Assembly: GCA_964016885.1 (NCBI GenBank)
Contig: OZ024742.1
Coordinates: forward strand, 212,722,001-212,786,000
Length of the DNA stretch: 64,000 nucleotides
Source: Eledone cirrhosa
Taxonomy: Eukaryota
Direction of reading: 5' to 3'
The stretch's first letter is position 1, and each line of letters opens with the position of its first letter. The translations under genes and the position numbers were made by a program. Below, in pieces: positions 1 through 64,000 of the stretch. The notes under the pieces were generated by a model that did not search any database, was not told the origin of the DNA, and saw only the letters and a list, made by a program, of their open reading frames with translations.

Positions 1-577
1 TAAAACAGTCATAACAAAACCACGAGGAAAGATGATTCAAAGCTATTCATATTCAACTATTTTCATATAACTCTATATCTTTTGAAATTTAAAATGTGGA
101 TCATTTACACTGGATTCCTGTGAATAATAGAACAAAGCTTGCACTGTTTCTACATCTTAATAGCTTTATCCCACTTTTATATCTTCCCTGCTGCTTCCTA
201 CCTGTTTTACTTTGTCATGCTGTCCTATATTCAAGGAAAAACTAATCAATAGAAGTCACAACTAATCAAGTACCTTTCAATTTCAGCATGTTAAGAGTTG
301 CATTAAAGGTAAAAAGAAATCAAATGTAATCATCTGCTATTATTATTGTTATTTTAATTTCTAGATTGAAGTTTATCTTTCAAAATTACATTTTATTTAA
401 ACATGAATTAGAAAAGAACCTTTCACAAAAATAAAGATAATGAAATACAAATAAACTAAAAGCTATATAGAGTATCTTACATGTTTTCAGGGAAAATTTA
501 AAAGTAACTGCTTATTTCTATTATCAATGTTTTGTAGGGCAGACTTTGTACAATCAATTAGAATTTTAATCTAGAAT

Positions 578-962
578 GGAGAAATGAGGCAAGCATGCTC
601 CGTTGGATGTGCAGTGTAAATGTGCGTGAACGACCCAGCATAAATGTGTTGAGAGAGAAACTGTGTCCGAGAGGGATAGAATGTAGTGTACGGGAGAGGA
701 GACTGAGGTGGTATGAACATGTGATGCGCATGGAGGATGACCGATGGGTGAAGAAGTGCCAGGAAATGCCAGTTGAAGGAAGACGTGGTAGAAGTAGACC
801 ACGAAAAACATGGGCGGAGGTGGTGAGAACAGACCTCAGATCATTGAAGCTCACGGTGGAGATGACGAAGGACCGTGACGAGTGGAGAGATGCTGTGCTG
901 AATAAGACCCGTCCCACCCTTGCAAGCAGGGAAAAGCAGACGTAAAATGATGATGATGATGA
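578..962 (+). mobile_element. RTE-clade LINE family A, 5'-truncated 3' end with (GAT)n tail
   Basis: ORF 595-945 MLRWMCSV...RRLRWYEHVMRM...GRSRPRKTW...KTRPTLASREKQT, near-identical to the 11904 and 22954 copies; (gat)n tail at 948-962. Confidence 0.93.
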
Positions 963-1249
963 ATGGCACTAATGTTCAATTGGGTTGCATTTATAAAATG
1001 CAACCCAATATATAATAGTTTTCACTTGGTTATACTTATTTTACTACAATCAAGTTGGATTAGATGGGTTTTCAGTACTCTCTTTCTCTTTTGATGCATG
1101 TATGTTCTTTGTTAGTTACTCCTTAAATCTTAGCTTGTTTACCTATTTTACTCAGCTTTCTGATTCACTTGTTTATCTTAATTTTGTCTAATTAATTAAA
1201 AAAAAAGTCAGCCTACACTATTCATAGCTTGATGTAACATCATGGATCT

Positions 1250-1815
1250 GCTTCTTCTTCGCCTACTTATTTCTAAGAGGGTTGTTGGGGAAGAGTCTTC
1301 CAGTGGGTCCTCTCAGAGGGCAACTGTCTCCAACTGATCTGGCTGGAGCCCCAAACGAGACCAGCCAAGCTCATGGATGTTATCCAGTCATCTTGCTTGA
1401 GGTCTATCCCTGAGTCTCCTGCTGCTTGGTTTTGCCTGTAAAATCTGTCCAGTGATTCTTTCCCGAGACATTCTAACCATATGCCCGTAGTATCGGAGTT
1501 GTGATCTCTCAATTCGGAGAAGTAGTGGCTCTACCTGGAGTGATTCTCAGATCTCCAAGCTACGCATTCTATCGAGTAACGTTACTCCAAAGACCCTTCG
1601 GAGGAACCCCATTTCAGCTGCTTGTATTTGTGATCGTATTCTTTCAGTCATTACCCAACATTCATGACCATAGGTAAGGGTTGGCATGATTACCGAATAG
1701 AAGATAGCTAGTTTGGCTTTTACGCCTACCTCCCTTCTTCTGATTACTGAAGCTGGTGCATTACTGCATCAGCTCCTGCCTTCCATCATTCATGAACATG
1801 GCCCTAAGATACTTG
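1250..1815 (-). mobile_element. Degenerate RTE LINE 3' fragment (Expander/Rex3-like family, distinct from A and B)
   Basis: Minus-strand translation YGHECWVMTERIRSQIQAAEMGFLRRVFGVTLLDRMRS...LLLRIERSQLRYYGHMVRM; (gaa)n-like tail near 1251-1260; related copy near 46340-46675. Confidence 0.8.
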
Positions 1816-3389
1816 AACCTGCTTCAGTGGATCTGCTTAACATTTTAATGTTTAATTTCTCCCAGCTATTATAGATTTTGGAAACTGTACTGTGGTGACT
1901 CATCCATTGGTTAGATCACTTAGGTTAGAGAATTTATCTATTTCTATAAAGTAAACATAATTAGTCTTTGTTTCATGGTTGAAAAATTATAGCTAATTTA
2001 GATTGTGTTTTAAAACATTGAAATCCAACTAAACACTGTTTACTGTAAGGCTGTATTGCTAACTGGCTTCTTAGCTTTTTTGTATTTACGTATTGAGAAA
2101 AGCTCTTATCCTATTATCCTCCTCACCATTGCTAAACATAGCATCTGTTGTCATCCTAAATCTCAGGATAAATGACCATCAGTTTTCAATTTTTAAACCC
2201 TTTCCCATATTGATTTTTGCAATGAAACCAAGTTATTGCACTTAAAATATACCACAAATAACTAACTCTGCTGGGATGAAATAAAAAAAGAAATATAGAG
2301 TGTGTAGTAACAAGTATATTTATCATAAAACTCTTTATTTATCTTTGGCACTCACACAATTTAACCATATCCAATATACCCCATTGGCTACTACATAAGA
2401 TACTTAAAACATTATTTGAAATTATAATAAGAATATCCATTTTGGTGAACTGAGATCATGTATGTGTCAAGCCTATAAATGAAGAGCAGATGTTTTAATT
2501 TGTCTGAACTATTTTGTGTTGGCTATGCTGAAGCACTACTAGGAATATGACAAAAATATTAATATCAGTTTTATAAAGAAAAGGAAAGATTAAAAAGATG
2601 AGAAATATTACCTATATGATCCTCAAGAAAACATTTTTGCAGGCTTAAATGTTGACAATAGCCATATAAAAAATGGCATGCAATACTTGATACATCATGA
2701 CACATAAAGAAACTACTTTTGATGAAATAAGACACAAGAACCTTATAGATTTGTGTATAAATACAAACCCAAACTAAAATGCTTTGTAAACAAGGGTGTT
2801 TATATAACTAGGGACAAGTAGGGTACATACATGCACACCAACTGAGCAGTTACCTACAGAGAAGCATTTTTCATTTTTGTTAATGTAAGATGCACACAAG
2901 CATGCAATACGGTTCCAACAAGTGTATTGATCATAACCAATCCTTCCACTTTATGTCAAACATAAGTGTTGTAAGCTAACTAATCTATGTTAGACACTAA
3001 ACAATATAAATTCAACCCTAATTTACTGAAGAGAAACAAACTATCATCAACATTACTAGCAAAGATGCAGACAAAAGCTGAAGAGTAAGCTGGCTAAGAT
3101 ATCTCTATCCCTATGAAACATACATAGATAACAAGCATCATCTGTAAAGAATCTAAAACATGAAAAGTCTCAAATATTATTAGAACTATAAACTGTATAC
3201 TACCTGCTGTTAATATCTAGCTTTAACTATTTACTGTTTTCACAATCTTCAACATGTTGAAGTGTATTAATCTCCTGCGGTTCCTCATCGCTAATACTTT
3301 GCTTTCTATACTTATCCTATAACAGTTGATAATGGTGCAGATCTAGCAGCAATAAGGATTAATAATTGGATTGGTCAAGTCAGAAACTG

Positions 3390-3422
3390 ACCACCACCAC
3401 CACCACCACCACCACCACCACC
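3390..3422. repeat. (CAC)n microsatellite
   Basis: Direct reading. Confidence 0.9.
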
Positions 3423-4639
3423 CGCACTCAGGTTTTAGCAATCAAAGAAAGCTCTATAGATTTTCCAGTCCTCATTTATATTATCATGCTCATTAATACC
3501 TTCCTAAGTAGATGATGGTGACAAATTGGAATACCTTACAATATTTATTTTAGCTTTTTTTTTAATTCTCAGTTGAAATACCATCAAGTTTAACTAGGTC
3601 TTTTATCTTTCTAGGGTCAATAAAATAATTTACCATCCTAGGGTAGTGGACTGGCAGAATTGTTAGAGCATTGGACTAAATGTTTTGTGGTATTTGTTCA
3701 AGCTCTTTTTATGTTCTAAGTGCCTAAGTAAATATGGTGAATTTGTCCATATCCAATTGACAAGACAGTATCTTGTAAAAAATACTTGGAGAACATCAAG
3801 AAACCACTATTGTATTCTCCCATGAAGCAAGTAGATGATAGATAGCAAGTAGATGATAGATGATAGCAAGAAGCAAGTAGCTGATAAATATTGTATGACA
3901 AAAAATATTTCTTAATATTTTGAAAATGAAATCACTGAAATTAATTGAGTCAAATAACGTCCTAAGTAAAAACTACCTGAAACTTTATTTAACCTTCTGC
4001 ACGCTGTTGGTGACAAATAGTGACAAGAGAGTAATTTCCCCTTAATACATAATGCAGTGTCAAGGGAAGCAATTCATAAAGAAATTTCAGTATCCTAAAG
4101 ATTAAAGTATAGTTTAAATCTTTCATAGCATTGAAACATTGATGTTTCTGAATTCAAATAAACACTTTGTTGCTTACATTATTTCATACTATTTTTGTAC
4201 TACTGATGTGTGGAATGGTTCCAGCTAAAATAGTTCTACAACACAAAATGTAATTATACTTATATGCCTTGGTTTTAGATCTCTTCTCTTTTTAGAATAT
4301 AATTTAAAAGTTGAAATAGCCAACACTGAAGGAATCTGAAAGACTATTAAAAGACAGTCTATCTTATCTATTTCAGTTGAAATCACAATTGAAAATTGCT
4401 AGACATGAAATGAATGATAGCAAACTGCTACAACAATTATATGTTCAAGTTGTTACAATATATTCAAGTATTATAATCCAACAGCAGATATTATTCCAAT
4501 AGTATATTCTAAACAGCAGACTCTAAATATATAGCCCTGCCTTAATACCCTGCTCACACCTGCTAAATATCCCATGCACTTAATAGATGTCGAAGTTGCT
4601 TGTCTACCCTGATACACCTCACTTGCCCAGCCCATGAAA

Positions 4640-5060
4640 GCTGAACATGCTCTACATCTGATCTCCCATAATGTGGTTGTCATGACAAAAAACACAAAGT
4701 CCCCCCTGTATGCTGATCTGGTGCCACAATACAAAAGCACCCAGTCTATCCAGAAGGTGGTCATGTCAGTGATACGACAAAAAACACCCAGTCCATAATG
4801 TAAGGTGGTCATGTTGGTGACATGACAAAAAGCGGCCAGCTCACCCTGTAAGGTGGTTGTTTCAGTGCCACGATAAAAAGTATGCAGTCCACAATGTAAT
4901 GAGGTTGGCATTACGATAGGCATCCAGCTCTAGAACCAAGCCAGAATACAGATCTGTATGAACAAGATGTCTCCAGACCTGCCTTGTTTCGTAACATGAC
5001 AACCTATCTAACCCATGCAAGTTTGGCAAATTGGACGTTAAATGACGATGATGATGATGA
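4640..5060 (+). mobile_element. Diverged RTE-associated 3' UTR/non-autonomous element with ~50-bp internal subrepeats and (GAT)n tail
   Basis: Repeated ca(c/t)gacaaaaa...cagtcc...tgtaaggtgg motifs, ggcatccagctctagaa motif, ctaacccatgcaag...ggacgttaaatgacgatgatg tail. Confidence 0.65.
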
Positions 5061-5167
5061 TATATATATATATATATATATACATACACACACTTGCAAG
5101 CATGGAAAAGCAGACGTAAAATGATGATGATACATACATATACATACACACATACATATATATATAT

Positions 5168-5222
<55 letters not shown>

Positions 5223-5500
5223 CACACATACACATCTTATAATATATAACTAGCAATTTCTTTGTCTGTCTGTCCGACAGTGGAAACACGTGCGCGCGCG
5301 GTTGCTATCTCTCTCTCTCTCCAGCTATCCCTCTCTTTTAGTCTGTCTGTTTCTCTCACTCTCACTATTTGTAACACACTAACATTCCTCCCCTCTATCG
5401 CTGTGACAAATGGGGAGGAGGAGGAGGAGAGAGTCACTTTGCCACTTCACCTCTGCCTTTCTTTCTCTCCCCTCTCACTCCCTCATTACGTACAGACATT

Positions 5501-5694
5501 AGGGCGGTGGATTGGCAGAATCTGTAGAGAGTCGGACACCATGCTTCATAGCATGGAGTTACGTTCCTTTACGGTCTGAGTTCAAATACCGCCGAGGTTA
5601 ACTTTGCCTTTCATCCTCACGGGGTCGATAAAATAAAGTACCAGTAATGTACTGGGTAATTGCTGGCCTTGTGCCAAAAGTAGAAACAATTATT
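5501..5694 (+). mobile_element. Abundant tRNA-derived SINE (octopus-type), full copy
   Basis: ggcggtggattggcagaatc...gagttcaaataccgccgaggttaactttgcctttcatcct...gataaaataaagtaccag...agaaacaattatt; many homologous copies in the window. Confidence 0.8.
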
Positions 5695-5880
5695 AGAAAC
5701 ATTGCTTCATTTTTACATATCTAAGCATTAGTAAAATAACTAATAATTTCAAAAGTAATTTTTCAATTCCAATTGTTATGAACAGCAAAACATTAATAAT
5801 AATTAAGAAATATATATACATATACACACACAGAAATATATATATATACACACAGAAATATATATACATTTCTGTGTGTG

Positions 5881-5935
<55 letters not shown>

Positions 5936-5964
5936 GAAATATATATATATATATATACACACAC

Positions 5965-6451
5965 AGAAATATATGGGCATTTCTTTGTTTGTCTGTCTGT
6001 CTGTCTGTCCTTCCCTAAAACTCAAATGTAGGTGCTACAGAAATATTACCATCCCCTCTCCACTGACTTTGGTCACTGAGGTCGAGGGAATCGCTGGTTG
6101 CTATAGAGACACCTTGCACAAGCCAGAAGTAACCAGTTCGAGGCGGTTCTGACTTGACACCATGCCAAGGACCATTTGAAGATATATTTCCATCGTTATA
6201 TCATAACGTTTATGTATCATAACGTTTATATTTCCGTCACTAATCTCTTTTTCTCCTTTTTCGTTTTAACATATATTTATTTCAAAGATTTCACCGTATA
6301 GATAAGATATATATTTATACATGCATAAAAGACACACCGAGAGACGGTGAACATGTGGTGCCGAAAACATTTCTCATCCAAATCTCAAAAATATCAGTAT
6401 ATATACTAGATTTGCTAGCAGAAAACCGCCCACGGGGTGGTTTTCTGCTAG
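5965..6451 (+). mobile_element. Non-autonomous Helitron/Helentron-like element (5' boundary uncertain)
   Basis: (GTCT)n microsatellite near 5990; ends in 17-bp-stem hairpin ctagcagaaaaccgccc-acg-gggtggttttctgctag with terminal CTAG. Confidence 0.5.
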
Positions 6452-7317
6452 TCTATATATATAAAACTGAGGTTGTCTGTGTCTACTAAAACAGTCGGCA
6501 TACATCTTCTCCTAAACCGTATGTTCAAATTTCGGTGAAATTGCTACACTTATAGATGAAGGTCCGGCGGAGACATCGGTCAAAACTTTTATCAAATCGA
6601 GCCACGCCAAGTGCAAAAATCGAATTTGTAATGTAATGATTTTTCAGTTCAAATGTATAAATAGAGATGAGAGACGAGTTATTTCCCTTTTATGGCGTCA
6701 TTCTGTCTATCTATTTACGTTACGAATATACGACGCGTGCAAAAGTACAAAAATACGCGAACAATTTTCGGACCAGCAAAATTCATTAGTTCGAAGTTTC
6801 AACATTAAGCTTCTATTTTGCTTCATTTTCATTAAAAAGTCTTTTAAAACAATATTTTTACTTGAAAACAAGCCTATTTGAATACACCGTAAAACAAGCA
6901 AATATTTTGTAAAAAAAGCATTTAGAAGCAATAATTTTAAACGACAGACAGATAATGCATTTTTTGTTTTGTTTTTCATGTCCATCCAATTTCTTTGTTT
7001 CAAAATAACTGATAGTTTGGTTACGCTGATGTTTTTCTCTGAGACAAGTGTTGCAGTGTTTACATTTTCGATTTTTGTTAATAGATTACCAGTGCAGTTT
7101 TTATCCCCAGCATCCTCTTTTGTTTTAACATTCAGGTTATGGTTATGTTTTCTTAACTTCATAAGGCATACTGTTGGTTGAGGGAATATTAATCAAAAGT
7201 ACCACGTGTAAGTCTACACTGTAGACTCTACAGTTTTTAAGCCAAGAAAGCAACTTAACATTGTAACTTTAACACAGCTACTGAACAGCCCCGAGTAACG
7301 CCGGGCTTTACTGCTAG
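6452..7317 (+). mobile_element. Non-autonomous Helitron
   Basis: Starts TCTATATATATAAAA; ends with GC hairpin agccccgagtaacgccgggct then CTAG followed by T; no TSD seen. Confidence 0.7.
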
Positions 7318-7695
7318 TATATATATATATTATAGATAACTCTCAAATAAACACTAAAAATTGAAATGTAACATTAAAAGAAAAAAATATTTCCCAGTTA
7401 ATGGAAGGTTTATGTTTTAATCAGTGCGTATTTTTTAAATTATCAACTGAATAGTAAAATAAAAGTGAGATTAAAGAATGAAAAATTGAAAATAAATGCA
7501 CTGAACAATATATTTTGTTAACTGTTAGTTTATATGATACATTAAATAAAACCATTATGGCTGCTAGTGGCATTTATTATAAAATCTTTAACAGATTATA
7601 GGGCTCGTTTTATTCCCCAGGTGGATTCCAGCACACCTATTTCTATTGGACATTGCAAAGAACCTAAATTTGATAAATAGACTAGTAAATTTGAT

Positions 7696-7815
7696 ATATA
7701 AGCTCCAGGAGACGGAAAAAAATTGTAGTGCCACTCATGGGATTCGTGCCCACACTTGCAAAGTACTATTTCACTGTGCTAACTGTTACACTAGACCTCC
7801 AGCCAACAAATGTTT
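7696..7815 (-). mobile_element. tRNA-like/tRNA-derived SINE head with poly-T terminator
   Basis: Minus strand ggaggtctagtgtaacagttagcac...gggcacgaatcccatgagtggcactacaatttttt; homologous to 8169-8288. Confidence 0.55.
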
Positions 7816-7836
7816 CTGGCTAATATGCCCAACTTA

Positions 7837-8039
7837 ATTCACATTACTCTATTGTATATTATTGTATTTTCATGGTTCAGGCTTTATCTGACATAATTAT
7901 CTCACATAATATCGAATCTATGAGATTGTGAAAGTATTTATTTTGAGAATACCTTAACATCAGTTTGAGCGACCAGTTACAGCCAGTTTCAACAGAAAAA
8001 GGTAGAGAATTCTGGCTGGTTTGAACATTAAAGGGTTAA
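7837..8039 (+). mobile_element. piggyBac-type MITE family 1, left end missing
   Basis: Homologous to 15327-15510; ends aaaggg+TTAA. Confidence 0.7.
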
Positions 8040-8168
8040 GACTATTTGTCAGTAAAAACCGTTGAAGCTTCCATCTAACTTTATAATTCAAAGCTTCTTA
8101 TTGCTCGATTCTAAAAATAGATTGTTTGCATATTTTCTGGCTGAATGATAAGGTTTAAAATAACGGAA

Positions 8169-8288
8169 AAACTTGTCAGCTGGTGGTCTAGTGCAATGGT
8201 TAGCACAGCAAAATGGTATATAGTAGATGTGGGTTCAAATCCCACGGGCGGTGCTGTACAATTCTTTTCTGTTCCTGGGGCTTATATG
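8169..8288 (+). mobile_element. tRNA-like/tRNA-derived SINE head
   Basis: A box tagtgcaatgg, B box ggttcaaatcc, downstream ttctttt; no canonical anticodon arm. Confidence 0.6.
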
Positions 8289-10177
8289 CCCAACTTATTA
8301 CACTATTTTTCAGCGTCAAAAACATTGAAGCTACTAACTTTATAAACATCCTATTGCTCAATGGTTTTAAAAATAGATTGTTTAAATACATTTTATTACT
8401 TTCAGTCTGAAAGCTCCATAATTTATATCTAATATGACTTTCTGTAGGCAGAAATCAACAGATTGAAATTTAAAATTTCATCATAGGTATAGACACAAGT
8501 ATGGCTGTAAGGTTAAGAAGTTTGCTTCATAATCAAGTGGTACCAGGTTTGATCCAACTTGCTCCTTGGGCAAAGATATTCCACTATAGCCTTGGGTTGA
8601 CCCAAAACCTATTAAGTGGAATTTTGGAAGCAAAACTATGAAGAAGTTTGTTTCTTCCACTCACCCACATATTTCTCTCATCGCCCCACCCCCCTCTCTA
8701 TACACATTATTAGTACAGATTAAAGTTTAAGAAAAGAATTTCTGCTTTCACCCTATATGGGATCTTCTGAAACAGAAAAATTCATCTATAGATGCAGAAG
8801 TAAATATTACTATATATATATATATTCTTATTTAGATTTACTCATGGTATTCTCATTAGAAACCCATTATATACTTGTTTAGCAGTAAATTAATTTACCA
8901 TCTGTCATATACTATCCCCTCTTTTTCTTCCTCTATTACTAATATAAATACTTCAATTTTTCTGATTTTATCCAATTTATCCAAAATCTCTGAAGAAGTG
9001 ACAACTGATTATACATTTGCTATCGAATACTTGCTAACATTATATGATTACGCAAGCAGCGATACATAGGTATTCCGTCTGTTACAGAAACATATGTCAA
9101 TACCTAATAAATTCCTTTTTAAAAAAAGCACTTTCATTTTATATTCATCCTTTCTATATATATATATATGTATATAAGGGATAACAAGTTATCGTTATAA
9201 GTAATCCATCGTATTTAAAATTGAGTGACACAACTTCAAGTGATTAGCAATTTTAAGACAATTTTAAGACCAATGAAACAATTGTTAATACTGTAAACAA
9301 AACCCTTTTTGTACTGTTGACCTTGTTATTCTTCACTCTTTCACTATGTATGTATATATATATTTATACACATATATATATGTGTATGCATGTGTTTATG
9401 TTTACACAGGTATAAAAAAAAAAAAAAGCCTGTTCAGTAGTTTCACCAGCGAAAATAGCTGTTACTGGTAATTATCAAAATTAATAGTTCTTTCTAATAT
9501 TTAATAGTCACCAGCTGAAGGAATATGCATTTACTATACAAATTCTTTCCTAAATATCAAGCAATCCTAATTTCTAGATTACCAACAACATTAAAATTCT
9601 TTTAGAATCTCTAGTTTAGCATTCTAGAAATGTCCTACACATAGATACATGCACACACTCAAACACACACCAGATACACATTAACACATCTGTGTACTTA
9701 AATACAAAGACAAACAAGAATTTCCTATTCTACCTAACTTTCATTTTATGCTAAATATGCCAGTGCCTGAGACATCTAGCTAAAACATTAGACAATGAAA
9801 TATACTTAGCAGAGCACATTAACTGATGACAGGGTTGTGAGTTTTTGGCTAAATATTCTTAAGATTATGATTTACAGATGAAATGCTTTATAATATTTAT
9901 GCTTATACTTTTCAACCACTGTTATTACTCAGTCAGTGTTGTTTGTAAGGTGTCTGTTATTTAAAGCAAGCCAACAACAAAATATAATGGGCACTTAAAA
10001 AAAAAAAAAAAAAAAAAATGAATGTACGTATTGTATATTTAACATACAATAAACATTTTGAAGGCCTTTCGCTATGAATTTAAGGTAGTGATTAACATCA
10101 TACCTAGCTTCAGCAAGTTGGTTATTTCCCTTTGTTTTTGCAAAAGGCCTTCAAAATGTTTTAAAATAAATATACAG

Positions 10178-10506
10178 CATTTTGAAGACCTTGCGCTATT
10201 ATTTTAAAGTAGTGACTATGACACTTCTTTTTTCAACAAACAAAGATAAGCTGACAGATCTGTTTCACACTGTTGGCATTCATCAGAGCTTAGCACTCAC
10301 TGACCTTTGCTGAAAATTATAGAGGCTGGATTCTTATAGAATTCCAGTAATAATCAGGAACTGATTATACAGAGCGATTGCCGGTCCAGCAAAAATTGGA
10401 AAGTAGGATTGGTGCTCTGAAATAGCGATGTATACATGAATATATGTATAGTATATTTGGCAATATACTGTATGCTTAATTAAAAACATTTTGAAGACCT
10501 TGAGCT
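10178..10506 (-). mobile_element. Hammerhead-containing ~309-nt unit (retrozyme / Penelope pseudo-LTR-like), arm 1
   Basis: Terminal 20-nt direct repeat cattttgaagaccttg(c/a)gct at 10178 and 10487; reverse complement of arm 2. Confidence 0.75.
10247..10292 (-). ncRNA. Minimal type I hammerhead ribozyme
   Basis: Minus strand: taagct-CTGATGA-atgc-caaca-gtgt-GAAAC-agatct-GTC-agctta; stem I 6 bp, stem II 4 bp with two G-U, palindromic stem III ACAGAUCUGU; predicted cleavage 3' of GUC at 10253. Confidence 0.85.
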
Positions 10507-10837
10507 GAGCACCAATCCTAATTTTCAATTTTTGCTGGACCAGCGATCGCTCTGTATAATCAGTTCCTGATTATTACTGGAATTCTATAAGAATCCAGCC
10601 TCTATAATTTTCAGCAAAGGTCAGCGAGTGCTAAGCTCTGATGATCACCAACAGTGTGAAACAGATCTGTCAGCTTATCTCCCTTCGTTTGTTGAAAAAA
10701 GAAGTAAGTGACATAGTCACTACTTTAAAATAATAGCGCAAGGCCTTCAAAATGTTTTTAATTAAGCATACAGTATATTGCCAAATATACTATACATATA
10801 TTCATGTATACATTGCTATTTCAGAGCACCAATCCTA

Positions 10838-10839
<2 letters not shown>
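10507..10839 (+). mobile_element. Hammerhead-containing ~317-nt unit (retrozyme / Penelope pseudo-LTR-like), arm 2
   Basis: Terminal direct repeat gagcaccaatcctaat at 10507 and 10824; inverted copy of arm 1 with two 4-nt insertions. Confidence 0.75.
10632..10677 (+). ncRNA. Minimal type I hammerhead ribozyme
   Basis: taagct-CTGATGA-tcac-caaca-gtgt-GAAAC-agatct-GTC-agctta; cleavage predicted after C10671; stem II has a U.U at its base pair. Confidence 0.8.

Positions 10840-10841
<2 letters not shown>

Positions 10842-10921
<80 letters not shown>
10842..10921. repeat. (AG)n microsatellite
   Basis: Direct reading. Confidence 0.95.
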
Positions 10922-10924
<3 letters not shown>

Positions 10925-11034
10925 AAATGATGAATAAAAGAAAAGAAAGAAAATGAAAGAAGAAATTAAATAAAGGAAGGGAAGAGGGGGAGGGAGTAAC
11001 AGATTCTACACCTAAGTCTGAGTGGTATTTCTCA

Positions 11035-11355
11035 GCTGCATCCTGTGGACAAAATGGTTAGGTACTGCCACAGAGAATGGCCAGTAACATCTGCTGCAAT
11101 AGCCACTCTGCCTCATAGGGCTCCTTTGATTTTACAAAGGAAAATGGCAGTTTGGGGACCTAGGACACCTGAAGTTTCGCCGGCCAGCAGTTTGAAAAGG
11201 AAGCGGTCTGTCAAACCCCAGTATTTGGCAATTTTTCCCTCCTCTGTACTGGGGGCAGCAGTGATAAGGTTGAAGGCGGAGAACGAGTCACAGTATGTGG
11301 CATCCCAGATTAAGGATTTACCTCTCTCGCATGGGAAGAGAGTTATCCCATCTGT
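11035..11355 (-). mobile_element. Fragment of a restriction-like-endonuclease non-LTR retrotransposon (CRE-clade-like), degenerate
   Basis: Minus-strand translation TDGITLFPCERGKSLIWDATYCDSF...TEEGKIAKYWGLTDRFLFKLLAGETSGVLGPQTAIFL resembles the RLE pattern RPDG...W..GK.L.WD.T..D...K..KY...F..A.ET.G..G; contains a stop. Confidence 0.7.
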
Positions 11356-11887
11356 TTATATTATGTTTTGATTTGTTTGATCATCAATTGGTGTTTTATT
11401 CTTGGATACTTTGGTATTATGTATAACACTGGATGTTGATTGGACATCAAACTGATCAAAAAGTAACACAGATTAGAAACACATTTCATCTAAAAAAAAC
11501 ATGAGGTTAATTTTATTTTGTCAGTTAGAGAAGCCAATGCTCATAATCCCTTCAGGAGATAGGGATTACTGGGTGGGTTTGTATGGTTACTGATTGTTTT
11601 GGACTAGTTATAGGTAAAATATAGACAAAGAAGGAGTTTCAGAGAGATGTAATCCTCAAAGGGAAAGATGAAGAATAGTGTTTAATATGTAGTCAGGAAG
11701 GAGGAGAAATAGCTAGTGCATTAAGTGGGCTTAAAGTTAGTGTCCAGAAGAACAGAGATGACTATATTCAGAAAGAAATAGTATAATATATTGAATAAAA
11801 CTTTACTTATCAAGTAGATGGACATTTTTTATGATGTGACCAAAAAGAAAAAGAATACCAGCACAATATGAATTTGATGGGGAGGAT

Positions 11888-14800
11888 CATCATCATCATC
11901 ATTTTATGTCCGCTTTTCCCTGCTTGCAAGGGTGGGACGGGTCTTATTCAGCACAGCATCTCTCCACTCGTCACGGTCCCTCGTCATCTCCACCGTGAGC
12001 TTCAATGATCTGAGGTCTGTTCTCACCACCTCCGCCCATGTTTTTCGTGGTCTACCTCTACCACGTCTTCCTTCAACTGGCATTTCCTGGCACTTCTTCA
12101 CCCATCGGTCATCCTCCATGCGCATCACATGTCCATACCACCTCAGTCTCCTCTCCCGTACACTACATTCTATCCCTCTGACACAGTTTCTCTCTCAACA
12201 CATTTATGCTGGGTCGTTCACGCACATTTACACTGCACATCCAACGGAGCATGCTTGCCTCATTTCTCTCCAGCCGTCGCATATCCTCTGCGGTTGCTGC
12301 CCATGTCTCACTACCATGCAGCATCGCGCTCCTCACACAGGCATCATACAACCGGCCTTTCGTACGCAGGGAGAAACCCTTCTTCGTCAACAGAGGAAGC
12401 AGCTCCCTAAACTTCTTCCAACCCGTCCTTATTCTAGATACTATGGCCTCGGAACACCCTCCTCCCATGCTAATCTGATCTCCCAGGTACTGGAAGCTAT
12501 CCACCACTTCTATAGCGCCCTCTCGCATTTGAAAAATGTGTCTATCAGTGCGACTTCTACTGTCTAATTTCCCTGTACATCTGCTGCATACATATTTCTC
12601 CCTACCTGTTAGTTTGCCTGCTATACCGCTACATCTCTTGTGTACCCAGGACCTGCATTGTGTGCATTTTATAGAATTTATGCCAGTTCCTTTTCTGCAT
12701 ATCGAACATGGCCATTTCCCTGACGGAATCAGGGTTTTGTCCTCTTTTCTACTCATCAACACTTTTGTCTTAGCTAGATTTACTCTCAGTCCTCTTGCTT
12801 CCAACTGCTGTTTCCATAGCCGGAATTTATTCTCTAGCTCCTCTACTGATTCTGCTATAAGAGCCAGATCGTCAGCATAGAGAAGTTCCCATGGACAGCC
12901 AGTCTTAAACTCCTGTTATGGCTTGGAGGACTATAATGAACAAGAGCGGGCTGAGGACCGAACCCTGATGTACTCCTACTTGTATCTGGAATTCCTCACT
13001 AAACTCCATTCCTACCCTGACTTTACTGAGAGTACCTCTGTACAAAGTTTGCACTGTCCTCACAAGCCATTCCTCAACACCTAGCTTCCTTAGGGACCAC
13101 CAGATGACAGATCGGGGTACCCTATCAAAGGCCTTCTCTAGGTCAACAAAGGCTAAGTATAGTGGCTTATTCTTCTCTAAGAACCTCTCTTGCATTTGTC
13201 TCACCAAGAAGAGGGCATCTGTTGTACTCTTCCCAGGCACAAAACCAAACTGCATCTCATCTAGTTTGACCCTTTCTCTAATTAGTTGTGCTAAAATCCT
13301 TTCTGCCACTTTCATAACCTGATCTATCAGTTTTATACCCCTATAATTGCTCCTCTCCAAAGCATCCCCTTTACCATTGTAGCAATTTATGAGAATACTG
13401 CTGCACCAGTCTTTGGGTATGACACCACCATATATAGCCTGATTGATGATGCGTGCAACCAGTTTAGTGCCTACGTCCCCTGATGCTTTCAGCATCTCAG
13501 CAACTATTCCCGATGGTCTGGCCGCCTTACCATTTTTCATTTCCCTAATCGCCTCTTGGACCCTATATTCGTCAATCTCAATAGCTGGTCCCTCTGTCGG
13601 ATCTACCAAGGGTAATTTCTCTCTCTCCCATTCGTTCTCCACATTCATCAGTCTCTCATAATGACATTTCCAGGCCTCCTTTTTCTGGTCATTCGTGACA
13701 CTAAGTACACCGGCATCATCCCGGACACATTTATCACCAACAACATCCTGATTTGCATTGACACACTGCCTTGCAATGTGGAACACCGCACGCCTCTGAT
13801 CTTCCCGTCGCAGAACATTGGCAAACCTCCTACTCTCTGCCTCCCTGCGTGCTAAGTACACCTGACGTCTAGCTTCTCTCTTAGTGGCTGTATATTCTTC
13901 CCTACTCCCACCCTTTTTCCAAGCCTTCCATGCTAGTCTTTTGTCTCTAATAGCCTTATCTACTGTGCTGTTCCACCACCAGGTCACTCTCTGTCTGGTT
14001 GGAGCTCTGCTCCAGCCACAGGTTTCATCAGTAGCCTGCAGCAAGTTGTCACGTAAGAACTTCCAGTTATTATCTATGTCATACGTCTCTAAATCGTCTT
14101 CTTTTTCGTCATATACATCTTGAAGGGCTTTCCTAAATTTGAATTTTAGTGAAAGGTCTTTTAGCTTCCAGACCTTTCTTCTCCACACCTTCCTATATGT
14201 CTCATTCCATCTCTTGCTTACTGAGATATCACTAACAACTAACCTATGCTGTGGGGTACATTCTTCCCCAGGGTATGCCTTGGTATTAGACACTATCTGC
14301 CTGTCCCGCTGCCTAACTAGCAGGAAGTCAATCTGGCTTATGTGCTCACCAGATTTGTAGGTTATTAGGTGATTGGCAGGTTTCTGGAAGTTTGTGTTGC
14401 AAATAGTCAATGTACTTGCATCACAAAATTCAAGAAGTCTCACTCCTTCTTCATTTCTTGAACCGTAACCGTGCCCACCATGTACCCCAGTGTAACCATC
14501 CTGGAGCTGTCCAACATGACCATTGAAGTCTCCTGCTAGCATAACGATGTCTCCGTCCTCTGTCATTGTGGTTGTTTGCAAAAGTTGCTCATAAAAGCAG
14601 TCTTTCTCATCTTTGCCTAGGCCTGCTTGGGGAGCATAGACCGAGATGATTGTCAGTAGTCTCCTACCTACAACTAATCTAAGCTTAATTATTCGATTAC
14701 TAACTCGAACTACCTCTATTGTCTTATCGATCCATTTCTCAGCCAGGAAAATGCCTACTCCCCCTAACCCATCATCCTTACCTACCCAGAATAGCTTATA

Positions 14801-15040
14801 GCTAAGACGCTTGCCTACGACTAGTCTCGCAGAGGCACCTCTCCATCTCACCTCTTGCACGCAGCACACATCCACTTGCCTTCTCTCCAGCATCTCCGCT
14901 ATTTCAGCAGATCTACCTCTGAGAGTGCCAACATTAAGTGTTGCAACTCTGAGATGCGACGTCTTCATATTTTTCTATGCTGTTTTGTTGCTGTGCTGAT
15001 AAGTTTTTTGGCATTGATACACTGGTTGGATGCCCTTCCT
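11888..15040 (-). mobile_element. Near full-length RTE-clade LINE family A
   Basis: 5' GGAAGGGCATCC motif (~15028-15040), single APE-RT ORF, (gat)n tail; candidate 5-bp TSD aggat at 11883-11887 and 15041-15045. Confidence 0.95.
11904..14968 (-). pseudogene. RTE ORF: AP endonuclease + reverse transcriptase with inserted PHD finger; two 2-bp frameshifts (~12910, ~12180)
   Basis: APE motifs LNVGTL, VQEVRW, YAPQ, GDFNGHVG, SQIDF, PQHRLV; RT motifs QFGF, FVDLEKAFDRV, GVHQGSVLSPLLF, YADDL; frameshifts seen by comparison with 22016-23337. Confidence 0.93.
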
Positions 15041-15326
15041 AGGATATTTTTAAAATTTTGAAGTTTGTGACTAAAATAATTTATCTTTTCATACTTAATA
15101 TTTTTTGTTGTTTAATAATCTTTATTAGTTCAGACACATCACCAGAAGTACTTATGCAATCACCCAAGTATACAATGATGATTTAACAGAAATGAAACCT
15201 TTATTGATAACTTTTGGTGGAACTTTCATCATCATCACAATAATATTTATTTTAGACATTAGCATAAGTCCCCAAAATTTGGAAGAAGAGTGTAGTCAAT
15301 TACATGGACATATTTTACTTTATTAA

Positions 15327-15510
15327 CCCTTTAGCATTCACATATACTATTATATTTTCATGGTAAAGGCTTTACCTCACATAATATCGAATCTATGAGA
15401 TTTTGAAAGTATTTATTTTGAGAACAAAAAAACATCAGTTTGAGCGGCCAGTTACAGCCAGTTTCAACAGAAAGAGGTAGAGAATTCTGGCCGGTTTGAA
15501 CATTAAAGGG
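15327..15510 (+). mobile_element. piggyBac-type MITE family 1
   Basis: TTAA at 15323-15326 and 15511-15514; CCCTTTA/TAAAGGG termini; inserted in a degenerate minus-strand SINE. Confidence 0.8.
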
Positions 15511-15857
15511 TTAACCCCATAAGGATAAAAGGCTAAGTCAAACCTGGTGGAAATTGAATTTGGAATTGTAAAGGGCTACAACTAAATACCTCAGGGTATT
15601 TTCTTTATTGTTTAACCAAATCTGCCAAACCTGTACCCTCTCTTTCCAATAATATTAGCAAATATCAATGTAAATGAAAAAGTATCAAACTGGATTTCAA
15701 ATCATATTCCAGACTTGGCTTTTCAACAGACTGAATATAGAATAATTATATTGAATAAAATGTGTTTTGAGTGAAGATTTAATATACAGCTAATGCACAC
15801 ATTAATGGATATACCATAGTTATATATTGTCAAGTTTGAATTAACTGAACATCATTA

Positions 15858-16053
15858 CAGTGGATTGGCAATATCGGTAGAGGGTCGGACGCCATGCTTT
15901 GCAGCAAAGAGTTACGGCCCTTTATGGCCGTAACTCTTTGCTGCCGAGGTTAACTTTGCCTTTCATCCTTACAGGATCGATAAAATAAAGTACCAGTAAT
16001 ACACTGGGATAATTGCTGGCCTTGTGCCAAAAGTAGAAACAATTATTATTATT
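15858..16053 (+). mobile_element. tRNA-derived SINE (same family as 5501)
   Basis: Homology to 5501-5694; (att)n tail. Confidence 0.8.
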
Positions 16054-16097
16054 ATTATTATTTTCATTAAAATCACTTAGCCTAGATTAATATATCT

Positions 16098-16217
16098 ATA
16101 ATTGTTTCTACTTTAGGCACAAGGCCAGCAATTATCCCAGTGCATTACCGGTACTTTATTTTATCGACCCCGTAAGGATGAAAGGCAAAGTCAACCTCGG
16201 CGGGATTTGAACTCAGA
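16098..16217 (-). mobile_element. 5'-truncated SINE (same family as 5501) with TSD
   Basis: Flanked by direct repeat agattaatatatctataat at 16084-16102 and 16215-16233. Confidence 0.85.
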
Positions 16218-16696
16218 TTAATATATCTATAATGTTGTTAAGACATATTTTAATACATTCTTCTAAGTCCCTAACAGACAATTTTCTATAAGTAAATATT
16301 CACAGATGAAGCAGCTGAGTGGTGAAGACATGCTCCTAGTTTTAACTTTTTTATATCACACAATAACTTTTTTCGTTTTTCCTGATGAGGTACAGAGAAA
16401 TGCTATGGATGTGAAAATCAGAAGAAAATTACCATCATCATCCTCATCAACACCATCACTACAATGACACACTTCTTCTGATTTCTAGAAATTATATCAC
16501 ATATTGTAATCATCATCATCGTTTAACTTCAGCTTTCTCTGTTAGCAAGGGTTGGATAGGTTTACAGACCAAGCCGGTACTGAAGCAGGGCTACTCATCT
16601 CCCAGACAACGGGTGGGGTCTGCATCAGGCTTACATATGGACTTATGCTCTATCGAGTGCACAGGAGAGGTTGTCAATTTTTAACACACAATTAAT

Positions 16697-17034
16697 GGAG
16701 GCTCATGGCTTAGTGGTTAGAGCATTGGCCTTGCAATAGAAAGGTTGTGAGTTCAATTCTCAGACCGGATGATGTGTTGTTTCCCTGAGCAAGACACTTT
16801 ATTTCACATTGCTCCAGTTTACTCAGCTGTAGAAATGAGATGATAGGGACTGGGGTACATATTATTCCATTGCAAAGTGGTCGTGGAGGTGCCACGGCAA
16901 AAAAGCACCCAGTACTCACTGTAAATGAGGTTGGTGTTAGGAAGGGCATCCAGCTGTAGAAATCAAGCCAGAATCAGTTCCCGTCCCACCCTTGCAAGCA
17001 GGGAAAAAGCAGACGTAAAATGAAATGAAATGAA
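16697..17034 (+). mobile_element. tRNA-CORE SINE with RTE-derived body and family-A 3' tail
   Basis: tRNA head (tggcttagtgg, gagttcaattc); CORE-like ccctgagcaagacacttt...tgctccagtttactcagctgtagaaatgag; ggaagggcatccagctgtagaaa; tail ccgtcccacccttgcaagcagggaaaa matches RTE-A end. Confidence 0.85.
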
Positions 17035-18479
17035 TTGAAGGGTCTTCCCAACCCTTTGTTTAGTAAGCTTTCTATGACTGGATGCCATTCATATCACCAA
17101 CCACTTTACAGGGTGTGTACTGGGTGTGTTTATCATATAGTGATCTATACTAGAGAGGTTGACAAGCCATGATGTGACTAAAGTGTCCTCTCAACTCTCT
17201 TTTTTTTATAGGCATAGTTTCTAAGGCAGGGTATCCTTCTTGTTGCCATCCACCTTACAGGGTGTACTGGTTTGGTCCTTGTCCCAGTGGAAGAGCCTTC
17301 CCTACTCAGTGAGGGGGAGTGTAAAAGGAGGGAGATAAATGTGAAGTTATGGCAAGTGTTATTTGACAGGTTGGTGAGTGGGGGCATGGATGGTTTGGTC
17401 ATTAGCGCTGGGTGACAGGAAGGGGAGGTGCAGTGACAGGGAGAATAGATAAGAGGTGATAGTGCATGAGTGGGGTGCATTGGGGTGAAGAGACTAGATA
17501 CTACAGTGTGAGGGTATCTAGGGTGTTTTTGGTGGGGGGGTTGGGGTGGGGTGGGGGAAACAGCAGCTAAGAAATGAAAACAGGAGTAGGGGGGAACAAG
17601 GATGAAGTGGGGCAGTGTAATGATGGTGAGTGCTAGGGAGTGCTAGTAGGAGGGGCATAGGTAGGAAGAGAACTATATTGTTTTAAATATTCCCTAATAT
17701 ATTCTACATTTATAACTCTTTCATGAGTATGACAATGCAGATCATAGGTGAACACTTCTGCCTCAACTTCAAAACCGGCAAGTATGTCTAGCTTGGTAGC
17801 TAAACACCCTGTTCTCCTTGCCTTAGAAAGTGGCACAAAGGAAGCACGAGTACCCAATTAAACACAGGCTCCCTTTTAATCAGTACTATGAAAGCTGCTT
17901 CAATTTCTAAAACACCAGCCACCAACCTCTGACTACCACTGTAACCAAACACTTTGGAGATAATATTCTGCACATCTATCTAACTATAATTGATGTTTGA
18001 TAAACTTAGGACCTTTCCTCATATTACAGTTTCACAGCCATAATAAAGGTGACTCATATAGGAGGTTCAGCAATCTGAACAAACTCAACAGCTTACAAAA
18101 AATGTTCTACTCTAACTGTATGGACTCAGGAAGTCACAGCGAACACAACCTGTTCAGAAGAGCAGAAACCATAGATTAAAAACAGATAAGTCTAGAGGGA
18201 ACACTGTAGTACTAGAAGACTATTTCTCTAGTGTTGATGGCACAATAAAATACACTCAGTCCATGTTGTACAGTTGTTGAAGATGGGAAGGGCATCCAGG
18301 TCCTGGCCACCAAAACAACAATAATAACTGTGTGCCACATTCATAACAGTCGCAAAGACAATGTTAGTGCTATGCCTGGTAGTGGAGTAGTCAGCTGTGA
18401 ACATCTGGTTATATGTGAGCACGCTTTGAATGTAATCAAAGGGTGAGACCAACTCTCAGGAAACAGACATCAAAGAATT

Positions 18480-20260
18480 CATCCACCATTGGAAACTCTT
18501 CTCTTCGAGTCGAGTATAAAATTTCAGAGCTGCCACTATCAATGTTGGGACAATAAAAAAGTAGTGATAGTAGAAATACTAGAATAAAGGTGAATAGATG
18601 TGTGGTATCTATTAGAGGTAAGATGGAGATGAACCTTACCCTGACACTTCAAAGGCAAGAACCACAAGTACAACAGCACAAGGTACAGTGAAGAAGGCAT
18701 ATTGTTGGCATAGAAATGGATAAAGCAGTTGAGTTAACTAGAGTATGTGATAGAATAATAAAGCTTAGTCACAGACAACATGAAATCAACAGTAATCTCT
18801 GGATATGCACCACAATACTACAATTAGGATTGACAGAGCATAAGGACTATTTTTATGATGTTCTCATGAATTATACCTTGATAGTGACCCCGTTATCATA
18901 GCTAGGGACTTTAATTGGGATCCTGGGCAATGTCATGATAGCTACTCCAATGTACATGGAGGCTATGAATATGATAGACAGAATGAAGAGAGATAAAGTC
19001 TCTTGGAGTTCTGTCATGCAACACTAACTTCAGGAAACTGGTCAGCTACCTGATCAGCTAGTAATTAGGAAAACAGACTTCACATTCACCAGGAAGTGAG
19101 ATATACTTTCCTTCGTTAAAAATGTACAACTCAACATACCTGGAGATTAAAGACAATCTGGAAAGAAAAGTACAGAAGCTGAAATATCCATTGGCCTGAT
19201 GTAGATTGAAAGAAGTATAAAGTGACATACATGTTGAGAAGGGAAGTGGGAGATAGAGACATCTAGCATAGAAGACAACTGGGAATTTCTACGAGACAAC
19301 AAAACAAATCTGTGGATTGAGTCTGGTTCCAGTCAAACTGAAGGTGACATAGTAATGTAATAGCAAAGAAGATAGAGGCCTGAAAAGGGGCCAATCTAAG
19401 GGCCAATTACTATACCTAGCATTCATTGACCTGCAAAATGCCTTTTACAGAGTATTGTGAAGTCTGGTGTTTACTATGAAAACTAAGTGTATATGAATGC
19501 TTTGTGAGAGTAGTGCTAGCCAGGTAGGTATAGGGATGTAGTCAGCATAGTGAGTGTGAGAAATGAGTTCAGTGAAGAATTTAGGATGTAGGTGGGCATC
19601 CATCAGAGTTCAGTTTTCACCCTCTCTTCTTTATTATAGTTCTCAAAGCCTTAATTGAGGAGTTAAAGACTGGCTGACTGTAGAAACATCTGTATGTTTA
19701 TAACCTAGTTCTTATCAGCTAATCTGTTAAAGAATTATACAAAATGAATTCTTTTAAATGCTTAGAGGATTCCCTAGAGGTAGTAGACAGTTTCTGTTAC
19801 CTTGTTGACCTAATCGGTAGTAGAAGTGGATGTTCTGAAAGCAGAGCAGCCAGAGTAAGAATGGGATGGAAAAAGTTTAAAGTGTGCTATTACCCCTGCT
19901 GGCTTCAAAGAGATTCTTCTTCAGAATAAAGAGCAGATTGTATAACACTTGTGAACAAAGTGTAATATTTCATGGGTGCTGAATGCAAAGGATGTATGAA
20001 GGCTGGAAAGAAATGAGTTGAGTATGTTTTGCTGAAAGTGTGAAGTTAGTGAGAATGAATGATGAATCATACATGAGTTGAGAGAACAACTAGGTATAAG
20101 AGAAATCAGCTGTGGTGTGCAAAAGTGGAGACTGCACTGGTATGGGCATGTGATATATATGGAAGGAAAATGTGGATGGAGAAGACATGGGAAGAGGTGA
20201 AGGCTGAACCTCTCCAAGGAAATGGCAAAGGACTGCAATGGATGGCTGATGATTCAACAA
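18480..20260 (+). mobile_element. Old, heavily degenerate and internally deleted RTE LINE
   Basis: Residual peptides VCDRIIKL, LAFIDLQNAF, LEVVDSFCYLVDLIGSRSGCSESRAARVRMGWKKF, WYGHV. Confidence 0.8.
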
Positions 20261-21160
20261 GTAATAAAAAGAATGATTAAGAACTATAGGATCTGTGCTT
20301 TGCTTCACATTCAGAAGTATTAAGTATGAGCTAAATCTCAATCTGGCTTGGATACCAGTTTTTAGAAGGCAACATCCCAATATTACCTATATTCTATTTC
20401 CTGTAGTTAAATGAACTGAGGCATATAAAATTAGTGTACATCCCAGAGATAAACCCCAAAATAATTACAACAGCTAAGAAACTAATGACCCATGAGCTTG
20501 TAGTTCAATATCTTATTGATTCTGTCATTTCACATCTACACTCAAACAGAAATTTTTTAATGTATTTACGAGTAAGAAAGTAGCAAAGAAACAGAGTTCT
20601 AGATTAAACTCTTTATATGTTTTGAGTTCAAATTCTGCTAGGGTAAACACTTCAATTTGAAATTGTGATTAATTGTATAAATTCATTTCATGTTTATAAT
20701 ATTCACAATTTTAACACCTGTCTTGCCACTGCTATGCTAGTATGAATTGGTCTTTAGTTTGGTATGTTTCCTTTCATCTTGATCCAACATCATCTCTTAT
20801 ATGAGACCTAATCTTCTCAGATCTTACTTCACTAATGCTTTCAATAGAAGCTCAACAATTTTTGTAATAAAGTCTGAATTCAAGACTATGCACTTTCCTT
20901 CCTATAGTTCATTTTTTTCTTATAACAAAAACTAATTTTCCAACCAATGAAGAAAACTAGTTTTCTTTTTTTCTTTCACTGGTTCACTACTGGGGTACTA
21001 CTTTTAAGGGTTTTAGCCAATCATATCAAGTGATCCCAGTACATATCCCAGCCTGTACTTATTTTGTCGATACCTATTTACTGAAGGCTAAGTTAACTTT
21101 TTTAAAACAAAGGGATGCAACTCATTTATACTGATGTACAGAAACAAATGCATATATGCA

Positions 21161-21789
21161 ATCATCATAATCATCATCGTTTAACGTCCATATTCCACGC
21201 TTGCATGGGTTTGGATGGGAGTTTTCCCACTTGAGGCAAGAGTGGTTGTCTTGCTCGCATAGGACTGTCTGGTGGGTTTTCTACGGCTGGATGCCCTTCC
21301 TAACACCAACCACATTTACAGTGTGGAACTGGGAGGTTTTTACCGTGTTACCTACACGGCCACATTACAGCGTGGACTGTGTGTTTTTTTGTCGTGACAC
21401 CTACACGACCTCATTTGTTTCGGCCTGGATGTTGTGGTACCAACATAACTTTACATTGAAAGGGGTGGTGTGGATGGGGTGGGGGTAGTGGAACAGGGTA
21501 TATTTTGTTAGAGGTGCCTACTGACTGTAGTAGGTTTTACTTTGTATTTAGGTAAGGTGGGTCTTCTCTATTACTGTGTAGCGCCAAAGATCTCGGTCCA
21601 GTGACATTGTCTTGGAGAGGTGTAAGTGTGTGAGGTCGGAATTTATCAAGTCGTCCCAGGCTTTTCTGGGTCTGCCTACTCCGTGGCTACCGTCTATTTT
21701 TATTGCCCTGCACTTTTTTATACAGCTGTCGTCTTTCATGCGCATCACATGACCATACCAACGTAGCCTTCTCTCGAGTAAACAACATC
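21161..21789 (-). mobile_element. RTE family B 3' fragment with long 3' UTR (one 112-bp unit)
   Basis: ORF end ...GRPRKAWDDLINSDL...IEKTHLT; UTR homologous to 30399-31690; (gat)n tail. Confidence 0.9.
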
Positions 21790-23367
21790 ATAGGCACTAA
21801 ACTGGTTGCACGCATCATCAATCAGGCTATTTATGGTGGTGTCATACCCAAAGACTGGTGCAGCAGTATTCTCATAAATTGCTACAAAGGTAACGGGGAT
21901 GCGCTGGAGAGGAGCAATTATAGTGGTATAAAACTGATGGATCAGGTTATGAAAGTGGCAGAAAGGACAACTAATTAGAGAAAGGGTCAAACTAGATGAG
22001 ACGCAGTTTGGTTTTGTGCCTGGGAAGAGTACAACAGATGCACTCTTCTTGGTGAGACAACTACAAGAGAGGTTTTTAGAGAAAAATAAGCCACTATACT
22101 TAACCTTTGTTGACCTAGAGAAGGCCTTTGATAGGGTTCCCCGATCTGTCATCTGGTGGTCCCTAAGGAAACTAGGTGTTGAGGAATGGCTTGTGAGGAC
22201 AGTGCAAACTTTGTACAGAGGTACTGTCAGTAAAGTCAGAGTAGGAATGGAGTTTAGTGAGGAATTCCAGATACAAGTAGGAGTACATCAAGGTTTGGTC
22301 CTCAGCCCGCTCTTGTTCATTATAGTCCTCCAAGCCATAACAGAGGAGTTTAAGACTGGCTGTCCATGGGAACTTCTCTATGCTGACGATCTGGTTCTTA
22401 TAGCAGAATCAGTAGAGGAGCTAGAGAACAAATTCTGGCTATGGAAACAGCAGTTGGAAGCAAGAGGACTGAGAGTGAACCTAGCTAAGACAAAAGTGTT
22501 GATGAGAAGAAAAGAGGACAAAACTCTGATTCCGTCGGGGAAATGGCCATGTTCGATATGCAGAAAAGGAACTGGCATAAATTCTATAAAATGCACACAA
22601 TGCAGATCCTGGGTACACAAGAGATGTAGCGGGATAGCAGGCAAACTAACAGGTAGGGAGAAATATGTATGCAGTAGATGTACAGGGAAATTAGACAGTA
22701 GAAGTCGCATTGATAGACACATTTTTCAAATGCAGGTGGGTGCTATAGAAGTGGTGGATAGCTACCGGTACCTAGATCAGATTAGCATGGGAGGGGGAGG
22801 GGGTTCCGAGGCCATAGTATCTAGAATAAGGATGGGTTGGAAGAAGTTTAGGGAGCTGCTTCCTCTGCTGACGAAGAAGGGTTTCTCCCTGCGTACGAAA
22901 GGCCGGTTATATGATGTCTGTGTGAGTAGCGCGATGCTGCATGGTAGTAAGACATGGGCAGCAACTGCAGAGGATATGAGGCAAGCATGCTCCATTGGAT
23001 GTGCAATGTCAATGTGCGTGAACGACCCAGCATGAATGTGTTGAGAGAGAAACTGTGTCTGAGAGGGATAGAATGTAGTGTGCGAGAGAGGAGACTGAGG
23101 TGGTATGGACATGTGATGCGCATGGAGGATGACCGATGGGTGAAGAAGTGCCAGGAAATAACAGTTGAAGGAAGACGTGGTAGAGGTAGACCACGAAAAA
23201 CATGGGCGGAGGTGGTGAGAACAGACCTCAGATCACTGAAGCTCACGGTGGAGATGACGAAGGACCGTGACAAGTGGAGAGATGCCGTGGTAAATAAGAC
23301 CTGTCCCACCCTTGCAAGCAGGGAAAAGCGGACGTAAAATGATAATGATGATGATGATGATGATGAT
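21790..23367 (+). mobile_element. RTE family A, 5'-truncated, frameshifted
   Basis: RT motifs and PHD finger; small deletions near 21967 and 22979 relative to the 11888 copy; (gat)n tail. Confidence 0.93.
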
Positions 23368-25152
23368 ATATATATATTATCATCATTTAATGTCCGCTTT
23401 CCCTGCTAAGACACACACAAGCTTACACACAGTTTCTACCTATGAAATTCCACTTACAAGGCATTTGTTAACATGAAGCTACACAAGAAGATAATTGCCC
23501 AAAGTGCCATTCAGCGCCATGCAAAGCAAATCTTTTAACTTATATATATCATATTCTTTTTTAACATATATTTTAAAGTACTAAAATCCGGTTAAAAAGA
23601 AAATCTCCTTAGTTCAGGCAAGTCCATGTAGCTACATTTAGCATTTTTTGAGGTATTTTAAAATAAAAATGTGAATCTGAGAGTAAATTTGTATTCATTT
23701 TTTCTTTTACTAGTCTTTGTCATTAGACTGCAGCCATGCTGAGGCACTGGTACAAGTACTTTAGATGATATAGAAACTTCATTTCAATATAATAACCATT
23801 TCATTATTTAAAATAATTGTACAATATAATTACAAAAATAAAGCAGATGTAAATCTTGCAAGTTCTCGTTGAATGATTAAAGGTAAATGTAAGGGTTGTA
23901 GTTAAAAGTGATTTAGAGTAAATATAACTTAATGGTCTATGAGTTTGCCAATTGCTTTAGCTTACTATATTGGGTCACAAAATAAGTAGTTCAGTGATAA
24001 TGATTATGTACTTTCAGACACCTTATGTGATTAAATGAAACAAACTTCTATACAAAGAGCAAGTAAAATTAATGAAATATATAAAACTGACAATTTATAG
24101 AGATAGTGAAAAATAAATTGAAAATATGTCTGTTGTATACAGATGAAACTAATGGTTGAATGTAAAGAAATCCCTGAGAATAAGTATTTAATTAAAATGA
24201 TGTGTTATACAATGATAAAACTTTAGAGTTTAAATTGTAAAACATTTCTAAGATTGTCTCAAAACAAAATGATGATAATATAAATCTGTATATATACATA
24301 TTTTAGAGATGAGAGAAATGATTTATTTCAGAATGTATTAAGTATAATACACTAAATTTTAATTGCGTTGTATACTTGAAAGTTGGAAAGGCACTAAAGC
24401 ATAGTCCTTACCATTAATTAGGTGCTCAATTTGCCATGTTTATTTGAATTATATTTATTTGCCATAAATAGCAAGACTGTTTTGGTTGGATTCATTTCTT
24501 TGGAGTAAACATGTAGCATGATAGCCTATCATTTTACCTGAGAGTTGTTGATGTTATGGCTCACATCTGCATAGGTTTAACTGGCTTCCCATGAGGTTTG
24601 TATCTGATAGGCAGTCTCAGGTGGCCCGGGAGCTGTACAAAAACACTTTGTGAATGTATTATTTTTACCAACCACATTTGTGTTACTGAATTGGCACACT
24701 ATATTTTTGTGGTTGTCAACTTCTTTGCATGCTCAAGAAGTAAATATACATTCCAGATGAAGTCCCAATATATATAAAACACAGGATGAGGTCTAATAGT
24801 GCAAGCTGCCTTTGTAGAGTGTTCTCAGTATTCACTAACAATTAAACAACTATTTTTTTAATGGAGAAGGATAAAAATTGGCTAAACATTTCAAGGAAAT
24901 ATTGAAAAACATGATAGGAATTAAGACTGTTATATCCACTCTTTGTTTATTTCTTCAACAAATAAATAAAAAGTGAATCTAACAAATTTTGTGTGTTATT
25001 AAGTGGCTAAAATTACTCTTACAATGTAACTACTTCAGTTTCAAATAAGTCTTAGATCAAGTCATTTGCCAAACAAGTACAACTATGAAATAATAGAAAC
25101 TGTATTACCAAATGATGCCAACTAGGCTAAACAGCTTTATTTGTTTATAGTC

Positions 25153-25535
25153 CATCATCATCATCGTTTAACATCTATCTTCCATGCTAGCACGAGTTAG
25201 ATGGAAGTTGTTCCGCTTGAGGCAAGATTGGTCGGGTGACCGTGTCAGGACTATCTGGCAGGTTTTCTATGGCTGGATGCCTTTCCTAACACCAACGACA
25301 TTTACAGTGTGGACTGGGAGCTTTTTACCGTGTTACTTACACGGCCACTTTAGTTTGGACTGGATGTTATGTTGTACCAACATAAATTTATAGAGAAAGG
25401 ATGCTGTTGACGGGAGTGGGAGGATGGAGTAGGGGTGGTGCATTGGGGTGTATTTGGTTAAGAGGTGCCTACTGACTGTAGGTTAACTTTGCACGTAAGG
25501 AAGGCGGTTCTTCTGTATTACTGTGTGGCACCAAA
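25153..25535 (-). mobile_element. Diverged RTE family B-like 3' UTR fragment
   Basis: Homology to 21161-21560 and 56191-56600. Confidence 0.75.
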
Positions 25536-26688
25536 AGTATTGTTTTAACCAGCAGTTAATTTAACTTATTGGAGATACATTTTCTATCAGAAATAATGAA
25601 AAAGAATGGCTACATTACGTTCATATTTTTTTTATTTTTTTATCTAAAGAAATGTAAGAATCTATTGCATTGGAAGTGGAAAACTAGCAGTATCTAGAAC
25701 AAAAGGAAATAAATATGATCTGCTTGATATGAGAAATAGTTTAAGCAGGTAAGTTGAGAAGACAGAAATGAGTAACATCAAGTAGGAGGGCCCTGTTGTA
25801 GCATGTATATGTAGTATGAGAAAAGATGAAAAAAATGAAGAGAATAAGTACTGAGGATTTCTTATTGATATTAACCAAGGAAAAGAAAAACATAAAATGT
25901 TTTAAGAGAGCTAGTAATATAACAACATAAGAGAACTCGTAACAAATCTGATCAGAACTGTACACACAGACTACATTAGATAAATAACCTGTAAAAACTG
26001 GATTATTTGTTAAGAAACTATAGTTATAACATTTAGAACAATTTAGAATGAATCAATTAAATAAAGAGAAGTCATATTTATAAATCTATTTAGTTTATAA
26101 TGACATTTAAACCACTGAAGGTAGAAAAAAAACTATTCATAAATGTATTTTATTTTAGGTTGAGTTGTTAAGATTTAAGAATCTCTATTGAAATATCCGG
26201 TAAATAATAAACTTAATTTCATGAACTTGCTTGTTAAACAAATACCACACCTTTCAAGTTTGATAAATTAAAAAAGTGGCACTCCTATTAGTATGTCAAT
26301 ATATTATCTTGATTACATTAGACAAGTTTTATTAATCAAACATTGCCTGGTTCACCACCACACCCAGTTATGTGGTGACTTTAACTGAGTTCACTGGATT
26401 GAAGGAATTGAAACTACACCCTATTCCCACCTGGCCACATTTCCCCTGCAGATATTCACACTGAACAGTAGCTGTATTGATTCCACCAGTCTGGAAGGGG
26501 ATTCAAAGACACACACACACCACCATTTAATGACCACTTTCCCTGCTAGCAAGGATTGGATGGGTCTTCACTGACTAAGTCCGTATTTAGAACCACTGAC
26601 CTTTCAGGCGGGATGGGAGCCTACATCTTGCTTACATACATTCCTACTCTACCGAATGCACCAAGTGCATTTAACATGAAGGTCACTA

Positions 26689-27843
26689 ATCATCATCATC
26701 ATCATCATCAGGTTTAGCGTCCGTGTTCCACGCTTGCATGGGTTTGGACGGGGGTTTTCCCACTTGAGGCAAGAGTGGTTGTCTTGCTCGCATAGGACTG
26801 TCTGGCGGGTTTTCTACAGTTGGATGCCCTTCCTAACACCAACCACATTTACAGTGTGGGGCTGGGAGGTTTTTACCGTGTTGCCTACACGGCCACATTA
26901 CAGCGTGGACTGTCTGGCGGGTTTTCTACAGCTGGATGCCCTTCCTAACACCAACCACATTTACAGTGTGGGGCTGGGAGGTTTTTACCGTGTTGCCTAC
27001 ACGGCCACATTTACAGCGTGGACTGTGTGTTTTTTGTCGTGACACCTACACGATCTCATTTGTTTCGGCCTGGATGTTGTGGGACCAACATAACTTTACA
27101 TTGAAAGGGGCGGTGTGGGTGGGGTGGAGGTGGTGGGACGGGGGTGTGTTTTGATAGAGATGCCTACTGGCTGTAGTAGGTTTTTACTTTGTATTTAGGT
27201 AAGGCGGGTCTTCTCTATTACTGAGTACCGCCAAAGGTCTCGGTCCAGTGACATTGTCTTGGAGAGGTGTAAGCGTGTGAGGTCGGAATTTATCAGCTCG
27301 TCCCATGTTTTTCTGGGTCTGCCTACTCCGTGGCTACCGTCTATCTTTATTGCCCTGCACTTTGTTATACAGCTGTCGTCTTTCATGCGCATCACGTGAC
27401 CGTACCAACGTAGCCTTCTCTCGAGTAAACAACATCTGATCCCTCTTATTTCTAATTTTTTCCTTAGTTCGTTTATGCTTTGCCGTTCACGTATATTACT
27501 ATTGCACATCCAGCGGAGCATGCAAGCTTCGTTCCTCTCTAGTCTGCGTATATCCTCTGCACACAATGCCCAGGTCTCACTGCCATGCAGCATTGCTGTT
27601 CGTATGCAGGCATCGTATAACCTGCCTTTCATTTTTAGGGAGAACCCTCTAGCGGCTAATAGTGGTATAAGCTCTCTGAACTTTTTCCATCCAGTTCTGA
27701 CTCTAGCTACTGTACTTTCAGAGCACCCTCCCCCACTGCTGATTTTGTCACCCAGGTAACGGAAGCTGTCCACTATTTCTATAGAACCCTCTGCGCAGTT
27801 GAAGGAGCTAGTATTTTGTGGGCACTTGCTGCTACTTATTGCA
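26689..27843 (-). mobile_element. RTE family B, 5'-truncated, with two 112-bp UTR units
   Basis: ORF 27195-27773 ending IEKTRLT; UTR unit duplicated ~26795-27024; (gat)n tail. Confidence 0.93.
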
Positions 27844-27929
27844 GGGTCCTCTCAATCCCTTTGGGTATGGTTTCTATGGCTGAAATCCCTTCCTTACACC
27901 AGCCACTTTTTATATATATATATATATAA

Positions 27930-28780
27930 TTACATCCACTTTTCATTAGAAATGGAAGTGGATGTGCTAAAGGGGTTGAAACTAGAGTTAAAGGTAGATG
28001 TGTTTGAACTGCAATGCTGCATGGTAGTGAGATGTAGGTCTCGATTGGAGAAGATTTGGTTAAAAAGAAATTAAGCAAGCATGCTTTGCTGGAAGTGCAA
28101 TGTCAGTGTGCATGAACAACAGAACATAAGTAAACTAAGAAAACATTGAGTATTAGAGAAATTGAATGTAGTGTGTAAGAGACTTTGCTGGTATGGGTAT
28201 GTGATATATAAAGAGAACAAAAACTGTATAAAAAAAGTGACAAGCACTTAAACTGAATGGAATCTGTGGAGAAATGAGACCAAGGAAGACATGGATGGGA
28301 CAAAGTTGCGAGGAACAATGTCCCAAAACTGAACCTCATGAAAAAAATGATGCAGGACCAAGCTGATTGGTGAAAAACCATAATACAAAAGACTTGTCTA
28401 CCAATACAAGCACTGTGACACTAAACGTAAATGTGGTGAGAGACCAGAGGCAACAGTGAGCGATGATTGAATAAAAATAATATAGGGTTTTAGAAGAATC
28501 TTCAGTCTGGACAATCATGTGACAACCTCTTTAGTGCTGGTACCATGATAAAACATACCTAGTCCACCCTGTAAAGTGGTAATGCTAGTCCTATGATAAA
28601 AGTACCTAATACACACAGTAAGGTAGTGGTGTTAGGAAGGGCCTCCAGCTGTAGAAATCATGCTAAATAAGGGACATACGAGCAAAATGTGGTCACCAGA
28701 CCAGTTTAGCCTCAGAATGTGACAACCTGTCCAAACCATGTCAGCATGAAAAATGAACATAAAAATGATGATGATGATGC
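27930..28780 (+). mobile_element. Old degenerate RTE 3' end plus UTR
   Basis: Residual LKLKGRCV*TAMLHGSE, WYGYV, RPRKT; ggaagggcctccagctgtagaaa; (gat)n tail. Confidence 0.7.
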
Positions 28781-28988
28781 ACACATAACAACTATGAGGT
28801 TTGACACAACTGCTTCAACAGCTTGGCAATGTTTGATTAGAGGATATTTATGACAACTTGACACCTTTTAAAAAAAGTAGCAACTACATTAATGAGAAGG
28901 AAGGCACTCAGGCTTGAAATTGATAGCTTTCATCTAATTTTGATCTTTTTTTTTTTGCCAATGATCTAAATATTTTCTATGAAAATAA

Positions 28989-31690
28989 TTAATCGACCAG
29001 GTCATGAAGGTCACGGAAAAAGTAATAGCGCAACTAATCAGAGAGAGAATTGACCTTGATGAAATGCAGTTCGGGTTTGTGTCAGGCAAAAGTACCACAG
29101 ACGCTCTTTTCATTGTACGACAACTACAGGAGAAGTACCTAGCTAAAAGTAAACCCCTATACTTAGCTTTTGTTGACTTGGAGAAAGCCTTTGACAGAGT
29201 ACCCCACTCGATTATCTGGTGGGCCCTTAGAAAACTAGGTGTTGACGAATGGCTTGTGAGAGCTATACAAGCCATGTATAAAGAAACAGTCAGCAAGGTT
29301 AGAATTAACAATGAATATAGTGAAGAGTTTAGCGTAAAAGTTGGCGTCCATCAGGGCTCTGTTCTCAGCCCCCTACTATTTATTATTGCCCTTCAGGCTA
29401 TAACAGAGGAGTTCAAGACCGGCTGCCCATGGGAACTCCTATACGCAGATGACCTAACACTCATAGCTGAATCAATGGCCGAGCTAGAGAAGAAATTCCA
29501 AATATGGAAGCACGGCCTAGAATCAAAAGGCCTTAAAATTAACCTGGCTAAGACCAAAGTTTTAGTTTGTAGGAAAGAAAATAAGGCGGCGGTCCCTTCC
29601 GGGAAGTGGCCATGCTCAGTGTGTAGGAAAGGCGTAGGTAGAAACTCCATTTTGTGTCCGAAATGCAAAGTATGGGTGCATAAAAGATGTAGTGGGATCA
29701 CAGGTAGGCCAACTAAGAACATAGATTTCACATGTGGCCGGTGCTCTGGTGCAATAAGTAGCAGCAAGTGCCCACAAAATACTAGCTCTTTCAACTGCGC
29801 AGAGGGCTCTATAGAAATAGTGGACAGCTTCCGTTACCTGGGTGACAAAATCAGCAGTGGGGGAGGGTGCTCTGAAAGTACAGTAGCTAGAGTCAGAACT
29901 GGATGAAAAAAGTTCAGAGAGCTTATACCACTATTAGCCGCTAAAGGGTTCTCCCTAAAAATGAAAGGCAGGTTGTATGATGCCTGCATACGAACAGCAA
30001 TGTTGCATGGCAGTGAGACCTGGGCATTGTGTGCAGAGGATATACGCAGACTAGAGAGGAACGAAGCTTGCATGCTCCGCTGGATGTGTAATAGTAATAT
30101 ACGTGAACGGCAAAGCATAAACGAACTAAGGAAAAAATTAGAAATAAGAGGGATCAGATGTTGTTTACTCGAGAGAAGGCTACGTTGGTATGGACACGTG
30201 ATGCGCATGAAAGACGATAGCTGTATAACAAAGTGCAGGGCAATAAAGATAGACGGTAGCCACGGAGTAGGCAGACCTAGAAAAACCTGGGACGAGCTGA
30301 TAAATTCCGACCTCACACACTTACACCTCTCCAAGACAATGTCACTGGACCGAGACCTTTGGCGGTACTCAGTAATAGAGAAGACCCGCCTTACCTAAAT
30401 ACATAGTAAAACCTACTACAGTCAGTAGGCATCTCTAACAAAATACACCCCCATCCCACCACCCCCACACCATCCACACCGCCCCCTTCTATGTAAAGTT
30501 ATGTTGGTGCCACACCATCCAGGCCGAAACAAATGAGATCATGTAGGTGTCACGACAAAAAAAACACAGTCCACGCTGTAATGTGGCCGTGTAGGCAACA
30601 CGGTAAAAACCTCCCAGCCCCACACTGTAAATGTGGTTGGTGTTAGGAAGGGCATCCAGCTGTAGAAAACCCGCCAGACAGTCCACGCTGTAATGTGGCC
30701 GTGTAGGCAACACGGTAAAAACCTCCCAGCCCCACACTGTAAATGTGGTTGGTGTTAGGAAGGGCATCCAGCTGTAGAAAACCCGCCAGACAGTCCACGC
30801 TGTAATGTGGCCGTGTAGGCAACACGGTAAAAACCTCCCAGCCCCACACTGTAAATGTGGTTGGTGTTAGGAAGGGCATCCAGCTGTAGAAAACCCGCCA
30901 GACAGTCCACGCTGTAATGTGGCCGTGTAGGCAACACGGTAAAAACCTCCCAGCCCCACACTGTAAATGTGGTTGGTGTTAGGAAGGGCATCCAGCTGTA
31001 GAAAACCCGCCAGACAGTCCACGCTGTAATGTGGCCGTGTAGGCAACACGGTAAAAACCTCCCAGCCCCACACTGTAAATGTGGTTGGTGTTAGGAAGGG
31101 CATCCAGCTGTAGAAAACCCGCCAGACAGTCCACGCTGTAATGTGGCCGTGTAGGCAACACAGTAAAAACCTCCCAGCCCCACACTGTAAATGTGGTTGG
31201 TGTTAGGAAGGGCATCCAGCTGTAGAAAACCCGCCAGACAGTCCACGCTGTAATGTGGCCGTGTAGGCAACACGGTAAAAACCTCCCAGCCCCACACTGT
31301 AAATGTGGTTGGTGTTAGGAAGGGCATCCAGCTGTAGAAAACCCGCCAGACAGTCCACGCTGTAATGTGGCCGTGTAGGCAACACGGTAAAAACCTCCCA
31401 GCCCCACACTGTAAATGTGGTTGGTGTTAGGAAGGGCATCCAGCTGTAGAAAACCCGCCAGACAGTCCACGCTGTAATGTGGCCGTGTAGGCAACACGGT
31501 AAAAACCTCCCAGACCCACACTGTAAATGTGGTTGGTGTTAGGAAGGGCATCCAGCTGTAGAAAACCCGCCAGACAGTCCTATGCGAACAAGACAATCAC
31601 TCTTGCCTCAAGTGGGAAAACCCCCGTCCAAACCCATGCAAGCGTGGAACACGGACGTTAAACGTTGATGATGATGATGATGATGATGAT
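28989..31690 (+). mobile_element. RTE family B, 5'-truncated, RT+PHD ORF with one premature stop; 3' UTR with 9 tandem units
   Basis: ORF 29004-30398 in one frame broken by TGA (W to stop) at 29904-29906; (gat)n tail ~31667-31690. Confidence 0.95.
30567..31574 (+). repeat. Tandem array of 9 x 112 bp
   Basis: Units start at 30567, 30679, 30791, 30903, 31015, 31127, 31239, 31351, 31463; only two substitutions seen (~31162, ~31514). Confidence 0.97.
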
Positions 31691-32903
31691 TCTTAATAAC
31701 CAATACTTGCTAAACACCAAACAAAAGGTTGGAAATATTACTTCAGTTGTGTCAAAGGTATATCCTCCCTCATGCTAGTGTCATGATAAAATGTACCTGA
31801 TGTACTATGTAGCATGTGGAAACATATGTGAGTGCTCCCTCCTCCCGAGGTCAGTAGCACAGACCTGTCCAACTTTTGCTAGCAGGAAGAGCAGATGTTG
31901 AATAATGATGATGATGTATAGTTTTAAAAAAAATAATTAAGTTGACTTCTCAATATAATGTGTTTATAGTTCACCAGTTATATTAGCTGATACTGAACAT
32001 ATGTCAGCAGTAAACAACAAACATCAGTAAACAACAAACATTGAGGAAACTTCTGTTTCACAAACATATTCTATTCTCATCATTAGCTCAGGGAAGATAT
32101 AATGTGAAGTATATTAATAATATTAATTAACTGCAAGATTACTTGTTTCACAAAAGCATTCTAATACTGAACTTCAATATCTTCCCCACAAATATGAATA
32201 TCAAGAACAATCTATATGAAATGTTAGTTAAGATAATTAATATATATATACACACTACATTGCAGGGATTGGAACTAGACAACTAATTTCCTATCTGATG
32301 AACATAACCTTTATCCTATGACAATCACAAATAATTAATATTTGAACATTGTCTCCATAACTAGATGGCCTACAAAGTCATTAATATTAAATTATTGATT
32401 ATACAAATAAAGCTTTTACAATAGTTATGATCATTTTATTATAACTTATTCCACTTTTTACATCTAATGGAGATTTTTCTAAGATATTTCCAGTTATTTA
32501 TTGTAAAAGTTAGTGATAAGGTCTGTTAATATGATGACATACTCACCTTTTCTTTAAGTTGCAGGTGTCATTTTGATTAATTAGAAAAATCAAAATGTAA
32601 AGGAAAGGTTACAGAGATAGAGAAAGTTCAAAGAAAAGTGTCCCTTTTAGCCACATTGCATTTCATGCATTAACAGTGCTATTTGGTTAAATAATCAGAT
32701 CATACATATTGATGGCATGGACAGCAAAAGAAATTAGAAACCTTTTAAGGTGAGAATAGCTAAGCTGAATATACATTATCACATTTCTATTCCTTGAAAA
32801 TGTTGGATTATTTCCATAATTAGTGTTTCACTGGAGAAAGTACCTTTATAATAACTGCATTTCATCTGAACAACAGCAGTTGTTGGAGGCATGAAAGTAT
32901 TAA

Positions 32904-33145
32904 CCCTTTTGTTACAATATTTCAAATAAAAAACACTACTTATGGTTCTCAAATAATTAAGAATTTGGAGAGATTTAGTAATGTAATTAACTTCCTCATT
33001 ATTAAGCTGGTATTTGGGGTGTAACTTAAATGTTCCTACACAAAATTATGACGGAAGGTTTTTACATAAATATTAAACACTCTAAAATAAACTACTTTGT
33101 ATCATAGAACCAGGTGTGGTGTCAGGTAATTTGATATCAAAATAG
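32904..33145 (+). mobile_element. piggyBac-type MITE family 2
   Basis: TTAA flanks at 32900-32903 and 33146-33149; cccttttgtta left end; inverted homolog at 43339-43575. Confidence 0.6.
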
Positions 33146-33282
33146 TTAAATTCAACTCATATAACATAAACCAAATGTTATTAAACAGAAGACATTTAAG
33201 TAATATTCTGATTAAAAAGAATTTTTTTTTTAAAATTAAAAAGAAATATGACAAAAATTTCGATGGAAAGCTTAGTTATTAC

Positions 33283-33434
33283 ACTCCGTCCAGCATAGTT
33301 ACATCCCTTTACGGTCTGAGTTCAAATCCCGCCGAGGTTTACTTTGCCTTTCATCCTTACGGGGTCGATAAAATAAAGTACCAGTAATGCACTGGGTAAT
33401 TGCTGGCCTTGTGCCTAAAGTAGAAACAATTATT
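33283..33434 (+). mobile_element. tRNA-derived SINE (family of 5501), 5'-truncated
   Basis: Homology to 5501-5694. Confidence 0.8.
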
Positions 33435-33716
33435 GTCTTATGTTGACATCAAACTGGAATATCCTTCCTATTATGAAATCCTACTCTTCTCACACCAGTA
33501 TTTAATCCCACAATCTATGAAGATGTAAGATGACCTGAACCCTTTTCTTCTCAACTCATGATAAAAACAAGACTATCTCACAAGAGTCAAAAGCATTGGT
33601 ATGCATTTTAATGCTAAGTAGACTGAAGTAAAATAGGATAATATGCTTGTTACTGGCTTTGAATCTAAGATGAATGAGCCACTATGCTGCCATGTTCATC
33701 ACTAACCAACCCTTAA

Positions 33717-33885
33717 CCTATTTACATTACTCTATATTTACTATTGTATTTTCGCGGTAAAGGCTTTATCTCACATAACATTAAGTCTACGAGATTTTGA
33801 TATTATTTATTTTGAGAACAGTACCTTAATGTCAGTATGAGCAACCAGTTATGGCTGGTTTGAACAGAAAGAGGTGAAATAACTC
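33717..33885 (+). mobile_element. piggyBac-type MITE family 1, diverged/partial
   Basis: Homology to 15327-15510. Confidence 0.65.
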
Positions 33886-36800
33886 TGGTGCAGTCTTGGT
33901 TACCCATTCTGTATGTGTACATACATATGTATATATACATACATATGTATATATACATATGTATATATATACATACACACACACATCATCATCATCATCA
34001 CCTCCCAAAAGCAACAGATTATGTACTAGTGTCATGTGTGAAGAATACTGAAAATTATTGTTTAGTAATCTAATTAGTTTCTCATTCGAACTCCTCAGAA
34101 GAACTGGAACTGGTTTTCAGTAAGGTACTTTGCATATGTTTTGAGGAGCTTTTGATATAATTACTAACTGAATTAGATTAATTGTAGCACTTGTTTGAGT
34201 ATGTGTGTATGTATCTGTAGAGAATGCAGAAATGTATGTAAGTGAGATGACACCCCAACCCATCTGAAAGGTCAGTAGCTCTGATTTAAGTATTAAGTTG
34301 GTCTGTGACAAACTATCCAACCCTTGCTAACAGGGAGAACAGATGTTAAATTATGATGATGATGAACCCACACACATATATACATACACACATATACATA
34401 CATATAAATACACACATATGCATATACACACACACTTGCAGCATTCATTGTTGTAAGCTGTATCAGCTGCAGTTGCTTGGGTATATGGCTATTTTCCTAA
34501 TATAAAGCACAGTTGGCTTATACATGTACATAAATTATATGATGTGAGATGCTGTACAGCCATTTTACTAATTAAAATATTTTGACATGAAAAAAGAGAG
34601 CACTCTTCAATGTACTGGCAGGTGTCCAGTCAACCTACATGATCCAATGTCTCCTCTCCCTCTCCCATTGTGGGATGATTCTCTTTTCCCCTCAGCAAGC
34701 AACATGTAAATTGCCATTCCACCCCACTCTCATCTTATATCCCCACCTCACCACTGCTTTTTGAAGCTTGGCTGAGGACACAACAAGTGACCTAGTGTTG
34801 TAAAATGGTAGTACTGGTGCCATGATATAAAAGAAACAAACACCTTGTACACCCTGTGAAGTGGTTGGCATTAGGAAAGGCATTCAACCATACCAAAATT
34901 TAACTTTATGAGCAACAATCAGAACCTGTCAAGAATCAGAACATGACAACCTGTATGGAAAATAGATGTAAATCAGTGATGATGATGATGATGGTCTCTG
35001 AATTAGTTTTGTCACTAACCCGGAAGTCTTATAGTTGTTAATAGAAGTAATAGAATGACAGAAATTGTAAAATTTGATATAAAAAAATATATTCTGTCAT
35101 TACACCTGAGCCATGCTAAATTTACTATATCAGGATGAATTTAATCTTCTGGAGATGCAAGCAAAGTTAGGCAACCAGATTATCCTTCCAAAATTTTGCT
35201 TGAAATGAAATGTTATTTATACCTAACACTCTCAAAAACATCTACCTTGCTAAGTGCTTTAGTTTGAATAGTTATAAAAGCTCCCTTACATACATAATTT
35301 CATGATTAAGAAGTTTCTGCAACATATCCATACACTACTTCATCAATGTATTATCTTTAAGATTTTAGAGTTAAAATTTTAACCAGATTTGCTTCTTACC
35401 ACTTCACAGCTACACTTATCCAATGTAGTTAACCAATGCTATCACAATGAAATCACCCATGATAAGAAGTATCTCAAACATATTCTGTTAAATCAAAATT
35501 AACACTGTCTTACCAATTCTTATTACTACAATCAATTTGACAACAGAATAAGCCACACTGAATCTACTACTAATATCAGATACACACTATTGTTGCTATT
35601 TAACCACTTGTCATAAACCTGATTAGATATGTTTTTTCAAAAGCATTACAATTGCTAAGCCCCAAATTCATCTTAACCCAACAACATAAGTTTAAACTGA
35701 ATACAGGAACAAATGTCTGTAGAACCCTCTACCTCTCAAAATGAATATCAGCTCTAAAACCAACTTCTGTCTGAATTAGAGTATCTAATACCCAGATCAT
35801 CCACTTAGTTTTCTTCAATCTTGAACTAAATGCTAAACTCTCTAGATATAAATACTCCATTTTCAAGATCTTATGGAAACATCTAGCACTGTCCCTAAAC
35901 TTCTCTTGATCTCAATTCCCCACCTTATAAAACCTAAGATTGCAGGATCGCATATATCTACTTTCAGACAAAGGAAAAGTATTGTGCATCACTGATAAAA
36001 ACATGCAAAACTAGCTAGCAATCTAACATCTAAGCAACTGTATGCTATATGGAAAGGTTACCAACATCACATCTAGCCAGCTGGAAAATATCATAATACC
36101 AGTTGCACATAAATTTGTAACCAGAGAGGATTCTTAAAGTTAAATGAAGTTTTATCACTAGCAACAGCAGACCTCTCATTTTCTACTACCTAATTAAGAC
36201 ACACACAGATTTAAATTAGATCTATTGATTAATTCAAATTTAAATAGAAGAAACCTTGTTTTATATGTCCAAAATCCTTAGGCACTCTATACCTATCCAA
36301 TTCACACTGATAGCTCCAAAATTGTGATTTGTTGACTAAAAGATTTTGACTCCATTGCATTTAAATATAAAATGTCCTTTTAGATGTCCTTTCCTGTTAC
36401 ACTACTACACAGCTTTCTCAGCTGTCAATTTAATTACATATTGCATCATTTCTTAAACCTCTACTACTTTGGCCTCCTCCTCAAACATTCAACAAATTCC
36501 GACTATTATCGGTGAAAAACACCAAATTCCATTTTGGTGACTGCACATATAAATATGTGACTACATAAGGGTTAATCTATCAGGTTTAATCACCATTACA
36601 TATATGGAGCTGCTAGATTGCAATGTGCTTAACACCTCTTAATCCTGCACTTTCTTCTCCAGATGTATATATGATATACTCATGCTGACATCACTTGATG
36701 AGACAATTAGCATATGTTACTTATTCAACAATGTCAACAACTACATAAACTTTGAAATGGAGCATCCTGATGTCATCAGAGCTCTCCTATCCAAGCTCAA

Positions 36801-38098
36801 TCTATAACTCAACCTCCATAGAAAAGGGGTCTATTTGTGCACAAACAAATCCTACCTACCTGTGTTAAAGTTGCTTATGTACAAAATGAAATATTTACAC
36901 ACATGCTGTGATGCAGGTGATAGTAACAACCACCACCACCAAGCAGTTGTTAAAGGTGCCAATGGATTATGGCTACCCTCCATTCTTTGCCAGACACTAG
37001 CTTGATATATAACTCTTAAGAAAGATCACATCTCCTACAACACTTGCTTTAAAAAACTGCCACACTTTAATGATAGGACTGTAGCAATCTATAAACTGGT
37101 TTGTAGGGATGGACTGAGTATATATCTCGTACACACTGGGCCTTTCATGAGAAAATGTCTGATTAGGAACCAGTCCACATGACATCAATGCTTGTACATT
37201 AGCCAACTGCCCAACCAATAATGTGGATATAGGTTTATAGGCCTACACAGTGTATAATTTGTACTACATGTGTCAGATCTTACATTGGTGGCAGTATTCA
37301 CAATGTAGAGTAAATGTATACAAAGCTTTCTTCATAAAAAAAGCATCTGGAGGGATGACATGAACTAAGTTATGTTGATTGGCTGATTTAAGAGTACTAG
37401 TCTGTGAATGCCACAGCTCATTCACCCTAATGTTAGCATTAAAAAAAATAACTGTTTAGCTATTTTGATCTGTGCAGATCCTTAACTTTCTTGATAAAAG
37501 TTTTTAAATCTGAAACACTGAAAAGGATAATCATTGTAAGCCATTGCTCTTGTTTTCCTTACGTTTTACTTCTGTTTACACTCAATTGTAGTGGTTTTCT
37601 TAAACACCATTAAAAAGTATATTTGAATGCATAAAAAGAAGGCTATACAATAGAAACGACGAAAGTTATTGTGTAATGGTCAGGAATGGAATATAACAGA
37701 AGAATTAATCATATATTATCAACAGAACAATATGTGAAAGAAATTGTTGAACAAGGTAAAATATACATATCAGACCTAATCTACCTTATATGAAGCAACA
37801 GTTACTTATAACAGAGAAGATAACTGCTGAAGATTAATTTAACTAAAAAAGGAGTAGGCTAAATTTAGAGAAAACAATGCTTTAGAAGATTGGGATCTAA
37901 GAAAGGACAAGCAGTCTTAAGAGATTAACAACAAAGTTAATCATCTTAACCTGTTAGGATGAAAAAAGATGTTCAAATGACAATAACTTTACATTAGATA
38001 AGCAGAGGTAACTTCTTCAGCATTTAATCACTTTTAAATAGAGTTTATATATATATATATTAGTGTGGAAAATGGATGTTAAACGATGTTGATAATGA

Positions 38099-38840
38099 TC
38101 CTAATGTTTGTTGAGTGAGTTGGAATTTGGCCGGAGTATCGCTATTAGCTTTCTCCGATTATGTATTTATATATTTACTCTTGGAGCAACAGATATGAAC
38201 TTTCCCGATATAAGGTATGACTCTCTTTGTTTATTTTTTATATGAATATTGATTGTTAGTTCTTGTATCTCATTCTGTTATTTTGCCCGATAAAATATCT
38301 ATATGTGTCATTTGGCGGTGCGCACATATGAATATTTTTTCATATCCAATTAAGTTCTTGTCAGAGTTCAACGACCTGCGCATGTATTGTTTTTGGCGGT
38401 AGCCTCCTTCCTCCCATTTTCGGGAGAGTGTGAGATTTTCTTTAGAACTGCTGGACTAACAACCTAGCAGCTCCCTCAAACACTGATGGTGATTATCGCT
38501 AAATATTGATGTTGATTTGGTTATCAATATTAATATTATTGGGTTACCCACTGAATATTTATAAGAGCCCACTTGAATAAGTATCTGTTGATCTTACACA
38601 AGCTTCTACATAATTTGGTATAATTTCACCCAACTAGTAGAAATCTTATAATGAAACGAGTCGTCTGGGAAATGATATATTTGATATATCTCATATGAAA
38701 TAATACAGCCAATTATCCACACAATACAATATAGTTAGCACCCCAAACGTTTAATTGGGAATATACTCAGGTATTTCCTAATGTTTGTTGAGTGAGTTGG
38801 AATTTGGCCGGAGTATCGCTATTAGCTTTCTCTCATTATG

Positions 38841-38851
<11 letters not shown>
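38099..38851. repeat. 677-bp unit bounded by ~76-bp direct repeats (unclassified TE-like)
   Basis: tcctaatgtttgttgagtgagttggaatttggccggagtatcgctattagctttctc...attatgtatttatatat at 38099 and 38776. Confidence 0.8.
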
Positions 38852-38892
<41 letters not shown>

Positions 38893-39373
38893 AAATAAAT
38901 AAATAATTCTATATTAGAAAGTGATTTTACTGCCTACTAAGCTAGTATATACTATAGTGTTATTTTAATAGTTGGTATTTGAACATTATATTGGCGCATT
39001 GATGTCTTTCCTCCTTTGTTAAGATATAGAGACCACACTGATCATATTGCAATTCCAAATCAGCAGCTAGGTACTTGACAGAGGAAGTTCATGATTAATG
39101 CTTTGAGAAGACAATATGGAGTAAGTATATGAGAGGAAGGGTCTAAAATATGAAGGACTTATGGAATCCTGAGAAACAAGGATGGTAGTATATGGTGCTT
39201 TCAGTTGAGGTGGGATGTTGTGAGTTTATAGTTAGATTAGAAAGGACTACAGAGATTCATGAACTGGAAAGGGAAGGAGAAAATGCTTCATCATGGATAT
39301 GGCAGATGTATGAAAGATAAAGACAAAAGTTGAAAGTAAAAAGCAAATACTAAGCAGCTAGTAAAACAAGATA

Positions 39374-39476
39374 GTTGCTACATGGTTGGAGTAGCTACAA
39401 CTGCATCAAGTTTAGTGTGGTTGCTCCATCGTTGGAGTGGCTACAGCTGCATTCAGTTTAGTGTGGTGGCTACGTT
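39374..39476. repeat. 46-bp imperfect tandem repeat x~2.2
   Basis: gttgctacatggttggagtagctacaactgcatcaagtttagtgtg then gttgctccatcgttggagtggctacagctgcattcagtttagtgtg. Confidence 0.75.
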
Positions 39477-41922
39477 CCCTTATTCCCTACTAACATCAAT
39501 GTTGCATGGCATTGCTGTAATGAAGTGCTGAAATATTGTGATCCCCAGTCGACAGATGATGGAGAAAGTGTCCTGCAGTGCAAGTTGCATGTAAAATGAT
39601 AATACATTTTGCCACACACACAGACACACACTACCATCTCTTTTATGTCAACTTTTCCATGCTGGCATGGGTTGGACAGGACTTTTATTTGGCAATGTTC
39701 TACAGCTCGATGCTCATCCTGATACCAACATGCAGGGATACAGTGTAACTATTCTAAACAGTATCTTAATATAAACTAGATAACACACTAGAAATAAAGA
39801 TAAAGCAATATAACTTTTGCCTAATTACAAAGAATTTTTAGGTCATATTGTATTTTTTTATGCAAAAGAAATCAAATCTCGGAAAAAGCTATTGAGGATA
39901 ATTACTTGAGTTTTGTTCATTTTTATAAATTTGTTGTCCCAGAATTGCTGTGTAGTAATTATAGAATTATAGAATATCTTAAATTAAAAATTGAAACTGA
40001 AATAAACAGTTCCAGTGAAATATACTCAATTTTGTTTAAAAAGTTACGATCTTTAACTAGCCTTTACATCTATTTTATATGGTGAAATACAAAAGAGGGT
40101 GGTACTATTGCCTAAAAAAACTAATGATAAGGACAAAAATAAAAGTAGGGGGTAATAATGACACTGTAACTTCTTTTCTAGTTTAATGCTTTTAAGATGT
40201 TCTTAACATTTGCATTGAAATTATAAATTTTACCATGGACATGTGTATAATGTGAATAGAGAAAGCAACTTGTGTGAAAAAATGTTATGAGTTAATGGTG
40301 GAGCGTAATCAATGTTGAGGAAGACTGAGTAAAATGAAAACAAATCTAAGTTAGATTTTATAGAAGATATGAGGCAAGATTGAAATGATTTTAGAGATTC
40401 ACTGTATTACAAATCCACCCAACCTATGCTGGAATGGGGAAAAGAAAACAGATAATAATAAGTATACAATGGTTTTTATATAAGTTAATATTTTGTAAGT
40501 ACAAAAGCAGTTATAAAGAAAAATGTTCTTTTGCTTTATCTATAACTGTTTACTTAAATGTTGAAGGCAATACTTCAAACAGATTTGTTAGGCTAAAGAA
40601 AAGAAAAAAGTATAAAAATAAACACCAATGCATTTTGCATTTGAGAAAAAAAGAAAAAGGAAGTCACAGTAGAATGGTTGCATACTGAATATCAGCTGTG
40701 TGAATATGTCAGTAGTTTGCTGCTGAAATGATACTAAATGTGACCAAGAAAACAATTAATCCATACTTGGTAAGGGTTCTTTGTACAGTTCTATTCTAGT
40801 ATTTAAAACACACTTTTGAAAGGTTTATAAATATTTCATTTAGTATAGTTTATCATTTTACAAAACTGCAAGTGTTTATTGGGTCAATGTTTAGCACCAA
40901 ATTCTTAACAACTAAGCAATTCATAGGCTGAGAATTGACAGTCAACAGAGCAAAGGACGAAATAAAATAAGGCAAGGTATTTGTTCCAGCTGATTATGCT
41001 CCGAGTTTAAATACTCCAGAAGTCAACTTTTCCTTTCCGAGTTGTTAAAATAAAGTACCAATCCAGGGTGGTGGGTTGATAGGATTGTTAGAGCACTAGA
41101 GGAGATACCCTGCAATGTTATTTTGGCTCTTTACACTCTGAGTTTGAATCTTGTTCTGGCTTACATAGTTGGCAGGCTTAATCTGTCACCCAGTTTAACA
41201 CCACCATTTGGCCCTTCGTTGCCTTAAGTGGAGTTCAATCTGTTGCAAGCATTTGGACTAAATCTCTAATTTGAGGATATCTTCCACCTTCTGTCCCATA
41301 AATCTCAGAGACCATCCCTCCTTAACTAAATCAGTATAAAATAAATAAAACAAAAAAACAAAACAAAACATAATAAACACACCATTTATACTACAAAATG
41401 CTATTATAGTTGTCTATTGTAGGTAACTTTCTATGATTTGGAATCTATTCTCTTTGTAAATAAATAAAAATATCTGAATTAACAAGACCTGACTCTTGGA
41501 TATCAAGTTTACAGTCTGTTGGGGACAGGATAACTTCATTAAAACTATATTTTTTAATGATTATGAAATCTGTTTTAGTCACATGAGCATGGGAAGGATA
41601 ATTTTGCCCATTTTTATGGGTTACAGGAGTCTATGCTATAAATAGATGCCTTCCTTGACACTAATTCATACTGTTAAGTAGGAGTAGAATGTATCTTTCA
41701 GCAAAGTAAATTGATGCAAATAAAATAATTTATAGATCTAGAAAAATATAAATATTTACAATTTAAAAAAAGAAAAAGAAAACAAAAAGAATGTCTTAAC
41801 ATATTGGACATTAGTCCTTCATCAAGAGTAAAGTTAGGGGAGTTTGGAGGTTGGAAGAGAAAAACAAGAGGGGGAAAAAAAAAGGAAAAGCTTATCAGAA
41901 AGGCAGGCATGTATGTGTGCGC

Positions 41923-41966
<44 letters not shown>

Positions 41967-42140
41967 CAAATTAAAAGATATATGCATATTGAGCAGGAGA
42001 GAGAGAAAGAACCATATATGTTTTTTTTCTCTCTCTCAATATACATATGTCTTTTAATTTGAATTATTATAGCTCTGGATAAACGTCCATTGAGCTTTTT
42101 TATTGAGAAGCACAAGTATCAAGCATATGTTTTGATACCT

Positions 42141-42276
<136 letters not shown>

Positions 42277-42290
42277 TAAAAAAATCTTAC

Positions 42291-42491
42291 CTGTTACAGG
42301 TGCCTCAATGTCAATCATAGTTTTTTCTTGCCGCAGCAATGCAGCTCCTTCATTAATAATCCTTAATGCTACATCCTCTGTCACTCTACCTTCTAACACG
42401 AAATGCTGCTTTAACACATCAGGTTTAGGTTTGCCCCGAGGATCAAACACCTCTAGCGTTTGTAATCGATGACTTGGTGGAAAGGGTACAC
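42291..42491 (-). CDS. PPP3CA: Internal coding exon of calcineurin A (Ser/Thr phosphatase 2B catalytic subunit), equivalent to vertebrate exon 2
   Basis: Encodes [66 protein letters not shown], recognisably calcineurin A N-terminal region; acceptor tttctag| and donor |gtaaga; 201 nt, phase 1-1. Symbol denotes the family (CanA/PPP3C), not a specific paralog. Confidence 0.95.
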
Positions 42492-43338
42492 CTAGAAATG
42501 ATCAAAAGGAACAGTTAAGGAATTGTAAAAAGTAGAAACATTCATACAATAAGAAAATTTCAAATAAAGGAACAGACAAATATATCACCACAACCGAATA
42601 CTGATTTCTTACTTATGTGCAAGGCCTCTTACTATTAGAGAAGTAGAATTGTAAGTTGTGATGTGCATGTATTTCCCAATGAATGAAGTGAGTAAGATGA
42701 AATGCTTTCACCCCCTCCAAAATTATGTCACCACCCAATTTTGTAAATGGTTTGTTTATCAATACAACTTTGGAAACACACTTTCAAAAGAAAAGACTAT
42801 AATTTGATGGTCAAGATCAAGTTTGTTGTTGTCGTTTAGGTCCAGGTCAGCTATAATCAAACAGATCTATGATCCAATACATTCTAACCATGGCTATTTT
42901 GTTTCTATTCAGGTATAGTGTAATGATAACTGTATTATCCAACATGTCTCCTAGTAAGATTTAACTACTATTTCTAGCATATCGAGTGACCAGCTAGGGA
43001 TTCCCTTGTTGCCTCAATATTAAATCTGTTCTAAGCAGATAACTATAGTTTATCTGTCATTCATTTAAAAACATATATGTCAGTACTATGAATATGACAC
43101 AAATGAAAGTGAGCCATCTAAGATGTATTCAGTTACTTGCTTCAGTGTTGTATTGCTGATTTCAATTCATGCTAAGAGAAACTATCTTTTTACATCATCA
43201 GATCTAATAAAATATATACTATTAGTATACCTTAATCATTTCAACTGACTCTACTTTTTTTATTATTCATTTTATTTTTACAACAACTTTTCTCCAAATG
43301 TTAAAAGGCCGTTGAGCTTCATGGCAATACTGGCTTAA

Positions 43339-43575
43339 CTCTTTTGATAACTACCCAAAACCACCCTTAGTTTTACGATATAAAACTGTTTGTTTTAAAG
43401 TGTTTATATTTATCTAAAAACCTTCCACCATAATTTTATCTAACAACCTTTATTATCTTCCAAACACCAACTTAATAACTAGAAAGTTAGCTATATTATG
43501 AAATCCCTCAACATTCATGATTATATTCAAAATTATTCATAAGTGTCTTTCATTAGAAATATGGTAACAAAAGGG
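43339..43575 (-). mobile_element. piggyBac-type MITE family 2, diverged
   Basis: Reverse homolog of 32904-33145; ttaa left flank, caaaaggg right end. Confidence 0.55.
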
Positions 43576-45552
43576 TAAATTGTAGATGTTTTGCATTATT
43601 ACATCTAGATGATTTTTTCCAATAAAAACTAATCAGACACAAAGTGTGAAGCAGTATCTTTTTCTTTAACCAGATTAAAGCAAGCATAGTATTGTTCTTT
43701 AACTAGGGATATATTTAAATGTATGACCTTTTAGGTCTAGCTAATCTAGGTACCAGTTCAGTAGTTAGACCTAGATTACTACTTAGATTTTTAAGCTATT
43801 GTTCACCAATCATGATAAAAATGAGTGACAAGGGAGTTTCTGTAACAGTGAAGAACAAATATCTTAAAGGATTTTACTTGAAGAGCATTAGTTTTTTTCA
43901 TTTTTCTCATTGTTAACATCCTTTGGCAATGCAATGCACATCGGCAAATACACATACATATGACAGGTGTCAGCAGTTTCCATCAACAAAATTCCACTCA
44001 CAAGGTACTTGTCCACCCAAGGCTATGGTAGAAGACACATGTTCAAGGTGTTATATAATTTGATTGAACTTCTTAGCCAGAATGCCATGTTTCTAATGGT
44101 GATAAGACTGATCACCATTAGAAGCAGTGAGGGGATAGTTACTGTACAGTTGTCCATATATTTATAAAGAATAAACATCTGCAAAATACCAAATCCTCAA
44201 CTAACTGGCTGAAGTATCTACGTCTTCACGGGAAATAAATTAATTTAATTTTATTCAAATAAGAGTTATAGTGTTAATAAAAAAAAAAAAATTAAACCTG
44301 TTAGACTAACATCCCACACACTGAATTATCTTAACAGAAGGAAGTACCTTTTAAAATGTTTTTGTTGATTGTACGTAGTAAACTAGACATTTCATTTTAA
44401 TTATATCTTTTTCTGTGGAATAGATTGGAAAACTATTTTTAGACTAGATAATTATATAGTTGGATACTTTTTCTATAATCAGTAACTAACAAAGCAATAC
44501 TAGTATATATTTTCTAGTTAAATAGATTAAGGCCAATAAAAGTGCCTGTCTAAACTATGTCTTATAGTATACCGTAGATATTTATTTGTCTTCATGAAGA
44601 ATAAAGTTACATTCTTTATAAAAAAAAACAAAACATTTATCAACATCCTGGTAGATGGCAGAATCAATAGAGCATCAGACAAAATACCTTGTGGTATTTG
44701 GTTATGTCGCTTTACATTCTGAGTTCAAATCAACATCCATTCAACCGTCTTTCATCCTTTCGAGATCGAGAAAATAAATACCAGTGAAGTACTGCAATCG
44801 ATATAATTGACTATACCTGTGAAGGTGGTGCCTCAGCATGGACATAGTGCAATGACTGAAACTAGTAAAAGAATACAAGAATCCCAATATTTATGATAGT
44901 TTAGGTTTTTACAAGAACATAGAATTGCTTCTTTCCAATAAGCCATATTCTCATAAATTCTCTAAAACGTTTATTAATGTTTCTGTGGTCTGCTACTGCA
45001 TCTACATATAAGTTAGCACTAATTCGGTAAGTCCATTTTATCATTCCATTATATATTCAATAGTGTCGTCTAGTTCACAAGTAACATCTATCTAATGCTT
45101 TAATCAGATTATATTACAGACTGATACAGAACATCAGCAACTAATAGTCACCATAGCATTTGTACTGTTTCTTTTCCTTGCAGTATGTACAGTATCACAG
45201 TGGACACATGTATTTTGTTTTATATAACTGACTGAATGAGTTGGGGTGTATAACCCAACGAGACTATATATTTATCTTAGACTGAAAGGAGCCCAATAGA
45301 ATTCCTGGGTTGTCAGAAAAATTATTTTTTATGAAGTTATTGAACTTCAGAACTAAGTTATGATTTATTTAAAGAGGCATACCTATTCTGTTAATAAAAT
45401 TTCTGCAGTCAATTCTCTTTAGACTTGGAACTTAGAAGTAGTTGATTGCACTACACTCATTAGTTGATTTGGGAGTGTTTGATCACTCAATCCTTCTGTA
45501 ATGCTATTGTATCTATTTAGGTATTCATTAGATGCACTGCTTACTATTAATA

Positions 45553-45741
45553 TTAATTATTTCTATTTTTGGCACAAGGCCAGCAATTACCCAGTGCATT
45601 ACTGGTACTTTATTTTATCGACCCCCGTAAGGATGAAAGGCAAAGTTGACCTCGGCGGGATTTGAACTCAGATCATAAAGAGACATAACTCTATGCTTCA
45701 AAGCATGGTGTCCGACTCTATACCGATACTGCCAATCCACA
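45553..45741 (-). mobile_element. tRNA-derived SINE (family of 5501)
   Basis: Reverse complement homology to 5501-5694. Confidence 0.8.
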
Positions 45742-46339
45742 ATATTAATATTAGTTGCAAACAAAAGCAACGATGTAAAGAGATAAGTTGAATTAAACAA
45801 ATTTTTGTAAAACCAAAAAACCAAAACCCAAACACTAATTTAGAATAATTTTTCTTAAATATTTGCATTTTGTAGTCCTAATAATACAATTAGTTACGTT
45901 TGCAATTTTGGAGAAGCTTGTATACCATAGAAATCTGACAGAAAATAAATTTTAAAATGTTTTTCTTCTCCCCTGACACACAAACTTCCTGGGCTTGGCC
46001 TTTATTTCAATATTTAAACAATTAAAATGAAATAATTCTTAGAAAAGCATGACTAAAGGTGTTTTATTTTCATTTAGTTAGTAAGCATTCTAAGAAGACT
46101 TTGGGGTTTATATCAGGTCAGTGAGTGCTTTTATTCCTATTTGTATCATGCAAATGTCATTATATTAAAATTTCAATCTTTTGGGTGTAAAGTTTGATTT
46201 GAAGTGATGTCCTCTAAGATTACTTGCAAATACTGCAGTGACACAATTGTTTAGTGTAACTGTTATGAGCAGCCAACACGACAGCATCTACATAGCTGTT
46301 AAACTTACAAAACTACAGCCAAATTTCTCTCAACAAACT

Positions 46340-46675
46340 TCTTTTGCCCACTTATTCCTGACTAAGTTGTGGGAGTAAAGTCCTCAAACATGCTTTCCAG
46401 AGGGTCCTATCAGAAGCAACCATCTCCTAATGATCCAGCTGCCCCGCAAGAGTGACCAATTGTGTGTATGGGTGTTATCCAACCAACGTTCTCATGGTTT
46501 ACCTTTTTGACTCTTGCTGGTTGACTTTGCCCATAAAATCTGTCCTGTGGTTCTTTCTTAGATATTCTAACCACATGTCCAGAGTACCCGGAGCTGTGAT
46601 CCCTCACTGTAGAGAAGTAGCTGCTCTACCTGGAGTGACTCCCTGATCTCTGAGCTATGTAACCCTATCATGGGC
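46340..46675 (-). mobile_element. Degenerate Expander/Rex3-like RTE 3' fragment
   Basis: Homologous to 1270-1570 (ctctacctggagtga..., ctaaccacatgtcc). Confidence 0.7.
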
Positions 46676-49600
46676 TCTGTTTATTGAGAAATGTTTTAAA
46701 CTTGCTATTAAGTTAAGATCATAATTATTAAACTGTACAAAAGAAATCTAAGATATTGCACGAACATTTTTTTATATTATAACTCTAAAATAAGAGAATA
46801 AAATCACAATAATAGCAAATACCAGAATATATGCTACACTTCATTTAGTTTCATATTCCTATCTTCTGTGCTCAAATCCAACGGATTTTGCTTTTCACCT
46901 CCTCTGGGTGGGTATAAATAATATAGTACCAGTAATATACTGCATTAATTCAATTAAATAAGTATTGATAAAATGCGTGGTTGGTGTAATAGAAAGATTA
47001 CTTGCCAAAAGTAGAAGAGAGAGAGAGAGAGAGATCTTCTGAAACTTCATCACAGAAGGATGAGAAGCAAAGTTAATCCCAGTGGGATTTGGCCTCAGAA
47101 TGGAAAGAGCTAAAACAAATATTGCAAATGATTCTGCCTCTCAACTGCCACATATATATATATATCATCATCATCATCATCATTGTTTAACATCCATTTT
47201 CCATGCTAACATGGGTCAGGTAACTGTTTTACTCAAATAGGACTGTTTCTGACTAGGTTTCTTTGGCTGGATGCCCTTCCTACTGCCAACCACATTTACA
47301 GTGTGTGTAATTACGTGTGGATTTCCAATGGGTATCGAGAGGGGACCACAGTTTAAATGAGGCACTCAATGTCTGTTTTCCCTGCTAGCAAGGGTTGGAT
47401 GGATTTTCACAAACCAAGCCAGTATTCATGTGGGGTTACTGACCTCACAGACAGGCTGAAAGCCTGCATCTTGCTTACATATGATCCCACACTCTACTGA
47501 CTGCATTTTGACATGACGGATAGAGTGCTTTTTGGTATTTGTTCTGGCCCTCTGCTGTTTGAATTCAAATCCTGGTGAGGTCAACTTTACTTTCCATCCT
47601 TTTGAGGTCGATAAAAAAAAGTACCAGTCAAATACTGTGGTTGATTCTTCTTCTACATCTCTTTCTCATTTCCTCTCTCTCACTTTCTATCTTTCTCTGG
47701 AAGAAATCTGCTATACTCAGACCTGGCTAGGGATAGGCTCCGCTGGGCTTAAAAGTGCTCAAGAAACACTGTATATCAATACGGTGCCCCTATGACTATC
47801 AGGAGTTACGGGACCATACATACATATATATGTATTGGGAGGATCCTCAGTTGTGTCAAAAACTCAGTGAAACGTCGACTGTACATAAAGCGAGACACAG
47901 ATCCCTGGCCTCCCTGGGAAATCAGTTGCTCCACTTCAGGCCTGATTTGGTCTATGTAGACCTGTCCAACCCTTGCTGGCAGGGTAAGTGGATGTTAAAA
48001 TGATGGTGTGTGTGTGTGTGAGCGCGCATGAATTGACAATAATTCAGCCCTTGTTTGTAAATTTATATGAATATAATTAGATTTATATATATGCATAAAA
48101 TTGTTTAGTATTTGTGAATCTACAACTAAATATAGGCATTGAACAAGTCACACTATTTTTCCTAGGGGTTTGATGTCACAGCTATTGAGAAACCAATTTT
48201 GGTATGCATTTTATTTAGTCGCATCATCAAAGATGGAGGGGAGAGATAGATAGCAGCTTGAAATGCAAACCCTTCATAAAGAATGTAAACAAGTTTATAT
48301 ATCCAGGAATAACCAGGTAAGCAGGCATTGGAGGCAGGCAGAAGGTAAGCACCAATATTGCCAATTTAGCGTGAAACACACTGGATTTGACATGGTTTAA
48401 CAGTACTTAATGTGCAAATATTAGATTTGGCAGTGCTGTGCTATTTTAGGTTCTTTAGTATTTTATTTTAGCACATTTTTATAGTGTCTCTTAATAAGAT
48501 TTAAAAATCATGTATTTTTCGTTTGTAAATAACAATAATCTGAATCCTTTGCAGAAGTTCCCATCTATAAGTATCTTTGAATATCTTTTATAAACCATAA
48601 CTAAAATTGATTTTCAATGGAAGCAGCTACAGAATGTACCCTAGGTTGAAGTTTGGAATACAATTTCATTTTGGATTTAAGTTTATTTGTTGGGAGATTC
48701 TGCAGAAGTTAAACCATTCAAATAACTTTCTGTTTTAACATTTGTCACATTTAAATACTTATGTGGAAAATCTTTTTAGTGTCATGAATATTATTGATTA
48801 ACCAAATAATATCTATCAGAAAATAGGAACAATAGATGTCTATAGCTGACTCCTTGTTTTGGAATTCTTCGATTTTGATTAAATATAAGGCAGATGAATC
48901 AATTTTAGGTTTCTATGCCATCTCACAGCATCTTCATCTGGATGCTGTTGTACTTCCATGAATAAGGACGTCTTTCTACAGTCATATCTTTTTTCCTTGA
49001 ACAGCTAGACTTTGGAACTCTCTTCTATCTCATTGTTTTCTTCCTTCTTATGACCTGATCTCTTTCAAGTTGAAAGTAAATTAATTTCTTTAATTTAAAC
49101 ACAAAGTGGCTCAATGCCTTGAAAAAAAAAATCCATTTTAAATGTTTTAGTAGCAGTATTCGTCACCTACAGTTTTGTTTTATCCTCACACAAAGCTGTA
49201 ATAGTCATGATTTTTCCTTCTAATCATTACAAACCTTTAATATTTATCTATATACAATATTCACCCAGCTATTCTGTATCATTCACTTGAATTTAAATAA
49301 TCTATAGCATACATATAAAATTATGTTGTGTTAAAAATAACTCCTTTATATTTATTGAGACAAAAAAGAGAAGTGAGTATATTAAAAGAAAAATGTACTT
49401 CACATTTATTGAAATCATTTTGATATTTTCCTTCTAAAAAAAGTATGGAATTCAAATTATGAAAGATATTAATTATATAATAGATCAGTTATAAGAATAG
49501 ATAATAGTAGTTTTTCATCAAAGAATATGAATAGATTAATACTACATAAACAAAAAGAGCATTCATTTAAATAAAACCTCAAAAACAACCTATCAGCTAT

Positions 49601-49928
49601 TATATTTTTTACTGTGAAAATAAATTGTTTTTTTTTCTCCAAAAAGCAAATTTACAAGCTACTACAAAAACAAAAATTAGTAGTAAATTTTCAATCCATT
49701 AATATCAATTATTGTATATTATTTTTACCTGGTTAAGAAATATTGAGAAGATAGTCTCTATATAACTGTTTCTAATTTTTTTACACAAAACCTAATTACA
49801 TCAAATCAGTTGAAAAGTAGATAACATATTTATTTCAATCAGCTTATCTAGTTGTAATCAGCAGTGTCCACCAATATATCTCAGGATTATGTCTTTCAGA
49901 ACAACTGGTCATTTGAACTGAGACTTAA

Positions 49929-50125
49929 CCCGTTAGAATTTAAACTGGCCTTATCCAGCCAGAATTCTCTCATTTCTTTTTGTTCAAACTGGTGTTAAGG
50001 TATTATTCTCAAAATATATAATATCAAAATCTCATAGATTCAATATTATGTGAGATAATATATGCAGTAAAACCTTTACTGTGAAAATACAATAGTAAAT
50101 ATAGAGTAATGTAAATGCTAAAGGG
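49929..50125 (-). mobile_element. piggyBac-type MITE family 1
   Basis: TTAA at 49925-49928 and 50126-50129; CCC/GGG termini; reverse homolog of 15327-15510. Confidence 0.8.
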
Positions 50126-50869
50126 TTAAGCATTTAGTGCAACACACAGCTGTTTCTGTTACTTCACTCACATTTCAATCACCTGGTATGAAGAAAATCT
50201 AATTTTATCATATTTTTACTTTTGACAGGAAAAAATGTATAATTCTCATGAATATAATACCAAAATAAGAAATAAATTCATAAGAACATTTTTCTGTTTT
50301 TGTTTAACATTTTATCTACTGGCCACATTTTTCAAGTGTTGAAAGTTAAGGTAGCTTCTTGGTTACAAATATTACCATTAAAATTATGTAGAAGAACAAG
50401 GATACTAGGTGAAAAGGGAAGGAAATGTGAGAGAATATTAAAACCTAGAATTTGTATCAAATAATTGAGGTATTGAATCAAAATATGAAATATTAAAATT
50501 TTAATGCTATGATAAATCCTTAGTTAATCCATTTAACTATGAAAGTACAAATCATATGTAATTGAACAATGATATATGGTATCAGTAATATAAAATGAGG
50601 AAAGCAGGCAAATTTTGGATATAGTTTATAATTTTATGCATTTTTGGTAGTCTTAATATTATGTTTTATTGGAAACAGTTTTATGCAAGACAAATTTATT
50701 TTGTCCCCTCAGGTGATTCAGGATCAATCAATAACATTCAATGAATCCATTTATTATGATTACTGTTGGGGTGGATTTCTATAGTAAGATGCTTAACTCT
50801 TAAAATCCTACAATGATTTAGCAAAAAATATCTAAAAAAAAGGGTGTTAATTCAAATGTTTATAGTATC

Positions 50870-51720
50870 TTTACTGGTGGATGAATTGTAGTGATAATTG
50901 GCAGGGAAGGTAGATTTCATATGTGGCAGATGCACAGGAGTAGTCAAAAGTAAGGGTACTCAAGAAATAAACTCTCTCAAATATTCAGGTGCTTTACTGG
51001 AAGTGGTTGAGGGCTTTTGCTAAGTGATCTCATTAATAGTGGAAATAGATGTAGCAGAAGTGAAGGCCAGAGATATATGATGCATATATTTGAACTACAA
51101 TGTTGCATGGCACTAAATGTGGGCCTTGAGGGTAAATATTTGCAGTAGCTAAAAAGAAATGTAGTGTGTATGTTTCACTGGATGTGCAATGTTAAGCATG
51201 CGTGAATGACAGAGCACATATGAACTGAGAGAAAACCTGAGTATAAGATGAATTGAATACAGCATGCAAGAAAGATGGCTGTACTTGTATGGGCATGTAA
51301 TGCTTAAGGAGAGCTACAGCTGTATAAAAAAGTGCTAAGTGCGTGAGGTGGGTGGAACTTATGGAAGAGGGAGCCCAAACAAAATATGGGATGAAGTTGT
51401 GACGAATGACTTCAGGAAACTGAACCTCATGAAAGAGATGACACAGGGCTGAGCTGAGTGACGATATGCCATAATACATAAGACCCATCCACCAATACAA
51501 GTACTGCGAGACTAAAAATATATGTGGTGAGAGAGTGTAAATGACAGTATTCATCAATTGAACAGCAACAATGTAGGGTTGCAGAGGACTCTTCAGTTTG
51601 GCCTAGCATGTTTCAGCCACCCTAGACATGGTGTCATGATAAAATGCACCTGGAGCATGTGAAATGGTTAGTGTTAGAAAGGGGGTCCAGCTATGGAAAT
51701 CATAGCAGAATGGAACATAT
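50870..51720 (+). mobile_element. Old degenerate RTE 3' fragment plus UTR
   Basis: Residual FICGRCTG, LEVVEGFC, TMLHG, LYGHV; UTR homologous to 28390-28680. Confidence 0.7.
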
Positions 51721-51815
51721 GAGTGAGACAGTCATCCGACTGGTCTAATGTCTGTTTCTCCCTGCCAACAAGGGTTGGAGAGGTTGTCACCAACCAAGTA
51801 TATATATATATATAT

Positions 51816-52153
51816 GGAGGCACATGGCTTAGTGGTTAGAGCATTAGCCTTGCAATCGAAAGGTTGTGAGTTCAATTCTCAGACCGGGTGATGTGTTGTT
51901 TCCTTGAGCAAGACACTTTATTTCACATTGCTCCAGTTTACTCAGCTGTAGAAATGAGATGATAGGGACTTGGGTCCCTATGATTCCACTGCAAAGTGGT
52001 CGTGGAGGTGCCAAGGCAAAAAAGCACCCAGCATTCACTGTAAATGAGGTTGGTGTTAGGAAGGGCATCCAGCTGTAGAAATCAAGCCAGAATCAGTTCC
52101 CGTCCCACCCTTGCAAGCAGGGAAAAAGCGGACGTAAAATGAAATGATGATGA
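51816..52153 (+). mobile_element. tRNA-CORE SINE with family-A RTE tail (second copy)
   Basis: Highly similar to 16697-17034. Confidence 0.85.
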
Positions 52154-53446
52154 TATATACACACACGTACATACCACTTGCTCCAAGGCCATAACCATAA
52201 CCACACCCCTCCACAAGTTTGTACCTCAGCCCCTACTCCCACCAATGCCCCTCAAGATGGTGCTGATGTTCAGTCCATCCAGTAAGGTGGTAGTGTTAGA
52301 GTCACAATAAAATGCTCCCAGTACACTCTGTAAAGTGGTTGGTGTTAGGAAGGGCATCCAGCCATAGAAACTTAGTTAAAACAAAGCATAAGAGCAGGAT
52401 CTAGTCACCTGGCCTCAGAAACCAACAGCCATCTAACCCATGCAAGCATGGAAAATAGACGTCAAATGGTGCTGATGATGATGATAATACACACACATAT
52501 ATATACACACACACATATATATATATATATGGATGAGCTGACATGCGAAGTGACCCTCACTTTGGCCACTTCTATGTGGGGATACAGGTGGACATCAAAG
52601 TACCGTTTTGTTAATAGCATACTGGAATTGGGCAGGATGCGAGTAGGGTGTTCGGGTAATATGATATTTCAATAATTGCTTTTGCCTTTGTTAGTTAATG
52701 TACTTTATCAAGTAAGGTTTATGTTGTTCATGTATATAATTAATTCAATCTGCTATTATATTTTCCCTTTTATTTGGTTCATACTCAGTTGTTTTGTATT
52801 GTTTACTGTTACCTTAGAGTTGTATTTACTGTTATTTGATTTCTGAGCCTGTAGATTCCCTTAATTCCATTTCTAGCTTTATCAGTTTGATAAACGAAAT
52901 AGCGTTTGGAATGATAGGTAATTGCAATGTTTTGATTGGGTCAGTTTGGGTGGTGGTGGTTGACCGTAAGGTTTACTTTGATGTGTGTCTGTAAAACAGG
53001 TCAGGTTTGTTGAGGGTATGGGTCAGTAGTAGTTTCTAGTGGCTGTACTGATTATGGCACCATACTAATTAGTCATCACTTTTGTTTCTACATTTTGGAA
53101 TTAGAAATCTTATATATAAATAACTTAACACTAAACAACATTTTTTTTTCTATCCTACTCCAAGTTTTAAGAACAGCTGGAATTATATCTGTATGATCAA
53201 AAAACTCATAAACAATAATTCTTCTTTGCTTCAATTATCCTTAACCTTCTACATAGAAATGTCATTCTCTCAGAATCTTGTACACCTCACACCAAAAATG
53301 TACTGCTTTCATGAAAAGAGACATTGAAAACATCCTCTAAAATGATGACAACCTAGTCTTTAAAAAAAAAATGTTTACAGCACCAGACATGACCACTATA
53401 CATGAGAAGGAAATAAACTGACAATATAACTCTTAACACGGGAACA

Positions 53447-54652
53447 ATCATCATCATCAGGTTTAGCGTCCGTGTTCCACGCTTGCATGGGTTTGGACGG
53501 GGGTTTTCCCACTTGAGGCAAGAGTGGTTGTCTTGCTCGCATAGGACTGTCTGGCGGGTTTTCTACAGCTGGATGCCCTTCCTAACACCAACCACATTTA
53601 CAGTGTGGGGCTGGGAGGTTTTTACCGTGTTGCCTACACGGCCACATTTACAGCGTGGACTGTGTGTTTTTTTGTCGTGACACCTACACGATCTCATTTG
53701 TTTCGGCCTGGATGTTGTGGGACCAACATAACTTTACATTGAAAGGGGCGGTGTGGATGGGGTGGAGGGACGGGAGGTGATGCCTACTGACTGTAGTAGG
53801 TTTTTACTTTGTATTTAGGTAAGGCGGGTCTTCTCTATTACTGAGTACCGCCAAAGGTCTCGGTCCAGTGACATTGTCTTGGAGAGGTGTAAGCGTGTGA
53901 GGTCGGAATTTATCAGCTCGTCCCAGGTTTTTCTGGGTCTGCCTACTCCGTGGCTACTGTCTATCTTTATTGCCCTGCACTTTGTTATATAGCTGTCGTC
54001 TTTCATGCGCATCACGTAACCGTACCAACGTAACCTTCTCTCAAGTAAACAACATCTGATCCCTCTTATTTCTAATTTTTTCCTTAGTTCGTTTATGCTT
54101 AGCCGTTCACGTATATTACTATTGCACATCCAGCGGAGCATGCAAGCTTCGTTCCTCTCTAGTCTGCGTATATCCTCTGCACACAATGCCCAGGTCTCAC
54201 TGCCATGCAGCATTGCTGTTCGTATGCAGGCATCGTATAACCTGCCTTTCATTTTTAGGGAGAACCCTCTAGCGGCTAATAGTGGTATAAGCTCTCTGAA
54301 CCTTTTCCATCCAGTTCTGACTCTAGCTACTGTACTTTCAGAGCACCCTCCCCCACTGCTGATTTTGTCACCCAGGTAACGGAAGCTGTCCACTATTTCT
54401 ATAGAACCCTCTGCGCAATTGAAAGAGCTAGTATTTAGTGGGCACTTGCTGCTACTTATTGCACCAGAGCACCGGCCACATGTAAAATCTATGTTCTTAG
54501 TTAGCTTACCTGTGATCCCACTACATCTTTTATGCACCCATACTTTGCATTGGGGACATAAAATGGAGTTTCTACCTACGCCTTTCCTACACACTGAGCA
54601 TGGCCATTTCCCGGAAGGGACCGCCGCCTTATTTTCTTTCCTACAAACTAGA
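53447..54652 (-). mobile_element. RTE family B, 5'-truncated (one UTR unit)
   Basis: Open ORF 53815-54594 with PHD finger ending IEKTRLT; UTR and (gat)n tail. Confidence 0.93.
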
Positions 54653-56190
54653 ACAATATATAACTAAAAACCCTTAAACATGCTACAAAATCTCTCATGG
54701 TGACATCATATGCATAACAGTACCAAATCTGCATTCCAAAGACCAGGTTTCCTCTTTAGGGTCAACAAACACTGCAGCTCTGATCACTTACCAACTTTCA
54801 ATTGTGACCCACACTGAAGTACTGTTTATATATTTAAATTGGGGCTGCTGCAACATACAGACATCCTAGGTTGTATTCAAAAGAAAACTGTTCATCTGAT
54901 TAGCAAGGACTCACTGACCAACAAGCTACACACACTACCTCACATATGCATTGGTTTCTGCCCTTCTACTTTTACCTCAACTACACAGATCTCTGCTCCT
55001 CAGAATTATCTGACATCATACCTGTTCCAATACAGTTCATCTGTTTTGGCCATCCCCTTTGTTTCTAAGATAACACAAAATGCTTGTCCAATCATTCCTC
55101 TTCAGAACTAGTCCTTTTGATTCCATGTCCATTCAATTTTTACCTACATGCATTGACCAGCAACTTTAAACCAATTATCAGTTGCATTGATCCTATAAGT
55201 CTTACAAAAGGTTGTGTGCTGCCCCCCCCCCCCCCCCCCCCCTCTTATTTTTTTTCACTGAATTCAGTAACAGTATTGTGATTGTGGTAAGATATTGACA
55301 TAATTACGTAAAATAAACCTTTTATTTTTAGCAGATGTACCCTTGGAAGTTCAGTTTTGAAACAGAAGCTGCACATAATGTTAAGAAGTGTCCATTTTAT
55401 TTTCTGTTATCTCAAATGTCATTATTCTTCAAGTGGATGTATTAGCTACACTACACTATGTTGTCAAACAGAATGGCACCTCTCATGCTGTGATATTTGA
55501 TAGAATAGTTTCATTTCAAATATGATAACCATCGTCACAAAGGTAAAGGATAGTTTATCAAGAGTTCTTAAATATTGTTTATTATATGTAAATGGCAGCC
55601 AGATAAAGAAAAGCAGCCATGACAAAGTAGGTCTCCACAGCAATTATACAAGTAAGAGCTGGCAGGACTGGGTTGAAAGATGAGAAATACTGCAAATACA
55701 TTTTAATAATAAATTAAAGTAGTGATTGAAGCCTTTTCTTATATTAGGTGTCATAGTCTCTCTTGGAAAAAACATTGTAGTTATGAGTTTCAATATAATA
55801 AAGAAATGACATTTTCTAATACTGGCATCAATTCATTTCTTAGGTTACAACAAAAACAACTTGACAAAAGATTTTATTGAAGGTCTATTCCACAGTTAAT
55901 ACAAAAGCTTTCTTTACTAATACATGAATGAAATGCTTCATTGATTGATTATATTTACTTCTAACCTTTTGGAATAAGTCTGATTGACTTTATCAATTCA
56001 GTATTAGTGACTTGTAAGTGATGTGTTATAAAAATAACTGACACACCTACTACAAGGCTATTAAGATTATAGGATGAGCAGGTCTTTTTTTTTTATAGGA
56101 TTAAGCAAAACAAAAACAAAAAGATTCACAATCAGAGATTTCATAGTAAATGATGTTCAAATACATTTTTTTAATGTTTTATTCAGGAAA

Positions 56191-57095
56191 CATCATCATC
56201 ATCATCTTCGTTTAACGTCCATTTTCCAGGCTAGCATGGGTTAGACGGGAGTTGGTTGGGTGACCGTGTCTCGCTCATATAGGACTCTCTGGCGGATTTT
56301 CTATGGCTGGATGCCCTTCCTAACACCAACCACATTTACAGTGTGGAACTGGGAACTTTTTACCTACACGGCCACATTACAGCGTGGACTGTGTGTTTTT
56401 TTTCTCATGACACCTACACCATCTCGGTCTCATTATCTCATTTATTTGGACTGGATGTTGTGGTACCAACTTTACAGAGAGAGGGTGGTGTTGGTGGCAG
56501 TGGGAGGATAGGGTAGGGGTAGTGGATTGGGGTGTATATTTGGTTAAGATGTGCCTACTGACTGTAGGTTTCGCTTTGTACATAGGCAAAGCGGGTCTTC
56601 TGTATTACTGCATAGCGCCAAAGATCTCGGTCGAGTGACATTGTCTTAGAGAGGTGCAAGTGTGTAAGGTCGGAATTTATCAGATCATCCCAGGTTTTTC
56701 TGGGTCTACCTACTCCGTAACTACCATCAATTTTGATCGCCCTGCACTTTTTTATACAGCTGTTGTCTTTCATGCGTATCACGTGGCCATACCAACGTAG
56801 TCTTCTCTCAAGTAAACAGCATCTGATCCCTCTTATTCCTAATTTCTCAGTTCATTTATGCTTTGCCATTCACGTATATTACTGTTACACATCCAACGGA
56901 GTAGGCATGCTTCGTTCCTTTCCAGTCTGCGCAGGTCCTCTGCACGTAATGCCCACGTCTCACTGCCATGTAGCATTGCTGTTCGTATACAAGCATCATA
57001 CAATCTGTCTTTCATTTTTAGAGAGGTGATGATGATGATGATGATGATGAGAGAAACCTTTTGTGGCCAACAGCGGTATAAGCTCTCTGAACTTT
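56191..57095 (-). mobile_element. Diverged RTE family B-like 3' fragment
   Basis: GRPRKTWDDLINSDL...; UTR and tail; interrupted by (gat)n at ~57027-57049. Confidence 0.85.
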
Positions 57096-58108
57096 TGAAT
57101 TCAAAATTATGTTGCTAGCAACCCAGAAAGTGATAAGAGAACTACTGCTAATATGTTCTTCAATAATAACTATCACAAATGCTTCAAATTTAATATAGTT
57201 AAATATTATAATCTGATTGGTAGAAAATGAAACAGAATTGCCTTGAGTGCAGTTGGAAATTGAATTTGCAATTGTATACAGTCAATATTAAAATATTATA
57301 ATATGAGCAGGTTTATTTATAGCTTCAGTTCCCTTCATTCATACAAAGAAGTTTTTAAAATGTTTATTGAAAAAAAAAAAAAAAAAAAAAAGAAATGGAT
57401 TCAAGAGAGCTAATAGTAATGTCTAAAGAACAATTTTAGATTAAGTCTGGAAAACCATGTTTATTTTCGAATTGGAAACTAAAACAAAAGGAAAAATTGT
57501 GACAGAAGAAAATGATGTCTAAAAATAAGCAAATATTTTTGCCATAGCAATTTTATTGCAAGGTCATTCCAGGCAAACCAAAGTAGTTAACATATAACTA
57601 AACAAATCTGTTAGCATTAAGGGTCACTATATAGTTCCAAAGTCTTTGTAAAGAATTGCAAGAAGAATTTACTGATGCTCATTGACTTTTTATCAACCCC
57701 ATATCAATTTTTACATCAAACATACCACAAACCACACAAACAGACTGGCCAGTTCTTTAAGGTAGTACAACAATAGTGATATGGAGACATTTAATCCCAG
57801 CTAATTTATGATATGAAAGATATAGTTAATCAAAATAAACGTCTGACTTTATCATATGACCTGCTGCAACACCAAACAATCCAGAGTAAGATGATCCTTT
57901 CAAAATTCTGGGGCCTGGTTGGCACTCCAATGAATATATATACAATTTGGCCTTTTCTTCTGGAAAAGACCCCTTTCATCACATGTCCTTAATGATAGCC
58001 CTTTTCCTCAAATACTTTTTGGAGGTATTCTGGGAACCCCAATACTGATTCTTCCATGATCTTGAGGGTGTAGCACTTTATAAAGCTAAAAAGCCATTCT
58101 TTGTTAGC

Positions 58109-59121
58109 ATTAAACCCTTTATTGTCAACTGCTACAAGGGCAATGGAGATGCTCAAGACAGAAAACTATAGAGGTATTAAGTTGGTTGACCAGTTCATGA
58201 AGGTCACAGAAAGAGTTAACGCACAGCTGATTAGGGACTGAGTTAACCTAGATGAAATACAGTTTGGATTTGTGTCAGGTAAAAGTACCACAGATGCTAT
58301 CTTCCTCGTGAGGCAACTGCAGATGTACCTAGCTAAAAGCAAACCCTTCTACCTAGGTTTTGTTGACTTTGAGATTGTACGAAGCATGGATATAAACAGC
58401 AATGTTGCGTGGTAGTGAGACCTGGGCACTGTGTGCAGAGGACCTGCAAAGATTGGAAAGAAATGAAGCCTGCATGCTCTGATGGATGTGTAATAGTAAT
58501 ATACACGAATGGTAAAGCATAAATGAATTGAGAGAGAAACTAGGCATAAGAGGAATCAGATGCAGTGTGCAGGAGAGGAGATTGCATTAGTATGGCCATG
58601 CGTATGAAGGATGACAGCTGTATAAAAAGGTGCAGGATGGTAAAGGTTGATGAAGCTAGGGAGTAGGAAGACCTGGAACAAGGTGATAAAAGCTGACCTT
58701 GGCCAATTGCTCCTCTCAAAGAGAATGACACATGATCGAGATCTTTGGCGTTATGCATACATCTAGTATACACCTCTTAACCACATCTGATCACACCACC
58801 TTTCTCTCATGCTATTACACCCTTGCCTCAGTCCCCACACTGCACTGTAAAGTTATTGTGTGGGTACCATGACAAAAAGCACCCAGCCCACACTGTAAGG
58901 TAGGTGTCACGACAAAAAGCGCCTGCCCACACTGTAAGGTAGGTGTCATGACAAAAAACGCCTGCCCACACTGTAAATGTGGTTGACATTAGAAAGGGCA
59001 TCCAGCTGTAGAAACCTAGCCAGAAACAGTTTTCTGTGAGCAAGTGACTATCACCTGACCTAACTTGCCTCAAATGGGACAGCCTGTCTAACCCATGCTA
59101 GCATGGATAATAGATGTTAAA
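58109..59121 (+). mobile_element. Degenerate RTE with large internal deletion and 39-40-bp UTR subrepeats
   Basis: NYRGIKLVDQFMKV...QFGFVSGKSTTDA...LGFVDF jumps directly to RLYEA..TAMLRGSETW; UTR repeats at 58868, 58908, 58947. Confidence 0.8.
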
Positions 59122-59349
59122 TCTGTGCATTCCTTGATAAGTACTTTTAAATAAATCCTCTTCAAATATTGACTAGAGGTGAGTAGGATGACTGTTACAA
59201 ATAGAACAATGTGCTTACAGGTCAATCACTAAGCAGGGCTGCTGTAATTAAATGCATGACTTGTCACTTTAAATAAATAAACCATATCTATTTACATTGA
59301 ACAAACAAATGTAAAATTCTGGTTAAGCTCCATTCTAAGTGTTCTAAGA

Positions 59350-59495
59350 CAGGCATGGGCAACCTTTTTTGAGCAGTGGACCACATAGGATGTGACTTTT
59401 CATAAGGTGGGCTGCACTACTAAAAATTTCAAGGCAATTTTGAAATTAGGTGTGCCATTCAGAAAGCCAAATGGGCCACAGTTTGCTCATGAATG
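59350..59495. mobile_element. hAT-type (Charlie-like) MITE
   Basis: 8-bp TSD ttctaaga at 59342-59349 and 59496-59503; imperfect 16-bp TIR caggcatgggcaacct. Confidence 0.75.
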
Positions 59496-62144
59496 TTCTA
59501 AGACAACACTACAGTAATTTGTATGACCAGAAAATACATTAAAAAAAAAAATTAGCTGATGACATTGATTGAAAAAAATGTCCATTAGTGAAAGTAATAA
59601 TTCATCTGATGATTAATGATTTCCAAAAGAAAAACCAAATATTTTTTCAGCATTGATACCATCTTGCTTAAATTATAAACTAGAAACCTAAAGCTGTGTA
59701 AGCAAATGGCTCATTAGCTTTTTGTTTTTAAATAGGTCTGTATTAAATAACACTTGCTTCTTAGATTTTGTTATAATCTTAGGTTCTAGATAAAAATGAG
59801 ATTTCGAAATACTATTTCTAAAATAATATATAATATATACAAATTAAAGTACAATTTTGATCAAAGAGGAAAAAACTAAGAGCTTAGGGTTGAGAGTAGT
59901 GAGTTTATATTACATTATTCATCAAACGAGGTATTTGGGTTTGTATAAAGCATATTCCTGGTATACAAAAGACAAATCAATGCTATCTCAAAAAAATATG
60001 TTTAACAGAATTGAAACCTAGCTGACAGTACCCCTTATTCATCTGATTTAGACTAATGAATAAATTTAGCAATTAGAAAAGAAATAAATGGTACAACAAT
60101 TTATGAGAACATCCAGCAGCATCAAATTCAAATACTTACATTGAAAATTGATGTTAAATCAAAAAGCTTAAAATAACCCACTTAACCCACTTAAAATGAT
60201 GGATTATAATTATACAAAATTTCACTAGGAAGATACATTTTCCAGTTACGAGGTGTTTCAAGAGGAATAATAAATAAATGTATATTTTAAAAATATAGTG
60301 TTTATTATCTTAAAAAATAAAATATCTTAATTTCCATCTTCAGAATTTCAAATAAAAATTTGAATATATTATAAATCTTTAAAAGTCATTAGATTATGTT
60401 GCTTAGCATCTGGTAACATCAGATGAGTCCATTGAAAATGAATAAATAAAAGATTATTTAGCTGTATTGATAGCATTTCAGCATTTAACACTGTTGGTTG
60501 GTAATGCCGAAAAAAGATTATTGATTTTATCATAGTAATACAGGAGGCACGAATACCCCAAACAGTGAGATATGCATTAAACATACTAATCAGCTTAGTT
60601 TTTTAAAATTTTATGACTGACATAAGTCACACCCAAGAGAGAAAGGGAAAAATATGTACTTCTACAAAGATATCCTGGTGTCATAACAGATTTATCAAAC
60701 AACATTATAACCAGAAACAAAAAAATAAAAAGGGAAATGAAAATGAAATGAAAGACTGAATGATAACAAACCACAAGCCATTCATTTAAAATAATTCTTA
60801 CTCATTTTTTTTCTTTCATGTTGGCAAGAATTGAATAATTATGCAAATTTAGATGTTTGCAAATCAGTTGACAGAAAACGTGTTTTTACAGATAGTTTGA
60901 TGCTATTTCTACTACTGATACAGTTGCATGAGCTCAGTGTTTCCACCTATTCAGACTGATAGACAGAGAGAAAAGGATAATGGCTGTTGCAATATATAAA
61001 TATATAAACCTTGCTAGCAGGAAAAAAAAAAAAATGGATGTTAAATGATGATGATGACCTTTCATAATACAGGGACTATAATCACTACATATGATACAAA
61101 CATCCACATAAAAATAAGTGTTATTAAAATCATCACTATTTTAATATTATTTTTCATGTTCTAATCAGTTAGATAAATAAACATTTTGTTTGACTATTTT
61201 TCTGGATGACCTATGCACTAACTGCTGATACAGAGTGGTTATGAATGTATTTATAATGTTACTGGCATCAGAGATGTTATCCTTCTGTCTGGCTTTCCCC
61301 AGGAATATAGTTTGTATTACCATGGAAATAGTATAATATTATCAATAATGCTCAGTAATTATATGTACATTCATTAGTTGGGAAAAGAACAACCAAAGCA
61401 CAATTATGAAGATTTTCCTATTCTGAAGATCTTAGATTTGAATTCCATTGTAAATTGCTAAATTGCTTCGATTTTAAGTAGTTACCAGCTCTGATTTACT
61501 AGACATATGGTCTGTAAATATGAAATGTGTTTAGAACTAATCCTAATCTTAATTCAAATTGTAAATCCAATTAGATTTACATCATTAACTCATTATTCAT
61601 TACATTATACCTTTTCTTCAATATGTGTATTAAAAGCATCATAGCTTTTGCTATTTTATTTCTCCATCAGCTTTGAACTATGTATAAATGTAGAGACTAT
61701 AGAGATGCTACAATTCGGATAACCAAATAAAGGATAGTGATCACAATCCACCTGTGACTACGTCTGATTCTTTGATACAGATTTGTCTATTTTAAAGTCT
61801 TCATAACTAAATTAAAACCATTCTGTAATAATTTTATAAAAGAAACTTAAGATTTCTTTTTAAATCATCAGCCTAACAATGAAACATGGTATTTGACTGA
61901 ATACCTCCAAATTCTTGATTATTTAAAAAAAAAAACAAAAAAAAAACTTAAAACACTGATGAAAAATATAGTGACAAAACATGAAAAATATAGTGACAAA
62001 AAGATTTTAGACAAAGACAATCAGAGGAAAACAGAAAATAATTCAGATAAAGAGGAGAAAAGAAGAAGGATAAACAAGTGGAAAATATGTCCAGTGAAAA
62101 TTCAAGTATAGGTGAAACGGACTGACAACTAAAGATAGAGCACA

Positions 62145-62362
62145 TAGCGGATTGGCTGTATCGGTAGAGCATCGGACACTATGCTTTGTGGCATAAAGTT
62201 ATGGCCATTTATTTTCTGAGTTCAAATCCCGCTGAGGTTAGCTTTGCCTTTCATCCTTATGGGATCGATAAAATAAAGTACCAGTAATGCACTGGTTTCA
62301 ATTTAATTGACTTCTCCTCCCCACAAATTGATGGCATTGGGCCTAAATCAAAAACCATTATT
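62145..62362 (+). mobile_element. tRNA-derived SINE (family of 5501, longer 3' variant)
   Basis: Homology to 5501-5694. Confidence 0.75.
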
Positions 62363-64000
62363 TTGAAAATAATTTTCTTTAGTATGTTTCAGGCCATTTC
62401 TGTTTATGTTCGGGCCTCCAGTGTTTTTGGTGGGTTTTGGCATCTCTAGTTAGCGGATCACCAAATTGGTGGAGTTTGCTCTGCTTTCGTTATCAGTTTG
62501 TACAGTTAACTGGTCCAGTATGGTAGAGGAAAATGGAACTTGACACCCTTTAAAAGACTCAGAGAAACTTTGCTCATATTTTGTAATCCTTTTGAGAGAT
62601 GCTCGTACAATCATGGACCTTTAAATGCCAAACTGTTGCTGTATAAGAGCCTGATAGAAAAGTGTGTGGAAGGGAGTGCTGAATTCTTAGAGTACCTCCA
62701 ATTTCTCCTGTTTTTCTCCCTCTTGTGTTTGAAACAAGATTTGAAAATCTTTCACATATATTATGGCATATCATTCCAGTAATTAAGGTTTCTAACTGGG
62801 TTTATTATTTTTGGTGAATGCTTTTTGCAATCTCTCTATTTTGAAGGTTTGGGGACCAAAATTATGAGCAGTAGTTTGACCAGGTGAAAACAAAGAATTC
62901 TCAGAGAGTCAACACCATTGTTCTTAGTATTCATCCACTAAACTCTTGAAATATTTCTGACAGCCAGTAAATATGTTTAGAGAAACAAATATAAGAAGAC
63001 AAGGCAATACCCAGAAATGAATGTGCTCAAAGTTTTGAATTATTTTCCTGTTTTGTTGAGGTTCTTTTTTTAAATGGAGGGCACAGAAATCTGTGGCATT
63101 GAATGACATGTTGAATGACATTTTCTCAATTCTATATGGCATTTAGGTTTTGTTGCAGAATATATATATATCAATGCCTGCCTTTATCTTTAGTATCACA
63201 AGAGAGTCCTCTGCATATCTGCCGAGTGCAGCTTATTGTATAGTTTTGTCAATGTCTGATAACATGATGAGAAAAAAGGGGATCTAGAATGGTTTGTGGC
63301 TTATGGTACTTGATTTATTATTGCAGAGCTTCTTTGGCAGTAACCATTTGACACTGGCCTTTCAAGAAATCAGAGATCCAAATACCCAACGATGTCTAGG
63401 TCTTAACCATTAAAAAAAAACAAAAACATTTGTTGAAATATATCAAGAAATGAACTGGATTATTTGAGAAGTTTTAACATGAAAACGTATACTCAATCAT
63501 CACTACCCCAATGATACAAGCCCAGACAGTATGGAAGAACGCTCTATGGCATGCAGAACCCCAGGCACAAGCTGTCTTGTGGATATAATGGACAGAATGG
63601 GGAAAGTGTTACCCTCAAGGATAGCAAGAGAGATGTTAAGACTGATTCTGTTCTTCGTATCTCTTTCCAGTTATACATTGTATGAGAAATCCGTCAAAGA
63701 CTGCGTCCCTTTTTTCAAAATGTACCAAAGTGAGAACCTCAGAATGGAATGTCATTTTTTCCAGCAAAGCAAGCGTCTCTATTGATGAAATCGGTAGATA
63801 ATCAATGATAGAGGATGGAGTACATGATATCAACAGTAGCATGTATAGAAATCAACGCCATAGATTGAAATGGAATATATATTTGAAAGTTTAATTAATC
63901 ATATCTAAATACTTTTATAATCACATAAGTTTCCCTATTTTGGAAATTCCATTTCTAGTTATTAGTGTAATGTATGGTAAGCTTCTTATAAGGCAAGGTT

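Follow-up and report, generated by a model that had tools for sequence, protein, structure and literature searches.

Genomic context and layout of the insertion

The window, that is, the whole stretch of 64,000 nucleotides of Eledone cirrhosa DNA that was analysed, contains an insertion of a ribozyme-bearing repeat in which an inverted 5′ arm and a direct arm lie head-to-head. The features of the locus, in window coordinates, were the following:

10178..10839, both strands: whole insertion, inverted (−) 5′ arm and direct (+) arm, head-to-head
10178..10506, minus strand: inverted arm, with unit positions 229 to the end (10506-10404), then 1-248 (10417-10178)
10507..10839, plus strand: direct arm made of one 317-nt unit and a further 16 nt, up to the long 3′ end
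10806..10839, plus strand: 34-nt tail between the short and long 3′ ends of the family
10840..10921, plus strand: right flank, three AT bases and then (AG)40
10018..10177: older-subfamily remnant of the same superfamily, with a minus arm and a deleted plus arm
10704..10824, plus strand: possible retained spliceosomal intron (a hint only), from a GTAAGT donor-like to a TTTCAG acceptor-like motif
10626..10681, plus strand: hammerhead 1, type I, canonical geometry
10626-10631, plus strand: closing helix and 3-nt bulge of hammerhead 1
10632-10637 with 10672-10677, plus strand: stem I of hammerhead 1
10645-10657, plus strand: stem II region of hammerhead 1, with U.U at its base
10658-10660, plus strand: GAA of hammerhead 1
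10661-10670, plus strand: palindromic stem III of hammerhead 1
10243..10298, minus strand: hammerhead 2, laid out as hammerhead 1, with two G-U pairs in stem II
42291..42470, minus strand: calcineurin A-like exon (upper bound approximate)

The two arms meet at 10506/10507. Two inverted copies of a unit had been predicted here, and the inverted arrangement was recovered, while the copies proved unequal, as the direct arm holds one unit plus 16 nt and the inverted arm begins at unit position 229, continues across the unit junction and ends at position 248. The left end of the insertion lacks the usual short 3′ end and adjoins an older relative, whose minus arm (10018-10116) does end at the short 3′ end. 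No hammerhead core was found in this remnant (10018-10177), whose relatives carry a U3-A8 hammerhead. The right end adjoins (AG)40, while at most loci the same end adjoins (TA)n. Moreover, the donor-like and acceptor-like motifs of the putative intron were present across subfamilies; no exactly spliced genomic copy of the unit was found, and none among the 15 joints inspected out of 32. The window copy was 93-96% identical to its nearest sister copies and is, judging from these sequence comparisons, one young copy among thousands.

Regarding the host gene, the exon at 42291-42470 was assumed to be calcineurin A-like from its PP2B motifs, with Pfam returning no family for this single exon. The next calcineurin A-like exon appeared ~18.5 kb left of the window, placing the insertion inside an intron of ~61 kb. 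Further calcineurin A-like exons were seen about 18.5, 53, 155 and 169 kb left of the window, in a gene for a calcineurin A-like catalytic subunit on the minus strand with very long introns (L179, L183, L193 and L194). Among the other features of the window, a tRNA-like Rfam match to a partial model (8189-8245, plus strand, 32.6 bits) is probably a SINE head or a pseudogene. LINE copies, presumably RTE-like, were located at about 11886-14974 (minus strand) and near 21953-23035, 27195-27851, 28989-30398 and 53815-54663, the longest LINE frame in the window having endonuclease and RT domains. Furthermore, a 112-nt tandem array was found at 30566-31580 (9.1 copies) and 26795-27026 (2.1 copies); its unit takes in a portion of a repeat that is scattered over the window and also occurs next to LINE fragments.

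Hammerhead motifs in the window

Two complete hammerhead cores with a 6-bp stem I and a palindromic stem III of 10 nt were found, as the original prediction had claimed, at 10638-10671 (plus strand) and 10286-10253 (minus strand). In hammerhead 1, the core spans 10638-10644 and GAAA 10658-10661, with cleavage predicted after C10671, while in hammerhead 2 the core runs from 10286 and cleavage is predicted after C10253. Both motifs present the elements that define type I (CUGANGA, GAAA, NUH and three helices, with helix I open). The usual G10.1-C11.1 pair of stem II is absent from them, its place being taken by U.U in the plus copy and by A-U in the minus copy. No further match to the hammerhead descriptor appeared in the 64-kb window, and a stricter descriptor that still found both real motifs matched none of 200 first-order Markov-shuffled windows. 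The Rfam hammerhead model, suggested earlier as a check, gave no match over the window motifs, either at the gathering score or at E≤10. Weak Rfam matches to miRNA families at the locus were attributed to the inverted repeat and set aside.

The unit folded better than its shuffles in both the linear and the circular form (z-scores of −4.5 and −4.7, respectively, with 100 shuffles each), and the five hairpin pairs that had been named all exist in the plus arm. The isolated hammerheads folded no better than shuffles. In particular, the monomer folds were weak (−2.5 and −1.7 kcal/mol), and the palindrome duplex reached −13.6 kcal/mol. These marginal monomer folds, together with the good pairing of the palindromes of two copies, point to putative cleavage as a dimer through the palindromic helix III. 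The two window ribozymes do not form the pair that had been proposed, since they lie on opposite strands, where no cis-dimer is possible, and with one hammerhead per strand the locus cannot release a unit-length monomer or circle. Moreover, the two arms of a transcript crossing the locus are predicted to fold into one duplex (−432 kcal/mol), so that the transcript would be a long double-stranded RNA in which either ribozyme is predicted to be trapped. The window locus is probably inert, a dead end.

A dispersed family of non-coding units

The unit is 317 nt long, with 35% GC and a longest stop-free frame of 46 aa. The expectation of a non-coding unit was thus borne out, and its length corrected from ~310 nt. 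In the genome of the species (3.0 Gb), exact matches numbered 2,583 for a scaffold motif, 2,449 for a tail motif and 259 for the core variant of the window, all of them being lower bounds, while reversed-pattern controls gave 0. The copies belong to a dispersed superfamily with several subfamilies, through whose evolution the unit junction stayed intact; three sequencing runs (one sample, as contigs) served only to spot subfamilies. The existence of other copies with a conserved core, on which the earlier proposal depended, was therefore observed, and so were the copy number and the tandems for which a genome search had been advised, while the RT/GIY-YIG open reading frame expected from the same search was not joined to the unit in any of the loci read. 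Two same-strand hammerheads one unit apart were present in only 5 of 53 distinct loci, the window locus not being among them. As a side observation, a 31-nt piece of the unit has been amplified into a local minisatellite (G000:C4:7447729-7449467).

The family shows the traits of non-LTR retrozymes, being non-coding, multicopy, within 170-400 nt and below 45-50% GC. It is classified here as a new non-LTR retrozyme family of an already known kind, which agrees with the proposed non-autonomous, ribozyme-bearing retroelement family, as thousands of copies of a unit with no open reading frame were found. The family may already stand in a repeat library. Literature listings on hammerheads or retrozymes in octopus or cephalopods, and on retrozymes with a tail and inversion, contained no description of it, and the portion consulted of the Octopus vulgaris repeat annotation (PMC13282606) makes no mention of a hammerhead or ribozyme.

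Conservation and geometry of the ribozyme

The conservation of the ribozyme was assessed in 98 of the first 100 scaffold matches listed, a sample chosen by a motif outside the ribozyme. Among them, 81 parsed as hammerheads and 17 did not, positions 3 and 8 being left unscored during parsing. Conservation at positions fixed by the search patterns, including helix III and the 3-8 pair where these were part of the pattern, is circular and was excluded as evidence. Within the 81 parsed motifs, the core pair was C3-G8 in 52, U3-A8 in 19 and mismatched in 10. In helix II, whole pairs were swapped between subfamilies, with pair 10.2-11.2 being C-G (37), U-A (28) or U-G (8) and pair 10.3-11.3 being G-C (37) or A-U (32), while pair 10.1-11.1 was mostly A-U (35) or U.U (20), with G10.1-C11.1 in only 8. 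The rarity of the latter pair predicts, on our assumption about its role, that the activity of the hammerhead may be weak.

When the ribozyme was removed from 74 units, the tree built from them, which left out copies with a mismatched pair or truncated flanks, needed the core pair to change twice, and a single change was permitted by none of 200 bootstrap trees, in a bootstrap that had not fully settled. The tree thus needs at least two switches between C3-G8 and U3-A8. Furthermore, the covariation score of stems I and II in 50 aligned motifs was 0.450, and slid partners reached 0.171 at most; in the same 50 motifs, the measures based on numbers of pairs or of pair types did not beat shuffles (320 and 173 of 500, respectively). 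These covariation counts rest on few events at the subfamily level, the copies not being independent. Taken across the genomic copies, the compensatory changes show that the shape of the ribozyme was kept and its fold was under selection in the family.

The original prediction had described the hammerheads as minimal, which the geometry contradicts. Helix I (6 bp) runs on past a URY bulge opposite a U into a further helix, and helix II has about 4 bp. Among the 81 parsed motifs, the URY bulge was present in 64, the opposite U in 71, a 3-bp closing helix in 60 and the YA..A of loop 2 in 69; the URY bulge, the opposite U and the loop 2 bases are presumably those of the tertiary contacts of canonical hammerheads. 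None of the features of the minimal hammerheads of Penelope-like elements (PLEs) was characteristic of the family, namely the extra base after A9, the long helix II, the short helix I and the conserved G10.1-C11.1. The canonical type I geometry, as it is defined in PMC4209133, agrees with both the helix sizes and the internal loop conserved in helix I.

Insertion scars

The architecture of the insertions was determined from 60 fetched loci, of which 7 were duplicates, leaving 53 distinct loci. An inverted arm was found in 32 of them, always head-to-head (32/32), with an inversion point that varied by locus, while 21 were not inverted. Of the 85 3′ ends, 41 were long, 34 short and 10 of other kinds. 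The short end lies 34 nt before the long one, both being fixed at 134 and 168 nt downstream of the predicted cleavage site, and 22 of the 32 inverted loci had one end of each class. Moreover, (AT)4 adjoined 37 of the 41 long and 30 of the 34 short ends (67 of the 75 canonical ends together). Partial tandems and 5′ truncation were also present, with 5′ ends spread over the whole unit. The ends lie in (TA)n, where a target-site duplication cannot be read.

A layout of partial tandems and an inverted, 5′-truncated copy, with a tail of 30-40 bp on one end, has been described for PLEs (PMC8557442; 10.1101/2021.04.23.441226), in which the tail is the stretch between two internal start sites of reverse transcription and the target is AT-rich (Frangieh et al. 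2024, PMC11167929). The copies of the present family carry this signature (partial tandems, inversion, tail and (TA)n), in line with the Penelope link put forward in the original prediction. The unit was very probably copied in by PLE machinery, i.e. as a non-autonomous passenger mobilised by PLEs.

In addition, PLE-type elements of different kinds were seen to pile up at (TA)n tracts (L380, L382, L383, L038 and L040), which suggests nested insertion hot spots. A tail-like fragment standing alone between (TA)n tracts (L109:3309-3385) is possibly a minimal insertion of a related subfamily.

PLE families in the genome and other hammerhead repeats

Three PLE or PLE-like families were examined in the genome, in which further PLE families exist. 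The first is a young family (L228-L239; L228:5518-8217) with open frames of 860-900 aa that encode RT together with GIY-YIG at the C-terminus, as confirmed by Pfam. It presents a tandem period of about 3.1 kb, inverted copies, a (TA)n target, two 3′ ends, a tail of ~46 nt and a hammerhead-like motif of the minimal type, in which U or C occupies position 4. The second, PLE-like family (L380-L391; L380:3844-7140) has frames of about 1000-1200 aa, in which an Asn-rich insert is present and a Cys linker precedes a GIY-YIG-like end; its target is (TA)n, with two or three 3′ ends as alternatives. The third, also PLE-like (L091-L110), has a GIY-YIG-like C-terminus and is very abundant (59,140 first-look candidates); its 3′ region yielded no confirmed hammerhead that was both complete and canonical.

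The (TA)n target and the two 3′ ends of the first two families match the scars of the unit, but the unit showed no sequence similarity to any of these three families, and no autonomous partner was found among them. The second of them lay close to the unit in 4 of 12 regions, parted from it by (TA)n and other repeats, and was found near 14 of 120 unit loci (some overlapping) compared to 3 matches in a 200-kb control. This closeness was read as a shared target. An RT/GIY-YIG open reading frame joined to the unit was absent from all the loci read, and a pattern search for other hammerheads yielded separate repeat families, with no relative linked to an open reading frame.

Among these separate families, an unrelated hammerhead-like repeat of about 425-470 nt (L062-L089, e.g. 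L069, L071 and L080) carries a ATGCAAAT octamer 88 nt upstream of the core and occurs in tandem arrays and in inversions, its two 3′ ends lying about 55-60 nt apart and its targets being (TA)n. The ATGCAAAT octamer is, in our assumption, reminiscent of the snRNA-type promoters of amphibian satellite 2. As this second, unrelated hammerhead repeat has the same scars with a longer tail, the PLE link is not peculiar to one family. At least four more hammerhead-like families were noticed (L061, L075 and L076; L068, L077 and L227; L074 and L106; L099), some of them with the extra base and the G10.1-C11.1 of PLE minimal hammerheads.

Proposed template and mechanism of mobilisation

The nature of the copied template was addressed through the arms with a proper 3′ end, a total of 220 in 166 distinct loci. 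Of these, 104 exceeded one unit, and the longest reached 941 nt in unit coordinates. Only 7 of the 5′ ends fell near the cleavage site, compared to 9 expected, with BLAST breaks in divergent subfamilies adding noise to this count. A cleaved linear monomer was rejected as the template, as the 5′ ends show no pile-up at the cleavage site. Since the arms run through this site, the template would be either a circle or an uncleaved multimer, between which genomic DNA cannot distinguish.

Mobilisation by PLEs with a circular template is held here at even chances. The circle is modestly favoured because internal initiation needs no RNA 3′ end and tandem sources are scarce (5/53), and also because of the selection on the ribozyme and of the circles that similar repeats yield in coral, mussel and axolotl. 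Against it count the use of unprocessed RNA by the anole PLE in vitro, where hammerhead mutants had no effect on insertion and unprocessed RNA was the main substrate (PMC11167929), and the behaviour of the Xenopus retrozymes, for which only one of nine dimers cleaved in vitro (10.64898/2026.07.22.740005), eight not doing so.

With a circle as the template, the rare loci with two same-strand hammerheads would be transcribed, and the RNA would self-cleave to unit length, probably as dimers through the palindromic helix III. A host ligase would then close the unit-length RNA into a circle. The PLE protein (RT and GIY-YIG endonuclease) would nick (TA)n DNA, and reverse transcription would begin at two internal sites with no need of an RNA 3′ end, leaving the tail on one arm only. 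The RT would travel round the template over a length of about 0.1 to 3 units, and two cDNAs would join head-to-head. The proposal in its full form, namely that a PLE RT with two internal starts rolls around a ribozyme-made circle, recognises it by RNA shape with no shared sequence, serves at least two unrelated canonical-hammerhead families and leaves the ribozyme selected in the passenger, is offered as tentative, with the chances somewhat against all its parts holding together.

The same unit and the same PLE machinery might instead take as template a linear RNA, read through from tandem loci and left uncleaved, with the hammerhead being selected for another step, such as release from host transcripts or late processing. 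Every insertion scar fits this explanation equally well; in the anole element, unprocessed RNA is dominant and no RNA-seq reads end at the cleavage site (PMC11167929), and the same partial tandems arise from PLEs that lack canonical hammerheads (PMC8557442; 10.1101/2021.04.23.441226). However, the tandem source loci it requires are scarce, with two same-strand hammerheads in 5 of 53 loci, and yet the arms reach 941 nt, while canonical-type hammerhead repeats of similar size produce abundant circles in coral, mussel and axolotl (PMC7229834). About a one-in-three prospect is accordingly given to the linear template.

The copies could also be 5′-truncated pseudo-LTRs of an autonomous PLE missed by the partner search, which spanned three PLE families. 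The 134-168 nt between the ribozyme and the 3′ ends downstream of it are near the spacing in the young PLE family of this genome and also close to that of the anole element (PMC11167929), and a possible retained intron would be a PLE trait (PMC8557442). Nevertheless, in the 30 tail matches read, the tail was followed by the next unit or by (TA)n and never by an open reading frame, and no 5′ flank joined to the unit was shared across the 53 loci. Moreover, several subfamilies evolved with the unit junction intact, and the hammerhead of the unit is canonical, compared to the minimal type of the intact PLE. The pseudo-LTR of a protein-coding element that had been suggested found no support, no PLE open reading frame being joined to the unit in the loci read, and this explanation is considered unlikely.

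A ribozyme or hairpin co-opted by the host to regulate calcineurin A pre-mRNA would accord with the position of the insertion within an intron of the gene and with the predicted hairpin of −432 kcal/mol in the pre-mRNA, but it is highly improbable given that the insertion is one young copy of thousands (93-96% identical to its nearest sisters), with the sense hammerhead predicted to be buried in the duplex. Finally, a MITE or fold-back DNA transposon with a chance hammerhead in its inverted repeats, which the window locus resembles in being a long inverted repeat, is next to implausible, as the inversion point varies, 21 of 53 loci are not inverted, the 5′ ends fall all along the unit and the tail sets the two outer ends apart.

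Comparison with known systems

PLEs have been called a strong candidate for moving animal retrozymes (PMC7229834), and non-LTR retrozymes have been put forward as non-autonomous derivatives of PLEs (Li, Clavereau and Pollet 2026, 10.64898/2026.07.22.740005), on the grounds of co-occurrence and pLTR homology, with limited evidence on the life cycle. In the portions of these sources consulted, the word ‘tail’ is absent from the latter, and both ‘tail’ and ‘inverted’ from the main text of the former. The family described here resembles the animal non-LTR retrozymes of these two sources (Cervera and de la Pena 2020 for PMC7229834) in its non-coding unit within 170-400 nt and low GC, its canonical-type type I hammerhead, its thousands of copies and its tandem units; helix II of the axolotl Amex2 motif in the retrozyme literature likewise has a U.U mismatch at its base. 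In contrast, the present family has mostly partial tandems or inversions of about 1-3 units rather than long arrays, the two-site 3′ ends, tail and (TA)n target set it apart from retrozymes as described in the portions consulted, and its helix III is longer (8-12 nt) and palindromic or nearly so. Linear and circular monomer RNAs are among the defining traits of non-LTR retrozymes, and the present analysis covered genomic DNA.

Compared to the pLTRs of EN+ PLEs (Craig et al. 2021, PMC8557442; PMC11167929), the insertions are alike in their partial tandems, the inverted 5′-truncated arm, the tail of 30-40 nt on one end, the AT-rich or (TA)n targets, the hammerhead upstream of the 3′ ends and possibly a retained intron. 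They differ in that the unit has no RT/GIY-YIG open reading frame and matches none of the three examined PLE families in sequence. The hammerheads share with the PLE minimal ones their type I topology and a palindromic helix III suited to dimers (PMC4209133), and pairs on opposite strands 100-700 bp apart as well as the U3-A8 variant were already reported in Schistosoma by the same source. Unlike the minimal ones, they lack the extra base between 9 and 10.1 and the conserved G10.1-C11.1, and their helix II has 3-4 bp (compared to 7-8), while helix I has 6 bp and an internal loop that is conserved. The non-autonomous PLE derivatives of Chlamys, e.g. MRC1 (PMC8557442), are likewise protein-free passengers of PLEs and form pLTRs as well as insertions in head-to-tail order; however, they resemble their autonomous partner at the 3′ end and mostly lack canonical hammerheads, while the ribozyme of the present unit is under selection.

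The family bears on which enzyme moves animal retrozymes. As PLEs with open frames are present in the same genome, the published in vitro PLE assay could test the link directly. The compensatory changes indicate that the ribozyme fold mattered during the spread of the family, which bears on the role of hammerheads in PLE-type transposition, and the tail, inversion and target add evidence at the level of the insertion for the mobilisation of a canonical-hammerhead unit by PLEs.
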